DNA of 64,000 nucleotides from Bordetella parapertussis (lineage in GTDB: Bacteria > Pseudomonadota > Gammaproteobacteria > Burkholderiales > SG8-39), in contig CAMAXP010000004.1 of NCBI GenBank assembly GCA_945862265.1, forward strand, positions 36,118 to 100,117, given 5' to 3'. Each line of letters begins with the position of its first letter. Positions within the stretch are counted from its first letter, which is position 1. The notes under the pieces were generated by a model. That model was given only the letters and a program-made list of their open reading frames with translations. It was not told where the DNA came from and did not search any database. Position numbers and translations under genes: made by a program. Shown one piece after another: positions 1 through 64,000 of this stretch.

Positions 1-152
1 GTCCCATTCGCGAAGCCCGGGAACGCACGCTCAAGGTGCGTGTCTATCCGCAGGCGGAACTCGTGCAGCGTTTCCGGGCTGAGCGCGAGCCGCGTCTCCA
101 CCAGGCGGTCGCGCTGGTCCTTGCGCCACTGTTTCAGGGCCTCCGGACTCAT
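1..152 (-). CDS. 5-formyltetrahydrofolate cyclo-ligase family protein, N-terminal fragment (gene runs off the window start)
   Basis: Reverse-strand ATG at 152..150 reads MSPEALKQWRKDQRDRLVETRLALSPETLHEFRLRIDTHLERAFPG... This resembles N-termini of MTHFS/YgfA-type proteins, and it is divergent from slt. Truncated, so absent from the ORF track. Confidence 0.4.
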   Translation of the reverse strand, partial: MSPEALKQWRKDQRDRLVETRLALSPETLHEFRLRIDTHLERAFPGFANG

Positions 153-196
153 GTGCGCCAACCCGGGTGAGAGGGGGGCTGTGTTATCCTTTCCCT

Positions 197-2143
197 ATGA
201 TTCGCAAGCATTTTTATACTATAGCACTGGCCCTGCTGGCCTCCGGCGCGGCGCTTGGCGCCCCGGCCCGCCCGACGGGCGCGGATGAAACCATTCTCGC
301 CGCGCATGCGTCGTTCCGGACCGGCGATGCGGTGAGGCTCGCCCACTACGCAGCCGCGCTCGAAGGTCACGTGCTGCAGCCTTATGCGGAGTATTGGCAG
401 CTCAAGGTGCGGCTCGACGTCATGCCCTCCACCGAAGTGCGCGCTTACCTTGCGAAGTATCCCGGTAGCTATCTCGCGGATCGCCTGCGCGCCGACTGGT
501 TGAAGGAACTGGGCAAGCGCCGCGATTGGCAGACCTTCGACCTCGAGTTGGCGGCGCTGACCGTGGATGACGCGGACACCCGCTGCTATGCGCTGGCCTC
601 GCGCCTGACTCGCGGCGACGAAAGCACGCTCAACGAAGTCAGCCGTTACTGGCACGATCCCAGGGAACTGCCGGAAGGCTGCGTGGGCGTCGCCGAAGAG
701 GCGCTGGCCCGCGGGCGGTTCACCGTCAAGCACGTCTGGCGGCGCGTGAGGTTGTTGCTGGAAGCCGGGCAGATGACCGCGGCCCGCAAGGCCATGGCCT
801 ACCTGCCGGCGGCCGAGCGGCCCGACGAAAAGCTGCTCACGCTGGCGGCGACGAGCGCCGCGCGGCTGGTCGCCCGCCCGCCCGAAAACCTCTCGGCGCG
901 CGGTGTGCGCGAGATGGTGCTCTTCGCCGTCGTGCGCCATGCGCGCACCGATCCCGGCGCTGCCGCGGAGTTTCTCGCCTCGAAAGCGGGGCAGTCCCTC
1001 TCGGCGGCCGACCGGTCGTACCTCTGGGGTCGCATTGCCTTCGAAGCGGCCAAGCGCCTGCTGCCGGAAGCGGCCGGCTGGTATGCCCGAGCGGGCGATG
1101 CCGACTACTCGGACGAGCAGCTCGCGTGGAAGGCGCGCGCTGCGCTGCGCGCCGGCAACTGGGCCATGGTGGCCGAAGCGATCGACGCGATGACCGTCGC
1201 GGCGCATGCCGACCCGGCGTGGACGTACTGGTATGCGCGCAGCCTTGCCGCGCAAGGCAAGGCCGATGGCGCCCGCGCCTATTTCCTGAAGATCTCCGGG
1301 CAGCCGGACTTCTACGGCTTGCTGGCGAGCGAAGACCTCGGCCAGCCGGTGGGGGTGCCTGCTTTTGCACCGGCGCCGACCGAGGAGCAGGTCGCCAAGG
1401 CCAAGGTCACGCCGGGCCTCGCCCGTGCGCTGGAGCTCTTCCGCCTGAACCTGCGCACGGAGGGGGTGCGCGAGTGGGTGTTCTCGATTCGCGGCATGGA
1501 TGACAGCCAGCTGCTTGCCGCCGCTGAACTCGCCCGCCGCGTCGAACTCTACGACCGCGCGATCAACACAGCCGACCGGACCACCAGCCTGCACGACTAC
1601 AAGGTGCGGTTCCTCACGCCGTTCCGCGAGACCTATCGCGCGCAGTCGCAGGCCTTCGGCGTGGAAGAAGCCTGGCTGTACGGCCTCACCCGCCAGGAAA
1701 GTCGCTTCATCGTCAATGCGAAGTCTTCGGCCGGCGCGCAGGGCCTGATGCAGTTGATGCCGACCACCGCGCGCTGGGTGGCGCAGAAGATCGGCCTGCA
1801 GCTCAGCCCCGGGCGCGTCATCGAGGTGGACACCAACGTCACGCTCGGCGCCCGCTACGTGAAGCTCGTGCTCGACGACCTCGGCCATCCGGTGATGGCG
1901 TCCGCGGCCTACAACGCCGGGCCGGGCCGGGCGCGCCGCTGGCGCGACGCGAAGCCGCTGGAGGGCGCCATCTACGCCGAAAGCATTCCGTTCAACGAAA
2001 CCCGCGACTACGTGAAGAAGGTCATGGCCAACACTTTCTGGTACGCCTCGTTGATGGAGGGCCGGAGCGCGCCGCTCAAGGGGCGCATGGGGACCATCCC
2101 GGCCAAGGCCGGCGGCGACAAGTTCAACGAAGACCTGCCATAA
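197..2143 (+). CDS. slt: soluble lytic murein transglycosylase (Slt70 family)
   Basis: ORF 167..2143. The ATG at 197 gives signal peptide MIRKHFYTIALALLASGAALGAPA. The C-terminal SLT domain has TRQESRF, AGAQGLMQLMPTTA and AYNAGPGR motifs. Confidence 0.9.
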   Translation: MIRKHFYTIALALLASGAALGAPARPTGADETILAAHASFRTGDAVRLAHYAAALEGHVLQPYAEYWQLKVRLDVMPSTEVRAYLAKYPGSYLADRLRADWLKELGKRRDWQTFDLELAALTVDDADTRCYALASRLTRGDESTLNEVSRYWHDPRELPEGCVGVAEEALARGRFTVKHVWRRVRLLLEAGQMTAARKAMAYLPAAERPDEKLLTLAATSAARLVARPPENLSARGVREMVLFAVVRHARTDPGAAAEFLASKAGQSLSAADRSYLWGRIAFEAAKRLLPEAAGWYARAGDADYSDEQLAWKARAALRAGNWAMVAEAIDAMTVAAHADPAWTYWYARSLAAQGKADGARAYFLKISGQPDFYGLLASEDLGQPVGVPAFAPAPTEEQVAKAKVTPGLARALELFRLNLRTEGVREWVFSIRGMDDSQLLAAAELARRVELYDRAINTADRTTSLHDYKVRFLTPFRETYRAQSQAFGVEEAWLYGLTRQESRFIVNAKSSAGAQGLMQLMPTTARWVAQKIGLQLSPGRVIEVDTNVTLGARYVKLVLDDLGHPVMASAAYNAGPGRARRWRDAKPLEGAIYAESIPFNETRDYVKKVMANTFWYASLMEGRSAPLKGRMGTIPAKAGGDKFNEDLP

Positions 2144-2150
2144 TTTCGGC

Positions 2151-3119
2151 ATGAAAACCCAAAACGTCCTGGTCATTGGCGGCTCCGGTTTCATCGGCAG
2201 CCATGTCGTCAGCCTCTTGGCTGCACGCGGCGTCAACGTCCTGGTCCCCACGCGCCGGCGAGAGCGCGCCAAGCACCTGATCCTGTTGCCCACCGTCGAT
2301 GTGGTCGCGGCCGACGTCAATGCGCCGGGCGTCCTAGACGGCCTCGTGCGCGGCTGCGACGCCGTCATCAACCTCGTCGGCGTGCTGCACAGCCGCCCGG
2401 CCGGCGGGGCGAGCGACGGCGGCAACCGCTACGGGCAGGACTTCTTCCTCGCGCACGTTGAGCTCGCGCAGCGCATCGCTTCCGCCTGCCGCGCGGCGGG
2501 TGTTCGCCGCGTGCTGCACATGAGCGCGCTGGGCGCGTCGCGCGATGCGCCGAGCGAATACCTGCGCTCCAAAGGCGCGGGGGAAGAAGCCGCGCTGGCC
2601 GCGGACGACCTCTCGGTCACGGTATTCCGGCCCTCCGTGGTGTTCGGGCCCGACGATCGCTTCCTCAACCTTTTCGCCACGCTGGCGGCGCTGACGCCCG
2701 CGCTGTTGCTGGCCAGCCCCGATGCGCGATTCCAGCCGGTGTACGTCGGCGACGTGGCGCAGGCAATGGTGCAGTCGCTCGACGATAGCGATGCGGCGGG
2801 CAAGCGCTTCGACCTCTGCGGGCCGTGCGAATACACCTTGCGCGAGCTGGTGGAGTACGTCTGCCGCGCGACCGGTCGCCGGCGCCTCATCATCGGCCTG
2901 GGGCCGATGTTCTCGAGCCTGCAGGCTTGGGTGCTCGAGAAACTGCCGGGCAAGCTCGTCACGCGCGACAACCTGCGCTCGATGCAGGTGCCGAGCGTCT
3001 CGTCCGCCCCGCTGCCTTACGGCCTAGTGGCCACCTCGCTCGATGCGGTCACGCCGTTCTACCTCAGTCACGCAGCACCGCGCGAGCGCTACGACGATTT
3101 CCGCCGGTCGCACCGGTAG
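2151..3119 (+). CDS. NAD(P)-binding SDR, complex I NDUFA9-like / NAD-dependent epimerase-dehydratase family
   Basis: N-terminal Rossmann motif VLVIGGSGFIGSHVV. The ~320-aa length is typical of the NDUFA9-like family. Confidence 0.75.
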   Translation: MKTQNVLVIGGSGFIGSHVVSLLAARGVNVLVPTRRRERAKHLILLPTVDVVAADVNAPGVLDGLVRGCDAVINLVGVLHSRPAGGASDGGNRYGQDFFLAHVELAQRIASACRAAGVRRVLHMSALGASRDAPSEYLRSKGAGEEAALAADDLSVTVFRPSVVFGPDDRFLNLFATLAALTPALLLASPDARFQPVYVGDVAQAMVQSLDDSDAAGKRFDLCGPCEYTLRELVEYVCRATGRRRLIIGLGPMFSSLQAWVLEKLPGKLVTRDNLRSMQVPSVSSAPLPYGLVATSLDAVTPFYLSHAAPRERYDDFRRSHR

Positions 3120-3125
3120 GTTTTC

Positions 3126-3779
3126 GTGAGCGAGCTGACACTCGTCATCGGGAACAAGAATTACTCTTCCTGGTCCCTGCGCCCGTGGCTCGCGATGAGG
3201 GTCGCGGGCATCCCGTTTGCCGAGCACCGCATCCCGCTGTACGGGCCGGGTTCCAAGGACCAGATCCTGGTGTATTCGCCGGCCGGGAAAGTGCCCTGCC
3301 TCGCCGACGGCGACCTGCGCGTCTGGGATTCGCTGTCGATCTGCGAGTACCTCGCCGAGAAGCACCCCGGGCTGTGGCCGCAGGATCCGGCGGCGCGGGC
3401 CCTCGCGCGGTCCGTCTCCGCCGAAATGCACTCGGGCTTCGCGAACCTGCGCGCCAAGATGAGCATGAACATCCGCAAGCGCTACCCGGGTCTGGGCCGC
3501 ACGCCGGAGTCGCTGGCGGATGTCGCGCGCATTGTCTCGCTCTGGTCGGACTGCCGCGCGCGCTACGGCAAGGGCGGGCGGTTCCTCTTCGGCGCGTTCT
3601 CGATCGCCGACGCAATGTATGCCCCGGTGGTGCTGCGTTTTCGCACCTACGAGGTCGAGCTGCCCGCCGATTGCCGGGCCTACTCCGACGCGGTGCTTGC
3701 GCTGCCGGCGATGCAGGACTGGATCGCGGCCGCGATGGCGGAGACCGAATCCCTGCCGCAGTTCGAGCTGTACGGCTGA
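3126..3779 (+). CDS. glutathione S-transferase family protein
   Basis: GTG start, 217 aa. N-terminal thioredoxin-like GST fold (LVIGNKNYSSWSLRPWL) and C-terminal helical domain. Confidence 0.8.
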   Translation: MSELTLVIGNKNYSSWSLRPWLAMRVAGIPFAEHRIPLYGPGSKDQILVYSPAGKVPCLADGDLRVWDSLSICEYLAEKHPGLWPQDPAARALARSVSAEMHSGFANLRAKMSMNIRKRYPGLGRTPESLADVARIVSLWSDCRARYGKGGRFLFGAFSIADAMYAPVVLRFRTYEVELPADCRAYSDAVLALPAMQDWIAAAMAETESLPQFELYG

Positions 3780-3789
3780 CCCCGGCGCG

Positions 3790-4902
3790 ATGCAAGCGTA
3801 CGTAGTGGGCGGCGCGGTGCGCGACGAGTTGCTCGGCCTGCCGGTGGTCGATCGCGATTGGGTCGTGGTCGGCGCCACGCCCGAATCGATGGCCGCGCTG
3901 GGCTACACGCCCGTGGGCCGCGACTTCCCGGTATTCCTGCATCCCGAAACACACGAGGAATACGCCCTCGCGCGCACCGAGCGCAAAAGCGGCCGTGGCT
4001 ACAAGGGCTTCACCGTCTACGCCGCGCCGGATGTCACCCTCGAGCAGGATCTCGCGCGGCGCGACCTGACGATCAACGCGATGGCGCGCGGCGCCGACGG
4101 CCGGCTGATCGACCCCTTCGGTGGGGAAGCGGACCTTCGCGCCGGCGTACTGCGCCATGTGGGCGAGGCCTTCCACGAGGACCCCGTGCGCATCCTGCGC
4201 GTGGCGCGGTTTGCGGCCAGGTTCCAATTCCATGTCCACGAGGCGACCCGCAGGCTGATGGCCGGCATGGTGCAGGCGGGCGAAGTCGACCACCTCGTGG
4301 CCGAGCGGGTCTGGCAGGAGTTCGAGCGCGGGCTCGGCGAGGCGCACCCGAAGGAAATGTTCCTCCTCCTGGAAGAGTGCGGTGCGCTCGGCCGCCTTGC
4401 GCCGGAGCTGTTGCCCCTCTTGGCCGGGACGGCGCGCGACGAGACCTTCGCGGCGCTGGCGCGCGCGGTCGACGCGGGCGCCCTCCTCCCGGTTCGCTTC
4501 GCTCTGCTGGCCTGGTTCGCCGGCGAAGGCGGCGAGGCGGGCTTTGCCGCGTTGTGCAAGCGCCTGCGGGCGCCCATGGAGGTGCGCGACCTCGCCGTCC
4601 TCGCCTGCCGATGCCGCCCGTTCATCGAACGAGCCGCCGATGCCGACGCCGGCGACCTGCTGCAACTGCTGAAGCGCGCGGATGCTTTCCGCCGTCGCGA
4701 CCGCTTCGAGGAACTGCTGCTGGCGGCGCGCCTGGCCGCGCCCGGCACCGCCCCCGGCGCGGGGCGCGCGCGGCAGGCGCTGCGCGCGGCGGCCTCCATC
4801 GATGCCGGCGCGATTGCCGGCGACACGCTCACCCCCGGGGACATCCCCGCCGCCATCGATGCCGCGCGCCTCGAGGCGATCCGTACCGCCACTGGAACCT
4901 AG
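3790..4902 (+). CDS. cca: CCA-adding tRNA nucleotidyltransferase
   Basis: Internal ATG at 3790 of ORF 3520..4902 gives MQAYVVGGAVRDELLGLPVVDRDWVVVG...RTERKSGRGYKGF, the classic Cca head domain. Confidence 0.9.
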   Translation: MQAYVVGGAVRDELLGLPVVDRDWVVVGATPESMAALGYTPVGRDFPVFLHPETHEEYALARTERKSGRGYKGFTVYAAPDVTLEQDLARRDLTINAMARGADGRLIDPFGGEADLRAGVLRHVGEAFHEDPVRILRVARFAARFQFHVHEATRRLMAGMVQAGEVDHLVAERVWQEFERGLGEAHPKEMFLLLEECGALGRLAPELLPLLAGTARDETFAALARAVDAGALLPVRFALLAWFAGEGGEAGFAALCKRLRAPMEVRDLAVLACRCRPFIERAADADAGDLLQLLKRADAFRRRDRFEELLLAARLAAPGTAPGAGRARQALRAAASIDAGAIAGDTLTPGDIPAAIDAARLEAIRTATGT

Positions 4903-6240
4903 ATGAAAGAACGCTTTTTCGCGGGACTGCTGCGCAACCTGTCCGCGGGCACCCGCCTTGCGCTGTTCCTGCCGGTGCGCTGGCTGCACTTCCGGGCCAC
5001 GCCGGGGCAGTTCGCGCTGCTGGCCGTGTTCAACCTGCTGGTCTGGGTCTTGTCGGCCACGCTGCAGGCCGACGGCGGCGCGCTGAACCCGCAAGCTGTC
5101 GCCGTCTACCTCGCGCAGATCCCGGTGCTGCTGCTCGCGTGCCTGGCGATCGCCTCGATCCACGGCAACGCTTCGCTCGCCACGCTGCTCGCGGTGGCGC
5201 TGTCTGCAAGCGACCTCGCGTTCGAACTGGCCGGGGTGGCGTTGTTCGGGGCCGGCATCAGCACCGGGGCGCAGCTTGCCAGTTGGGTCGCTTTCCTCGC
5301 GTGGGGCTGGCTCGTCGCCATGCGCGCCATCGTGATCTGCACCGGCGCACGCTGGCGGCAGAAGGCAACGGCCCTGACTGGCGGCGTGATCCTGCTGCTG
5401 ATGGCGTTCTCCCTCTTTGTGTTGCCGCGCACCGAGCTGTGGACGCCCGATCCGGAGGGCGATGTCGAGCCGTCGAGGCTCGTGCGGGAGGACGTGTTCC
5501 ACACCCAGGGCGAGCTGATCGAGCGCCAGCTCGCAGCCATCGAGCCGGGGCGGGTCGGCGACACTGAGCTCTACTTTGTCGGGTTCGCGCCCGATGGCAG
5601 CCAGGACGTGTTCCGCCGCGAGATGCGCTCGGTGCAGAAGCTCATCGAGCAGAGCTACGACGCGGCGCGCCGCTCGATCGCGCTGGTGAGCAACCCGGCG
5701 ACGCTGGCCGACCATCCGCTTGCCACGGCCACCAACCTGCGGCGCACGCTCGCGCATGTGGCGAAGCGGATGAACGCAGACGAGGACGTGCTGATGCTCT
5801 ACGTGACCGCGCACGGCGACCAGGGCTTCGGGCTGTCGGCCTGGGCGCCGCCGCTCGACCTCGCGCCGGTGAATCCCACAGTGCTCGCCCGCGCATTGAA
5901 CGACGCGGGCATCAAGTGGCGGGTGCTGGTGATCTCGGCCTGCTACTCGGGCGGGTTCATCGAGCCGCTGAAGGACGACAACACGCTGATCATCACCGCT
6001 TCCGCGTCAGACAGGCAGTCCTTCGGCTGCGAGAGCGGCAATGAGTGGACGCACTTCGGCGACGCGTATTTCCGCCAGGCGTTGCCGAACGCAAAGGCTT
6101 TCATCGAGGCCTTCCCGGTGGCGGCGGAGGCCGTGGCCGCGCGCGAAAAGGCCGAGGGGCTTTCGCCGCCCTCAAACCCGCAGATCTTCGTCGGGCGGGC
6201 CATCGCCGAGAAGTTGCGTCACCTGCCGCTCGCGCAATAG
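4903..6240 (+). CDS. C13 (legumain-like) family peptidase with N-terminal polytopic membrane domain
   Basis: About 5-6 hydrophobic segments in the first ~190 aa. The C-terminal domain has the His/Cys dyad contexts LMLYVTAHGD and VLVISACYSGGF. The start abuts the cca stop (TAGATG). Confidence 0.75.
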   Translation: MKERFFAGLLRNLSAGTRLALFLPVRWLHFRATPGQFALLAVFNLLVWVLSATLQADGGALNPQAVAVYLAQIPVLLLACLAIASIHGNASLATLLAVALSASDLAFELAGVALFGAGISTGAQLASWVAFLAWGWLVAMRAIVICTGARWRQKATALTGGVILLLMAFSLFVLPRTELWTPDPEGDVEPSRLVREDVFHTQGELIERQLAAIEPGRVGDTELYFVGFAPDGSQDVFRREMRSVQKLIEQSYDAARRSIALVSNPATLADHPLATATNLRRTLAHVAKRMNADEDVLMLYVTAHGDQGFGLSAWAPPLDLAPVNPTVLARALNDAGIKWRVLVISACYSGGFIEPLKDDNTLIITASASDRQSFGCESGNEWTHFGDAYFRQALPNAKAFIEAFPVAAEAVAAREKAEGLSPPSNPQIFVGRAIAEKLRHLPLAQ

Positions 6241-6266
6241 GAGGACGGCGGGGACGCCGGCGGGCC

Positions 6267-6464
6267 CTACACCAGCCGGCCGATCAGCCAGGCGAGCAGC
6301 GAGAGGATCAGCGTGCTCGCCAGCGGCAGGATGTACTGGCGGCCGCGCAGGTTGAAGCGCAGGTCGCCGGGCATCTGCCCGATGCCGAAGCGCCGCGCGA
6401 GCCAGGGCATGGCGGCAGTCAAAACAACCAGGGCGATGACGGTGGTGAGGAGCCATTTGAGCAT
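6267..6464 (-). CDS. DUF2905 family small membrane protein
   Basis: MLKWLLTTVIALVVLTAAMPWLARRFGIGQMPGDLRFNLRGRQYILPLASTLILSLLAWLIGRLV is the typical DUF2905 pattern. The start was trimmed to the internal ATG. Confidence 0.7.
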   Translation of the reverse strand: MLKWLLTTVIALVVLTAAMPWLARRFGIGQMPGDLRFNLRGRQYILPLASTLILSLLAWLIGRLV

Positions 6465-6517
6465 CGGTTCAGGATAAACTTCCTCTCCCCCCACAGCAAA
6501 CCGGACAGAGCGCGACC

Positions 6518-7135
6518 ATGATCGAACTGCACACCTGGACCACCCCCAACGGCCGCAAGGTTTCGGTGATGCTCGAGGAGTGCGGCCTGCCGTACATCGC
6601 GCACAAGGTGAACATCGGCCAGAACGAGCAGTTCAAGCCCGAGTTCCTCGCCATCAGCCCGAACAACCGCATCCCGGCGATCGTCGATCCCGACGGTCCC
6701 GACGGCAAGCCCATCCACCTGTTCGAGTCGGGCGCGATCCTGGTCTATCTCGCCGGCAAGACCGGCAAGTTCCTGCCTACCTCGACCAAGGGCAAGTACG
6801 AGGCGCTGCAGTGGCTGATGTGGCAGATGGGCGGCGTGGGCCCGATGTTCGGCCAGGCGCACCATTTCCTGCGCGCGGCGCCGGAGCAGGTGCCCTACGG
6901 CATCAAGCGCTACACGGATGAGGCCAAGCGCCTCTACGGCGTGCTCGACCGGCGCCTCGCCGAAGCGGCCTACATGGCGGGCGAGTACTCGATCGCCGAC
7001 ATCGCCACCTACCCGTGGATCGCGCGCCACGAGTGGCACAAGGTCGACCTCGCCGAGTTCCCCAACGTCAAGCGCTGGTACGACACCATCGGCCGGCGGC
7101 CGGCGGTGGTGCGGGGCATGGCGGTGCCGGCCTGA
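6518..7135 (+). CDS. glutathione S-transferase (YfcG/GST-N-family disulfide reductase-like)
   Basis: MIELHTWTTPNGRKVSVMLEECGLPY...FLAISPNNRIPAIVD is the typical Nu-class GST N-terminus. Confidence 0.85.
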   Translation: MIELHTWTTPNGRKVSVMLEECGLPYIAHKVNIGQNEQFKPEFLAISPNNRIPAIVDPDGPDGKPIHLFESGAILVYLAGKTGKFLPTSTKGKYEALQWLMWQMGGVGPMFGQAHHFLRAAPEQVPYGIKRYTDEAKRLYGVLDRRLAEAAYMAGEYSIADIATYPWIARHEWHKVDLAEFPNVKRWYDTIGRRPAVVRGMAVPA

Positions 7136-7163
7136 TTGCCTTTTAAGGCATGCTACCTAACTG

Positions 7164-7188
7164 AAGATCGGCTCCTGCAGCCGATCTT
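7164..7188. terminator. hairpin between convergent genes (candidate bidirectional terminator)
   Basis: aagatcggc-tcctgca-gccgatctt forms a 9-bp stem. It sits between the GST stop (7135) and the cytochrome c stop (7209). Confidence 0.5.
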
Positions 7189-7208
7189 GCAGAGTAAATG
7201 TTAAAGAT

Positions 7209-7871
7209 TCATAGGGACTTCCTCGCATACTTCGCGAGGAAGGCGTTGATGTCCTCGACGCGCAGCTGCGGCTCGCCGCGGGCCGGCTGCGAGCCCACCA
7301 CGCGGTTCATCCACTCCATGTTCCGTTCCATGCGCGCGACCACCTCGCGCCATTCCTTGGCGGTGTGGCGCTGCGGATCGGGAAGCACATGGCACTGGCT
7401 GCAGGCGATGCGGAAGGGTTCCCCCGAGGGCGCATTCACTTCGGGCAGCTTCTTCGGGTCGAGCGGCTTCATCGCGTTCACGCGAAGGTAGGTGACCAGC
7501 ACGCGGGCCTCCTCCGGGGTGGGCGCAGACACGCCGGCCATCATGTCGGTCATCAGCTTGCCCATGTTCCCCAAGCCTCGCATGCGCACCACCATGCGCT
7601 CGAACACCGGTGGCCATTTCTGCGCGTGGTGCATTGCCGGGTTGGGCAGGTTGTGGCACTGCACGCAGTAGCGCAGCGCCAGCTGCGCGCCCGCGGAGCC
7701 GGGCTGGGGCAGCATGGAGGGCTCGAATCCCGGCGGCAGGATGCGCTCGAGCATGGGGCCGTAGGGGCTATCTTCCCAGCGCTTCTTCGCGGCGGCGGTG
7801 GGGTCTGCGGCCTGTGCCGCAGTTGCAACTGACAGCAGGAACGCGAGCGCGCCGAGCTTGAGCATGAGCAT
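7209..7871 (-). CDS. diheme c-type cytochrome (periplasmic)
   Basis: Signal peptide MLMLKLGALAFLLSVATAAQA. Two CxxCH motifs (CVQCHNLP, CSQCHVLP) sit in internally duplicated modules. Confidence 0.8.
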   Translation of the reverse strand: MLMLKLGALAFLLSVATAAQAADPTAAAKKRWEDSPYGPMLERILPPGFEPSMLPQPGSAGAQLALRYCVQCHNLPNPAMHHAQKWPPVFERMVVRMRGLGNMGKLMTDMMAGVSAPTPEEARVLVTYLRVNAMKPLDPKKLPEVNAPSGEPFRIACSQCHVLPDPQRHTAKEWREVVARMERNMEWMNRVVGSQPARGEPQLRVEDINAFLAKYARKSL

Positions 7872-7874
7872 GCC

Positions 7875-9056
7875 CTACAGCGTATGCGAACGCTCGCCGC
7901 GTGCAAAGCCCGCAAGGCCCGGCGCGATGCCGCGTCCGAGGCACAGCACCTTGAATAATTCGCCCATTTCCGCCGGGGACAGGAGCTTTTGCGCGGTGGC
8001 CGCGACAGGGGCGTAGCGGCGCACGTCCGCCGGGTCGCTGCGCCCGAGCACGTCCGTGATCCCGCAATTGACGAGGAAGCTCGATTGCGTGGCGTACCCG
8101 AGCAGGTCGAGGCCCGCAGCCGTGCCGGCCGCGGCCAGCGCGCTGAAGTCCACGTGCGCGGTGATGTCCTGCAATCCCGGGTAGAGGAAAGGGTCGGCGT
8201 GCGCGAGGTGGCGGTAGTGGCACATCAGCGTCCCGCCCGAACGCTGCGGGTGGAAGAACTCATGGGCCGGGAAGCCGTAATCGATCACGAGCAGCGCGCC
8301 GTGCGCGAGGCTTTCGGCCACCGACGCGGCCCAGCCTTGCGCGGCGAGGGCGATCTCGCCTTCGTAGGGCATGGGGACGGCAATCGCCCGCGCTGTGGCG
8401 AGGAGGTCGCCGGTGGCGGGGCGTTCAGACCACGCGAGTTCCCCGTCGACGAGCGCGACCCCGCGCTCGAAAACGCCGGACTCGCGCCACGCGACCGCAT
8501 GCACCGGCATCGCGTCGACGACCTCGTTGGCGAGCATCACGCCGCGAAACGCTTCCGGCAGGCGATCCAGCCAGGCGACCTTGCCCACCGAGCCGGGCGC
8601 GAGCCGGGTGATCGTGGCGCGCTGGCGCTCGGCGAGTTCCGCGCCGGGTTCGAGGATCGAATAGCTGTCCACCGCGCAGCCCAGCCGTTCGAGTTCCGCA
8701 AGCAGCTCGCCGGCAAGGTCCCCGCCTCCCGCCCCGAATTCGAGCAGGTGGGGACCGGCCTGCGGGAGGAGTTCCGCCACCTGCCGCGCGAGCGTCTGCG
8801 CAAACAGGGGGCCGAGCGTAGGGGCGGTGACGAAATCGCCCGCCGCGCCAAACTTGGCCGCCCCGCCCATGTAGTAGCCGAGGCCCGGCGCGTAGAGCGC
8901 CATCTGCATGTAGTCCGCGAAGCTGATCCAGCCGCCGGAGGCCGCAATTGCCTCCTCGACGCGTCCAACCAACGCACGACTGGCGTCGAGTGCGTCGGGT
9001 CCGGGCGTCGGCAACTGCGGGGCGGGGCGTAACATGGGGCGGGCATCGTCCCCCAT
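7875..9056 (-). CDS. class I SAM-dependent methyltransferase (DUF185 / NDUFAF7-MidA-like)
   Basis: 393-aa ORF with the EFGAGGGDLA SAM-binding motif and DUF185-like architecture. An alternative start at 9035 is possible. Confidence 0.75.
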   Translation of the reverse strand: MGDDARPMLRPAPQLPTPGPDALDASRALVGRVEEAIAASGGWISFADYMQMALYAPGLGYYMGGAAKFGAAGDFVTAPTLGPLFAQTLARQVAELLPQAGPHLLEFGAGGGDLAGELLAELERLGCAVDSYSILEPGAELAERQRATITRLAPGSVGKVAWLDRLPEAFRGVMLANEVVDAMPVHAVAWRESGVFERGVALVDGELAWSERPATGDLLATARAIAVPMPYEGEIALAAQGWAASVAESLAHGALLVIDYGFPAHEFFHPQRSGGTLMCHYRHLAHADPFLYPGLQDITAHVDFSALAAAGTAAGLDLLGYATQSSFLVNCGITDVLGRSDPADVRRYAPVAATAQKLLSPAEMGELFKVLCLGRGIAPGLAGFARGERSHTL

Positions 9057-9097
9057 TTGGGTAAAATCCGCAATTCACTGTTCTTTCAACGACCCCC

Positions 9098-9844
9098 ATG
9101 CAAGACCTGAAGGACAAGGTAGCGCTGGTCACAGGCGCGGCGCGACGCGTCGGGGCGGCGATCGCGCGCAAGCTCCACGCGCACGGCGCCACGGTGCTCA
9201 TGCATTACCGCGGCTCCGAGCCCGAGGCGATCGCGCTCGAGGCGGAACTGAACGCGCTGCGCCCGGGCAGCGCGCTGCGGGTCAAGGCCGACCTGCTAGC
9301 GCACGGCGCACCCGAACTGCTGGTGCGCACAGCGGTCGAGCGGTTCGGCCGGCTCGACATCCTCGTCAACAATGCCTCGAGCTTCTTCCCGACGGCGGTG
9401 GGCGAGGTCAACGACCAGAGCTGGGACGATCTCGTGGGCACGAACGTGAAGGCCCCGTTGCTGCTCTCGCAGGCCGCCGCGGGCGAGCTCGCGAAGGCGA
9501 AGGGCTCGATCGTCAACATCGTCGACATCCATGCCGAGCGGCCCCTCAAGGGGTACGTCGTGTATACGATTGCCAAGGCGGGACTCGCGGCGATGACGCG
9601 GTCCCTCGCGATGGAACTCGCGCCGGACGTGCGCGTGAACGGCGTTTCCCCCGGCGCGATCGCGTGGCCCGAGGACGGCCAGTTCCCGCCCGAGGTGCGC
9701 AAGCACATCATCGACGACACGCTGCTGAAGCGCCTCGGCGACCCCGAAGACATCGCGCTCGCGGTGCTCTTTCTCGCGGCCGGCGCGCCTTACGTCACCG
9801 GGCAGATCATCGCCGTCGACGGCGGCCGCAGCGTTAACATCTGA
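9098..9844 (+). CDS. pteridine reductase-like short-chain dehydrogenase
   Basis: SDR with the TGAARRVG (TGxxxRxG) cofactor motif typical of FolM/PTR1-type enzymes, plus a YxxxK context (YTIAK). Confidence 0.7.
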
Positions 9845-9848
9845 GTCC

Positions 9849-10760
9849 ATGAACCCGCAGCCGATCAGCATCGTCCCGCGCCGCGACCCAAGGAGGTCGG
9901 AGCACGAAGCCAACAAGCTCGCCAAGCGCCTGCGGCGGCAGGTGGGGAATGCGATCGTCGACTTCGGCATGATCGGCGAGGGCGACCGCGTGATGGTGTG
10001 CCTCTCCGGCGGCAAGGACAGCTACGGCATGCTCGACGTGCTGATGGCGCTGCAGGAAAAGGCGCCGGTGCGCTTCGAATTGATTGCGGTCAACCTCGAC
10101 CAGAAGCAGCCGGGGTTCCCCGCGGACGTGCTGCCCGCCTACCTCAAGGCGCGCGGCGTGCCGTTCCACATCATCGAGCAGGACACCTACTCGATCGTGA
10201 AGCGCGTGATCCCCGAGGGCAAGACCATGTGCTCGCTGTGCTCGCGGCTGCGGCGTGGCGTGCTGTATCGCGTGGCGGGCGAACTGGGCGCGACGAAGAT
10301 CGCGCTCGGGCACCACCGCGACGACATCCTCGCCACGTTCTTCCTCAACCTGTTCTATGCCGGCAAGCTCAAGGCCATGCCGGCGAAGCTGGTCTCGGAC
10401 GACGGCAAGCACGTCGTGATCCGGCCGCTCGCCTATGTGGCCGAGGCCGACCTCACGGCCTATGCCGAGTTGAAGCAGTTCCCGATCATTCCCTGCACGC
10501 TGTGCGGGTCGCAGACCAACCTGCAGCGCCAGGTGGTCGGCAGCATGCTGCGCGAGTGGCAGAAGAAGTTTCCCGGGCGCATCGAGTCGATGATGCGCGC
10601 GTTGTCGGATGTGCGGCCCTCGCACCTGATGGACCGCAAGATGTTCGATTTCGCGGGCCTTGCGCCGACCGGCGTGGCGGACGAGGAAGGCGACACCGCC
10701 TTCGATCCCGAAGCGTTTCGCGAGCCGGCCTTCGCAGATCCGGATGCCGGCGTGGATTGA
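9849..10760 (+). CDS. ttcA: tRNA 2-thiocytidine(32) synthetase
   Basis: PP-loop motif CLSGGKDS and CxxC pairs ([15 protein letters not shown]). Confidence 0.9.
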
Positions 10761-10845
10761 GAGTTGCAATGCTGTGCCTGGAGGGGATGGCTAGAATTTC
10801 AGGCTGACAAACAGCTGACGCCCGGCACCCGGGCGGTTCCCGCCC

Positions 10846-12102
10846 ATGGATGTACCGCAAATGCGAAGCGCCCTTCGCATTGTTGCCCTCGTCGTTCCTT
10901 TTGCTTGCGCATCGCATGCCCTGGCGGCCGAATGGCTGGGCCTGCGGGAGGTCCTGCGCTACGTCGAGGATGCAAGCCCGGAGATGGCGTCCGCAGCGCA
11001 GCTGCGCGCCGGCGCGCAGGCTGAAACGCTGACCGCGCGCGCCTATCCCAACCCGGACCTCGAGATCGGGGGAGGCACATGGCGCTCGCGCATCGGCGGC
11101 GCCACCGGATCGGCCAGCACCGTCGGATTTGCGCAACTGCTTGAACTGCCTTCGGTGCGCGGCGCCCGCGCCGAAGCCTCGGAGGCCGGGCTGTCCGTCG
11201 CTTCAGCGCAGGTAGCGGCGGTCCGCCTCGCCGTGGGCTACCAGGCGCGTGCCGCGTTCTACGAGTTGCTGCGCAGGCAGGAAGAAGAGCGCCTCGCGGG
11301 CGAGTCCGTGAAGCTGCTGGCCGAGATCCAGGGCAAGGTGGAAACCCGGGTTGCGGTCGGCGAGGCGCCGCGCTTCGAATCGGTCCGCGCAGAGGCCGAA
11401 ACGCTGGCCGCGCAGAACACCGCTGCCGCGGCGGCCCTGCGGGTCGACGAAGCCCGCGCCGTGCTGCGGCGGCTCGGGGGCAATTCGCTGCCCGCGGTGT
11501 TCCGCGCGCGAGGTGCTTTGCCCCCGCACGTGGAGGCGCCGCCGCTGGCCGTCCTCGTGCCCCAGGTGCTGGAGGCTCATCCGCAACTGAAGGCGGCTGC
11601 AGCCGAGACGGAGCGCGCGCGTTCGCGCCTCGAACTCGAGCGTGCGCTGCGCAACCCCCAGCCTACGGTGCGCGCGATCGGGTCATCGGACCCGGAATCC
11701 CGCCACGCGATGGTCGGCATTTCGATTCCGCTGCCGTTGTGGAACCGGCGCGAGGGGCCGATTGCGCAGGCGCAGGCCGGGATCGGCTATGCCGCCGCAC
11801 AGGTCGAGGCGCAGAGCGCGCAGCTGCTGCGTGAACTCGATTCGGCCTACGCCCGGCAAGGCGTGACCCAGCGCCAGATCTCCACCTTCGAGAGAAGCCT
11901 GCTGCGGAGCGCGGAGGAGGGCCTGCGCGTGGCCGAAGCGGCTTATCGCGCCGGGGAACGCAGCCTCCTCGAGGTGCTCGATGCGCAACGCACACTGCGA
12001 TCCGTGCGCGTCGACTACAACCAGGCGCTGTTCGACCGCAATGCGGCCTGGCTCGACATCGAACGGCTTACCGCGCGGGATCCCTTCCGCGTCCCGGACT
12101 GA
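10846..12102 (+). CDS. czcC: TolC/CzcC-family outer membrane efflux protein
   Basis: Signal peptide, then two repeats of the OEP helical pattern. First gene of a CBA operon. An alternative ATG at 10861 is possible. Confidence 0.8.
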   Translation: MDVPQMRSALRIVALVVPFACASHALAAEWLGLREVLRYVEDASPEMASAAQLRAGAQAETLTARAYPNPDLEIGGGTWRSRIGGATGSASTVGFAQLLELPSVRGARAEASEAGLSVASAQVAAVRLAVGYQARAAFYELLRRQEEERLAGESVKLLAEIQGKVETRVAVGEAPRFESVRAEAETLAAQNTAAAAALRVDEARAVLRRLGGNSLPAVFRARGALPPHVEAPPLAVLVPQVLEAHPQLKAAAAETERARSRLELERALRNPQPTVRAIGSSDPESRHAMVGISIPLPLWNRREGPIAQAQAGIGYAAAQVEAQSAQLLRELDSAYARQGVTQRQISTFERSLLRSAEEGLRVAEAAYRAGERSLLEVLDAQRTLRSVRVDYNQALFDRNAAWLDIERLTARDPFRVPD

Positions 12103-12121
12103 CTTCGTGAAGGCAAAACCC

Positions 12122-13270
12122 ATGAGAGCGCTGTTGTTCGTGCCTGCATTCGCCGTTGCACTGGTCGCCGGGTGCGGCGATCCGTCGGGTGGCAAACCCG
12201 CCGCCGCGCCGGCCGTGCGGGATCCCTTGCTTATCGCGGCCACGTCCGACCTGCGCACGCGCGTGGCGCTCGGCGAGGCGGCCTGGGCGGAGGTGCGCGA
12301 GACGCTGCGCGCGCCCGGGCGCATCGAGGTCGACGAGACGCGCATGGCGCGCATCGGCTCGCCCGTCGCCGGCCGCCTCACCGACGTGGAGGCTGTCGTG
12401 GGGCGGGAGGTGCGCCGCGGGCAGGTGCTCGCCACGCTGAACAGCACCGAGTTGTCCTCTGCACAGCTCGGCTTCCTCAAGGCCCAGTCCAATCGCCTGC
12501 AGGCGCAGCGCGCCACCGAGCGTGCGCAGCGCCTGCTTGCGGCCGACGTCATCGGGACGGCCGAAGTGCAGCGCAGGCAGAGCGAGCTGACCCAGGCCGA
12601 GGCGGAACTGAATGCTGCGAGCGACCAGCTGAAGGTGCTGGGCATGTCGGAGGCGGCGGTGCGGCGGCTGGCCGATACCGGGACCATCACTTCGCGCACG
12701 CAGATCGTCGCCAGCCTCAGCGGGACGGTGATCGAGCGCAAGGTCACCGAAGGGCAGATGGTGCAGCCCGCCGACAGCATGTTCGTGATTGCCGACCTGT
12801 CGAGCGTGTGGGTCGTGGCCGACATCCCCGAGCAGGGCGCGGGCCTTGTGCGCGTGGGTGAGCCGGCCGCGGCCGAGGTGGCGGCGCTGCCCGGCTCAAG
12901 ACTGCACGGCCGGCTCACCTTCGTCAGCCCCACGGTGAACCCCGAGACCCGCACGGTGCGCGCGCGCATGGACTTGTCGAACACCGAACGGGTGTTCAAG
13001 CCGGCCATGCTCGCCAACGTGCTGATCGAGGGCCGCCCGCAGAAGCGGCTCGTGATCCCCGCGGCCGCAGTCGTGCGCGAGGACAACCGCGACTATGTGT
13101 TCGTCGAGTCGGGCCGCGAGGCCTGGCGCCTGCGCCCGGTGACGCTCGGCACCGAACACGAGGGCCGCCGCGTGCTGCTCGAGGGCCTGCGCGAGGGCGA
13201 GAAGATCGTGGTCGAAGGGGCGTTCCACCTGAACAACGAGCGCAAGCGCCGCGCGCTCGGGGGCGGCTAG
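12122..13270 (+). CDS. czcB: efflux RND periplasmic adaptor subunit (CzcB/CusB-like), lipoprotein
   Basis: Internal ATG at 12122 gives MRALLFVPAFAVALVAGCGD (lipobox), followed by a membrane-fusion-protein hairpin and beta-barrel pattern. Confidence 0.85.
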   Translation: MRALLFVPAFAVALVAGCGDPSGGKPAAAPAVRDPLLIAATSDLRTRVALGEAAWAEVRETLRAPGRIEVDETRMARIGSPVAGRLTDVEAVVGREVRRGQVLATLNSTELSSAQLGFLKAQSNRLQAQRATERAQRLLAADVIGTAEVQRRQSELTQAEAELNAASDQLKVLGMSEAAVRRLADTGTITSRTQIVASLSGTVIERKVTEGQMVQPADSMFVIADLSSVWVVADIPEQGAGLVRVGEPAAAEVAALPGSRLHGRLTFVSPTVNPETRTVRARMDLSNTERVFKPAMLANVLIEGRPQKRLVIPAAAVVREDNRDYVFVESGREAWRLRPVTLGTEHEGRRVLLEGLREGEKIVVEGAFHLNNERKRRALGGG

Positions 13271-13273
13271 GCG

Positions 13274-16200
13274 ATGCTCGACGCCATCGTTCGCGCGGCC
13301 CTGTCGCAGCGCCTCGTCGTGCTGGTGGTCGCGGCGGCGCTGCTTGCCTTCGGCCTGAACGCGGCGCGCAAGCTGTCGGTCGACGCGTTCCCCGACGTAA
13401 CCAACGTGCAGGTGCAGATCGCGACCGAGGCGCCGGGACGCTCGCCCGAGGAGGTCGAGCGCTTCGTCACCGCGCCCGTGGAGGTGGCGATGACGGGCCT
13501 GCCCGCGCTCATGGAGATGCGCTCGCTGAACAAGCCCGGGCTTTCCCTGATCACGCTCGTGTTCAGCGACGCGACCGACGTCTACTTTGCCCGCCAGCTG
13601 GTGCTCGAGCGGCTGATCGAGATCGGCGCGCGACTTCCGGTGGGTGTGACGCCGGTGCTGGGCCCGGTGTCGACGGCGCTCGGCGAGGTCTACCAGTACA
13701 CGCTTGAGCGCCCCGACGACGGCAAGCGGGAGTTGACCCGCGCGGAACTCACCGAGCGCCGCACGGCGCAGGATTGGGTGGTGCGGCCGCTGCTGCGCTC
13801 GATCCCGGGGGTGGCGGAGATCAACTCCACCGGCGGCCACGTGAAGCAGTACCAGGTGCTGGTCGATCCTGACCGGCTGCGTTACTTCAAGGTGTCGATC
13901 CATGACGCCTGGCAGGCGTTGGCGAGGAACAATGCCAACTCGGGCGGCGGCGTGCTGCCGCAGCGCGCCGAGCAGTATCTCGTCCGCGGCATCGGGCTGG
14001 TGCGCAACCTCGACGACATCCGCGACATCGTGCTGAAGGAGGTGGGCGGCACGCCGGTCTACGTGCGCGATGTGGCTGAGGTGACGCTGGGCGAGGAGGT
14101 GCGCCACGGCGCGATGATCAAGGACGGGCATACCGAAGCCGTGGGCGGCGTCGTGATGATGATACGCGCAGGCAACGCCAAGGAGGTCGTGGGCCGGGTC
14201 AAGGCGCGCGTCGCCGAGATCAACGCCCGCGGGATGCTGCCGGGCGGGTTGCAGGTCGTCCCGTACTACGACCGCTCGGAACTCGTCGACGCGGCATTGT
14301 GGACGGTGGTCAAGGTGTTGCTCGAGGGCGTGCTCTTCGTGGTGGTGGTGCTGGTGCTGTTCCTCGGCGACCTGCGTTCTTCGCTGATCGTGGTCGCCAC
14401 GCTGGTGCTGACGCCCCTTGCGACGTTCATCGTGATGAACCGCTACGGGATCTCGGCCAACCTGATGTCGCTCGGGGGCCTCGCGATCGCGATCGGGCTG
14501 ATGGTGGACGGGTCGGTGGTGGTGATCGAGAACGCCTACGGGCAACTCGGGAAGCGCCCCGGCGAGCCGCGGGCGCGGGTGATCTTCGAGTCGGTGCGCG
14601 AGGTCGCCACGCCGGTCGTGTTCGGCGTGGGCATCATCATCCTGGTGTTCCTGCCGCTGATGACGCTGTCGGGGATGGAGGGCAAGATGTTCGCACCGCT
14701 CGCCTATACGATCGCGATCGCGCTGGCGATCTCCCTGGTGCTGTCGCTCACGCTGACGCCCGCGCTGGCGTCCTTCCTGCTCAAGGGGGGCGCAGAGCAC
14801 GACACCTGGCTGATCGCGGCGCTGAAGCGCCCCTACCTCGCGCTGCTGCAGCTCGCGTTGGCGAACCGCAAGCGTACTGTGGGGGTTGCGGTGGCGCTCT
14901 TCGTCGCCACGCTGGCGCTGGTGCCGTTCCTCGGCACGGCGTTCATCCCGGAAATGAAGGAGGGCTCGATCTCGCCCTCGATGGACCGAGTGCCGAACAT
15001 CTCGCTGGACGAGTCCATCCAGATGGAGAAGGAGGCCATGCGCCGGACGATGGAGGTGCCGGGCGTGAAATCGGCCGTGTCCCGGCTGGGGCGGGGCGAA
15101 TCCGCGGCCGACCCCGCGGGGCCGAACGAGTCCGACCCGATCGTCTCGCTCAAGCCGCGCAGTGAGTGGCCCTCGGGCTGGACGCAGGACGACATCGCCG
15201 CCGCCATCCTCGACAAGCTGCGCACGATGCCGGGCGTGCAGCTGGTCATGGCGCAGCCGATCTCGGACCGGGTGGACGAGATGGTGACGGGCGTGCGTTC
15301 CGATGTCGCGGTGAAGGTGTTCGGTGATGACCTCGAAGTGCTGCGCGCCAAGGCCAACGAGATCGCACGGGTGGCCGGGACCGTGCGCGGCGTGCGCGAC
15401 ATGCGCGTGGAGCGCACCGGCGGCCAGCAGTACCTCACCATCGCCATCGACCGGCAGGCGATCGCGCGCCAGGGGCTCAACGTGTCGGACGTGCAGGACG
15501 TGATCGAGACGGCCGTGGGGGGCAAGGTGGCCACCGAGATCTACGAGGGCGAGCGGCGCTTCCAGGCCGTCGTGCGCCTGCCCGAGCGCCTGCGCGACAG
15601 CGTGGCCGAGATCCGCGCGATCACCCTGACCGCGCCGAGCGGCGCGCAGGTGGCGCTCGACAGCCTTGCGAAGATCGAGGTCGCCGACGGCCCCGCGCAG
15701 GTCAGCCGCGAGTCGGCCAAGCGCCGGATCGTGATCGGGATCAACGTGAAGGACCGCGACCTCGGCGGCTTCGTCGCCGAGTTGCAGGCGGCGGTCGGCG
15801 CGCAGGTGCCGATGCCCGAGGGGTACTACCTGGTGTGGGGCGGGCAGTTCGAGAACCTCGAGCGCGCGCTCGGCCACCTCAAGGTCATCGTGCCGGTGAC
15901 GATCGCCGCGATCTTCTTCCTGCTTTTCCTGCTGTTCAATTCGCTGCGCTTCGCGGCGCTCATCATCACCGTGCTGCCGTTCGCCTCGATCGGCGGCATC
16001 ATCGGGCTCGCCGTGACCGGCGAATACCTGTCGGTGCCGGCGTCGGTGGGCTTCATCGCGCTGTGGGGCATCGCCGTGCTGAACGGCGTGGTGCTCGTCA
16101 GCTACATCCGCAAGTTGCGTGACGAGGGCCTCGCGCTGCTCGAGGCGGTTGTCGAGGGCGCAATCCATCGCTTTCGCCCGGTGATGATGACTGCGACCGT

Positions 16201-16369
16201 GGCCATGCTGGGCCTGATCCCGTTCCTGTTCGCCGACGGGCCGGGGTCGGAGGTGCAGAGGCCGCTCGCGATCGTGGTGATCGGCGGGCTGATCACCTCG
16301 ACGCTGCTGACGCTGGTCGTGGTGCCCGCGCTGTATGGCTATTTCGAGGAAAGGAGGATCGAGGCATGA
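13274..16369 (+). CDS. czcA: CusA/CzcA-family heavy-metal efflux RND transporter
   Basis: 1031 aa with 12-TM RND architecture. The N-terminus MLDAIVRAALSQRLVVLVVAA is typical of HME-RND. The TM4 motif reads AIGLMVDGSVVVIEN. Confidence 0.9.
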   Translation: MLDAIVRAALSQRLVVLVVAAALLAFGLNAARKLSVDAFPDVTNVQVQIATEAPGRSPEEVERFVTAPVEVAMTGLPALMEMRSLNKPGLSLITLVFSDATDVYFARQLVLERLIEIGARLPVGVTPVLGPVSTALGEVYQYTLERPDDGKRELTRAELTERRTAQDWVVRPLLRSIPGVAEINSTGGHVKQYQVLVDPDRLRYFKVSIHDAWQALARNNANSGGGVLPQRAEQYLVRGIGLVRNLDDIRDIVLKEVGGTPVYVRDVAEVTLGEEVRHGAMIKDGHTEAVGGVVMMIRAGNAKEVVGRVKARVAEINARGMLPGGLQVVPYYDRSELVDAALWTVVKVLLEGVLFVVVVLVLFLGDLRSSLIVVATLVLTPLATFIVMNRYGISANLMSLGGLAIAIGLMVDGSVVVIENAYGQLGKRPGEPRARVIFESVREVATPVVFGVGIIILVFLPLMTLSGMEGKMFAPLAYTIAIALAISLVLSLTLTPALASFLLKGGAEHDTWLIAALKRPYLALLQLALANRKRTVGVAVALFVATLALVPFLGTAFIPEMKEGSISPSMDRVPNISLDESIQMEKEAMRRTMEVPGVKSAVSRLGRGESAADPAGPNESDPIVSLKPRSEWPSGWTQDDIAAAILDKLRTMPGVQLVMAQPISDRVDEMVTGVRSDVAVKVFGDDLEVLRAKANEIARVAGTVRGVRDMRVERTGGQQYLTIAIDRQAIARQGLNVSDVQDVIETAVGGKVATEIYEGERRFQAVVRLPERLRDSVAEIRAITLTAPSGAQVALDSLAKIEVADGPAQVSRESAKRRIVIGINVKDRDLGGFVAELQAAVGAQVPMPEGYYLVWGGQFENLERALGHLKVIVPVTIAAIFFLLFLLFNSLRFAALIITVLPFASIGGIIGLAVTGEYLSVPASVGFIALWGIAVLNGVVLVSYIRKLRDEGLALLEAVVEGAIHRFRPVMMTATVAMLGLIPFLFADGPGSEVQRPLAIVVIGGLITSTLLTLVVVPALYGYFEERRIEA

Positions 16370-16701
16370 AGGAGATCAAGGCGGTGATCCAGCCGGCCAA
16401 GCTACCGCGGTTGCGTACCGTTCTGCTGCAGGTGCCCGGGTTCAACGGCATGACCGTTTCCAAGGTGGAAGGCATGAGCCAGCCGGGCGGCCCGGCCGAC
16501 GCGCCACGCAGCATCCGGGACGAACTAACGGACTACAGCGGCAAGGTGCTCGTCACCCTGATCGCCGAGGACGCCGCGGCCGAAGCGATCGCCGCGGCGA
16601 TTTGCGCAACGGCGACGACAGGGCAGAAGGGTGACGGACTGGCCTGGATCGTACCGGTGGAGGGCGTATACCGTATCCGTGATGCCAAGGCGGCCGGCTG
16701 A
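16366..16701 (+). CDS. P-II superfamily protein (divergent, efflux-pump-associated)
   Basis: MKEIKAVIQPAKLPRLRTVLLQVPGFNGMTVSKVEG...TGQKGDGLAWIVPVEGVYRIR aligns in pattern with GlnB (MKKIEAIIKPFKL...TGKIGDGKIFV...IRIRTGE). It has an ATGA overlap with the czcA stop and an AAGGAGGA RBS inside the czcA 3' end. Confidence 0.8.
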   Translation: MKEIKAVIQPAKLPRLRTVLLQVPGFNGMTVSKVEGMSQPGGPADAPRSIRDELTDYSGKVLVTLIAEDAAAEAIAAAICATATTGQKGDGLAWIVPVEGVYRIRDAKAAG

Positions 16702-16720
16702 TGCGGCCGCGCGGCCGCAT
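16701..16720. repeat. perfect 20-nt palindrome ATGCGGCCGCGCGGCCGCAT
   Basis: Self-complementary sequence with two GCGGCCGC octamers. It overlaps the last base of the PII-like gene stop codon. Confidence 0.9.
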
Positions 16721-16737
16721 GAGATAGGGGCTGCTGG

Positions 16738-16775
16738 AAACGCGAAGCCCCGCAACGTGCCGGGGCTTCGCGTTT
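16738..16775. terminator. strong hairpin, candidate bidirectional terminator
   Basis: aaacgcgaagccccg-(8 nt loop)-cggggcttcgcgttt forms a 15-bp perfect stem. It lies between the convergent czc operon end and the stop of the 16804..19359 gene. Confidence 0.7.
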
Positions 16776-16803
16776 AATGCAACGTGAACTTGGTGCCCTG
16801 GCT

Positions 16804-19359
16804 TCAGAACGACGGGCCGTTGGTCGCCAGTGCCGTTGCCGTACCACCTTTGCTCGACTGCACCACCACCGAGGTCGGCTTGAGCCGGGCGGCATCTCCG
16901 GGAATTTTGGTCACCGGTAATTGCCAGCACGGGCTGGCCACCGAGCACTGCACCGTGCCAATCACCCGCGGACGACGACGGGCATCGTTGGCCTCCAGGA
17001 GCAGATCGATCGGGATCGTCACGCGACGCATCGCGGTCTGCGGCAATATGATGTTGTGGTTATTGAAACCCGTCACAAACAGTGCGGGAACCGGGCCACT
17101 AGGCTGCGAGGTTTTGGCCACCACCATGAGCCCGCGGTTACCGCCAAACGTAGTCCAGGTCACACCCTCAACGGTCACGGTATCGGCTGTCGCCACCGGC
17201 GTCACCACCGGCACCGGCGGCGGTGCAATCACCGGCGTCACCACCGGCACCGGCGGCGGTGCAATCACCGGCGTCACCACCGGCACCACCGGCGGATTGC
17301 GCGGCGCCGGCGCTGCTGCCAGCAGTTCCGCCGGCATGCAGGCACCGTTGCGCAGCACCAGCGGGGCCGAACACACCTGCGGCGCCACCGTTGCCGCACA
17401 ACTGCCGGTGCTTGAAGCGCAGAAGGTCTCTGCCGGCGTCACTGCCACCGCGAAGGTCGGCGGATCCATCGGCGGCCAGGCCAGTACGCTGGCATTGCCG
17501 TTGAAATCCACGGTGCCGCCCACCGGCGTCACAAAGGACAGGATGCGGTTGCGCGCATCGCTCAGCGGCGCTGCGGTGAAACGCGGGTCGTTGTACGGGC
17601 CGGTCGGCAGGGTGCGTGCCTGCAGGCGCGGATCCACCCCTTCGAAGGGATACGGGTCCAGCGGCTGCGGGGTCGGTTCGCAAACGCCATCCTTGCAACC
17701 GCCGGGGCTCAAGCGACGGTCCAGCGTCCAGGGCAGGCCGGTGAACTGGTGGGGCCAGGCCATCTTGGTCAGGTCGAACTCATTGAATTCCGGGAAACCG
17801 ACACCGCCAAGATTGACACCCAGCGGCACCAGGTACTCGCCATTGGTCGCCGGTGCGCCCTTGATGTCCACCGTGGTCGGCGTGAAGCCGGCGGCCAGCG
17901 CGGCCAGCCGGTGTCCGGTACGGGCAATGATTTCGCGCGGCATCGGACTGACGATGGCCAGCTGCTCGGCAATCGAACCGGCCGGCGTGCTCTGGTTGAC
18001 CGGACAGAATTGGGCGGGATTGCCGAAACGCGGTTCGGCCCGCAGATTGCTGCAAGGGTTATCCGTAACATCCTGTGCGCCAACGTCAAATTGGACGTTG
18101 TAACGGATTTTCCAGATATAGCCGCCGACGCCGGGGACGAGGCCGTTGGCGCTGCAGTCCCCCTCGCCACCGACCACGTCGCAGGCGAGCACCGAAGCCC
18201 AGGGCTTCTCGACACGGCTGTTGGTGACCGGATCATAGTGCAGGGTCCACAGCAGGACATCGGGCCGCAGCGTCGAAAAGCCGATCAGCAGCGTGCGGGC
18301 GCGCAGGTTCTCGTAGCCGGGGGCGTCCTGCTCCACTTCTTCCGGCATCACGTAGTCGGGCTGGCTGAGATTCTGCCGCGTCTCCAGCGCGATCTCGGTG
18401 ACCGAACTGTGGAAGGACAGGAAACGCACGCCGTTGACGGTCTCGAAGTTGCCCACGAGCTTGATCTCATCACCAAGCCGGATCGGCGCCATGAAGCGCG
18501 AATCATTGACCAGGCCGCTCGGCGTGACCGGGCGGTTGGTATCAAGGCACAGTACATCCCCACGTGCGGGGTCGAGCGCGCCCGACTGCGCAAGCTGCGC
18601 GGGTACCGCGGGCGAGAAGTTCGGATCTGCCGCATTGGCGCCCTGCGCCGGCAGACCGGCAAAAGGCCGCGCCACCCGGCTGGGAATGCACATCGGAAAG
18701 CCGTTCACCGCGGTGTTGGTGTAGTTGTCCGGGTCGTTGGTAAAACGCGGGTCAGCACTGCAATTGGGACTGCCGGCAACACAGCCGAGACCCTGCTGCA
18801 CGGTGTGGCGCGACGTGGGATCGTTCATCCGCGCCATCATGCCGACATTGGGATCGCCGAGAATGCCGTTGATGCGCAGGTAGCTCTCATCATGATTGAT
18901 GTAGGTCACTGCGCCGGTGACCACCTCCTGCCCCTTGTCGATCAGCATGTCGCCGGCAATGATGTTGCCGCCGTTGGTGCGGTTGGCGGCAATGCTGGCG
19001 TAGCCGCCGGTGCCCGTGGTGTTGCAGCGGTCGGTGCTGGTCAGCCCGGTCTCGCCCAGGGCCTTGCACGCCGCCGAGGCCTGGTCGAACAACTGCCACA
19101 GCGTCAGCCGGTTGGCCGGCAGGTCAATCAGCAGGTTGCGCGGGATGGTCACGTACTGCCCGCTGATCACCAGTGTGCCGGCGGACCAGTAATCGCCCGG
19201 CGTGGTCAAGGTGATGCGCGAAATCTCGCCGCTGATCGACACCGAGGTCGCGGCCTGCGCCGCCATCGGGGTCAGCGCAAAACCTGTCGCCATCAACAGG
19301 CCGAGGGCTGCCGCGGTTTTGCGCGCACTACGCAGGTATGGGATTGGTTTGGAAAACAT
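16804..19359 (-). CDS. uncharacterized secreted cysteine-rich protein, paralog 1 (851 aa)
   Basis: ORF 16804..19413. The ATG at 19359 is preceded by an AAGGAAA RBS and gives signal peptide MFSKPIPYLRSARKTAAALGLLMATGFALTPMAAQA. It has 18 Cys, a Pro-rich linker and a conserved C-terminal module. Collinear with the upstream paralog. Confidence 0.85.
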   Translation of the reverse strand: MFSKPIPYLRSARKTAAALGLLMATGFALTPMAAQAATSVSISGEISRITLTTPGDYWSAGTLVISGQYVTIPRNLLIDLPANRLTLWQLFDQASAACKALGETGLTSTDRCNTTGTGGYASIAANRTNGGNIIAGDMLIDKGQEVVTGAVTYINHDESYLRINGILGDPNVGMMARMNDPTSRHTVQQGLGCVAGSPNCSADPRFTNDPDNYTNTAVNGFPMCIPSRVARPFAGLPAQGANAADPNFSPAVPAQLAQSGALDPARGDVLCLDTNRPVTPSGLVNDSRFMAPIRLGDEIKLVGNFETVNGVRFLSFHSSVTEIALETRQNLSQPDYVMPEEVEQDAPGYENLRARTLLIGFSTLRPDVLLWTLHYDPVTNSRVEKPWASVLACDVVGGEGDCSANGLVPGVGGYIWKIRYNVQFDVGAQDVTDNPCSNLRAEPRFGNPAQFCPVNQSTPAGSIAEQLAIVSPMPREIIARTGHRLAALAAGFTPTTVDIKGAPATNGEYLVPLGVNLGGVGFPEFNEFDLTKMAWPHQFTGLPWTLDRRLSPGGCKDGVCEPTPQPLDPYPFEGVDPRLQARTLPTGPYNDPRFTAAPLSDARNRILSFVTPVGGTVDFNGNASVLAWPPMDPPTFAVAVTPAETFCASSTGSCAATVAPQVCSAPLVLRNGACMPAELLAAAPAPRNPPVVPVVTPVIAPPPVPVVTPVIAPPPVPVVTPVATADTVTVEGVTWTTFGGNRGLMVVAKTSQPSGPVPALFVTGFNNHNIILPQTAMRRVTIPIDLLLEANDARRRPRVIGTVQCSVASPCWQLPVTKIPGDAARLKPTSVVVQSSKGGTATALATNGPSF
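17194..17287. repeat. 36-bp tandem repeat, ~2.6 copies, inside a coding region
   Basis: Unit caccggcgtcaccaccggcaccggcggcggtgcaat occurs at 17194-17229 and 17230-17265, with a partial copy at 17266-17287. It encodes the repeated VTPVIAPPPVPV linker on the minus strand. Confidence 0.9.
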
Positions 19360-19424
19360 GGGGTTTCCTTGCTCGGAATTGAAGTTCAGGGCAGCGCTGC
19401 GTGTATGGTTCATGGCGCCCCCGA

Positions 19425-21950
19425 TCAGAACGATTGATTATTGGTGGGCAACTGCGTCGCGGTGCCACCCTTGCTCGACTGCACCACCACCGAGCTTGGT
19501 TTGACGTTGCGCGGTAATCTCACCAACGGATTTCCGTTGAGATCGAACGGCAATTGCCAGCAGGGATCCGCTACCGAGCACTGCACCGCGCCGACGTCGG
19601 TGGCAATGGGCGCCACCGACCGAATCATCCTGGTCTGCGGCAGCAGCACATTGGCGCCGTCAAACGCGGTGACAAACAGATCGGGGACCGGTCCGGCAGG
19701 CTGCGAGGATTTGGCAATCACCCGCAGGCCGCGCAGACCACCGATCGGCACCCACATCACACGGCTGATGGTCACGGTATCGATGGTCGGCGGCGTCACC
19801 GGCGGGGTGACAGGCGGGGTCACTGCCGTGGTAAAGGTTGGCGGTGCCGGCGGTGCTTCGGCAGCCACCGTAATCAGCGCCTGCACGCAGGAACCGTTCT
19901 GCAGCACCAGCGGCGGCGTGCACCCGGGCGGCGCCACCGGCTGCATGCAGCTGGTGTTGCCGGGGGCAGCGCCCTTGGCGCAATAGGCGATCTGCGGCGT
20001 AACGAGGATCGGCAGCGCATCCGGATCGGCAGGGGGCCAGGCGAGCACGCTGGCATCGCCGTTGAAGTCATACACCGCGGGCTCGGCGGTGCCGATGCGG
20101 GTCATGTGGGACAGGACGCGGTTGCGCACATCGCTCAGCGGTGCCGCGGTGAATTTCGGGTCGTTATAGAGGCCGACCGGAATATTCTCCGCCTGGGTGC
20201 GCGGATCGAGGCCTTCGAAGGGATAAGGGTCGAGCGGCTGCGGGGTGGTCTCGCAACCATCCTTGCAACCACCGGGGCTCAGACGCCGGTCGAGGGTCCA
20301 CGGCATCGAGGTAAAGAAGAACGGCAATGCGGTCTTGGTCAGGTCGACTTCCGCCATCTCCGGCATGCCGATACCGCCGAGGCCGCCCATGCCGAGAATG
20401 CCGTTGGCAATCGGGAACAGGTATTCGCCGTTGGTCGCCTTGTTGCCGCGGATGTCCACGGTCACCGGCTCGTAGCCGGCGGCACGCGCCGCGAGCAGAT
20501 GCCCGGTACGCATGATGATTTCACGCGGCAGCGGGCTCAGTACGCCGAAGATATCGTTCAGTGATGCCGCCGTTGCGCTCTGGTTGTTCGGGCAGAAACT
20601 GTTGCCCAGACGTGCATCGGCACGCATATGGATGCAGGGATTCCCGCGTTCACGCGCGCCCGAGAGGAAGTCGAGGTTGTAGCGCAGTTTCCAGATGTTG
20701 TTGCCAACGCCTGCGACAAGACCATTGTTCAGTCCGCAGTCGTTGCCGGCACGTGTCACCAGATCGCAACCCTTGGTGGTGCCCAGCGGTTTTTCGTGGG
20801 GCAGGTTCTGCTCCGGGTCATAGTGCACGGTCCAGAACAGCACGTCGGGCGGCAGCGTCGAGTAGCCGATGAACAGGCCGCGGATGCGCAGGTTGTTGAA
20901 GCCCGGGGCATCGAGTTCAATTTCATCCGGATACAGATAGTCGGGCTGGGTCAGCGCGGTCTTGGTGGCAATCGCCACCGAGGTGGTCGATGTGTGGAAA
21001 GACAGGAAGCGCACGCCGTTCACCAACTCATAGCTGCCCTCCAGCTTGATATGGTCGCCGACCTTGATCGGCGCCATGCGCCGCGAATCGGCAACGGGTG
21101 TATTGGGCAATGCCGGACGATTGGTCTGCGGGCACAAGGCATCACCGTTGGCGGGATTCGCGAGGCTGGCGCGGGCCGTACCACCGGCCACTGCCGCAGA
21201 GGCATCCACGCCGGCACCCTGTGCCGGCAGGCCGGCCCAGGTCCGCGCCACCCGGCTGGGGATGCACATCGGATAGCCGGTGATTGAAGCGTTGGTATAG
21301 TTGTCGGGATCGTTGCCGAAGCGCGCATCGGGGCTGCAGTTTTCGGATCCGGTCGCGCAGCCGAGGCCCGCCTGGATGGTGTGGCGCGAACTCGGATCGT
21401 TCATCCGTGCCAGCAGGCCGGTACCCGGATCCACCGTCGATGTCGCCGGAACGACCGGCGTACCGTTGATGCGCAGATAACCGTCGGTATGGTTAATGTA
21501 GGTCACCACCCCGGAAAGACCCTCGCGCCCCTTTTCCAGGAACAGGTCGCCGGCGATGACATTGCCGTTGCGCGTACGGTTGGCGGCGACAAAAGCAAAG
21601 CCGCCCTTGCCGCTGGTGTTGCAGGTATCGGACTTGGCCAGACCGGTCTGCCCCAGCGCCTTGCAAGCCGCGGGCGCCTGATCCACCAGCTGCCACAGCG
21701 TCAGCCGGTTCGCCGGCAGATCCACCAGCAAGTTGCGCGGGACGATGATCGACTGGTTGCCGACTACGATGGTGCCGCCCGACCAGTAATCCCCGGGGGT
21801 AGTCAGCGACAGGTGCTGAATCTCTCCGGAGATCGGTGCAGCGGTTGCGGCGCCCGCTGGCGCGGCTGGCGTTGCTGTCGCGAAAAGCGCAAGCGCGGCC
21901 AACAGCCGTCCAGCGTCCTGTGCGAGTTGATGAATGCGTAAGGTTTTCAT
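19425..21950 (-). CDS. uncharacterized secreted cysteine-rich protein, paralog 2 (841 aa)
   Basis: ORF 19425..21989. The ATG at 21950 gives signal peptide MKTLRIHQLAQDAGRLLAALALFATATPAAPAGA. The same 18 Cys positions and motif string as paralog 1. Confidence 0.85.
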   Translation of the reverse strand: MKTLRIHQLAQDAGRLLAALALFATATPAAPAGAATAAPISGEIQHLSLTTPGDYWSGGTIVVGNQSIIVPRNLLVDLPANRLTLWQLVDQAPAACKALGQTGLAKSDTCNTSGKGGFAFVAANRTRNGNVIAGDLFLEKGREGLSGVVTYINHTDGYLRINGTPVVPATSTVDPGTGLLARMNDPSSRHTIQAGLGCATGSENCSPDARFGNDPDNYTNASITGYPMCIPSRVARTWAGLPAQGAGVDASAAVAGGTARASLANPANGDALCPQTNRPALPNTPVADSRRMAPIKVGDHIKLEGSYELVNGVRFLSFHTSTTSVAIATKTALTQPDYLYPDEIELDAPGFNNLRIRGLFIGYSTLPPDVLFWTVHYDPEQNLPHEKPLGTTKGCDLVTRAGNDCGLNNGLVAGVGNNIWKLRYNLDFLSGARERGNPCIHMRADARLGNSFCPNNQSATAASLNDIFGVLSPLPREIIMRTGHLLAARAAGYEPVTVDIRGNKATNGEYLFPIANGILGMGGLGGIGMPEMAEVDLTKTALPFFFTSMPWTLDRRLSPGGCKDGCETTPQPLDPYPFEGLDPRTQAENIPVGLYNDPKFTAAPLSDVRNRVLSHMTRIGTAEPAVYDFNGDASVLAWPPADPDALPILVTPQIAYCAKGAAPGNTSCMQPVAPPGCTPPLVLQNGSCVQALITVAAEAPPAPPTFTTAVTPPVTPPVTPPTIDTVTISRVMWVPIGGLRGLRVIAKSSQPAGPVPDLFVTAFDGANVLLPQTRMIRSVAPIATDVGAVQCSVADPCWQLPFDLNGNPLVRLPRNVKPSSVVVQSSKGGTATQLPTNNQSF
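19789..19824. repeat. 12-bp imperfect tandem repeat x3 inside a coding region
   Basis: ggcggcgtcacc / ggcggggtgaca / ggcggggtcact encode VTPPVTPPVTPP in the linker of paralog 2. Confidence 0.8.
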
Positions 21951-22050
21951 GGCCGACCCCGGTATGACTTCCGAAAAAACGAGTGTCATAAAAATCGGAT
22001 TCGCGGACGTGGCTGAAAGGTCTTTAAACCGTCAACTTGAGTCGTCGGGA

Positions 22051-22066
22051 TGTAACGTCGTGTAAC
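22051..22066. promoter_or_regulatory. direct repeat TGTAAC-N4-TGTAAC (10-bp period), candidate response-regulator site
   Basis: tgtaacgtcgtgtaac lies in the AT-richer 326-bp noncoding region, about 100 bp upstream of the paralog-2 start. Confidence 0.25.
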
Positions 22067-22248
22067 GGAAGCCTTACAAAGAAGGAAACACAAAAAAGGT
22101 GTCCGTGCGCCAGCTGGCGAGGAGCCCCGTGGCTATCTTCTGGAACCGGATTCTGCTGGAAGAGATGTTTTCCAACCTTGTGGACAACGCGATCCGGCAT
22201 ACCCCTGATTCCGGGCGGATCGGGGCGGAGCGGTCGCTTACACCCTAG
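22066..22248 (+). pseudogene. sensor histidine kinase remnant (HATPase_c N-box only)
   Basis: The short open frame reads ...ARSPVAIFWNRILLEEMFSNLVDNAIRHTPDSGRIGAERSLTP*. The LxxxxxNLxDNAxxHTP N-box is present. There is no HisKA, G1 or G2 box, and the frame is truncated at both ends. Confidence 0.65.
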
Positions 22249-22315
22249 CCGCGGTCTGAACCGACCTCGGGCATAATGGCCGCCTATGTGTCTATGCGCC
22301 TGAAAGGAGCCCGAC

Positions 22316-22621
22316 ATGGAAACGCCGGTCCGTTGGTCGTTGAAAGTTTCGCGGGAAACCGACGAGGCGTTGCGCGAGCACCTCGGTCGCTCGGGTGGCC
22401 GCAAGGGCGACATGTCCAGGTACGTGCAGGAAGCGGTCAATGCACGGCTTAAGGCGGAGGCGGCTCCTTCCGGAAAGCCGGAAATGCCCGCCAAGGCCGG
22501 CACGAGGGAGGGGCTGGCGGAGGCGCTCGTCGAGATCAGGGCGCGAACAGGCGCGCTTTCGAAGGCGCGCTTCGAGAAACTGGTGACCGAGGCGGTGGCC
22601 TACGCGCGTAAGCGCCGCTGA
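22316..22621 (+). CDS. ribbon-helix-helix (CopG-like) antitoxin
   Basis: AAAGGAG RBS. The N-terminal strand-helix-helix pattern is VRWSLKVSRETDEALREHLG...MSRYVQEAVNARL. It is followed 3 nt later by a PIN gene. Confidence 0.7.
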   Translation: METPVRWSLKVSRETDEALREHLGRSGGRKGDMSRYVQEAVNARLKAEAAPSGKPEMPAKAGTREGLAEALVEIRARTGALSKARFEKLVTEAVAYARKRR

Positions 22622-22624
22622 GCG

Positions 22625-23035
22625 GTGCTCGTCATCCTCGATACGAATGTCCTCCTGAGCGCACTGCACGCGCAGAGCGGCCCGCCGGCGAAAATTCTGG
22701 ATGCGTGGCGAGACGGACGCTTTGGTCTGGCGACGAGTTCCGAGCAGATCGAGGAATTCAGGCGCGCGGCGCGTTACCCGAAACTGCTCCCTTACCTGCC
22801 GCGTGGCGCGGTGGGCCGGATGGTCAACGATCTGCGGGCTGCGGAAGTCTTGCTCGAGCGGCTGAGGCGCGCGGGCGACGCTCCCGACCCGGGCGACGAC
22901 TACTTGCTCGCCATGGCGCTCGCCGCCGGCGCGGATTTCCTGGTGACCGGGGACAAACCCCTGCTGTCGGTCAAGTGCGTGGGGCACGCGCAGATCATTT
23001 CGCCAAGCCGTTTCGCAGCCATGCTGGCCGGCTAA
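22625..23035 (+). CDS. PIN-domain toxin (TIGR00305-like)
   Basis: GTG start. VLVILDTNVLLSAL...SSEQIEEF...DDYLLAMALAAGADFLVTGDKPLL carries the conserved acidic PIN residues. Confidence 0.8.
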   Translation: MLVILDTNVLLSALHAQSGPPAKILDAWRDGRFGLATSSEQIEEFRRAARYPKLLPYLPRGAVGRMVNDLRAAEVLLERLRRAGDAPDPGDDYLLAMALAAGADFLVTGDKPLLSVKCVGHAQIISPSRFAAMLAG

Positions 23036-23076
23036 GGGCGACGATTTATGACATTCAACCCCGGATCCGGACCCGG

Positions 23077-24039
23077 TTAGTTCAGCTTGATGTTGCCTTC
23101 ACGCGCGATGCGCCCGTAGGCCTCGTACTCTTCCTGCGTCATCTGCCCGAGGCGTTCCGCCGTGATGGCCTTCGCGAGGGCATCGGTGGCGGATATGCGC
23201 GCGATCACGTCGGGTCGCCGGAGGATCTTCTCGGTCTCGCTGCGCAGGCGGGAGAGGATCGGTGCCGGGGTACCGGCCTTCACGTACAGCGCATTCCACG
23301 ACCCGATGACGATGCCGGGCACGCCCGCCTCCTTCAGCGTGGGCACGTCGGGAAGGGACGCGACGCGCTCCTCGTCGCCGGTGGCAAGCGCCTTGAGCTG
23401 CCCGCTGCGGATGAAGGCGAGGACGGTGGGCAGCACGGCGAAGTAGGCCTGTACCCGGCCGGAGAGCAGGTCGGGATTCACCGCCGCGGCGCCCTTGTAG
23501 GGGACGTGCGTCATCGCGCTTCCTGTGACCTTGTTGAACTGCACGCAGGCGAGGTGGTTGAAGCTGCCCTCGCCGTGGGACGCGCACGACACCTTCGGGC
23601 CCTGGGCCTTGGCATAGGCGGCGAACTCGAGCAGCGTCTTCGCCGGGACGGAAGGATGCACCACCAGCATCGAGGGCAGGGCGGCCACGAAGCCGATCGG
23701 CTCGAAATTCTTCGGGCTGTAGTTCACCACCGGGTTCAGCGAGGGCACGATCGCGGAGGGGCCGTTACCGCCCATGGCCAGCGTGTACCCGTCGGCCGGT
23801 TGCGAGAGCACGTAGTTGAGTCCGACTGCGCCGCCCGCGCCGCCGCGGTTCTCGACGACGGCGGGCTGGCCCAGGGACTTGCCGAGTTCGTCGGCCATGA
23901 TGCGCGTAAGCAGGTCGGTGATGCCGCCCGCGGTGAACGGGGCCACGAGCGTGAGGCCCTTGCGCGGCCAGTCCTGCGCCGATGCCGCGCCTGGCAGCGC
24001 CAACAGGCAGGACACAAGCAGCGTGAGCGTCGCCCTCAT
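23077..24039 (-). CDS. Bug/TctC-family tripartite tricarboxylate transporter substrate-binding protein
   Basis: Trimmed to the ATG at 24039: MRATLTLLVSCLLALPGAASAQDWP...LVAPFTAGGITD. The C-terminal pattern is typical of the Bug family. Confidence 0.85.
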   Translation of the reverse strand: MRATLTLLVSCLLALPGAASAQDWPRKGLTLVAPFTAGGITDLLTRIMADELGKSLGQPAVVENRGGAGGAVGLNYVLSQPADGYTLAMGGNGPSAIVPSLNPVVNYSPKNFEPIGFVAALPSMLVVHPSVPAKTLLEFAAYAKAQGPKVSCASHGEGSFNHLACVQFNKVTGSAMTHVPYKGAAAVNPDLLSGRVQAYFAVLPTVLAFIRSGQLKALATGDEERVASLPDVPTLKEAGVPGIVIGSWNALYVKAGTPAPILSRLRSETEKILRRPDVIARISATDALAKAITAERLGQMTQEEYEAYGRIAREGNIKLN

Positions 24040-24746
24040 TTCGGCTCGCCCTGGAACGGCACCAGCGGCCAGTTGATGCTGCGCAGGTAGTCCTTGTACT
24101 TGGCCGGGATGCCCTTGTCGTAGCAGTCCGCGTAGAAGGGCGAGAGCGGTTTGTACCACTCGTAGGCCTTGCGTAATTCGCCGGTGGGTTCGAGGGCCAC
24201 GTCGACCCGCAGGTCGAAGAGCGGGTAGGGACCGTCGCCGCAAACGAACAGCGTCGCGGAGCGTTCGCCGTCAGCCTGGCCGCCCGCATCGCGCCCGGCT
24301 TCGAGCGCGAGCATCAGGCGCTCGTCCAGCTCGAGTGCGCTGTTGCTGCTGAAGGCCGCGGCCATGTTCGCGACCACCTTTTCCCCGGCCAGCACGTTAC
24401 CGGCGACTGCGAAGTCCTCGCCTTCGATGTGGCCGCACCACGGGCGCGACTCGCTGCCGGTCAGCGCGATGCCCGAGCCGCTTGTGCCGATGTACATGAG
24501 CTGGCGCTGCGCGGAGTAGGGGTCGGAGTGGGTCACCGCATCGAAGACGCGTTTCGCGCCGAAGCCCGCCTTGGCCAGCTCCACCGCGATCTCCAACAGG
24601 AAATGGTTGTGCCCGGCCTGCACCACGACCACGGCCTTGCCCGGGATTACCCGTACGGCGCGGCGACCGATGGCGGGGGTGCCGGTGGCCTGCGCGAATC
24701 CCAGCTTGCCGGTGCGGTTGCAACGGCCTATGACTGTGAATGTCAT
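24036..24746 (-). CDS. DUF1028 family (Ntn-hydrolase-like) protein
   Basis: MTFTVIGRCNRTGKLGFAQATG... has the typical DUF1028 N-terminus with Thr2. ATGA overlap with the downstream Bug gene. Confidence 0.75.
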   Translation of the reverse strand: MTFTVIGRCNRTGKLGFAQATGTPAIGRRAVRVIPGKAVVVVQAGHNHFLLEIAVELAKAGFGAKRVFDAVTHSDPYSAQRQLMYIGTSGSGIALTGSESRPWCGHIEGEDFAVAGNVLAGEKVVANMAAAFSSNSALELDERLMLALEAGRDAGGQADGERSATLFVCGDGPYPLFDLRVDVALEPTGELRKAYEWYKPLSPFYADCYDKGIPAKYKDYLRSINWPLVPFQGEPK

Positions 24747-24749
24747 TCT

Positions 24750-25856
24750 CTATACCCCCTTCGGATCAGGAAATTTGTAAAGCTCCGCCGCGGTCCCGCA
24801 CAGGATGCGGTCCTTGTCGAGCGGGGACAGGAAGTCGCAGTGCTTGCGGATGTAGTCGAGCGATTGCGGGTAGGTTGCGGCGCGCTCGGAGGTCGGGTAG
24901 TCGGACCCCCACAGCAGTTTCGAGGCGCCCAGTCGCTTGTGGAAGTCCCGGATCAGGACCTGCGCTTCAGGAAAGGGATAGTCCCAGCGGTTGCCCTGCA
25001 TCACGGGGAACAGCAGTTCGAGCCTGATGTTGTCGGCTTCCAGCGTTTCCCAGAATTCCTCCGGGATCACGACCCGGCCGCCCGCGTCCATCAGCAGGCC
25101 CACATGCACGCCGTGGGTGAACACGCTGGGGATGTCCTTCCAGCGCCGCGCCCACTTGCCCAGCCGCGCCACCTGCTCGACGTAGTTGCGCTCGCGCGGC
25201 GCGCCCAGCGGCCGGATGTTCCAGAGCACCGGGATGCCGAGCCTGCGGACCTCTTCCCAGAACGGGTCGAACTTGGTGTCGTCGAACTTGTCGCGGAAGT
25301 CGTAGCGGAAGAAACCCTCGATCTGGAAATGCAGGGCGGTGAGCCCGAGCACCTCGACGGCTCGCGTCAGCTCGCCGATCTGTTCCGGCTGGTCGCAATC
25401 GGCCTCGTGGATCTGGGCGGAGGCGGCAAACCGATGCGGGTACTTGCGGATGACCTCGCCGTAGTAGTCGTTGAGCATGCCGTACATGTGCGCGTTGTGC
25501 AGCATGGCCTTCTCGACGCCGGCGTAGTCCATCAACGCGATCATCTTCTCCGGCGCGAGGCTCTCCGGGAAGTTCGGCGCGAACATCTGCAGGTGGTAGT
25601 CCTTCCCGTCGCGCGTCCATTCCATCCTGCCAAACTCGCCGTAGCGGAAATTCACGTCGACCATGTTCGACCAGCCCATGCCCTTGCCGTCGCTGAGCGT
25701 CTGCTCGGTCACCACCCGGCCGGTCGCCGTCTCGATCACGGGCTGCGAGGGTGCTACGACGTGCACCTGCGCTGCACGCATGTGCTCCTCGGGCGAGGCA
25801 TAGCCCACATGGTCGTGCAGAGAGGGAAAGGCGTGGGCATGGGCGTCGATGATCAT
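24750..25856 (-). CDS. amidohydrolase-2 family metal-dependent hydrolase
   Basis: MIIDAHAHAFPS... with a TIM-barrel amidohydrolase pattern. 368 aa. Confidence 0.8.
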   Translation of the reverse strand: MIIDAHAHAFPSLHDHVGYASPEEHMRAAQVHVVAPSQPVIETATGRVVTEQTLSDGKGMGWSNMVDVNFRYGEFGRMEWTRDGKDYHLQMFAPNFPESLAPEKMIALMDYAGVEKAMLHNAHMYGMLNDYYGEVIRKYPHRFAASAQIHEADCDQPEQIGELTRAVEVLGLTALHFQIEGFFRYDFRDKFDDTKFDPFWEEVRRLGIPVLWNIRPLGAPRERNYVEQVARLGKWARRWKDIPSVFTHGVHVGLLMDAGGRVVIPEEFWETLEADNIRLELLFPVMQGNRWDYPFPEAQVLIRDFHKRLGASKLLWGSDYPTSERAATYPQSLDYIRKHCDFLSPLDKDRILCGTAAELYKFPDPKGV

Positions 25857-26608
25857 TTGCGTACCTCCTTTTTGGTGCCGGCAAGCCGCAGCTGGATGCG
25901 CGTGGCCTCGGCCTTGAGCAGTGTGACGACTTTTGCACGACGCTTGGGATCGAGCCTTTCCTTGATCGCCGCGCAGGACAGCGCGCCGACCGGGCGGCCC
26001 TCGCCGTCGAGGATCGGCACCGCCACGACGAGCGCTTCGGAAATCAGCGCGGGCCAGAACGCGTAGCCTTTCTCCCGTGCGTCTTCCAGCAGCGCCTTGA
26101 TGCGGGTCAGGGTGACCTTGGGGTAGGGGCGGATCCGGCCCCGGATGCGTTCAAGGACGGCCTTTGTTTCTTCCTCGCCGAGGGAGGCCAGCAACGCGAG
26201 GGCCCCGCCGCCGACGCCGAGCGGGTACGACTTGCCGATCTCCATGACCAGCGACTTGATCGGGTAGCTGCCGTCGCGGCGCGCCACGCACAACGCATCG
26301 TCGCCGACCCGGCGCAAGAGGTAGATGGTGTCGTGCGTCTCGGCCTCGATGCGGTCGAGCGAAGGCGCGGCAATCGTCGTGAGATCGAAGCGGCGGTTGG
26401 CCGCCATGCCGAGGAGCCACGCCTGCGGACCGAGGTGGTAGCAGCGGCTGGCATCGCGTTCGACGAGCCCTTCGCGGTCGAGCGACTTCAGCATGCGGTG
26501 CAGCGTGATGCGGTTGAGGCCCGTGGCCTGCACGAGCTGCCCCGCCTGCAGGCCACCGGTCTCGGCATCCATCAGCGCCTGCAGCACCAGCATGGCCTTG
26601 CGGAGCAT
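25853..26608 (-). CDS. IclR family transcriptional regulator
   Basis: Trimmed to the ATG at 26608: MLRKAMLVLQALMDAETGGLQAGQLVQATGLNRITLHRMLKSLDREGLVE (wHTH) plus an IclR effector domain. Coupled to both neighbours (ATGA junction upstream at 26608, 4-nt overlap downstream at 25853..25856). Confidence 0.85.
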   Translation of the reverse strand: MLRKAMLVLQALMDAETGGLQAGQLVQATGLNRITLHRMLKSLDREGLVERDASRCYHLGPQAWLLGMAANRRFDLTTIAAPSLDRIEAETHDTIYLLRRVGDDALCVARRDGSYPIKSLVMEIGKSYPLGVGGGALALLASLGEEETKAVLERIRGRIRPYPKVTLTRIKALLEDAREKGYAFWPALISEALVVAVPILDGEGRPVGALSCAAIKERLDPKRRAKVVTLLKAEATRIQLRLAGTKKEVRK

Positions 26609-28062
26609 CACGGCAGGCTGTTCCTCAGGCGCTGCTTGTCGATCTTGCCGACGTTGGTGCGCGGCATCTCGGGGAGGACCACTATGGTCCTGGGCACCTT
26701 GTAGGGCGCGAGCTCCTTCGCGCACAGCGCGCGCAGGACCTCGGGTTCGATCGGGCTGCGGGTGGTGACGTACGCGATGACCTCTTCGCCGAGCTGCGCC
26801 GAGGGCGCGCCCACCACCGCGGCTTCGGCCACCTGCTCGTGGCCGAGCAGAACGCTCTCGATCTCGTTGGGGTACACGTTCACGCCGCCGCGGATGATCA
26901 TGTCTTTCTCGCGGCCGGTGAGGTAGACGAACCCGTCCACGTCGACATACCCCAGGTCGCCCGGCAGGTACCAGCCGTCGCGGAACGCGAGCGCGCTCGC
27001 TTCGGGGTCGCGGTAGAACTCCCGCGCGCTGCCGCCGCTGCGGTAGCAGATGCGGCCGATCTCGCCGCGCGGCAGGTCGTTGAAGTCCGCGTCCACGACG
27101 CGCACCTCGGTGCCCCAGACGATGGCGCCCGCGGAGCGGGATTTTTCCGGCGGGTGGGCCGAGGTCAGCGCGGAGATGCCGCTGCCTTCCGCCGAGCCGT
27201 AGAAGTTGATGATGTTGGGTGCGATCTTCTTCATCGCCAGTTCCCGGTCTTCGGGAAAGAGGGCCGCGCCGGTGGAGATCAGCACGCGCAGGTTCGGGTA
27301 GCAGTGCCCGTCGGCCGGGTTCGCGTCGATCAGGCGCCGTACGATGGTCGGCACGATGAAGGCGCTGGTGCAGCGGTAGTCGTTGACCTCGCCGATCAGC
27401 GTCGCGGCGCTCACCGGGGGCGGCAGCAGCACCACCGTGGAGCCTGCGTACAGCGCGCACAGCGAAAAGCCCCGGCTGCCGCTGAAGTACAGCGGCGAGG
27501 CGCAGGCGAAGCGGTCATGCTCGCTGAAGGTGAGCGTGATGTAGTAGATCAGGAAGCGATGGTAGAAATTGCGGTGCGTGAGCAACGGCCCCTTGGGCCG
27601 CCCGGTCGTGCCCGAGGAGAGCGACAGCACGAAGCCGAGGTCGGGGTCCGTGGGACTGTCCGGGAGCCGCGCGCGTGCGGCAGGGTCGATCTTCAGCGGC
27701 ACTTCGACCGCTTCGCACTCCACGCCGGCGATCGCGGGGTCGGTGGCGTCGATCAGCGTCAGGCGCGCGCCGAAGTGCTGCGCTACGCGCTGCTTCTCGC
27801 CTTCGGTCCAGCGTTTGTCCATCGGCAGGATCACCGCGCCGGCGCGCGCGATGCCCCACAGGAAAGCGAGGTGCTCCGGCGTGTCGCCGAGCGCGATGCC
27901 GACGATGTCGCCTTGCTTCACGCCGCGATCCAGCAGGCGCAGCGCGGCGGTGTCTACGGCGGCATCCAGTTCCGCGTAGCTCCACGTCCGGTCGCGTGCG
28001 ACGACCGCCGGGTGCTCCGGGCGGCGCCGCGCGTGGTGGCGGATCAGGTCTGCGAGGTTCAT
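26608..28062 (-). CDS. AMP-dependent acyl-CoA synthetase/ligase
   Basis: The adenylate-forming motif LSSGTTGRPKG is present. 484 aa. Confidence 0.9.
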   Translation of the reverse strand: MNLADLIRHHARRRPEHPAVVARDRTWSYAELDAAVDTAALRLLDRGVKQGDIVGIALGDTPEHLAFLWGIARAGAVILPMDKRWTEGEKQRVAQHFGARLTLIDATDPAIAGVECEAVEVPLKIDPAARARLPDSPTDPDLGFVLSLSSGTTGRPKGPLLTHRNFYHRFLIYYITLTFSEHDRFACASPLYFSGSRGFSLCALYAGSTVVLLPPPVSAATLIGEVNDYRCTSAFIVPTIVRRLIDANPADGHCYPNLRVLISTGAALFPEDRELAMKKIAPNIINFYGSAEGSGISALTSAHPPEKSRSAGAIVWGTEVRVVDADFNDLPRGEIGRICYRSGGSAREFYRDPEASALAFRDGWYLPGDLGYVDVDGFVYLTGREKDMIIRGGVNVYPNEIESVLLGHEQVAEAAVVGAPSAQLGEEVIAYVTTRSPIEPEVLRALCAKELAPYKVPRTIVVLPEMPRTNVGKIDKQRLRNSLP

Positions 28063-28066
28063 CGCG

Positions 28067-29242
28067 TCAGCCCACCCGCGCCGGCTGCTTGTCGGTGGCG
28101 CGCCGGTTGGCGTGGCGCGACACCAGGAGCTTCAGCACCTCGCTCGTGCCGTCGCCGATCTCGAAGAGCTTCGCCTCGCGGTACATCCGCTCGATCGGGT
28201 GCATCTTCAAGAGGCCGTGCCCGCCCATCATCTGCATGGCTTCGCCCGTGGCCTCGACGGCGACCCGGCTGGCGAAGATCTTTGCCATCGAGGCGGCGAC
28301 CGGTCCGTCCGGATGGCTTGCGTCGGCCATCGCTGCCGCGCGATAGGAGAGCTGCCGCGCGGCCTCGATCTTCGTGAGCATTTCCGCGACCTTGAAGCGG
28401 ATGCCCTGGAACGACGCGATGGTCTGCCCGAACTGTTTGCGCTCCACGGCGTACTGCAGCGCATAGTCCATCGCGGCCTGCGCCACGCCCACGCAGCGTG
28501 AGCCGTAGACCGCGCGGATCTTGGCGAAGTCTTTCTGGATGTACGAGAAGCCTTCGCCTTCGCCGCCGATCAGGTTCTCCTTGGGCACGCGGCAGTCGTC
28601 GAACACCACCTCCCAGATCGGGTTGGAGGTGTGGCCGATGGTCTCGAAGCGCTGGCCGATCTGCAGGCCCTTGGTGCCCTTCTCCACCAGCACGATGGAG
28701 ATGCCCTTGCCGCGCGGGGCGTCGGCCTGCGAGCGCGCGAAGACGATGATCACGTCGGCGCGGTGCGCGTTGCTGATGAAGATCTTCTGGCCGCGCAGCA
28801 CGTAGCCGTCGCCGTCGCGGGTCACGCGCGTGGTGATGTTGGCGGCATCCGACCCGCCGGCGGGCTCCGTGAGCGCAAACGAGGGGATCACCGTGCCGTT
28901 GCAGATGCCGCCGAGGTACTTGCGCTTCTGCTCGGCCGAGCCGGCGGCCAGCAGCGGGCCGGTGGCGAGGTTCATTGCGAAGATCGTCGAGGAGAACCAG
29001 CCTGCGGCGAGTTCCTCGAGGATCACCGCGCAGGACAGCGTGTCGAGGCCCTGGCCGCCGTATTCGGTGGGTACATCAAGACCCAGCAGCCCGTGCCTGG
29101 CCATTTCCTGCAGGGCGCTGGCCGGGAAGTCGATGCCTTCGCGCTCGGTTTTCGCGGCTTCCGCGACGAGGTAGCCCTGGGCGAATCTGCGGGTGGCTTC
29201 GCGCAGGGCCTTCTGGTCCCCGTTCAGTTCGTACTGTGACAT
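28067..29242 (-). CDS. acyl-CoA dehydrogenase
   Basis: 391 aa with an ACAD fold. The C-terminal catalytic region is IGDGTSEV. Confidence 0.9.
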   Translation of the reverse strand: MSQYELNGDQKALREATRRFAQGYLVAEAAKTEREGIDFPASALQEMARHGLLGLDVPTEYGGQGLDTLSCAVILEELAAGWFSSTIFAMNLATGPLLAAGSAEQKRKYLGGICNGTVIPSFALTEPAGGSDAANITTRVTRDGDGYVLRGQKIFISNAHRADVIIVFARSQADAPRGKGISIVLVEKGTKGLQIGQRFETIGHTSNPIWEVVFDDCRVPKENLIGGEGEGFSYIQKDFAKIRAVYGSRCVGVAQAAMDYALQYAVERKQFGQTIASFQGIRFKVAEMLTKIEAARQLSYRAAAMADASHPDGPVAASMAKIFASRVAVEATGEAMQMMGGHGLLKMHPIERMYREAKLFEIGDGTSEVLKLLVSRHANRRATDKQPARVG

Positions 29243-29351
29243 TTACATCCTTCTGCCGAGTTGGCCGGTTGTGAAACGAATCAGGGTTCCCCGCGCAGCG
29301 CGCCGCCGTTCGCATAAACTGGTGCGACGAAAACGCGAGAGGAGTCGGGGC

Positions 29352-29798
29352 ATGTCATCCATGTATTTCGAGGACTTCGAGGTCGGGCGCCGCTATCCCA
29401 CCTACACGCGCACGATCACCGAGGCGGACCTGGTGATGTTCTGCGCGCTGGTCGGCTACCACACGCCGATGTTCATCGACGAGCACTACGCGAAGAAGAC
29501 CCGCTTCGGCGGGCGCATCGTGCCGAGCTCGCTCACGATGAGTTTCTCCACGGCGATGACGGAATCGTTCTTCCGCACGACGATCGTCGCGCACCTGTCG
29601 AGCGACAAGGCGACCTTCCATGCACCGGTGCGGCCGGGCGACACGATCGGCACCGAGGTCGAAGTCGTGAGCAAGGAGTCCAAATCCCCGCGCAGCGGCA
29701 TCGTATTGTTCAAGGACCACGTCACCAACCACGACGGCACGCTGGTCTACTCGGTGGAAAAGAGGGTGCTCATTTCCAAGCGTCCGCCCGCCGGCTGA
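29352..29798 (+). CDS. MaoC-like (R)-hydratase / dehydratase
   Basis: Internal ATG at 29352: MSSMYFEDFEVGRRY...TITEADLVMFCALVGYHTPMFIDEHYA has the hot-dog fold pattern. It is the only plus-strand gene in the array. Confidence 0.8.
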   Translation: MSSMYFEDFEVGRRYPTYTRTITEADLVMFCALVGYHTPMFIDEHYAKKTRFGGRIVPSSLTMSFSTAMTESFFRTTIVAHLSSDKATFHAPVRPGDTIGTEVEVVSKESKSPRSGIVLFKDHVTNHDGTLVYSVEKRVLISKRPPAG

Positions 29799-29803
29799 TA
29801 CGT

Positions 29804-30964
29804 TCATGCGGCAGGCAGGCCGAGCACGCGCTTGGCCAGCAGGTTTTTCTGCACTTCGGTGCTGCCGCTGTAGATCGTCGACGGCCGTGAACGGTAATAG
29901 AGGCGCAGCGCGGTGAGGCTGCCGGACACGTCCATGCCGTCCGCCTCCACGCCTTCCTCCCCCGACACCTCAAGGAACAGTTCCGAGAGCCGCTGGTAGG
30001 TTTCGGTCGACCAGATCTTCAGCATCGAGACTTCCGGTCCCGGCGTGCGGCCGGTCTTCAGCAGGCCGCAGAAGTGCCGGTACGCGCAGTACTGGTCGTG
30101 CAGGCCGAGGCGCAGCCTCGTGATCCGGTCGGCGAAGGCCGGGTCCGCGGAGAGCCCCTTCTTCTTCGCGTATTCGTCGAGCTGGTTCAACGCGTACAGC
30201 GCGAGCTTGGGGCTGCCGTTGTTGATGCGCTCGAACTCGAGCAGGTCCTTGGCCGCGGACCAGCCGCCGTGCAGCGGCCCGACGACGTTGGCGGCCGGCA
30301 CGCGCACGTTGTCGAAGAACACCTCGCCCAGCTCGTCGTGGCCGGCGATGGTCTTGATCAGCCGGCGCTGGATGCCGGGCGTGTCGAGGTTGACGAGGAA
30401 CAGGGTGATGCCGGCCTGCTTTTTGCCTTCCTTGCTGGTGCGCGCCAGCAGGAACATGTGCGTGGCGTCATCCAGGAACGTGGTCCAGGTCTTGTGGCCG
30501 TTGACGATGTAGTGGTCGCCCGCATTGTCGGACCCAGGGAGGGCCGAGGTCCGCAGGCTGGCGAGGTCGGACCCGGCGCCGGGCTCCGAATAGCCCTGTG
30601 ACCAGCGGTGCTCGCCCGACAGGATCTTCGGCAGGTACTCGCGCTTCTGCTCGTCGGTGCCGTGCCGGATCAGGATGGGGCCGAGCATGAAGAGGCCCAT
30701 GTCGTAGAGGCGCGGTACGCCCCAGCGCTCCAGTTCCTCGAAGTAGATGATCAGCTTCGACGCAGTGAGGCCCATGCCGCCGTGGGCCACGGGCCAGTTC
30801 GGCGCGATCCAGCCCTTGGCCGACAGCGTGAGGAACCACTCGCGCGTGGTTTCCCATCGCGGGATGCGGCGCGGATGGTTGCGCAGCGCCGGCGGGAACT
30901 GGCTTTCCACGAAGCCGCGGACCTCGGCGCGGAAATCGGCATCGCTCGTCGTGTTCCAGTCCAT
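29804..30964 (-). CDS. acyl-CoA dehydrogenase
   Basis: 386 aa with an ACAD fold. The C-terminal motif is IYSGSTEVQKN. Confidence 0.85.
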   Translation of the reverse strand: MDWNTTSDADFRAEVRGFVESQFPPALRNHPRRIPRWETTREWFLTLSAKGWIAPNWPVAHGGMGLTASKLIIYFEELERWGVPRLYDMGLFMLGPILIRHGTDEQKREYLPKILSGEHRWSQGYSEPGAGSDLASLRTSALPGSDNAGDHYIVNGHKTWTTFLDDATHMFLLARTSKEGKKQAGITLFLVNLDTPGIQRRLIKTIAGHDELGEVFFDNVRVPAANVVGPLHGGWSAAKDLLEFERINNGSPKLALYALNQLDEYAKKKGLSADPAFADRITRLRLGLHDQYCAYRHFCGLLKTGRTPGPEVSMLKIWSTETYQRLSELFLEVSGEEGVEADGMDVSGSLTALRLYYRSRPSTIYSGSTEVQKNLLAKRVLGLPAA

Positions 30965-30968
30965 GCGC

Positions 30969-32120
30969 CTAGGCCTCGATGCCTGCGGATTCGAGCGCCG
31001 CGTAGCGCCGCCGATGCCACTCGGCCCCGCCCAACCACGCGGACAGCACCAGGATGCGCTTCACATACAGCCCGAGGTCGTACTCGTCGCTGAAGCCGAT
31101 GCCGCCATGCATCTGGATGCCTTCCTTGGCGATGCGCAGCGCGGCGTCCGATGCGCGCGCCTTGGCGCGGCTCGCGTAGGCCGCAAGCGTCTCGGCGGGC
31201 ACCTCCGCGGTCGTGGCGTCGATCGCCTCGCCCAAGAGGAACCTCGTGATCTGCGCGTGGTTGTAGAGCTCCACTGCGCGGTGCTGCAGCGCCTGGAACG
31301 CACCCAGGGGCTTGTCGAACTGGACCCGTGTGTTGAGGTACTCGAGCGTCAGCTCAAGGATGCGCGATTGCAGGCCGTGGAGCAGGCCGGCGACGCAGAG
31401 GTTGGCGAGGTCCAGGGCGCGGGTCAGCGCCGGAAGGCAGTCGGGACCGCGGGCAAGGATGTCGCTGTCGGCGAGCAGCGTGTCGAACTCGAGGTCCGAC
31501 CAGCAGGTTCCGTCCGCGAGGGCTTTGTCGTGCCGTTGCGCCTTGGAGGAGGGAACGCACACGAGGGTGGGCTTGCCCTCCAGTGTCGCGAGCACCGCCA
31601 GGCGGGTGCTGGCGCGGGCGCCCATCACGAAGCGCTTGGTGCCCTTGAGGCGCAATCCTGCGCCTTCGCAGGTCAGGGTGGTGGCGATGGATCCTTCCGA
31701 GGGCAGGTCGAACGCGCCTTCCTGCCACGCGACGCACAGGATCTCGCCGTTGCCGGAAGCCTCAAGCAGGGCGGCTACACTTGGTTGTGCCGGCAGCGCC
31801 ATCAGTAACGCGACGGGCAGCACGATGTTTTCTGCATAGGGTTCGCGTGCCAGCGCATGGCCCAGACGTTCGGCCACCAGCGCGACGACGCCGGGCGGGA
31901 GGCCCGAGCCTCCCTGCGCCTCCGGCACCACCGCCTGCGCGAGGCCGAGGACTGCGAGACCGCCATAGGCCGCAACGTCGACCGCTGCGTCGGCGCTGTT
32001 GCGCGCCTGCCGGAAGCGGGCCGGTCCCGAGGCCGCGAGCAGGTAGCGGTCCACCGCATCGATCGTGGCGGCGATGTCGGGCTCGCGCGCGGTGGCGCTG
32101 GCCTCCTTCAGCGAGTACAA
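30969..32120 (-). CDS. acyl-CoA dehydrogenase family protein (divergent)
   Basis: 383 aa with an ACAD-like C-terminal half (IQMHGGIGFSDEYDLGLYVKR). The canonical YEGTSEIQ segment is degenerate (AWLGGAEWHRRR). Confidence 0.7.
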   Translation of the reverse strand: MYSLKEASATAREPDIAATIDAVDRYLLAASGPARFRQARNSADAAVDVAAYGGLAVLGLAQAVVPEAQGGSGLPPGVVALVAERLGHALAREPYAENIVLPVALLMALPAQPSVAALLEASGNGEILCVAWQEGAFDLPSEGSIATTLTCEGAGLRLKGTKRFVMGARASTRLAVLATLEGKPTLVCVPSSKAQRHDKALADGTCWSDLEFDTLLADSDILARGPDCLPALTRALDLANLCVAGLLHGLQSRILELTLEYLNTRVQFDKPLGAFQALQHRAVELYNHAQITRFLLGEAIDATTAEVPAETLAAYASRAKARASDAALRIAKEGIQMHGGIGFSDEYDLGLYVKRILVLSAWLGGAEWHRRRYAALESAGIEA

Positions 32121-32130
32121 GCCTTGCGCC

Positions 32131-33102
32131 TCATTCCGCCCGGATGCCGGCTTCCTTCACCACGCGCCCGATCGCCTCGTATTGCGCGTCGACGAACTTG
32201 CGCAGTTCTTCGGGCGTGGAGGCCACGACGATCACGCCGAGCGACTGCATGCGCTTCTCGACTTCAGGCACGCGCGACGCGCGCGTGAACTCGGCGTGCA
32301 GTTTCTGGATGATCGCGGCGGGCGTGTTAAGCGGCGCCATCAGGGCATACCAATTGGAGGCCTCGTAGCCGGGGTAGCCCTGCTCCGCCACCGTGGTGAC
32401 CTCGGGCAGGAGCGGGGAGCGCATCGCGGTGCTCAGCGCCAGCGGGCGCATCTTGCCGCTGGTGATGAACGGCGTGGCCGTGGTGATCGAGTCGAAGATG
32501 AAGTCGAGGTTCCCGGCGAGCAGGTCCTGCGTCGCGGCCGAGCCCTTGTAGGGCACGTGCGTCGCGCGGATCTTTGCCTGGTAGAGGAAGAGTTCCGTCG
32601 CCATGTGGTTCGAGGTGCCGATGCCGGGCGTGCCGTAACTGAGCTTGCCGGGATTGGCCCTGGCTGCGGCTACGAGGTCTGCCAGCGATTTGTAGGGCGA
32701 TTGCGTCGGCACGATCACCACCAGCGGGACGATGCCGATGAGGCTCACCGGGACCAGGTCCTTGTAGCCGTACGGCATCGACTTGTTGAGGTGGTGGTTG
32801 ATCACCGCAGACCCGGGCGCGGCCCAGTGCAGCGAATAGCCGTCCGGCGCGGCCTTGGCTGTGGCTTCGCCGGCGATGTTGCCGCCCGCGCCGGCCTTGT
32901 TGTCCACGATCACTGGTTGCGGCACGGTCTTGGACACCTCGGCTGCGACGATGCGTGCGATCACGTCGATGCCCGTCCCGGGCGTGAAGCCTACATAGAG
33001 GCGGATCGGGCGGTTCGGGAAGTCCTGGGCGCATGCCGCGCCCGAAATGACGACCGCGCATCCGGCCAGCAGCAACGTCAGCAGGCGGCGTAGCATGATC
33101 AT
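32131..33102 (-). CDS. Bug/TctC-family substrate-binding protein
   Basis: Trimmed to MIMLRRLLTLLLAGCAVVISGAACAQDFPNRPIRLYVGFTPGTGID... Confidence 0.85.
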   Translation of the reverse strand: MIMLRRLLTLLLAGCAVVISGAACAQDFPNRPIRLYVGFTPGTGIDVIARIVAAEVSKTVPQPVIVDNKAGAGGNIAGEATAKAAPDGYSLHWAAPGSAVINHHLNKSMPYGYKDLVPVSLIGIVPLVVIVPTQSPYKSLADLVAAARANPGKLSYGTPGIGTSNHMATELFLYQAKIRATHVPYKGSAATQDLLAGNLDFIFDSITTATPFITSGKMRPLALSTAMRSPLLPEVTTVAEQGYPGYEASNWYALMAPLNTPAAIIQKLHAEFTRASRVPEVEKRMQSLGVIVVASTPEELRKFVDAQYEAIGRVVKEAGIRAE

Positions 33103-33446
33103 CCCTCCTTGTCGGCGGCGAGCATGCGCTTCAGCCGCTCGAGAAAGAACGGCGCGCATTTCATCATGCGGGTTTCCATCTTCATGATGAGCGGGTGGAT
33201 CTTGGGCCGGTAGGATTGCCACTCGGGATCGGCAAACAGCGCGATGCGGCAGCGCTCGCGCTGGTTGAGGTCGTCGTAGGCCCACATGTGGACCACCATG
33301 TTCTGCGGTCCGATCTCCGGTGTGTAATAGCCGAGCATGTGCGGCTGGTGGCGCAACTGCACCGGCATGCCGTGGGTCTCGTAGTGGTGGAAATACTCCG
33401 GCACCTTGCCGGGATGCAGTTGGTACATGCGTTCTTCAACGTACAT
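33099..33446 (-). CDS. NIPSNAP family protein
   Basis: Trimmed to MYVEERMYQLHPGKVPEYFHHYETHGMPVQLRH...VHMWAYDDLNQRE, a dimeric alpha-beta-barrel pattern. Confidence 0.6.
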   Translation of the reverse strand: MYVEERMYQLHPGKVPEYFHHYETHGMPVQLRHQPHMLGYYTPEIGPQNMVVHMWAYDDLNQRERCRIALFADPEWQSYRPKIHPLIMKMETRMMKCAPFFLERLKRMLAADKEG

Positions 33447-33459
33447 TGCGGGTCTCCCG

Positions 33460-34461
33460 TTAGTCGAGCTTGATACCGGCTTCGGCGACGATCCGCTTCC
33501 ACTTGGCGGCATCGCGCTGCAGCGTCGCCGAGAGCTGGGCCGGCGTCATGCCCTGCGGCTCCAGGCTCATTGAGGCGATCTTTTCCTTGACGTCCGGCAG
33601 GTTCAGCGCGCGGCCGAACTCGCGCGACAGCAGCGCGACGCTGTCGGGTGCCATGCCGGCCGGGCCGATGAACGCGTGCCAGGTCCCGGCATCAAACCCG
33701 GGCAGGCCGGACTCGGCGACCGTCGGGAGGTCGGGCAGGACGGCCGAACGCGCGCTGCCCGCCGTCGCGATCAGCCGAAGCTTCCCCGCCTTGGCCGGCG
33801 CGAGGAAGACCGAAATCGAATTGAACATCAGGTCGACCTGGCCCGCGATCAGGTCCGCGGCGGCCGGCGCTGCACCCTTGTAGGGGACGTGCGTCATTTT
33901 CGTGCCGGCGATCGAATTGAACAGCTCGCCCGTCAGGTGCGAGACCGAGCCGGTGCCGAACGAGGCCATGTTGAGCCCGCCGGGTTTCGCTTTCGCCAGC
34001 GCGATCAATTCGCGCACGCTGGCGGCTTTGACCGACGGATGCACGGCAAGGCCCATCGGCTCGAGCGCGATGATCCCGATCGGCGAGAAATCCTTGACCG
34101 GGTCGAAGGACACCTTGCTGACCGCGGGATTCGCGGCGAGCGAACTGGCGGTCGCGATCGCCAGCGTGTAGCCGTCGGGAGCTGAGCGCGCCACGTGCGT
34201 CAGGCCGATCGCGCCGGTAGCACCCGCCTTGTTGTCGACCAGCACCGGCTGCTTCACTGCATCGGAGACTTTCTGGCCGAGCATGCGCGCGAGGATGTCG
34301 GTGGCGCCCCCGGGCGGGAAGGGGACGATGATCGTGATCGGCTTCTCGGGGTAGGCTTGGGCACTGGTCTGGAGCGGGAGTGAAATGGTGAAGGCGGCAC
34401 AAAGGGTCGCGCCAAAGGTCGCCCAACGGCCCCGCGCCTTGCCGGACAGGAAAGCCATCAT
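33460..34461 (-). CDS. Bug/TctC-family substrate-binding protein
   Basis: Signal peptide, then YPEKPITIIVPFPPGGATD. Confidence 0.85.
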   Translation of the reverse strand: MMAFLSGKARGRWATFGATLCAAFTISLPLQTSAQAYPEKPITIIVPFPPGGATDILARMLGQKVSDAVKQPVLVDNKAGATGAIGLTHVARSAPDGYTLAIATASSLAANPAVSKVSFDPVKDFSPIGIIALEPMGLAVHPSVKAASVRELIALAKAKPGGLNMASFGTGSVSHLTGELFNSIAGTKMTHVPYKGAAPAAADLIAGQVDLMFNSISVFLAPAKAGKLRLIATAGSARSAVLPDLPTVAESGLPGFDAGTWHAFIGPAGMAPDSVALLSREFGRALNLPDVKEKIASMSLEPQGMTPAQLSATLQRDAAKWKRIVAEAGIKLD

Positions 34462-35444
34462 TCAGCCTTGAGGTTGCCGGCCTTGATGACGCGCGTCCAC
34501 TTCTCGGTCTCGGACGCGAAGTACTTTGCGGCGTAATCGGTGCCGCCGCCGACCGCGGACATGCCGAGGTCCTTGAGCTTGGCCTGCACTTCCGGGTTGG
34601 AGAGCACCGTGTTCAGGCCGGCATTGAGCTTCTGCACGACTGGCCCGGGCACTTTTGCCGAGGTGGCGACGGTGAACCACGCGGTGGACTCGTACCCCGG
34701 CACGCCGGACTCGGCGATCGTCGGCACGTTGGGCAGGGCGGGCGCGCGGTTCTTGCCGGTGACCCCGAGCGGCCGCAGGCGGCCCGAAGTGATTTGCGGC
34801 AGGATCGTCGGCAATTGCTCGAACATCGCCTGCGTCTGGCCGCCCATGACGTCCTGCACTGCCGGCATGCTGCCCTTGTACGGGATATGGGTCAGCTTCA
34901 CGCCCGCGACCAGCTGGAAGAGTTCGCCGGTCATGTGGGTCGAGGAGCCCGAACCGGCCGAGCCGAAGTTGATCTCGCCGGGCTTGGCCTTGGCCATCGC
35001 CACAAAGTCCTGGACGGTCTTGGCCGGGAAGGCGGGGTTCACCACCAGCGCCAGGGGCAGGTCGACGGCAACGAGGATCGGCTGCAGGTCCTTTGTGGGG
35101 TCGTACGGGAGCTTCGCGTACAGCGCATGCGCCGCGTGGATGCCGATGGTGCCGAGGAGCAGCGTGTAGCCGTCCGGCGGCGCCTTGGCGACGAACTCCG
35201 CGCCGAGGTGGGCGCCGGCGCCGGGCTTGTTTTCCACGATGACCGGCTGGTTGTAGAGCGGCGAGAGGTACTGCGCCAGCAGCCGCGCCAGGATCGAGGT
35301 CGAGCCCGCCGGCGTGAACGGCACGATCATGTGGATCGGCTTGTCGGGAAAGGCCTGCGCGCCGGCGGTGGCGGACAGCGCAAGGGCGCAGGCCGCGAGG
35401 CCTGCCTTGAGGAGGGTGCGGCGGCCGGATTTGCGTAGCGACAT
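34458..35444 (-). CDS. Bug/TctC-family substrate-binding protein (Tat-like signal)
   Basis: Trimmed to MSLRKSGRRTLLKAGLAACALALSATAGAQAFPDKPIHMIVPFTPAGS. The SGRRTLLK stretch resembles a twin-arginine motif. Confidence 0.8.
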   Translation of the reverse strand: MSLRKSGRRTLLKAGLAACALALSATAGAQAFPDKPIHMIVPFTPAGSTSILARLLAQYLSPLYNQPVIVENKPGAGAHLGAEFVAKAPPDGYTLLLGTIGIHAAHALYAKLPYDPTKDLQPILVAVDLPLALVVNPAFPAKTVQDFVAMAKAKPGEINFGSAGSGSSTHMTGELFQLVAGVKLTHIPYKGSMPAVQDVMGGQTQAMFEQLPTILPQITSGRLRPLGVTGKNRAPALPNVPTIAESGVPGYESTAWFTVATSAKVPGPVVQKLNAGLNTVLSNPEVQAKLKDLGMSAVGGGTDYAAKYFASETEKWTRVIKAGNLKAE

Positions 35445-35560
35445 GACGGAGGGTCCTCGGTCGGGGGCCACGCTGCATGTATCAAAAAATGAAACACACT
35501 GTGGCTACTTGTATCTTATTTGTACCCCCCACCTGCCGTCAACGCCGCGGCAGTTTTGTT

Positions 35561-36352
35561 TCACCCGATGGACGGGTCCCACTTCTTCATCCACCCGAAG
35601 CTCTGGTTCGTGGTCGCGGTGGACGGCTCGTAGTCGCAGCCGATCCAGCCCTGGTACCCGGCGGTCTCGATGACGCCGAGCACGTGGTCGTAGTTGATCT
35701 CGCCGGTGCCCGGCTCGGCGCGGCTCGGCACGTCGGCCACCTGCATGTGCCAGATCTGCGGCAGGTACTTGCGGATCGTGTTGGTCAGGTCGCCTTCCAT
35801 CAGCTGTGCCTGGTACACGTCGTATTCAATCCCGAGGTTGTCGGCGCCCACGTCGCGGATGATGTCGGCCGCCTGGTCCGTGCGGGTCAGGAACACGCCC
35901 GGCGAGTTGTAGGTGTTCACCGGCTCGATCACGAGGCGGATGTCGTGCTTCTTGAGTTCGGCCGCCGCGTACTTGAGGTTGTTCACGAAGGTTTGGCGCA
36001 CCAGCTTGAGGTCGGTGCCTTTCGGCGGCACCCCGCCCAGCAGGTTGATGCGCTTGCAGTTGAGCGCGATCGCGTAGTCGATGGTGGTCGCGATGCCTTC
36101 GCGCAGTTCCGCCTCGCGGCCCGGCAGGCAGCCGATGCCGCGCTCGCCGCCGGCCCAGTCCCCCGCCGGCGCGTTGAAGAGCGCGACTTCCATCCTGCTG
36201 TCTTTGAGCGCCGCGACCACGTCCGCCTTGCCGTAGGCGAACGGGTCCTTGAATTCACAGCCCTTGAATCCGGCCTTGGCGGCGAGGCCGAATCGTTCAA
36301 GGAAGCCGGCCTCGTTGTAGAGCATCGTGAGGTTGGCGGAAAATTTCAGCAT
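35561..36352 (-). CDS. hyi: hydroxypyruvate isomerase family protein (Hyi/OtnI-like)
   Basis: MLKFSANLTMLYNE...PAGDWAGGERGIGCLPGRE...GTGEINYD aligns closely in pattern with E. coli Hyi. Confidence 0.8.
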   Translation of the reverse strand: MLKFSANLTMLYNEAGFLERFGLAAKAGFKGCEFKDPFAYGKADVVAALKDSRMEVALFNAPAGDWAGGERGIGCLPGREAELREGIATTIDYAIALNCKRINLLGGVPPKGTDLKLVRQTFVNNLKYAAAELKKHDIRLVIEPVNTYNSPGVFLTRTDQAADIIRDVGADNLGIEYDVYQAQLMEGDLTNTIRKYLPQIWHMQVADVPSRAEPGTGEINYDHVLGVIETAGYQGWIGCDYEPSTATTNQSFGWMKKWDPSIG

Positions 36353-36368
36353 GGGGTGCTCCTGGGGG

Positions 36369-37346
36369 TCAGTCGATCTTTGCGCCGGACAGGCGGACCG
36401 GTTCTGCGTAGCGGGCCTGCTCGGCCTGCATGAAGCGGCGCAATTCCTCGCCCGGGGCGTTCAGGATCACCATGCCCTGCTTCGTCAGTCGATCCACGGT
36501 GTCGGGTGCGGCGAGCGCCTGCGCAAAGGCAGCGTGCAGTTTCCTGGTCACGGCCTCCGGCGTCCCGGCGGGGGCTACACAGCCGTACCAGGAGTAAACG
36601 AGGAATGCAGGGAAACCCTGCTCGGCGAACGTAGGCACGTCGGGAAGCTGCGGCAGGCGCTTGTCATCAGCGACGGCCAGCGCGCGCAGCTTGCCGGACT
36701 GGATATGCGGGAGCACTTCGGGAAAGTTGGTCAGGAAGAGCTTCACCTGCCCGCCGAGGAGGTCCTGCAACGCCGGTGCGACGCCCTTGTAAGGCACGTG
36801 CGTCATGTCGATGCCGGCTTCCTTCTTGAACAGTTCGACGCCCAAGTGCGACGAGGTGCCATTGCCGAATGACGCGAAATTGATCGCGCCGGGTGCCGCC
36901 TTGGCGGCCGTAACCAGCTCCCTGACCGAGCGTGGCTCGAAGCTAGGGTGGGCCACCAGCATCTGGTTCACGCGGGCCAGCAGCGAAACCGGCGCGAAAT
37001 CCTTGAACGCGTCCCAAGGGGCCTTCTGCATCAGCATCGGGGTGAGCAGGAAGCCGTTGGCCATCAGCAGCAGGCTGTAGCCGTCCGCTGGTGACTTCTG
37101 CACGTTCTGAGTGCCGATGACCGTGGCTCCGCCGGGACGGGGATCGACCACCACGCTCTGCCCGAGGCTGTCGGACATCTTCGCCGCGAGCACTCGCGCC
37201 AGGTTGTCGAGCGATCCCCCCGCCGGGAACGGCACCACGATGCGGATTGGCTTCGATGGGAAATCGGTCTGCGCGGCCAGGGGGAGCGGAAGCGAAGCGG
37301 CGGCCAGGGCGCCGAGCAGTCGTCGGCGGGTCAGGTCTACGGGCAT
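36369..37346 (-). CDS. Bug/TctC-family substrate-binding protein
   Basis: MPVDLTRRRLLGALAAASLPLPLAAQTDFPSKPIRIVVPFPAGGS. Confidence 0.85.
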   Translation of the reverse strand: MPVDLTRRRLLGALAAASLPLPLAAQTDFPSKPIRIVVPFPAGGSLDNLARVLAAKMSDSLGQSVVVDPRPGGATVIGTQNVQKSPADGYSLLLMANGFLLTPMLMQKAPWDAFKDFAPVSLLARVNQMLVAHPSFEPRSVRELVTAAKAAPGAINFASFGNGTSSHLGVELFKKEAGIDMTHVPYKGVAPALQDLLGGQVKLFLTNFPEVLPHIQSGKLRALAVADDKRLPQLPDVPTFAEQGFPAFLVYSWYGCVAPAGTPEAVTRKLHAAFAQALAAPDTVDRLTKQGMVILNAPGEELRRFMQAEQARYAEPVRLSGAKID

Positions 37347-37373
37347 GGCAGTTCCTTCGAGAAGGGAGTTGAT

Positions 37374-38612
37374 CTACGCAGGGAGCAAGTCTCGTACCTG
37401 CACCACGTCGCGCAGCAACCGGTTGGACGGGACGATCGCCTTGCCTTTGCGCACGACCAAGCGCGGCACCAGCCGCGACTTGCCTGCCTGCGAGCCGCCG
37501 AGCCGATCCTGGAACGTCCAGGGTTCCTGCACCTGTTCGAGCACGCTGATGTCGGCCCGGGAGCCGGGCTTGAGCGAGCCGATCTCGTCGCTCATGCGCA
37601 GGACTTCGGCCGGGTGCTGCGTGGTGGCGCGCACTACGAACTCGAGGTCCATGCCCAGCGCCATCATCTTGGACATGGCGCCGCACAGGCTGAAGTCGAG
37701 CTTTGAATCGTCGTTGTGCGACGTGAAGTCGCCCTGCGCATCGGTGCTGATGGTGTAGGGAAAGAGCCCTGCGCCGACCATGCGGTGCGCGGTGTCGAAG
37801 CTGAAATTCACGCCGTGGCCGAGGTCGAGGTGCACGCCCGAGGCAAGCGCGTCGAGCAGTTCCGGCGAGGGCTTGTCGCGCCTGCCGAGGATGCCGTCCT
37901 CACGGTTCGAATAGCAGTGGGCAAGGATGTCGCCGGGCTTAGCGAAATGCAGCACCTCGGGCAGCACCGAGTCCGGCTGTGGGCGGTTGCGCTCGTCGGC
38001 TTTCCAGAGCTCCCCGGTGTGGATATAGAGCGGCAGATTGGTGCGATCCGCGATCTCGCGCGCCCGCTGCAGCATTACGCTGCCGTAGTTGGACCAGCTG
38101 CTCGCCTCGCCGTGCCCTTTGATGCCGCGGATGACCGCCGGGTACTTGGCGATGAATTTCTGCATCACGTCGAGGTCGATCAAGGTCGGGTTCTGTCCAA
38201 CCGGGCCGCCCTTGGAGCCGCGCAGCGTACCGGTCAGGTTCACCGACAGGAAGCACAGCACCTCGGTGACCGCGGTGTCGGCGAGGAACACCTTGAACCC
38301 GTCGAAAGTCCAGGCCCCTGCGCTGCCCTGGTCGACGACCGTGGTGACGCCCGCATTCACCCCGACATCGTCCGGATTGAGACCGAAGTCGGTGACGTGC
38401 TGGTAGACGTGGACGTGGAGGTCGATGAGGCCCGGCGTGACGATCAGGCCCTTGGCGTCGCGCACTTGCGCCGCCGCGGAGGCTGGGATGTCCGCAGCAA
38501 CCTTTGCGATGCGGTCACCGCTGATTGCGACATCCATCATCGCATCGAGGTTGCTTGCGGGGTCGAGGACCCGGCCGCCTTTCAGCAGCAAGTCATAGAG
38601 TGGCGCGGTCAT
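37374..38612 (-). CDS. amidohydrolase/deacetylase family metallohydrolase (dihydroorotase-like)
   Basis: Trimmed to MTAPLYDLLLKGGRVLDP...GLIDLHVHV (metal-binding HxH). Confidence 0.8.
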   Translation of the reverse strand: MTAPLYDLLLKGGRVLDPASNLDAMMDVAISGDRIAKVAADIPASAAAQVRDAKGLIVTPGLIDLHVHVYQHVTDFGLNPDDVGVNAGVTTVVDQGSAGAWTFDGFKVFLADTAVTEVLCFLSVNLTGTLRGSKGGPVGQNPTLIDLDVMQKFIAKYPAVIRGIKGHGEASSWSNYGSVMLQRAREIADRTNLPLYIHTGELWKADERNRPQPDSVLPEVLHFAKPGDILAHCYSNREDGILGRRDKPSPELLDALASGVHLDLGHGVNFSFDTAHRMVGAGLFPYTISTDAQGDFTSHNDDSKLDFSLCGAMSKMMALGMDLEFVVRATTQHPAEVLRMSDEIGSLKPGSRADISVLEQVQEPWTFQDRLGGSQAGKSRLVPRLVVRKGKAIVPSNRLLRDVVQVRDLLPA

Positions 38613-39475
38613 TTGCCTACCTTGAGGACGTGGTCGGCCACTTCGCTCCCCGTGGCGAACCACACGCCGGGATACGACTGGACGAACTTCAGGAAACTGC
38701 GCAGCAGCACCAGGCGCGAAGGCCGGCCGATGGCCTGCGGGTGCATGATCAGGTCGAACAGTGCCCCGCGCTGGTAGTACTCGTGGAATTCCTCTTTCCA
38801 GATCGTCAGGATGTGCTCGTTGGTCTGGATCGCGCGCTGCCCGCGCAGGCTGTAGACCGTGTACGGCACGTCGTCTAGAGACCAGTGCCAAGGGATCTCG
38901 ACCACGCCTGTGCTCTTTCCGCCCCGTTTGTGCACGTAGGGGTGGATGTCATCCATGAACGAGCTGTCATACGAGAACCCGTACTTCTGCAGAAGCGGGA
39001 TCAGGCGGTCCGTGGTTTCGCCCGCAGGGCACCGATAGCCCTTGGGTTTTAGCTTGAAGAGTTTGTGCAGGACTTCGAGCCCGAGTTCGATTTCACGCTC
39101 CTCTTCCGCCGGCTTGTCGGGTTCCGGCCAGAAATGCAGGTAGCCGTGGTGGCCGACCTCGTGGCCGGCCTCGATGATGTCGGCCACGCGCGCAGTGTGG
39201 TTCTCGGCCGTCCAGCCTGGGACGAAGAACGTCGCCGGAACGCCGTGGTCCTTGAGCACCCGCAGGATCTCCGGGATCGAGATCTTGGCTGCGTAGGTGC
39301 CGTGGGAGATCAGCGCGGGACGCCGGGCGTTGCTGGTGTCCCGCGACAGCCACATCGTCTCCGCATCGAAGTCGAAGGTCATCATCACTGCGCATTTCTT
39401 GCCATCCGGCCACTGCACCGGGACGGACTCGCGGGAGATGTCGGGGGAGAGGGGCAGGCGGTCGACGGGTTCCAT
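38609..39475 (-). CDS. polysaccharide deacetylase (NodB-homology) family protein
   Basis: NodB-like motifs MMTFDFD and HEVGHHGYLH. 288 aa. Confidence 0.8.
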   Translation of the reverse strand: MEPVDRLPLSPDISRESVPVQWPDGKKCAVMMTFDFDAETMWLSRDTSNARRPALISHGTYAAKISIPEILRVLKDHGVPATFFVPGWTAENHTARVADIIEAGHEVGHHGYLHFWPEPDKPAEEEREIELGLEVLHKLFKLKPKGYRCPAGETTDRLIPLLQKYGFSYDSSFMDDIHPYVHKRGGKSTGVVEIPWHWSLDDVPYTVYSLRGQRAIQTNEHILTIWKEEFHEYYQRGALFDLIMHPQAIGRPSRLVLLRSFLKFVQSYPGVWFATGSEVADHVLKVGK

Positions 39476-39499
39476 GATGCGGGCTATCTTACCTGCAGG

Positions 39500-41233
39500 T
39501 CAGCGGCTTACGGCGCGTGCGTTCGCAGTGGCGGCCACATCGACCACGCCTTGCTCATCGACCACCACGCCATAGTCGTCCAGCGCCGCCTTTACGTTGA
39601 CATAGCCGAGCCTCACGTCGCGCGCGACGCGCTCAGGCTCCCGCTCCTTCGCGAGGCCGAACCCGCCGCCGCCGGGCAACGCCATGCTGAGGCGGTCGCC
39701 GGGCCCGAGCGACTGCTGCGGGCCGTGCGGGATCTCGACGCCGTTCAGCATCAGGTGCTCGCCGCGGCCGTAGCCGCCGCCGAGGCGCCCGAACACGGGG
39801 TAGGGCGAGTCGGGTTTGCGGCCCGAGCCGCGGATGCCCACCACCATCGGGCCGTCCGGGCCCAGCTCGCCGTCGGCGACGATGAACTCGAACTCCTGCC
39901 CGAGACCGCCGCGGTTTCGGCCGGGGCCGCCCGAGTCCGGGGCGAGCTCCTTCTTCAGGTAGATGATCGGCAGGTCGTTCTCCGCCGTCTCGATGGGGAT
40001 GTTGCCGACGTTGTAGGGAAAGCCCCGCGCGGTTGGGCCGTCGGTGCGCATGTTGGCCCCCAGGCCGCCCATGCTCGAGGTGATCCCGACGTAGGTCTTG
40101 CCGTCCTTGCGCTTGGCGCGGAAGTACGTGAACACGAGCGGCGTCGCGCCGCTGCCCGCCATGATGCGGCCCGGCAGCGCCTTGGCCAGCGCACCGAACA
40201 CGATCTCGGGCAGGTTGTGGCACACCATCGTGCGGCCCCAGGTCGGCGCGGGCGGCTTGCAGTTGAGCAGCGACCCTTCGGGCGCCTTCACCGTCACCGG
40301 CCGGAAGCTGCCTTCGTTGTTCGGCACCGACGGGTCCAGCGCCAGCTTGATCGGGTACATGCTGTAGGAGCGCGTCATGTTGAACGTGGTGTTCACCGCC
40401 GCCGCCACCTCGCCGGAAGACCCCGCGTAGTCGATCACGATCGAGTCGCCTTTGACGATCACCGCCACCTTGATGCGGATGCCGGCCACGTTGCCGATGG
40501 TCGGCAGCGTCACGTCGTTCTCGTAGGTGCCGTCGGGCACCTCGGCGATCTTCGCGCGCAGGCTCTTCTCGGAGCGGGAGCTGATCTCCTTGGAGAGCGC
40601 CAGCAGCGACTTCGCGTCGAGCTTGTAGTCCTCCAGCATGCTGACGAGGCCGCGACCGCAGACGTTGTTGGCGACGATCTGCGCGCGCAGGTCGCCGAAC
40701 ATCTTGTCCGGCGCGCGCACGTTGGCGCTGATGACCTGGCGGATCGACTCGTCGAACTTGCCCGCCCGGTAGAGCTTCACCATCGGCAGGCGCAGGCCTT
40801 CCTCGAACATGTCCTTGGACTCGGTGGTGGCCATGCGGCCGCCGACGTCGAGGTGGTGGACGATGCAGATCGAGAACGCCACGAGCTTCTTCTTGTGGAA
40901 GATCGGGGAGGCCACGCACAGGTCGTAGGCATGCCCGGTGCCTTGCCAGGGGTCGTTGGTGAGCAGCGCGTCGCCGTCCCGGAGGTCCTTCAGCGGGAAG
41001 TGCTCGAGGAAGTTGCGCATCACGTAAGGCATCACGCCGATGAAGGCCGTGGTGGTCTTGGTCGAGTGCGCGAGGAGGTTGCCCTCGATGTCGAACAGGC
41101 CGCAGGCGAAGTCGTGGAAGTCGCGCACCACCGACGAGTACGAAGTGCGGATGAGGCCGGTGGCGGCTTCGTCCGCGACCGACAGCACGCGGTTCCAGAG
41201 GATCTGGGTGAGGACCGAATCGAGCTTCTTCAT
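39500..41233 (-). CDS. hyuB: hydantoinase B / oxoprolinase family protein
   Basis: Trimmed to MKKLDSVLTQILWNRVLSVADEAATGLIRTSYSSVVRDFHDFACGLFD. ATGA overlap with hyuA. Confidence 0.85.
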   Translation of the reverse strand: MKKLDSVLTQILWNRVLSVADEAATGLIRTSYSSVVRDFHDFACGLFDIEGNLLAHSTKTTTAFIGVMPYVMRNFLEHFPLKDLRDGDALLTNDPWQGTGHAYDLCVASPIFHKKKLVAFSICIVHHLDVGGRMATTESKDMFEEGLRLPMVKLYRAGKFDESIRQVISANVRAPDKMFGDLRAQIVANNVCGRGLVSMLEDYKLDAKSLLALSKEISSRSEKSLRAKIAEVPDGTYENDVTLPTIGNVAGIRIKVAVIVKGDSIVIDYAGSSGEVAAAVNTTFNMTRSYSMYPIKLALDPSVPNNEGSFRPVTVKAPEGSLLNCKPPAPTWGRTMVCHNLPEIVFGALAKALPGRIMAGSGATPLVFTYFRAKRKDGKTYVGITSSMGGLGANMRTDGPTARGFPYNVGNIPIETAENDLPIIYLKKELAPDSGGPGRNRGGLGQEFEFIVADGELGPDGPMVVGIRGSGRKPDSPYPVFGRLGGGYGRGEHLMLNGVEIPHGPQQSLGPGDRLSMALPGGGGFGLAKEREPERVARDVRLGYVNVKAALDDYGVVVDEQGVVDVAATANARAVSR

Positions 41234-43314
41234 TTGCGCGCCTCCTGTGAGGCGAGGGTCACGACGAGGCAGCCGAACTTGTCGACGGTGAGCTTGTCGC
41301 CGCGGTCGATCACGGTGGTGGACTCGCGCTCCTCGATGATGGCCGGGCCGCGCACGCTGCTGCCCGGGCCGAGGGCCTTGCGGTCGTAGACCGGGGCCTG
41401 CTCGTAGCCGCCGGCGCTCGGCACGTAAAGCCGGCGCTTGCCCTTGGGTTTCACCGTGGCGGTCTTCTTGCCGGGCTTCACGGCCGGGATCGCCGTGCTT
41501 TGCCAGGCCTTCACGCGCAGCGTGACGACTTCCAGCGGCGTGTCGTCGTCCACGCGGCCGTAGTGGACGGCGTACTCCTTGTCGAAGGCGGTCTCGATCT
41601 TTGCAAGCGCGCCCCGGGCCGTCCATGCGCCCTTGATCTCGATTTCCAGCGGGTAGTCCTGCCCCACGCGCCAGATGTCGGCCACGCGCATGAAGTTGAT
41701 CCGGCTGCCTGCGGGCAGCAGGGCCGCAGTCTCCTTCTCGAGTTCTTTCGACCACTGCTCCAGCTGCTTAAGGTCGACATTGCGCAGCAGCTGGCGCACT
41801 GCGCGCGGCCGCTCAATCGCCATGGGCGCGGTCAGCAGGCCGAAAGCGGACATCACGCCCGGCAGCGGCGGGATCACCACGCGCGGGCAGCCGAGTTTGC
41901 GGGCGAGGCCGATCGCGTGCACCGGGCCGGCGCCGCCAAACCCGACGAGCGTCAGGTTGCGCGCGGTCTGGCCTTTTTCCGCGATGTGCACCCGCGCCGC
42001 CGAGGCCATGGTTTCGTTGACGAGGTTGTGCACGCCCCAGGCCGCCTGCATCACGGAGGTCTTGAGCGGGTCGCCCAGCTTCGTCTTGATCGCGCTTTCC
42101 GCCGCGGCCCGGTGGAGCGTCATCTCGCCGCCGAGGAAGCTGGCCTCATCGAGGAAGCCGAGCGCGAGGTCGCAGTCCGTTACCGTGGGGTTGTCGCCGC
42201 CAAGGCCGTAGCACGCGGGTCCGGGGCTGGACCCCGAACTGTCCGGGCCGACCTGCAGCAGGCCGAGGCTGTTGACGCGCGCGATGCTGCCGCCGCCGGC
42301 GCCGATCTCGAGGAGATCGTAGACCGGCACCGCGATCGGGATGCCGCTGCCGGGCTTGAAGCGCTGCACGCGGTCGACTTCGAACGTGCGCGTGCGCGCC
42401 GCCTTGCCGTCGAGCACGACGCAGAGCTTGGCCGTGGTGCCGCCCATGTCGAAGGACAGGAGGCGCGGCGTGCCAATGAGCCGCCCGTAGTGCGCGGCGG
42501 CCTCGACTCCCGCGGCCGGGCCGGATTCCACCGCCTGCACCGGGAAGCGCTTGGTCGTCTCCGCAGTGGCGGTGCCGCCGTTGGAAAGCATCACGAAGAG
42601 GTTGTTCGGGTAGCCCTCCGCGCGCAGGTCGGAGGACAGCTTGTCGAGGTACTGCGCGGCCGTGGGCTTCACATACGCATCGACCACCGTGGTGGAAGTG
42701 CGCTCGTACTCCTTGGGTTCCGGGTGCACCTCGCTTGAGATGGAGAACTCCACGCCCGGCAGTTCCCTCGCGAGGATGTCGCGCGCGCGGCGCTCATGGT
42801 CCGGGTTGCGGTACGAGTGCAGGAAGCAGATCGCGACCGACTGCACCTTGGCTTTCTTGAAGACGGCTGCAGCGGCGCGCACGTCCGCCTCGCTCAGCGG
42901 CACGTGCACCTTGCCGTTGACCAGCACCCGCTCGCGCACGCCGATCCGCAGCGGCCGCTCGACCAGCGGCTCGGGGAACTCGATGAACGGGTCGTAAATG
43001 TCGTAGCGCATCTCGCGCGCGAACTCGAGCACGTCGCGAAAGCCCGCGGTGGTCACGAGCCCCGTCAGTGCGCCCTTGCGCTCCAGAACCACGTTGGTGA
43101 GCAGCGTGGTGGCGTGGATCACGGCCTCGGCGTTGGGGAGCGTATCCGCGCGCAGCGCGGTAAAGCGGCGCAGGCCCTCGAGGACCGCCAGTTCGGGCTG
43201 GCCCGGCGTGGTGAGGCATTTCTCGACGAACACGTCGCCCGTGCGGTCGTCCACCATCGTGAAATCGGTGAACGTGCCGCCGATGTCGACCCCGATCCGG
43301 TAGCTGCCTGCCAT
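41230..43314 (-). CDS. hyuA: hydantoinase A / oxoprolinase family protein
   Basis: MAGSYRIGVDIGGTFTDF... has the ASKHA-fold N-terminus. 694 aa. Confidence 0.9.
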   Translation of the reverse strand: MAGSYRIGVDIGGTFTDFTMVDDRTGDVFVEKCLTTPGQPELAVLEGLRRFTALRADTLPNAEAVIHATTLLTNVVLERKGALTGLVTTAGFRDVLEFAREMRYDIYDPFIEFPEPLVERPLRIGVRERVLVNGKVHVPLSEADVRAAAAVFKKAKVQSVAICFLHSYRNPDHERRARDILARELPGVEFSISSEVHPEPKEYERTSTTVVDAYVKPTAAQYLDKLSSDLRAEGYPNNLFVMLSNGGTATAETTKRFPVQAVESGPAAGVEAAAHYGRLIGTPRLLSFDMGGTTAKLCVVLDGKAARTRTFEVDRVQRFKPGSGIPIAVPVYDLLEIGAGGGSIARVNSLGLLQVGPDSSGSSPGPACYGLGGDNPTVTDCDLALGFLDEASFLGGEMTLHRAAAESAIKTKLGDPLKTSVMQAAWGVHNLVNETMASAARVHIAEKGQTARNLTLVGFGGAGPVHAIGLARKLGCPRVVIPPLPGVMSAFGLLTAPMAIERPRAVRQLLRNVDLKQLEQWSKELEKETAALLPAGSRINFMRVADIWRVGQDYPLEIEIKGAWTARGALAKIETAFDKEYAVHYGRVDDDTPLEVVTLRVKAWQSTAIPAVKPGKKTATVKPKGKRRLYVPSAGGYEQAPVYDRKALGPGSSVRGPAIIEERESTTVIDRGDKLTVDKFGCLVVTLASQEARK

Positions 43315-43336
43315 CTCGTATTCCTTGTCCGCGCCC

Positions 43337-44302
43337 TCAGCGCTTGTCGAGGTTCATCTTGGGCGCCGTCTGGCGGAACCATGCCTGCCGTTCGCGCCAG
43401 GTCTTCTGCACTTCTTCCCCCGGAAGGTTCACGAACAGCAGGTCGGCTTTCTTCGGGAACTCCTCGCGGAACAGGTCGCCGTACTTGGTGGCCGTCTTCT
43501 GGATGGCATCGTTCAGCTTGGCGCGAACGTCGTCGGGCAGTCCTTTGGGGGCGAGCACGGCCGAGATGAAATCGAGCGACACGGGAAAGCCCAGCTCCTT
43601 CAGCGTCGGCACGGTGGGCGTGTCCGGGCGCCGCTGCTCGCCGGCCACCGCCAGGATCCGGGCCGCCGGGTTGCGCGCGGCGCCGCCGGTGCCGGCCGTC
43701 ACGGCGAAGTCGACGTGACCGCCGAGCAAGGCGGAGACGGACTCGGGGCTCGACTTGTACGGGAGGTAGATCATCTTCACGCCGGAGAGGTCCCACAGCC
43801 GCTCGGCGGTGAAGTGGGTGATCACGCCGATGCCGTAGGACGCGTAGCTGAGCTTGCCGCCCGCCTTCTTCGCCGCCTCGATCGCCTCGGCCATGGTCTT
43901 GTGGGGCGAATCGGCGCGCGTCGTGAAGTAGATTGCACCGAGGCCGAAGCCGTTGAGGTAGGTGAAGCTGTCGAGGTCGTATTCGACGGTTTTCTGCACG
44001 AACGGCAGCGCCACCACCAGCGAGTCGAAGCCGCCCATCAAGGTGTAGCCGTCAGGCTTGGCACGCGCCACCTGGTTGGCGCCGATCACGCCGCCGGCAC
44101 CCGGCACGTTGATGACCACCACCGGCTGGCCGAGGAACTCCTGCCACTTGCCGGTCATCAGCCGGACGGCGGAGTCGGTTGTGCCGCCGGGAGCCGCGGG
44201 CAGGATCAGCTCGATCTGTTTGGTCGGGTAGCCTTGGGCGTGCGCGAGGGTGACGCAGGCGAGGGCGAGGAGTGCGGCTAGGGCTTGTACGGGGGCGGGC
44301 AT
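43337..44302 (-). CDS. Bug/TctC-family substrate-binding protein
   Basis: Signal peptide, then YPTKQIELILPAAPGGTTD. Confidence 0.85.
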   Translation of the reverse strand: MPAPVQALAALLALACVTLAHAQGYPTKQIELILPAAPGGTTDSAVRLMTGKWQEFLGQPVVVINVPGAGGVIGANQVARAKPDGYTLMGGFDSLVVALPFVQKTVEYDLDSFTYLNGFGLGAIYFTTRADSPHKTMAEAIEAAKKAGGKLSYASYGIGVITHFTAERLWDLSGVKMIYLPYKSSPESVSALLGGHVDFAVTAGTGGAARNPAARILAVAGEQRRPDTPTVPTLKELGFPVSLDFISAVLAPKGLPDDVRAKLNDAIQKTATKYGDLFREEFPKKADLLFVNLPGEEVQKTWRERQAWFRQTAPKMNLDKR

Positions 44303-44393
44303 GGCTTGCTCCGGCGGGTCAGGGGGTGCGGGCCATCTTACGGGCGGGGCTGCTGCGCCACAATAGGCGGCGCGAAACAGTGCCGGTGTCAGC

Positions 44394-44412
44394 GTAAATT
44401 CAATGGATTTAC
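44394..44412. promoter_or_regulatory. near-perfect 19-nt palindrome, candidate operator
   Basis: GTAAATTCAATGGATTTAC pairs at 8 of 9 arm positions. It is AT-rich and lies ~90 nt upstream of the Bug-hyuAB operon start, just downstream of the IclR gene terminator. Confidence 0.3.
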
Positions 44413-44414
44413 TT

Positions 44415-44445
44415 TAAAAAATCAAGAACCGGAGCCGCTCTCCGG
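44415..44445 (-). terminator. rho-independent terminator after the IclR gene
   Basis: Stem ccggag/ctccgg with a 5-nt loop, followed on the minus strand by TTCTTGATTTTTT. Confidence 0.6.
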
Positions 44446-44490
44446 TCAGTTGGTGTATCGGTACCGGTACAGTCTACCCGGCGATCCGGG

Positions 44491-45294
44491 TCAGGCGGCG
44501 CGCAGCTGCAGGCCGCGCTGCAATTGCGCCGCGGCATTCCGCAGCCTCGGCAGCATCGTCTCTAGTGCGATCTCCTTCGTCATGCGCAGCGAGTTGACGC
44601 TGATGTTCAGCGCCGCACAGGTACGACCTTCATGGTCGGCCACCGGCACCGACAGCCCGCAGATATGTTCTTCCAGTTCGCCCTGGATCCACGACCAGCC
44701 CTGCGCCCGGTCGGCGGCGATCACCTGCCGCAGCGCGGCCGGATCGATGAGCGTGCGGTCGGTGTATTTCCGGACACCGGCCTGGGCAAAGTAGTCGTCG
44801 AGTTCCGCCTCCGCCAGCCCGCCGAGCAGCACGCGGCCCATCGAGGTGACATAGGCTGGCAACCGAGTGCCGACGACTGAGCCGCCGCTGACCACGGCGC
44901 GCACGGAGTTGCGGATGACGTAGACGATCTCGGTGCCGTCCAGCACAGCCAGCGTGCAGGTCTCCTGCACGTCGCCGACCAGCTGCTCGAGGATGGGCTG
45001 GGCGTAGCCCCAGAACGGCGAGGACGAGGTGTAGGCGTAGCCCAGCCGCAGGATCTTGGGCGTGAGGAAGAAAAGCCTTTCCTTGTGCGCGACGAATCCG
45101 AGCTGCTCGAGCGTGAACAGCAGCCGGCGCGCGCCCGCGCGCGTGAGCCCGGCGCGCTGCGCGACCTGCGAGAGCGTCATCCGCTCGTGCCCTTCGCAGA
45201 ACGCCATGATCACCAGCAGCCCGCGCGCGAAAGCCTCGACGAACTGCCCGCCGGACTCGCGCGCGGTGATCGGGAACTCGGGGTGCGGGTTCAC
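44491..45294 (-). CDS. IclR family transcriptional regulator (PcaR-like)
   Basis: FARGLLVIMAFCEGHERMTLSQVAQRAGLTRAGARRLLFTLEQLGFV wHTH plus an effector domain. Confidence 0.85.
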   Translation of the reverse strand: MNPHPEFPITARESGGQFVEAFARGLLVIMAFCEGHERMTLSQVAQRAGLTRAGARRLLFTLEQLGFVAHKERLFFLTPKILRLGYAYTSSSPFWGYAQPILEQLVGDVQETCTLAVLDGTEIVYVIRNSVRAVVSGGSVVGTRLPAYVTSMGRVLLGGLAEAELDDYFAQAGVRKYTDRTLIDPAALRQVIAADRAQGWSWIQGELEEHICGLSVPVADHEGRTCAALNISVNSLRMTKEIALETMLPRLRNAAAQLQRGLQLRAA

Positions 45295-45301
45295 GGAGAG
45301 G

Positions 45302-47389
45302 TCAGGGGACGGTGCGTTCCAGCAGCGCGTCGACGATCACGGTGTCCTTGTCGGTCGCGCCGACCATCACCGGGTTGAGGTCGAACGAGGCGATCCTGCC
45401 GTGCGCGCCGTGGACCAGCGCCCCGAGGCGCACCGCGAGCTTTGCAAGCGCGCCCAGGGCCAGCGGCGGCTCGCCGCGCACGCCAGCATAGAGCGGGGCG
45501 ATGCGCAGGGTGCCGAGGCGCTCCATCACGTCGTCCTCGGTGAACGGGTAGCGCAGCAGCACGATGTCGGGCAGCGCCTCGACGTACTTGCCCCCGTCGC
45601 CGAGCATCACGAGCGTGCCGAACTTCGGGTCGACGCGTGCGCCTACGACGAATTCGTGCAGCGCAGGACGCATTGCCGCAACGATCACGGCGCCGTCGGC
45701 GACCTTCATCGAGGCGAGTTTGCCTTCGATCTCCTCGAAGGCGGCCGCGGTGTCCGCGGCGGTCTTGCGATTGAGCAGTACGAGGCCATGCTCGGATTTG
45801 TGCGGGATCTCGGCCGAGCAGGCCTTCACTGCCACGGGTGCGCCGAGCGCCTCGAACGCGGCGACGGCCTCCTTGCCGGTGCGGCAGAGGCGGAACGGCA
45901 CGGCCGGACAGCCGTACTCGGCGAGCAGCGTGAGGCTGTCGGCTTCCGAAAGGTAGCGGCCTGCGGTCTTGGGCAGGGCCACCTCGGGGAACGGCAGCGG
46001 TACCGCCTGCGGCCGGCGCATGAGTTCCTTGTGGTCGACGAACTGCGCGAGCGCGGACAGCGCGTCGATGTCGTGGGCGAACGCCACGAGGCCCGCGGCG
46101 CGGAACGCATCCACAGTGGTTTCCAGCGGCGCGGCGAGCGCGAGCGGGTTGCCGGTCTGGGCGACGTAAGCCGCGCAGTCGCGCACGAAGCGCGGCACGT
46201 CATAGCCGATGCCGGACGCCGCGAGGTTGACGAACACCGCGTCCGTGGCGTCGCGCTTGGCCAGCACGGGCAGCAGGTCGCTGAACATGCCGCTGTTCGA
46301 CAGCAGCGCCGCGGTGAGGTCGATGGGGTTGCCGGACGCGCCGAACTCGGGCAGCACCGCGCGCAGCTCGGCGCGTGTCGCGTCATCGAACTGTGCGAGC
46401 GTGAGGCCGTGCTTTTCAGCCGCATCGGCGGCCATCACGCAGGAGGCCCCGGAGTTGCTGACCGCAACGAGGCGGCGCCCGCGCGGGTTCCATCCCTTGA
46501 GGTAAAGGTCTGCCGCGTTCACGAGGCTGCGGATGTCGGCGACACGATAAATACCGTGCTGGCGGAAGTACGCGTCGACCACGCGGTCTTCGGTCGCGAG
46601 CGCACCCGTATGCGAGCTGGCCGCCGCTGCGCCGCGTGCCGACACGCCTGCCTTGACCGCAATGATGGGCAGGCCCCGCTCACGCGCGACCTGCGCTGCG
46701 CGGGCGAGCTTGTCCGGGTCGGCGATCGCCTCGAGGTAAAGGAGCAGCAGCTTCACTTCCGGGTCGAGCGCCACGGCCAGCGCAAAGTCCGCCACCGTCA
46801 GGTCGGACTCGTTGCCGGTCGCGTGCGCATGGCGCACGCCGATGCCCTGCTTCCTCAGGAAGGCATAGGGCACCACGCTCATCGCGCCGGACTGGCTGAC
46901 GATGCCTACCGGCCCATCGGCGGGCTCGACCTCGCTGATGATGGTCGAGAACGTCGCGATCGCGCCGGTGGCGAAGTTGGCGATGCCCTGGGTGTTCGGC
47001 CCGACGATGCGCATGCCGGCGGCGTGCGCGATGCGCACCATCTCCGCCTGTGCGGCCTTGCCTTCCTCGTCGATCTCGCCGAAGCCGGAGGTGACGACCA
47101 CCGCGATCTTGACGCCGCGCGCGGCGCAGGCTTTGACGCCGTCGAGCGCGCCCTTGCCTGCGACCGCAACGATCGCGAGGTCCGGCGCCTCGGGCAGCGA
47201 GGCGATGTCCGCATAGGCCTTCTGCCCCTGGATTTCCGTGCGATTGGGGTTGATCGGGTAGAGCCGCCCCTTGTACCCGGCGCGCAGCATGTATTTGATC
47301 GGCCGGCCGCCGATCTTCTCCGGGTTGTCGGAGGCGCCGAGGATCGCAATCGACTGGGGCGCGAGGGCCGCGGAGAGTGGGTCGTCCAT
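45302..47389 (-). CDS. ADP-forming acyl-CoA synthetase (acetate--CoA ligase family; CoA-binding + ATP-grasp)
   Basis: PQSIAILGASDNPEKIGGRPIKYML...YPINP CoA-binding N-terminus. 695 aa fused alpha/beta architecture. Confidence 0.8.
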   Translation of the reverse strand: MDDPLSAALAPQSIAILGASDNPEKIGGRPIKYMLRAGYKGRLYPINPNRTEIQGQKAYADIASLPEAPDLAIVAVAGKGALDGVKACAARGVKIAVVVTSGFGEIDEEGKAAQAEMVRIAHAAGMRIVGPNTQGIANFATGAIATFSTIISEVEPADGPVGIVSQSGAMSVVPYAFLRKQGIGVRHAHATGNESDLTVADFALAVALDPEVKLLLLYLEAIADPDKLARAAQVARERGLPIIAVKAGVSARGAAAASSHTGALATEDRVVDAYFRQHGIYRVADIRSLVNAADLYLKGWNPRGRRLVAVSNSGASCVMAADAAEKHGLTLAQFDDATRAELRAVLPEFGASGNPIDLTAALLSNSGMFSDLLPVLAKRDATDAVFVNLAASGIGYDVPRFVRDCAAYVAQTGNPLALAAPLETTVDAFRAAGLVAFAHDIDALSALAQFVDHKELMRRPQAVPLPFPEVALPKTAGRYLSEADSLTLLAEYGCPAVPFRLCRTGKEAVAAFEALGAPVAVKACSAEIPHKSEHGLVLLNRKTAADTAAAFEEIEGKLASMKVADGAVIVAAMRPALHEFVVGARVDPKFGTLVMLGDGGKYVEALPDIVLLRYPFTEDDVMERLGTLRIAPLYAGVRGEPPLALGALAKLAVRLGALVHGAHGRIASFDLNPVMVGATDKDTVIVDALLERTVP

Positions 47390-48385
47390 CTAGTCGGCCT
47401 TGGCGCCGGAGGCGACCACGACCTTGCGCCACTTCTGCGACTCGGCGGCGATGAAGGCGGCAAAGCCTTCCGGCGAGTCAGTAGCCATGGCGAGTCCCAG
47501 CGCTTCGAGCTTCTGCGCGTTCTGCGGGTCGCGCAGCGCCTTCACGAATTCCATGTTCAGGCGGTCGACGACGGCCTTGGGCGTGCCGGCCGGGGCGGCG
47601 ACCCCGAACCACGCGGTGGCCTCGTAGCCGGGCACGCCGGCCTCTTCCATGGTCGGGATCTCCGGCGCGAGGGAATTCCTCTTTGCGCTGGTGACCGCGA
47701 GGCCCTTGAGCTGGCCGTTCTTCGCGCGCGGCAGCGCGGTGGGCAGGTTGTCGAACATCATCTGCACGGTGCCGGCGAGCAGGTCCTGCAGGGCCGGCGC
47801 GCTGCCCTTGTAGGCGATGTGGGTGGCCTGCACCTGCACCGCCATCTTGAACATCTCGCCGCACAGGTGGCCGGTGGAGCCGGAGCCCATCGAGGCGAAG
47901 TTTATGGTATTGGGCTTCGCCTTGGCGAGGGCCACCAGGTCCTTGACGCTCGACACCGGCACCGAAGGATGGACGAGCAGCATGTTGGGCACCGAGCCGG
48001 TGTTCACCACCGGCACGAGATCCTTGTCCGGATCAAACCCTGACTCCTTCGCCATCCACTTGTTGATTGCGAACACGCCGACCGAAGCGATCATCAGCGT
48101 GTGGCCGTCGGGCTTGGCCTTGGCGACGTACGCGGCCCCGAGGTTGCCTCCCGCCCCGGGCCTGTTCTCGATGACCACAGCCTGCCCGAGCGCCTCCGTG
48201 AGCTTAGGCGTGAGGGTGCGCACGATGATGTCGTTGGTGCCGCCCGGCAGGTAGGGCACGACCACCGTGATCGGGCGGGACGGGAAGGCCTGCGCCTGCG
48301 CGAGGACGGGTGCCGCGAGCAGCGCGGGCAGCAAGGCGAACATCAGACCCCTGGAACGAACGAACCCTGCGCGAACCGAACCCAT
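47390..48385 (-). CDS. Bug/TctC-family substrate-binding protein
   Basis: Signal peptide, then FPSRPITVVVPYLPGGTND. Confidence 0.85.
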   Translation of the reverse strand: MGSVRAGFVRSRGLMFALLPALLAAPVLAQAQAFPSRPITVVVPYLPGGTNDIIVRTLTPKLTEALGQAVVIENRPGAGGNLGAAYVAKAKPDGHTLMIASVGVFAINKWMAKESGFDPDKDLVPVVNTGSVPNMLLVHPSVPVSSVKDLVALAKAKPNTINFASMGSGSTGHLCGEMFKMAVQVQATHIAYKGSAPALQDLLAGTVQMMFDNLPTALPRAKNGQLKGLAVTSAKRNSLAPEIPTMEEAGVPGYEATAWFGVAAPAGTPKAVVDRLNMEFVKALRDPQNAQKLEALGLAMATDSPEGFAAFIAAESQKWRKVVVASGAKAD

Positions 48386-48424
48386 GGCGTTTCCCTCTTT
48401 GGTTGTTTTGGAACCTGCGGTGCC

Positions 48425-50164
48425 TCAGCTCGTCCTGGCGTAACTGACCTCGGTGCAGACGTTGAGGACGGCCTGGCGCTTTTCATTCTTCACGGCGTTC
48501 AGCGCGCGCTTCAGCGCGGGCAGCATTTCGTTCGGGTCCTCGACGCGTTCGCCGTAGCCGCCGCTCGCGCGGACGATTTCCTCGAAGCGCGGCGAGGGCT
48601 CGAGCACCGAGAACGGCGGCTTGTCGGCGCCGGCCGCGTGGCCCTTGGGGTACATGCCGAGCGTGGCGCGATGCACCGCGCCCCAGCGCGCGTTGTTGTT
48701 GATCACGTAGAGCACCGGCAGGCCGTGCGCCTCGCCGATGAAGTGCGCGGGGGTGGGGTTGCCGAACATGTAGGCCCCGTCGCCGATCGCGCAGATCACG
48801 GTGGCGTCGGGCCGGCCGAGCTTGGCGCCGAGCGCCGCGCCCATGCCCCAGCCGAGGCCCCCCGAGGGCGGGTGCGAGAAGTAGCGTCCCGGCTGGTCGA
48901 TCGTGAGTTCCTCCAGCACCAGCGGATATTCGTTGACGAGGATCGTGTTCTCGTCGGCGACCTGGTTGATGCAGTGGGTCATCCATTTGGTGGTGATCGC
49001 GCCGGAGGTCTGCTTCGCCCCCGCGCCCATGCGCATGCGCAACCGGAAGTCGGCCGATTGCTGCGAGATGGCTGCGCGGCGTGCGGCGATCTTGGTCGCC
49101 GAGCCTGCATGCGCCTCGGTGCGCTCTGCGAGTTTTGCGAGCGTCGGCGCCAGGCTGCCGGCCAGCGCGATGTCGGTGCGGAAGCCCCGGATCGGGTAGC
49201 GCGCAAACAACGGGTCGGTGCCCAGGTGGACGATCTTGCACTCGGGGTTGATCTTGGCGGTGTCCGGGATCCACGGCACGTCGCTGTCGACGACCAGGAT
49301 GAGATCGGCATCGGGAATCATGCCGTGCGGGTCGTAGCCGCAGTTCATCGGGTGTTCCGTGGGCAGCGCGAGGTAGCGCGGCCGGTACTGGATCACTGGG
49401 ATCGCGAAAGTCTCCGCCAGCTGCGTCAGCGCCTGCGCCGATTCCGCCGTGCGCCCGCCGTTGGAGGTGATGATCAGCGGGTTCTTCGCGGCGCCGAGGA
49501 GCTTGGCGACTTCTTCCAGCGTGTCGGGGTCCGCCGCGGGCGGGCTCATCGGCGCGATGGTGGTGCGCTTGCTGATCTGCTTGCCTCCCAGTCCGGAGGC
49601 AAGCACTTCGCGCGGCAGCGTGAGGTACACGGGGCCGCACGGCTCGCTCTTGGCGATGGCGAGGGCCCGGTCGACGACCGTCTCCACCTGCGAGGCGTCG
49701 CGCAGTTCGTAGTCCCACTTCACGAACTCGCGCAGCATGCCGGCCTGGTCGAACTGTTCCTGCGCCCAGTTGATGTAGTTGTTGCGCGAGCCGAGCTGCC
49801 CGCCTTCGGTCAGCGGCGTGCGGCCGGCGGTGAAGAGGATCGGGATGTTCTGCCGCGCGGCGTTGAAGATGCCGTTGATCGAGTTCGCGGTGCCCAGGCC
49901 CACGTGGACCATCATGGCCTGCGGGCGGCCGGTCACCATGTAGTAGCCGTGCGCCATCGCTACGCCCACGTTCTCGTGCGGGACGATGATCGGCTCCGGC
50001 ATCTTCCAGCCCAGCGCCTGGCCCTTGGCCAGCGCCTCGACCAGTGGCGGGAAGTCCGTCCCCGAGTTGCCGAACAGGTAATCGACGTCGCGGGAGGCGA
50101 GCAGGGCCAGGTAGGCTTCTGCTACGGTTTCCGGCTTGCATTCAACAGGTTGTCCGATTGCCAT
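48425..50164 (-). CDS. thiamine pyrophosphate-dependent enzyme (acetolactate synthase large subunit-like)
   Basis: 579 aa with a three-domain TPP enzyme pattern. It has the GDGAYMF TPP-binding motif and a GAGGAG RBS. Confidence 0.85.
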   Translation of the reverse strand: MAIGQPVECKPETVAEAYLALLASRDVDYLFGNSGTDFPPLVEALAKGQALGWKMPEPIIVPHENVGVAMAHGYYMVTGRPQAMMVHVGLGTANSINGIFNAARQNIPILFTAGRTPLTEGGQLGSRNNYINWAQEQFDQAGMLREFVKWDYELRDASQVETVVDRALAIAKSEPCGPVYLTLPREVLASGLGGKQISKRTTIAPMSPPAADPDTLEEVAKLLGAAKNPLIITSNGGRTAESAQALTQLAETFAIPVIQYRPRYLALPTEHPMNCGYDPHGMIPDADLILVVDSDVPWIPDTAKINPECKIVHLGTDPLFARYPIRGFRTDIALAGSLAPTLAKLAERTEAHAGSATKIAARRAAISQQSADFRLRMRMGAGAKQTSGAITTKWMTHCINQVADENTILVNEYPLVLEELTIDQPGRYFSHPPSGGLGWGMGAALGAKLGRPDATVICAIGDGAYMFGNPTPAHFIGEAHGLPVLYVINNNARWGAVHRATLGMYPKGHAAGADKPPFSVLEPSPRFEEIVRASGGYGERVEDPNEMLPALKRALNAVKNEKRQAVLNVCTEVSYARTS

Positions 50165-50192
50165 GGGGGCTCCTCAGGATTCGGCGGCAGCT

Positions 50193-50220
50193 AAAAGTTC
50201 TTGCTGAGAACAGAAGTTTT
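50193..50220. promoter_or_regulatory. imperfect inverted repeat AAAAGTTCT-N10-AGAAGTTTT (with nested GTTCT-N5-AGAAC)
   Basis: An AT-rich dyad that pairs at 8 of 9 positions. It lies ~30-55 nt upstream of the TPP enzyme start codon. Confidence 0.3.
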
Positions 50221-50295
50221 TCTAATGAACCCATCCTACGCCAGAGGCGTGGGTCGTCAAGCCAGTGTTCCGCAATCCTTGTGCGCAATGCAGGT

Positions 50296-50323
50296 TTGTC
50301 AAAATAAATTTGTCATGTAAAAT
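50296..50323 (+). promoter_or_regulatory. sigma70-type promoter TTGTCA-N16-TAAAAT
   Basis: The -35 hexamer is at 50296-50301 and the -10 hexamer at 50318-50323. The -10 ends 8 nt before the ATG at 50332 and there is no RBS, which implies a leaderless transcript. A TTTGTCA direct repeat sits at 50295 and 50309. Confidence 0.5.
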
Positions 50324-50331
50324 CCTGCTCC

Positions 50332-50589
50332 ATGAACTGCGCGGAACGACTTGTGGAAATCTTCGGGAGCCAGGCGGATGTCGCCCGGGCCCTGCACCTC
50401 GACCGCGCTGTGGTCAATAACTGGGTCAAGACCGGCTATGTGCCCGCACGCTGGGCCATGGAAGTCGAGCAACTCACCGGCGGCCAGGTCCTTGCCGTCG
50501 ATGTGCTCAACGACGCAGCCGCCAGGAAACCCGTACGAGTGAAGTCCCGGCCCGACGATTTCGTCGGTGCCATCCATGGGAGTGAGGCC
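50332..50589 (+). other. Cro/YdaS-like HTH coding segment with no stop codon, in frame with the downstream aminotransferase
   Basis: MNCAERLVEIFGSQADVARALHLDRAVVNNWVKTGYVPARWAMEVEQLTGGQV matches the YdaS/Cro pattern (GGQSAMARLLGVSPPSVNQWIKG...P...C..IE..T.G.V). Confidence 0.6.
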
Positions 50590-51828
50590 ATGAACAAGTT
50601 TGCCCCCGCGAAGCGCATCCAGTCCTTCCACCCGCCGCAGCGCATCCTGATGGGCCCCGGCCCGACGGAGATCCACCCGCGCGTGCTGACCACAATGAGC
50701 CAGCCGGCCATCGGCTACCTCGACCCCGTCTTCGTCGAGATGATGGAAGAGCTGAAGTCCTTGCTCCGCTACGCCTACCAGACCAAGAACGCGCTGACCT
50801 TCCCGGTGTCCGGTCCCGGCTCGGTGGGCATGGAGTACTGCTTCGTGAACATGGTGGCGCCCGGTGCCAAGGTGATCGTCTGCCGCAACGGCGTGTTCGG
50901 CGGCCGCATGATCGAGAACGTCGAGCGCGCGGGCGGCGTGGCCGTTGTCGTCGAGGACACCTGGGGCGAGCCGGTCACGCCGCAAAAGCTCGAGGACGCA
51001 CTGAAGGCCAACCGCGACGCGAAGATCGTCGCCTTTGTGCATGCCGAGACCTCCACGGGGGTGCAGTCCGATGCGAAGACCCTGGTCGAGATCGCGCACA
51101 AGTACGACGCGCTGACCATCGTCGATGCGGTCACCTCATTGGGTGGAACGCCGGTGCTGGTCGACGAGTGGGGCATCGACGCGATCTACTCCGCGAGCCA
51201 GAAGTGCCTGTCGTGCACGCCTGGCCTGTCGCCCGTGTCGTTCAACGAGCGCGTGGTCGAGCACGTGAAGGCGCGCAAGGACAAGATCCACAGCTGGTTC
51301 ATGGACATGAACCTCTTGCTCGGTTACTGGGGCGCGACGACGCGCACCTACCACCACACCGCGCCGACCAACTCGCTGTTCGCACTGCACGAGGCGTTGC
51401 TCCTGATCCGCGAGGAAGGCCTGGAGAACGCCTGGGCCCGCGCGCATCGGCACCACCTGGCGCTGAAGGCCGGGCTGGAGGCGATGGGCATGAAGTTCCT
51501 CGTGAAGGAGCAATTCCAGCTGCCGCAGATGAACGCGGCGCTGTGCCCCGAGGGCGTGAACGAAGCCGAAGTCCGCAAGCGCCTCTTGAACGAGTTCAAC
51601 CTCGAGATCGGTGCGGGCCTCGGGCCCCTCGCCGGCAAGATCTGGCGCTTCGGCCTGATGGGCTACTCGTGCCGCCCGGAAAACGTCATGGTCTGCCTGT
51701 CGGCGCTGGGTTCCGTGCTCGAGGACATGGGCATGCCCGTGCACGTGGGCGAGGCGGAATCGGCCGCGCACGGCGCGTACGCGCAGATGCACGTCAAGGA
51801 CGCGCAGAGAAAGAAGAAGGCCGCCTGA
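50590..51828 (+). CDS. class V aminotransferase (serine/alanine--glyoxylate aminotransferase-like)
   Basis: The ATG at 50590 is preceded by a GGGAG RBS. MNKFAPAKRIQSFHPPQRILMGPGPTEIHPRVL...SASQKCL contains the PLP lysine context. The full open frame extends back to 50332. Confidence 0.85.
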   Translation: MNKFAPAKRIQSFHPPQRILMGPGPTEIHPRVLTTMSQPAIGYLDPVFVEMMEELKSLLRYAYQTKNALTFPVSGPGSVGMEYCFVNMVAPGAKVIVCRNGVFGGRMIENVERAGGVAVVVEDTWGEPVTPQKLEDALKANRDAKIVAFVHAETSTGVQSDAKTLVEIAHKYDALTIVDAVTSLGGTPVLVDEWGIDAIYSASQKCLSCTPGLSPVSFNERVVEHVKARKDKIHSWFMDMNLLLGYWGATTRTYHHTAPTNSLFALHEALLLIREEGLENAWARAHRHHLALKAGLEAMGMKFLVKEQFQLPQMNAALCPEGVNEAEVRKRLLNEFNLEIGAGLGPLAGKIWRFGLMGYSCRPENVMVCLSALGSVLEDMGMPVHVGEAESAAHGAYAQMHVKDAQRKKKAA

Positions 51829-51873
51829 GGAGACCGGGGGGCGGAGCGCTACCCGTTGACCAGCCGCTAAGGC

Positions 51874-52806
51874 ATGGATCCAGTCGTCCTGTTCTTCCTG
51901 TTGGGCGTGTTCGCGAAGCTCGCGAAGTCCGACCTCCGCCTGCCCGAGGCGCTGTACGAAACGCTATCCATCTTCCTGCTGCTCGCGATCGGGCTGAAGG
52001 GTGGGGTCGAACTCGCGAAAGTGCCGTTCGCCGACGTTGCGGTGCAGGCCAGTGCGGTGGTGGTGATGGGGTTCCTGCTCCCGCTGCCGGCGTTCGCGAT
52101 ACTCAGGGGCCTGGGCCGCCTGCCCCGGCCCGACGCCGCCTCGATCGCAGCGCACTATGGTTCGGTGAGCGTGGTGACCTTCGCGGTGGCTACGGCGTAT
52201 CTCGCGAAGAACAACATCGAGTTCGAAGCGCATATGCCGCTGTTCGTCGCGCTCCTCGAAACCCCTGCCATCGTCACCGGCATCCTGCTTGCGCGCCTGG
52301 GCACGCTGCAGGCGGTGCGCTGGGGAGCTGTCCTGCACGAGGTCATGTTCGGCAAGACCCTGGTGCTGCTGCTCGGCGGCCTGGCGATCGGCGCGGCCGT
52401 CGGGCCGGAAGGGATTGCGCCCATCAAGCCGTTGTTCATCGACCTCTTCAAGGGCGTGCTCGCGGTGTTCCTGCTCGAGATGGGGTTGGTCGCGGGTGGC
52501 CGCCTCGGCGACCTGCGCCGGGCCGGGCTCTTCCTGGCGGTCTTCGGGGTCGTCGTTCCGCTTTGCTTCGCTTGCGTAGGCGCGTTGGTCGCGCGTGCCG
52601 TGGGACTGTCCGACGGCGGGACCGCGCTGCTGGCGACCATGGCGGCAAGCGCCTCCTACATTGCGGCGCCGACGGCGATGCGCATCGCCGTCCCTGAAGC
52701 CAACCCGGCGCTGTCGATCGGCGTGGCGCTCGGCATCACATTCCCGTTCAATATCACGCTGGGCATCCCGCTCTACCTGCGGCTTGCCGAATCGCTGAGG
52801 TTCTAG
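51874..52806 (+). CDS. sbtA: SbtA-like sodium-dependent bicarbonate transport family permease
   Basis: 310 aa polytopic protein. MDPVVLFFLLGVFAKLAKSDLRLPEALYETLSIFLLLAIGLKGG is typical of the family. Followed by an SbtB-like gene. Confidence 0.7.
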   Translation: MDPVVLFFLLGVFAKLAKSDLRLPEALYETLSIFLLLAIGLKGGVELAKVPFADVAVQASAVVVMGFLLPLPAFAILRGLGRLPRPDAASIAAHYGSVSVVTFAVATAYLAKNNIEFEAHMPLFVALLETPAIVTGILLARLGTLQAVRWGAVLHEVMFGKTLVLLLGGLAIGAAVGPEGIAPIKPLFIDLFKGVLAVFLLEMGLVAGGRLGDLRRAGLFLAVFGVVVPLCFACVGALVARAVGLSDGGTALLATMAASASYIAAPTAMRIAVPEANPALSIGVALGITFPFNITLGIPLYLRLAESLRF

Positions 52807-52807
52807 G

Positions 52808-53110
52808 ATGCAAACCCACTCGAGGAAGCTGCTGGTGGTGATCTGCGAGGCGGCGCTGGAAAAGCTGCTCGCCGAAGACGCGCGTCGGCTGGGCGCGGCT
52901 GGCTATACGGTCGTGGATGTCCGGGGCAGCGGTCGCGGCGGCACGCGCGAAGGCTCGTGGGAGGCCGACCGGTCGATCGAGATGAAGGTGATCTGCGAGG
53001 TCGGCGTGGCTGAGCGCCTCGCGGCGCACGTGCTTGAAACCTACGGCCCGCACTACTCGGTGACGCTGTACTTCGCTGACGTCAGCGTGGTGCGCCCGGA
53101 GAAGTTCTAA
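52808..53110 (+). CDS. sbtB: SbtB-like PII-superfamily protein
   Basis: RKLLVVICEAALEKLLAEDARRLGAAGYTVVDVRGSGRGG...IEMKVICEVGVAERLAAHVLETY aligns in pattern with cyanobacterial SbtB ([38 protein letters not shown]...IEANIKFEIL). Confidence 0.7.
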   Translation: MQTHSRKLLVVICEAALEKLLAEDARRLGAAGYTVVDVRGSGRGGTREGSWEADRSIEMKVICEVGVAERLAAHVLETYGPHYSVTLYFADVSVVRPEKF

Positions 53111-53113
53111 GGG

Positions 53114-54070
53114 TCAATCGACCTTGATGCCGCGCGCCTTGATGATGGCGCCCCAGCGCTCATACTCGCGCCGGATGTGAGCGGTGAACTGCTCCGGCGA
53201 ACCGCCGACGATCAGCATGCCGCGCTCCGCGAGCTTCTCGCGCACGTCGGGCATCGCCAGCGCCGCGTTGAATTCGGCGCTCAGTTTCGCCACCACTTCG
53301 CGCGGCACCGAGCTGCGCAGGATCAGCCCGAACCAGGTGGCCGACACCGCATCCTTGTAGCCCTGCTCGACGAAAGTCGGCACTTCCGGCACCAGCGGGT
53401 GGCGCTCCTGGCTCGAGATGCCGATGCCGCGCACGCGCCCACCCTTGATCTGCGGGATCGCCGCAGGCAGCGCGTTCACGCTGCCGACGATCTGCCCGCC
53501 AAGGAGATCGGTCAGCGCCGGCGTGTCACCCTTGTAGGGAATGTGCAGGAACGACGCGCCAGAGAGCGTTGCCAGCAGTTCCAGCGTCAGGTGCGAGTTG
53601 GTCGCGTTGCCGGAGGACCCGTAGGTGGCGGCGCCGGGCTTGGACTTCGCCAGGGCTACGAAGTCGTTGAAGTTCTTGATCGGCGAATCGGCCCGCACCG
53701 TAAGGATCGGCGGGATGCTCACGAGGTGGATGAGCCCGGTGAATTCCTTGGTCGAGTCGTAGGGCATCTGCGCGAACACGGCCGGGTTGGTCGCGTGCGG
53801 CACGGCGACCAGCACTATGTTGTAGCCGTCGGCGGGCTGGCCCAGCAGGTAGCTGGTGGCCACGCGCTCGTTCGCGCCGGGTTTGGGGTCGACCAGCACC
53901 GGCTGGCCCACGCGGGCCGACACCTTCTCGGCCAGCGTGCGGGCCAGGAAATCCGTAGGGCCGCCCGCCGCATAGGACAGGACGATCGTGATCGGCTTGG
54001 CGGGGAAGGTCTGCGCCTGCGCGGCAGCCGCAAGGCAAAGGGCGAGCAGGGCGGCGAGGAGGCGGGTCAT
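53114..54070 (-). CDS. Bug/TctC-family substrate-binding protein
   Basis: Trimmed from ORF 53114..55858 to MTRLLAALLALCLAAAAQAQTFPAKPITIVLSYAAGGPTD (318 aa). Confidence 0.85.
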   Translation of the reverse strand: MTRLLAALLALCLAAAAQAQTFPAKPITIVLSYAAGGPTDFLARTLAEKVSARVGQPVLVDPKPGANERVATSYLLGQPADGYNIVLVAVPHATNPAVFAQMPYDSTKEFTGLIHLVSIPPILTVRADSPIKNFNDFVALAKSKPGAATYGSSGNATNSHLTLELLATLSGASFLHIPYKGDTPALTDLLGGQIVGSVNALPAAIPQIKGGRVRGIGISSQERHPLVPEVPTFVEQGYKDAVSATWFGLILRSSVPREVVAKLSAEFNAALAMPDVREKLAERGMLIVGGSPEQFTAHIRREYERWGAIIKARGIKVD

Positions 54071-54241
54071 GGAGAGGTCGTCCTGGTTGGAGGCCGGGAA
54101 TTCTATCCTCCCGCGGTCCGCACGGGCTTGCATTCCGCGAAATGCCGCGCAGGTTCGCACCGCTGCAGGACATACACGCCTTACATGGGCACAATCCTCC
54201 CCGACTGCCCCGCCAACGCATTGCACGGAAAGGAAACGAAC

Positions 54242-55207
54242 ATGACACGCTGGCTCCTCACGACACTTGCGGGCGCATTGCTTGCCGTTGCTACCGCGCA
54301 CGCGCAGGACTACCCGTCCAAGCCCATCCGCATCGTCGTGCCTTTCCCGCCGGGCGGTCCCACCGACCTCGCGGCGCGGATCATCGCCGACACCATGAGC
54401 CGCTCCTTCGGGCAGACGGCGGTGGTGGAGAACGTCGCCGGCGCGGGAGGTGTCCTTGGCACCGAGCGGGTGGCGAAATCCGCGCCCGACGGCTACACGG
54501 TCCTGATGGGGTCGTCCGGGGCGCTGTCCGTCGCGCCCAGCCTGTACCCGAAGCTGGGGTTCGACCCGGTCAAGGACCTCGCGCCGGTTTCCCTGGTCCT
54601 CAGGATTCCCGGGTACCTCGTGGTGAACCCGAGCGTGCCCGTGGCCTCGGTGAAGGAACTGATCGACTACGTCAAGGGCAAACCCGGCCAGTTGTCCTAT
54701 GGCTCGGCGGGCAATGGGACTTCGCTGCATACCAACATGGAACTGTTCAAGACCATGGCAGGCCTGCAGATCCTGCATGTGCCCTACCGCGGCAGCGCCC
54801 CTTCGGCGGCAGCCGTCGTGGGCGGCGAGGTGCAGATGGCGATGGACATGGGGCCGGTCGTGCTGCCGCATGTCCGCACAGGACGGCTCAAGGTGCTGGC
54901 CGTCACCACCGATGCGCGCGCACGGACCCTGCCGGATGTGCCGACGATGGCGGAGGCCGGGCTGCCGGGCTTTTCCGCGTTCGCCTGGTTCGGGATGATG
55001 GCGCCGGCCGGCGTGCCGCGAGACGTGGTCCCGAAGCTGCACGCCCAGGTCGTGAAAGCCATGGAACCGGCCGACGTGCGCAAGCGCATGGAAGACCTCG
55101 GGGCGGAGGTCGTGGCCGGCACGCCGGAGGAGTTCGGCGTTTTCCAGCGCAGCGAGGTCGTGAAGTGGGCGAAAGTCGTGAAGGACGCAGCCATCAAGGT
55201 CGACTGA
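54242..55207 (+). CDS. Bug/TctC-family substrate-binding protein
   Basis: Trimmed to MTRWLLTTLAGALLAVATAHAQDYPSKPIRIVVPFPPGGPTD. GGAAAGGAAA RBS. Confidence 0.85.
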   Translation: MTRWLLTTLAGALLAVATAHAQDYPSKPIRIVVPFPPGGPTDLAARIIADTMSRSFGQTAVVENVAGAGGVLGTERVAKSAPDGYTVLMGSSGALSVAPSLYPKLGFDPVKDLAPVSLVLRIPGYLVVNPSVPVASVKELIDYVKGKPGQLSYGSAGNGTSLHTNMELFKTMAGLQILHVPYRGSAPSAAAVVGGEVQMAMDMGPVVLPHVRTGRLKVLAVTTDARARTLPDVPTMAEAGLPGFSAFAWFGMMAPAGVPRDVVPKLHAQVVKAMEPADVRKRMEDLGAEVVAGTPEEFGVFQRSEVVKWAKVVKDAAIKVD

Positions 55208-55236
55208 CCGCTGATGGCGGTCCTTAGAACGCGAGC

Positions 55237-56082
55237 CTAGAGCCCTAGGCGCTGCCAGATCGTTGAAACCGCACCCGCCTGGTTGAGGGTGTAGAAGTGC
55301 AGCCCCGGCGCGCCTGCGGCGAGGAGCTTGTCGCAGAGCGACGTGACCACGTCGAGGCCGAATGAGCGGATCGAGGCGGTGTCGTCCCGGTAGCCTTCGA
55401 GCTTGATGCGCATCCAGCGCGGGATCTCTGCGCCGCAGGCATCCGAGAATCGCGCGAGCTGCGAGAAATTGCTGATCGGCATGATGCCCGGCACGATCGG
55501 GATGGAGAGGCCTGCCGCCTCGCACTCGTCGATGAACCGGAAGTACGCATCTGCGTTGTAGAAGTACTGCGTCATCGCCGCGTTCGCGCCCGCATCGATC
55601 TTGCGCCTGAAGTTCTTCACTTCGTCGGCGGCATTGCGCGTCTGCGGGTGGTACTCGGGGTAGCAGGCGACCTCGATGTTGAACCAGTCGCCCGTCGTCT
55701 CGCGGATGAACGACACGAGCTCGTTCGCGTGCCGCAGCTCGCCCGCCATCGCCACGCCCGAAGGCAGGTCGCCGCGCAGGGCGACGATGTGGCGGATGCC
55801 GTTGTCCTTGTAGTGCGCGAGGATGTCCGCGATCTCGGCCTTCGAGGACGCGACGCACGACAGGTGCGGCGCGGCCTCGTGGCCGGAGGCGAGGATCTCG
55901 AGCACCGTGTCGAGCGTGCCCTGCTGCGTCGAGCCGCCCGCACCGAAGGTCACCGAGAAGAAGCGCGGCTTCAACTGCGCGAGCTGTTGCCAGGTCGCGC
56001 GCAGCTTGGCCTTGCCTTCCGGCGTCTTCGGCGGGAAGAACTCGAAGCTGAAGGTCTGCGCGTGCTTGCGCTGACTTTCCAC
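55237..56082 (-). CDS. metF: 5,10-methylenetetrahydrofolate reductase
   Basis: FSFEFFPPKT...FFSVTFGAGGST are typical MetF motifs. 281 aa. Confidence 0.9.
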   Translation of the reverse strand: MESQRKHAQTFSFEFFPPKTPEGKAKLRATWQQLAQLKPRFFSVTFGAGGSTQQGTLDTVLEILASGHEAAPHLSCVASSKAEIADILAHYKDNGIRHIVALRGDLPSGVAMAGELRHANELVSFIRETTGDWFNIEVACYPEYHPQTRNAADEVKNFRRKIDAGANAAMTQYFYNADAYFRFIDECEAAGLSIPIVPGIMPISNFSQLARFSDACGAEIPRWMRIKLEGYRDDTASIRSFGLDVVTSLCDKLLAAGAPGLHFYTLNQAGAVSTIWQRLGL

Positions 56083-56083
56083 T

Positions 56084-57517
<1,434 letters not shown>

Positions 57518-57548
57518 CTCGCGCTCCTTTCGGTTAGGAAAAAAGTTC

Positions 57549-57622
57549 GCGAGCGCCGTTGCGGTAGGAATTTCCCGAGCCTAGCGACAGGCAGAGAACC
57601 TGTCGTTGCAACGCTCCTCGGG
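57549..57622 (-). promoter_or_regulatory. SAH riboswitch (S-adenosylhomocysteine-sensing leader)
   Basis: The minus strand reads CCCGAGGAGCGUUGCAACGACAGG...CCUGUCGCUAGGCUCGGGAAAUUCCUACCGCAACGGCGCUCGC. The conserved GAGGAGCGYUGC, AGGCUCGG and CAACGGCGCUC elements are in order, ~30 nt upstream of ahcY. Confidence 0.8.
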
Positions 57623-57630
57623 AAACGCCT

Positions 57631-57659
57631 ATTCTACGCCAATCCCAGCGACTTTTGAA
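57631..57659 (-). promoter_or_regulatory. candidate sigma70 promoter for the ahcY-metF leader (TTCAAA-N17-TAGAAT)
   Basis: On the minus strand the -35 hexamer is at 57659-57654 and the -10 at 57636-57631. The -10 ends ~8 nt before the riboswitch 5' end. It lies 12 nt from the divergent 57671 start codon. Confidence 0.45.
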
Positions 57660-57670
57660 GACCCCGCACG

Positions 57671-58861
57671 ATGAAACCAGATTCCAGCCTGCCCAATGCA
57701 CGCGCGCTCGCGCACATCCTTGCAGTCGAACCCCTATGGACGGGCGTGTGTTCCGCCGCTGACGCCTTCGGCCTGCCCGATCGCGTGCTGCTGCATGCCG
57801 GACCGCCGTTGCCCGCCCCCAAGGCGCCGCCCCCGCCGATGCTGAACAGCGCGGTGCTGGCCTGCCTGCACGAAGGCTGGGCGAAGGACGACGCGGAAGC
57901 GGAAAAGCTGATTGCGGACGGGGCGGTGAAGCTCGAGCCCTCGTTCGCCCGGAGGGTATCCACCCCGCTGGTGTCCATGGTCTCGGCTCGCACCACTGTG
58001 GCGGTGATCGAGGACGCGGTGTCGAAGGCCCGGTGGTACTCGTTCCTGGGCACCGGCGGCGGCGCGCAGATGCGGTTCGGCTCGCGCGACCGTGCGATCC
58101 TCGACAAGCTTGCGTTCCGCGAGCGCGAACTCGCGCCGGGGTTTGCGGAGTTGCTGTCCGAGCCGGTCGACCTCCTGTCCGTTGCCCGTTCGGCGCTCAC
58201 CGAGGGCGACGACCTCCACAACCGGTTGTCCAGCGGGACGGCCGTGCTCCACGCGGTGCTCGGCACACGCAAGGCGGACTCGCCGGCCGCGCAGGCTGCA
58301 TTGCGCACGCTCACCGAGGCGCCGCTTTTCTTCCTCAACTTCTGGATGCCCGCCTGCGCACTGATGCTGGATGCAGCCGCAGGCGAGAAGGGCTCCTCGA
58401 TCGTGACGAAATTGTGTGCCAATGGGCAGATCACAGGCATCCAGTTGGCCGGCATCCCCGGCCGCTGGTTCACGGCGCCCGCAGCCACGGTCGAAGGCCC
58501 GTTCATGAAAGGCCTGACGATTCCTGACCCGCAGTTCCCGCCGGCCACCGGCGACAGCGGCATCATCGATGCGTTCGGCCTCGGCGGGCAGGTGTTGCGC
58601 AGGGCGCCCACGCTGCAGGTGGCGTTCGAATCCCTGCTGGCCAAGGACGACGATGCGCGAGCCCTCGCGATGGTGGGTGCCAGGCACCCCGTCCTCGGGG
58701 TCGAGGTAGGGCTGGACGCGGCGGCGGTCGTTCGAGGCGGGAGGTCACCGCTGCTGTCGACCGGCATGGTGGACCCGCTGGGCCGCGGATTGCTGGGGCG
58801 CGGGCTCTGCACGATGCCCCTCGCGCTGTTCGAGGAAGCCGTCCGCGCGCTCGGCGAATAG
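57671..58861 (+). CDS. DUF1116 / AllG (YlbE)-family protein
   Basis: LLHAGPP, ACLHEGWAKDDAEAEKLI, FFLNFWM, GIPGRWFTAPAATVEGPF and GDSGIIDAFGLGG align with E. coli YlbE/AllG (LLHAGPP, ACLFEGWAKDEAQA, FFLNLAM, GERWFTAP, GDSAITETFGIGG). Confidence 0.7.
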   Translation: MKPDSSLPNARALAHILAVEPLWTGVCSAADAFGLPDRVLLHAGPPLPAPKAPPPPMLNSAVLACLHEGWAKDDAEAEKLIADGAVKLEPSFARRVSTPLVSMVSARTTVAVIEDAVSKARWYSFLGTGGGAQMRFGSRDRAILDKLAFRERELAPGFAELLSEPVDLLSVARSALTEGDDLHNRLSSGTAVLHAVLGTRKADSPAAQAALRTLTEAPLFFLNFWMPACALMLDAAAGEKGSSIVTKLCANGQITGIQLAGIPGRWFTAPAATVEGPFMKGLTIPDPQFPPATGDSGIIDAFGLGGQVLRRAPTLQVAFESLLAKDDDARALAMVGARHPVLGVEVGLDAAAVVRGGRSPLLSTGMVDPLGRGLLGRGLCTMPLALFEEAVRALGE

Positions 58862-58874
58862 GCGGGCCGGAAAA

Positions 58875-58905
58875 GAAAAAGCCCGGGCAGGCCGGGCTCT
58901 TTTTC
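58875..58905. terminator. bidirectional rho-independent terminator
   Basis: AAAAAGCCCGG-gcagg-CCGGGCTCTTTTT lies between the convergent AllG-like gene and metK. Confidence 0.75.
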
Positions 58906-58950
58906 TGCGGAAGGGGGTACGGGGGAAACCGTCCGGGTTTCCCCTGTGCC

Positions 58951-60111
<1,161 letters not shown>

Positions 60112-60210
60112 GTCGCTGCCGCCTGAAAAAGTGGGAAATTGGCTCAAAAAGAGGCGGCAAGGATACCAAACCTTGACTGAATTCCCAACCAGCACGTCCC
60201 ACATGACGCT

Positions 60211-61053
60211 ATGTCGCAGGCGCTGATGCGTTTTGCGGCCTGCCTGCCGCTCGCGGTCCTGCATGCAGCGGGGTGGCTGCTGGGCTGGTTGATGTACCTG
60301 GCCTCCCCGCGCTATCGCGCACACCTGGCGGAAAACCTTGCCATCGCCGGGCTGGGGGGCGATGCGGCCGTGCGACGTGAAGCGATTGCCTCGGCCGGAC
60401 GCTTGCTCACCGAACTTCCCGCGCTCTGGCTTCGACCGCATGCCGCGGTGGTGGGGCTGGTCCGCGAGGTCACGGGCTGGGAGCTGGTGACGCGTGCCCA
60501 GGCCGCCGGGCAGGGCATTGTCTTCCTGACCCCCCATCACGGCTGCTTCGAGATCAGCGCGCAGTACGGAGCGGCGCATTTCCCGATGACCATCATGTAC
60601 CGGTCGCCCAAGCTCGCATGGCTCGAGCCGTACATGCGGGCCGGGCGCGAGCGGCCCGGGGTCAGGCTTGCGACCGCTGACCGCAGCGGCGTGCGCGACC
60701 TGCTCGCGGCGCTGAAGCGTCACGAGGCGATCGGCATCCTTCCTGACCAGGTTCCCGGCAAGGGCGAGGGCGAATGGGCGGAGTTCTTCGGCCAGCCCGC
60801 GTACACGATGACGCTGGCCCCGCGCCTGGCCGCGCGGGAGAACGTGGTGTGCCTGGTCGCCTTCGCGCGCCGCCTGCCCTGGGGCCAGGGCTATACGCTG
60901 TCCATACGTGCGCTTGGTGAAGCACGGGCGGGGGAGAGCGAAGCGCGCCGCCTCAACCGGACCCTCGAGGACCTGATCCGCGAGTGTCCCGGACAGTACC
61001 TCTGGGGCTACAACCGCTACAAAACCCCGGCCGGGGCGAGCGACCCGGAGTGA
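60211..61053 (+). CDS. lipid A biosynthesis (LpxL/HtrB-family) lysophospholipid acyltransferase
   Basis: 280 aa with an N-terminal membrane anchor and the HHGCFE (HX4E) acyltransferase motif. Confidence 0.8.
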
Positions 61054-61060
61054 GCTGCCA

Positions 61061-61930
61061 ATGAGCCGGCTGGTCTTCGCGCTGATGTGGCTCGTGCATT
61101 GGCTGCCGATGTGGGCCATTGCCGCCGTTGGCAATCTTGCGGGCACCGTGGCCTTCTGGCTGATCCCGGAGCGACGCAGGGTCACGCGCATCAATCTGGC
61201 GAAATGCTTCCCGCAGATGCCTGCAGCCGAACGCGAACGGCTTGCGCGCGCCCATTTCCGCGCGTTCATGCGCAGTTTCGTCGAGCATGCGCTGCTCTGG
61301 TGGGCTTCGCGGGACCGGATCATGCGGCTGGTCAGGCTGGAGGGTCTGGAGCACCTGCGCGCCGCGGCGGGGCACCCGGTGATCCTCGTCGCGCCCCACT
61401 TCGTCGGCCTCGATGCCGCCTACACGCGGCTGGGGTGCGAGATCGAGATCGCCGGGTTGTATGCGCACCAGAAGAACCCGGTTTACGACCGGTTGCTGTT
61501 GCGCGGGCGGACGCGCTTTGGGTTGTCGCAAGCCATTCCCCGCCAGGATGGCGTGCGCGCAGTGATTGCCTCGATCCGCTCCGGCCGGCCGTTCTACTAC
61601 GCGCCGGACCTCGACTTCGGCCGCAAGGACGCGGTATTCGTGCCTTTCTTTGGCGTGACGGCGGCGACGATCACCGGCGTCTCGCGTCTCGCGAAGCTGA
61701 CACGAGCAAAGGTCCTGCCCTGCGTGGCACGCATGCTGCCGGGAGGCGGCGGGTATGTGGTCACAATCCTGCCTGCATGGGAGAACTTCCCCACGGACGA
61801 CTTCACCGCCGACACCCGGCGCGTGAACGCGTTCATCGAAGAGCAGGCGCAGTCGATGCCGGAGCAGTACTACTGGGTGCACAAGCGCTTCAAGACGCGG
61901 CCGCACGGCGAGGCTTCGCCCTACGAATGA
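61061..61930 (+). CDS. lipid A biosynthesis lauroyl/myristoyl acyltransferase (LpxL/LpxM family)
   Basis: 289 aa. APHFVGLD (HX4D) motif and C-terminal [10 protein letters not shown], typical of LpxL. Confidence 0.8.
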
Positions 61931-61963
61931 CGCGAGGCTTGGTTTTACGCCTAGAATCCCCCC

Positions 61964-62377
61964 ATGTTCAGCAATCCCCCGCCGCAGGCCCTCCGGGCGC
62001 TGCTCAAGGACGCGAAGACGATCGCCGTGGTCGGCATTTCGCCGCGTCCCGAGCGACCCAGCCACCGCATCGCGGCGCGGCTGCTCGAGTGGGGCTATCG
62101 CGTGATCCCGGTCCGCCCGGCGATCAGCGAGGTGCTCGGCCTCAAGGCCTACGCGAGCCTGTCGGACGTGCCGGAGCGCATCGACCTCGTCGACGTTTTT
62201 CGCAACCCCGAGGATGCGGGTTCGATCGTCGATGAATGCATCGCGCTCAAGCTGCCCGCCGTGTGGCTGCAGGAAGGCGTGGTCAACGAGCCGGCCGCAG
62301 CGCGCGCGCTGGCCGCCGGCATGACCGTGGTGATGGACCGCTGCATTTCGGTCGAATACCGCAAGCTCCTTGCATGA
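61964..62377 (+). CDS. CoA-binding protein (YccU/YneT-like)
   Basis: [34 protein letters not shown]...VDVFR is a CoA_binding_2 pattern. 137 aa. Confidence 0.8.
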
Positions 62378-63204
62378 AGATCGCGTTCGCCAAAATGCAC
62401 GGCGCGGGCAACGATTTCGTCGTGTTCGACGCGACATCGAGCCCCTTCGGGCTCACCGGCGAGCAGTTGAAGGCGGTCGCCGACCGGCATTTCGGCGTCG
62501 GTTGCGACCAGATCCTGGCCGTGGAAAAGGCGTCGGGTCCGGCGGCGGACTTCCGCTACCGGATCTTCAACGCCGACGGTGGCGAGGTCGAGCAGTGCGG
62601 CAACGGCGCGCGCTGCTTCGTGAAATTCGTCCACCAGCGCGGGCTCACGTCCAACCGGCAGATCCGGGTCGAGACGCTGGCGGGGATCATCGAGCCGCGA
62701 CTCGAGGAGGACGGCGAGGTCACGGTCAACATGGGGGCCCCCGTGTTCGAGCTCGCAAAGGTGCCCTTCACGGCGCAACGGGCCGGGCTGGTTCACACGA
62801 TCGAAGTCGCCGGCAAGCCGGTGGAGGTGGCCGTGTTGTCGATGGGCAACCCGCATGCGGTGCAGGTCGTCCCGGACGTGGATTCGGCGCCGGTGGGCAC
62901 GCAGGGCCCCGAGGTCGAGCGCCATCCGGCCTTTCCCCGGCGCGTCAACGCAGGCTACATGCAGGTCGTGGATCGCCACTCGATCCGCTTGCGGGTGTTC
63001 GAGCGCGGGGCGGGCGAGACGCTGGCCTGCGGCACAGGCGCCTGCGCGGCGGTGGTGTCCGGCATCGCGCGCGGCCTCCTCGATTCCCCGGTGAAGGTCG
63101 GGACGCGCGGCGGAACATTGACCATCGCTTGGGCGGGCGGCGACAATCCGGTCTGGATGAAGGGCCCCGCCATCTCCGTATTCGAGGGAACCATTGAACT
63201 CTGA
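62374..63204 (+). CDS. dapF: diaminopimelate epimerase
   Basis: Trimmed to [19 protein letters not shown]. The catalytic Cys contexts EQCGNGARC and [10 protein letters not shown] are present. ATGA overlap with the upstream gene. Confidence 0.9.
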
Positions 63205-63862
63205 CGAAGCCGAGCAGTACCTGAAGGACCACCCCGACCAGTTCGCCCGGTTACTCGCTGACCTCCTTGAGCGGCAACCGGGGGTGCTCGATTCGATGCA
63301 GGTCCCGCATCCCTACGGCGGCCGCGCCATCCCCCTGTCCGAGCGCCAGACGCTCGGATTGCGCGAGAAGGTCAAGCTGCTCGAGGGCAAGCTCGCCGAG
63401 CTGATCCAGTTCGGCGAGGAAAACGACGCGATCAGCGAAAAGGTGCATCGCGTGTCTTCGGCGCTGCTTGGCGCGAAGAATTTCGCCGCAGTCGTGCATG
63501 CGCTGTATTTCCACTTGCGCGAGGACTTCTCCGTGCCGCATGTGGCGCTGCGCCTCTGGGGGCAGTCGCTGCTCGACGGGACCCTCGAGGGCGCCCCGGT
63601 GACGGACGAGCAGCGCACGCTGGTCGACACCATGGGCGCGCCCCAGTGCGGACCGGCCGAGGGGAGCCCGTTCCTGCCCTGGTTCCGCGAGTCGGCCGAG
63701 CATGTGCGCTCGATCGCGCTGATCCCGCTCGGCTCCACCAAGGCATTCGGGATGCTCGCCCTGGGCAGCGAAGACCCGCAACGCTTTTATCCTGAAATGG
63801 GCACGCTCTACCTGCGCCGGATCGGGGAACTCGCGGCCGCGGCCCTGTCATCGAGGTTGTGA
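63194..63862 (+). CDS. DUF484 family protein
   Basis: 222 aa with a TTG start. It occupies the conserved position between dapF and xerC. Confidence 0.7.
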
Positions 63863-64000
63863 TGGCGTCCGGCGTCACTGGGGCCGGGACCGCGCACCCA
63901 GACGCCGGCCTAGTGCGGGAGTACCTCGGGTCGCTCGCACACCAGCGGCAGCTCGCCCCGGTGTCGATCAGCAACTACGCGCGCAGCCTTGCGCGCCTGC
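63862..64000 (+). CDS. xerC: tyrosine recombinase XerC, N-terminal fragment (runs off the window end)
   Basis: [46 protein letters not shown] is the N-terminal core-binding domain pattern. It follows the dapF-DUF484-xerC synteny. Confidence 0.75.
   Translation, partial: MASGVTGAGTAHPDAGLVREYLGSLAHQRQLAPVSISNYARSLARL

Follow-up and report, generated by a model that had tools for sequence, protein, structure and literature searches.

We found that two adjacent genes of the 64-kb window (the whole stretch of DNA that was analyzed), here called A and B, are members of a large cross-phylum family that has no database annotation and that we named CORE. The family is widespread and highly conserved, its core is predicted to have no known fold, and its members travel with multicopper oxidases (MCOs), copper chaperones and MbnH-like heme enzymes. 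Its hosts include methanotrophs, nitrifiers, soil Acidobacteriota and freshwater Betaproteobacteria. The functional readings of A and B rest on gene context, and from this context we tentatively favor a role for CORE proteins as accessory partners of extracytoplasmic copper-oxidase systems, possibly of the IoxC/IoxE class, rather than as stand-alone effectors.

The gene pair and its predicted proteins

Gene A (19425-21950, minus strand) encodes an 841-aa protein composed of a signal peptide, a core of ~610 aa, a cysteine- and proline-rich linker, and a C-terminal beta module, and gene B (16804-19359, minus strand) encodes an 851-aa paralog of the same architecture. The enclosing minus-strand open reading frames extend to 21989 for A (19425-21989) and to 19413 for B (16804-19413) in the ORF list. 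The starts chosen at 21950 (MKTLRIHQ...) and 19359 (MFSKPIPY...) give lengths of 841 and 851 aa that agree with those of homologs. A sequence-only reading of this DNA had described two same-strand genes 65 nt apart with no terminator between them, and both the coordinates and a scan of the spacer (19360-19424, minus strand) agree with that description. The spacer carries a Shine-Dalgarno-like AAGGAA 6 nt upstream of the B start. An 11-bp GC-rich hairpin (16742-16771), read from the sequence where gene B and a P-II-like gene converge, has a T-run of only 3 nt and thus resembles a weak intrinsic terminator; it likely marks the end of the A-B transcript. A sigma-70 promoter scan upstream of A returned no match. 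A and B look like exported, disulfide-rich paralogs in a single transcription unit.

The two proteins share 56% identity and 67% positives over 837 aa (BLASTP), within the range of one-half to two-thirds previously estimated by eye. Orthologs of A are 88-95% identical in related loci (L003, L006, L008, L009), and those of B are 81-94% identical (L003, L006, L007, L008, L012, L013). Because dN/dS among orthologs was 0.11-0.15 for A and 0.15-0.22 for B, both genes are under purifying selection. Mapping of homologs and their neighborhoods found that the tandem A-B order is conserved in relatives and is older than the divergence of these species.

Both proteins are predicted to be exported via Sec-type signal peptides, as had been proposed, with a basic n-region, a hydrophobic h-region and an AXA-type cleavage site read from the translated N-termini. 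The putative signal peptide of A spans approximately residues 1-34 (21849-21950, minus strand), with the h-region LLAALALFATA and an APA/AGA cleavage region near residues 32-34; residues 1-31 have a pLDDT below 50 in the full-length AlphaFold model. That of B spans residues 1-36 (19252-19359, minus strand) and reads ...TPMAAQA before ATS, with cleavage between AQA and A at residue 36. The conserved core follows at residues 37-645 of A (20016-21842, minus strand), where it is mostly beta and holds 12 invariant cysteines, and at approximately residues 39-640 of B (17440-19245, minus strand).

Each protein has exactly 18 cysteines at collinear positions, which upholds the count made earlier, and 12 of the 18 are invariant in a 35-sequence family alignment. 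This pattern fits disulfides; judged by their spacing, all cysteines appear to be paired as sequential neighbors, which would be expected of disulfides rather than of Cu(I) ligands. The superfamily-invariant residues of A comprise N184, D185, P186, R189, D208, R210, D214 and N217, together with C273, D299, H319, Y338, C453, Y510, W551 and the stretch L573-P577. H319 is the only histidine invariant superfamily-wide, H190 and H376 being added within the CORE1 subfamily, and both W56 and W551 are invariant in the family alignments. The proteins contain 0.8-1.3% His and 1.7-1.9% Met. All conserved motifs quoted in the sequence-only reading were found in the translations.

The linker of A (residues 646-721; 19788-20015, minus strand; pLDDT below 50) places four cysteines in two short loops ahead of a (V/P)TPP repeat, and tandem-repeat analysis resolved a 12-nt unit in three copies at 19788-19823. 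The linker of B (17179-17439, minus strand) likewise has four cysteines, followed by a VPVVTPVIAPPP repeat with a 36-nt unit in 2.8 copies at 17194-17295 (96% match), and the proline-rich repeat linker reported before is therefore present in both proteins. The C-terminal module of A (19428-19787, minus strand) is a beta-sandwich of ~120 aa with one cysteine pair, ending in ...VVVQSSKGGTATQLPTNNQSF, and that of B (16807-17178, minus strand) ends in ...SSKGGTATALATNGPSF. Ig-like folds were the only Foldseek matches for the module of A, and these were weak. In hhalign comparisons, the ~120-aa module of A and B was shared only with a Polaromonas family member of 789 aa, to whose C-terminus the module of A is related at 96% probability. 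A C-terminal module common to A/B and either X1/X2 (described below) or a Skermanella protein was rejected (hhalign probability at most 1.5%).

Searches of Pfam and NCBIfam returned no family at E <= 1 for A or B, including adhesin, autotransporter, RHS, lectin and other families, and PDB sequences gave no match to the core by phmmer with a single sequence or by profile. A core-only AlphaFold model (~610 aa, 96 sequences) reached a pLDDT of 87.3 and a pTM of 0.88, replacing the earlier full-length model with a pLDDT of 73.5. Foldseek of this model against PDB gave no match at E <= 0.001, and the ~610-aa beta-rich core is, on the predicted structure, without a known fold. No catalytic motif was found in A or B through the Pfam, NCBIfam and PDB fold searches, and no binding or active site was recognized. 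Assignment of the N-terminal beta-barrel-like domain as DUF5666 was rejected (hhalign probability of 0.3% against a DUF5666 protein). It was noted that a DUF5666 protein is present in the Paraburkholderia cluster. The earlier statement that the pair cannot be placed in any known family holds in that no annotated family was matched, and it fails in that the proteins are not isolated but belong to a family that spans phyla.

Family distribution and copper-oxidase neighbors

The first homolog search yielded 456 matches, and the CORE family comprises at least 474 clusters at 50% identity, distributed among Proteobacteria, Nitrospirota, Acidobacteriota, Chloroflexota, Actinomycetota and Methylomirabilis. 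We located 77 genome loci in at least eight phyla, and the family was common in methanotrophs and nitrifiers. Alignments across phyla retain more than 45% identity and many invariant residues. Some members consist of the core only (640-700 aa), and the C-terminal modules found across the family include Ig-like, fn3, cadherin-like, Big_2, PKD and SLH types.

We found that 27 of 68 genome loci adjoin an IoxA-like MCO, a SCO1 copper chaperone and/or a large MbnH/MauG-like diheme gene (MCO, 18/68; SCO1, 18/68; diheme, 16/68). Of the 24 loci flanked by 5 kb or more on each side, 16 have one or more of these partner genes. The typical order, encountered in many phyla, is a three-domain IoxA-like MCO, then SCO1/SenC, then CORE directly behind on the same strand, often with the large diheme enzyme adjacent and sometimes with type II secretion (T2SS) genes near. 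Methylobacter luteus has MCO-SCO1-CORE, and in Polaromonas jejuensis T2SS genes are followed by MCO-SCO1-CORE-MCO-MCO-CORE2-diheme enzyme; methanotrophs, Nitrospira, Betaproteobacteria and Deltaproteobacteria have blocks of the same make-up. Distant CORE subfamilies retain the association as well, as in Paraburkholderia (T2SS genes, then homolog-diheme-homolog-MCO-SCO1/cytochrome c) and Nitrosomonas supralitoralis (MCO-SCO1-...-MCO-SCO1 and a 575-aa homolog). Many CORE loci, including those of Pyrinomonadaceae and Pseudomonas, have no copper genes within 10 kb, and at the one locus examined the 575-aa subfamily members of Pseudomonas were not next to an MCO.

A non-CORE protein takes the slot behind MCO-SCO1 in Skermanella and, with 832 aa, in the first block of Nitrosomonas, and no CORE gene follows MCO-SCO1 in Fuscovulum, Limimaricola or a Comamonadaceae plasmid. 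A second oxidase-associated family, X (X1/X2), follows MCO-SCO in Skermanella and lies beside CORE and the diheme enzyme in a Nitrospirae MAG.

The freshwater Burkholderiales clade of the window has split the A-B pair from the oxidase genes. Among the loci compared, MCO linkage was absent from the whole freshwater clade that holds A and B, and tblastn found no MCO, SCO1, MauG-like or Csp genes in the 64-kb window. Relatives in the clade carry the pair either behind Csp1 and X1/X2 or behind a divergent two-component system. The first arrangement, a Csp1 copper-storage gene (TIGR04401, above cutoff) followed by X1-X2-A-B, was seen in the closest clade (L003/L004, L012, L084/L085); these genomes are close relatives, and the gene order may have been inherited just once. 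In the second, seen in L008 and on the P0003 contig, the region upstream of the pair has divergently oriented, intact genes for an OmpR-type regulator and a kinase; on the P0003 contig a faint CusF-like match adjoins the pair along with this two-component system. The window itself retains only a histidine-kinase remnant (22129-22218, plus strand), 30 codons of the HATPase_c end that match the kinase upstream of the L008 pair (tblastn, E = 5e-5), in accord with the remnant reported earlier. As also observed before, genes for secretion, modification or immunity are absent from the immediate surroundings of the pair in the window.

Weighing the functional readings

The sequence-only reading had ventured a metal or envelope-stress link from the neighboring metal-efflux operon and kinase remnant. 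Spelled out, A and B would then be functionally tied to the Czc-type operon and serve in the response to Zn, Co or Cd or to envelope stress. The pair does adjoin an operon of OEP, CzcB-like adaptor, CusA-CzcA RND and P-II-like genes and has the kinase remnant upstream. However, this operon is convergent with the pair rather than co-oriented, and none of the related loci has its genes beside the pair, not even L006, whose protein A is 95% identical. NCBIfam also did not place the two-component system of the relatives in the heavy-metal type; the best matches (TctD, PmrA, QseC) all fell below cutoffs. We consider this tie highly improbable, and the pump is inferred to be a chance neighbor; the proposed metal link held in direction, since the recurrent neighbors are copper genes (MCO, SCO1, MbnH/MauG-like, Csp1), and was lost for the Czc-type operon as partner. 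A structural role as cell-surface proteins or adhesins, with no part in metal or redox chemistry, would suit the beta-rich architecture, the family's Ig-like, fn3, cadherin-like, Big_2, PKD or SLH modules, the length-variable repeats of the proline-rich linker and the lack of a catalytic signature in Pfam and NCBIfam. Ligand-binding domains of adhesins usually diverge fast, whereas the core keeps over 45% identity across phyla under strong purifying selection, and the recurrent same-strand linkage to MCO, SCO1 and diheme genes in unrelated phyla would be unexpected for a generic adhesin. This role therefore seems improbable.

Two further readings accept the redox or copper context and assign A and B a different task. 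They could be stand-alone secreted enzymes, probably oxidoreductases, with the invariant polar residues as active site (the N-D-P-x-x-R motif, D208, R210, D214, N217, H319, Y338, Y510 and W551), possibly a protein-derived cofactor installed by the MbnH/MauG-like enzyme of the relatives, and the MCO as redox partner. Conservation that is unusually strong for an extracellular protein, the low dN/dS and the diheme gene at 16 loci would agree with this, and a copper-dependent methanethiol oxidase encoded with SCO1 and MauG genes offers a precedent (PMC5739008). Yet no catalytic motif, Pfam or NCBIfam match or PDB enzyme fold was found, the window has no MauG-like gene, and just one histidine is invariant superfamily-wide, so that we regard an autonomous enzyme as unlikely. 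Alternatively, A and B could be extracytoplasmic copper-binding or copper-acquisition proteins like MopE, CorA and MbnP, with a mononuclear copper site that includes a tryptophan oxidized to kynurenine by a diheme peroxidase, and with copper passed to Csp1, SCO1 or cuproenzymes. Both corA-corB and mopE and its peroxidase pair a secreted protein with a MauG-like diheme gene in this way (PMC3912023). CORE genes are also frequent in methanotrophs and nitrifiers, groups with a high copper demand; Csp1 adjoins the pair in the closest clade, SCO1 is a neighbor at 18 of the 68 loci, and W56, W551 and H319 are invariant. Against this stand the absence of sequence or fold similarity in PDB, which holds the MopE* and CorA structures, the low His and Met content, a cysteine spacing that suggests disulfides and the absence of a diheme gene near A and B in the window. 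We assign copper binding a low probability.

Secreted MCOs drive the oxidation of iodide, manganese and phenolic compounds in water and soil. To our knowledge, no explanation exists for the dependence of the best-studied iodide oxidase on IoxC, a further large protein. Our preferred reading, which we hold tentatively, is that CORE proteins are accessory partners of such extracytoplasmic copper oxidases; they were likened to IoxC/IoxE because of gene position and rough size. By analogy with IoxC, the binding partner of the conserved core outside the cytoplasm would be the oxidase itself or else the metal or substrate of the oxidase, and attachment of the complex to the cell surface would fall to the variable C-terminal modules (Ig-like, fn3, SLH or ~120 aa). 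A and B would be translated from a shared transcript, undergo export and oxidative folding, and take part in copper-linked redox chemistry in the envelope or outside the cell. In a bolder and somewhat unlikely version, CORE would represent a novel fold class among redox or metal proteins outside the cytoplasm, with a protein-derived cofactor or a metal site installed by the neighboring MbnH/MauG-like diheme enzyme and SCO1. These proteins would work with IoxA-type MCOs in an undescribed cross-phylum system of extracellular oxidation (of halide, Mn(II), Fe(II) or organic compounds, for example), with A and B as a copper-regulated, oxidase-independent offshoot in freshwater Burkholderiales. Should CORE prove to be the missing partner class, it would offer a way into the assembly, anchoring or metal supply of extracellular copper enzymes and merit a dedicated Pfam/NCBIfam model; otherwise it is still a large exported family under strong constraint.

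Comparison with known systems

Like MopE, CorA and MbnP, copper-binding proteins of the cell surface or periplasm which have a kynurenine ligand and MauG-like partners, CORE proteins are secreted, beta-rich and encoded beside an MbnH/MauG-family diheme gene, methanotrophs included. The gene context is copper-related in both, and Trp and His are conserved in the CORE family too. In contrast, MopE*, CorA and MbnP show no sequence or fold similarity to the A/B core (phmmer, profile and Foldseek against PDB), CORE proteins, with 12-18 cysteines, exceed CorA in size three- to fourfold, and the diheme partner adjacent in the known systems is missing near A and B in the window. The Mn-oxidizing MCO operons of Pseudomonas putida GB-1 (mnxG, mcoA) combine a secreted MCO with SCO1/SenC and accessory proteins, as MCO-CORE clusters do (PMC11409713). 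The accessory genes listed for these operons encode a YVTN beta-propeller, a SurA-domain protein and a cytochrome c-domain binding protein, which are not CORE as judged by annotation (PMC11409713).

[quoted passage not shown] Q-1 and Roseovarius sp. A-2. It consists of IoxA, a 62-kDa MCO, and IoxC, a 71-kDa protein of unknown function that co-purifies with the oxidase, encoded in the cluster ioxA-ioxB(SCO1)-ioxC-ioxD(SCO1)-ioxE-ioxF(SCO1) with flanking gsp genes (PMC9415286). Unlike this cluster, the 64-kb window has no oxidase or SCO1 gene with A and B, and unrelated proteins can fill the third position (Skermanella; the 832-aa protein of Nitrosomonas). IoxC/IoxE and CORE were likened by gene position, size and distribution rather than by sequence, and neither Iodidimonas nor Roseovarius has an entry among the matches listed for the family, for 20 of its representatives in cluster look-ups, for an IoxA-like MCO and for the Nitrosomonas 575-aa homolog. 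Rhodobacterales plasmids were rejected as stand-ins for Roseovarius; those of Fuscovulum and Limimaricola have MCO-SCO with T2SS genes or a MopA-like peroxidase and no CORE. The CORE relatives of A and B fill the slot equivalent to that of IoxC/IoxE, behind a ~60-kDa IoxA-like MCO and SCO1 on the same strand, and type II secretion genes lie near in the iox cluster as in some CORE genomes. IoxC is close in size to the core-only CORE members, and both IoxC/IoxE and CORE are secreted proteins of unknown function without annotated domains. IoxA relatives were reported in Gammaproteobacteria and Nitrospirae (PMC9415286) and homologs of ioxA and ioxC in Nitrosomonas (PMC12335899), and these hosts are where the MCO-CORE clusters were found.

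The tandem pair and its core domain

The paralogues A and B are encoded in tandem on the minus strand of the window, with ORFs at 19425..21989 (A) and 16804..19413 (B). The start codon at 21950 gives the upstream product A 841 aa. For the downstream product B, the start codon at 19359 is preceded at 6 nt by an AAGGAA box and gives 851 aa; both lengths match those of the closest homologues. Every element of what the sequence-only reading had observed about the pair was confirmed. The genes lie on the same strand 65 nt apart, and no terminator-like site was found in this spacer. The identity estimated by eye as half to two-thirds is 56% by BLASTP (67% positives across 837 residues), exactly 18 cysteines were counted in each protein at collinear positions, and the proline-rich linkers carry true tandem repeats, 2.8 copies of a 36-nt unit in B and 3 copies of a 12-nt unit in A. 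Putative Sec signal peptides were likewise recognized by eye in both N-termini from a basic n-region, a hydrophobic core and an AXA-type site. A GC-rich hairpin of 11 bp lies 3' of B (16742-16771).

It was noted that a C-terminal tail, ...SSKGG.AT....N..SF/GF, with its final Phe, is conserved in all members of the A/B clade (window 16807-16830 and 19428-19451, minus strand; homologous proteins P0003-P0037), and this tail may serve in sorting or anchoring. Across the A/B genes (18001-22000) the G+C content falls to 0.635-0.644, from 0.67-0.71 in the adjoining efflux operon and in most of the window.

The claim that the pair belongs to no known family survives in all searches made. Neither protein matched Pfam-A or NCBIfam at E<=1, and the core matched none of the PDB sequences using phmmer and a 35-sequence profile; the sole weak PDB match of the family profile (E 0.054) joined the variable C-terminal part to an fn3 domain. 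An AlphaFold model of the full-length protein reached only a modest pLDDT of 73.5 and in Foldseek matched nothing but Ig-like or OB-like fragments. The core-only model, built from 96 sequences, was confident (mean pLDDT 87.3, pTM 0.88). Its best Foldseek match in the PDB had E 0.065, with none reaching the E<=0.001 threshold, and query-normalized TM-scores were <=0.11. The core is predicted to be mostly beta, with no solved structural relative detectable by sequence or Foldseek search of the PDB.

A large family linked to copper-oxidase genes

The pair has many relatives: an initial homologue search returned 456 proteins, whose N-terminal ~620 residues are >47% identical among Proteobacteria, Chloroflexota, Acidobacteriota, Nitrospirota, Methylomirabilis and others, and whose C-termini are variable (fn3, Big_9/cadherin-like, Big_2, PKD, SLH, or none). 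Exhaustive phmmer searching yielded 474 clusters (50% identity) at E<=1e-3 and 167 at E<=1e-30, and the genome scan recovered 77 loci. We refer to this large unannotated family, which has a ~610-aa core without a known fold, as CORE. Invariant residues of its main subfamily, CORE1, include twelve core cysteines and many polar positions. Distant subfamilies, comprising proteins of 575 aa (Nitrosomonas, Pseudomonas), 789 aa (Polaromonas) and 803/805 aa (Paraburkholderia), retain N184-D185-P186, R189, D208, R210, D214, N217, C273, D299, H319, Y338, C453, Y510, W551 and L573-P577.

A and B are putatively exported, cysteine-rich paralogues under purifying selection, with dN/dS values among related freshwater Burkholderiales MAGs of 0.11-0.15 for A orthologues and 0.15-0.22 for B orthologues. 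In a neighbor-joining tree the A and B clades are sisters, indicating that the duplication is older than these species, and the A-then-B order is kept in six related loci (L003, L006, L007, L008, L012, L013). No systematic pseudogenization was seen. In the long-read MAG locus L012 (4172-12803) the A orthologue and two neighboring genes, X1/X2, are broken into many short ORFs beside an intact B orthologue, and assembly frameshift errors are a likelier cause than pseudogenes.

Through ORF clustering and BLAST across all fetched loci, we found a recurrent, cross-phylum linkage of the family to genes for IoxA-like multicopper oxidases (MCOs), SCO1 copper chaperones and MbnH/MauG-like proteins. The order is MCO, SCO1/cytochrome c, CORE1 in Methylobacter luteus, and T2SS genes, MCO, SCO1, CORE1, MCO, MCO, the 789-aa family member and an 819-aa MbnH/MauG-like dihaem protein in Polaromonas jejuensis; the same blocks, again on one strand, occur in Crenothrix, Methyloglobulus, Methylococcaceae, Nitrospira, Betaproteobacteria, Deltaproteobacteria and Chloroflexi. 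At least one of the MCO, SCO1 and dihaem genes lies within 10 kb in 27 of 68 genome loci, and in 16 of the 24 whose flanks extend 5 kb or more on each side. Distant subfamilies retain the association: Paraburkholderia carries T2SS genes, a homologue, a RoxA/MauG-like dihaem enzyme, a homologue, MCO, SCO1/cytochrome c and DUF5666, plus a TonB receptor, and Nitrosomonas supralitoralis carries MCO, SCO1, an unrelated 832-aa protein, MCO, SCO1 and the 575-aa homologue. These partners were not found near the family genes in Pyrinomonadaceae loci, one Pseudomonas putida locus or the A/B clade, and the entire 64-kb window is devoid of MCO, SCO1, dihaem and Csp genes. Rather than a unique pair, A and B are best regarded as two members of a family that is widespread, uncharacterized and associated with copper oxidases.

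Other arrangements were also encountered. One metagenomic contig carries a putidacin L1-like lectin-type bacteriocin homologue (NF033557, under cutoff; L088:4951-6324), flanked by a MauG-like gene on one side and a 641-aa CORE1 member on the other. On Rhodobacterales plasmids (L094:16904-19737, L095:1585-8490), an IoxA-like MCO-SCO pair adjoins very large 'peroxidase family' proteins and T1SS or T2SS genes, a layout resembling MopA-type Mn-oxidation loci.

The closest clade and the flanks of the pair

The closest clade is linked to the copper-storage protein Csp1 (TIGR04401, above cutoff), the order in L003/L004, L012 and L084/L085 being hybrid kinase, Csp1, X1, X2, A orthologue, B orthologue. 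X1 and X2 (L003:1815-7098) belong to a second unannotated family of exported proteins of ~850 aa with 11-12 Cys and the N-terminal motif LQRVGPVD..HG.P.WYQD (also L084:1702-7002, L063:4339-6483, L093:11385-13241). In their N-terminal domain these proteins share homology (E 5e-13) with the product of the gene that follows MCO-SCO on Skermanella plasmid pSM-3, and in one Nitrospirae MAG an X-family gene adjoins CORE1 and a dihaem gene.

Directly upstream of the pair, L008 and the P0003 contig carry a divergent OmpR-type regulator and a histidine kinase, with an additional faint CusF-like gene on the latter. In the window and L006 this two-component system is replaced by an RHH-PIN module, and the kinase remnant recognized earlier beside the pair amounts to 30 codons (22129-22218). 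The module, toxin-antitoxin-like (PF16762, PF13470; 22316-23035, plus strand), is 97-99% identical between the two. L006 (CAMAWC010000094.1), a lake MAG, is the window's closest relative, and its 'Bordetella parapertussis' label looks wrong, as its gene content and scan neighbors are freshwater Burkholderiales.

Elsewhere in the window, a 4-nt overlap joins a P-II-family gene (PF00543; 16366-16701, plus strand) to the stop codon of the CusA/CzcA-type RND gene, an arrangement suggestive of a fourth gene in the efflux operon. An SAH riboswitch (RF01057; 57544-57625, minus strand; 67.8 bits against a gathering score of 37) lies just upstream of a 477-aa ORF (56084-57517, minus strand), presumably adenosylhomocysteinase.

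Candidate roles and known systems

The reading that we tentatively favor is that CORE proteins act alongside copper oxidases outside the cytoplasm, where they would most likely be non-catalytic partners resembling IoxC or IoxE of the secreted iodide-oxidizing enzyme cluster. The variable C-terminal modules would serve surface attachment, and A/B would be a lineage-specific pair, unlinked from the oxidase and still acting in copper-related envelope chemistry. The finding was judged worth following up.

A czc-linked stress role for A/B is very improbable. A metal or envelope-stress link had been raised as speculation from the position next to the efflux operon. The Czc-type RND operon is convergent with the pair and absent beside it in L006, whose protein A is 95% identical to that of the window, and in every other related locus, so this non-conserved neighbor was treated as a chance one. 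It is doubtful that A and B are plain adhesins or structural proteins. Somewhat less unlikely is a stand-alone enzyme whose cofactor would be installed by the dihaem protein, and we give a similarly low probability to a copper binder like MopE/CorA. The kynurenine ligand of those surface copper-binding proteins has been attributed to a co-transcribed MauG-like dihaem peroxidase (PMC3912023), a gene pairing similar to the dihaem linkage of the CORE family; however, PDB sequence and Foldseek searches revealed no sequence or fold similarity to the A/B core.

For the favored role as an oxidase partner, the nearest parallel is the extracellular iodide-oxidizing enzyme of Iodidimonas and Roseovarius, in which the 62-kDa MCO IoxA co-purifies with the 71-kDa IoxC, of unknown function, and whose cluster reads ioxA-ioxB(SCO1)-ioxC-ioxD(SCO1)-ioxE-ioxF(SCO1) with flanking gsp genes (PMC9415286). 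IoxA relatives have been reported in Gammaproteobacteria and Nitrospirae (PMC9415286), and homologues of ioxA and ioxC in Nitrosomonas (PMC12335899). The MCO-SCO1-CORE blocks agree with this system in layout, taxa and MCO size (555-660 aa), and core-only CORE members (640-700 aa) agree in size with IoxC, a candidate homologue. The third slot after MCO-SCO1 can hold proteins other than CORE. A copper-dependent methanethiol oxidase, encoded with SCO1 and MauG genes (PMC5739008), provides a third precedent.
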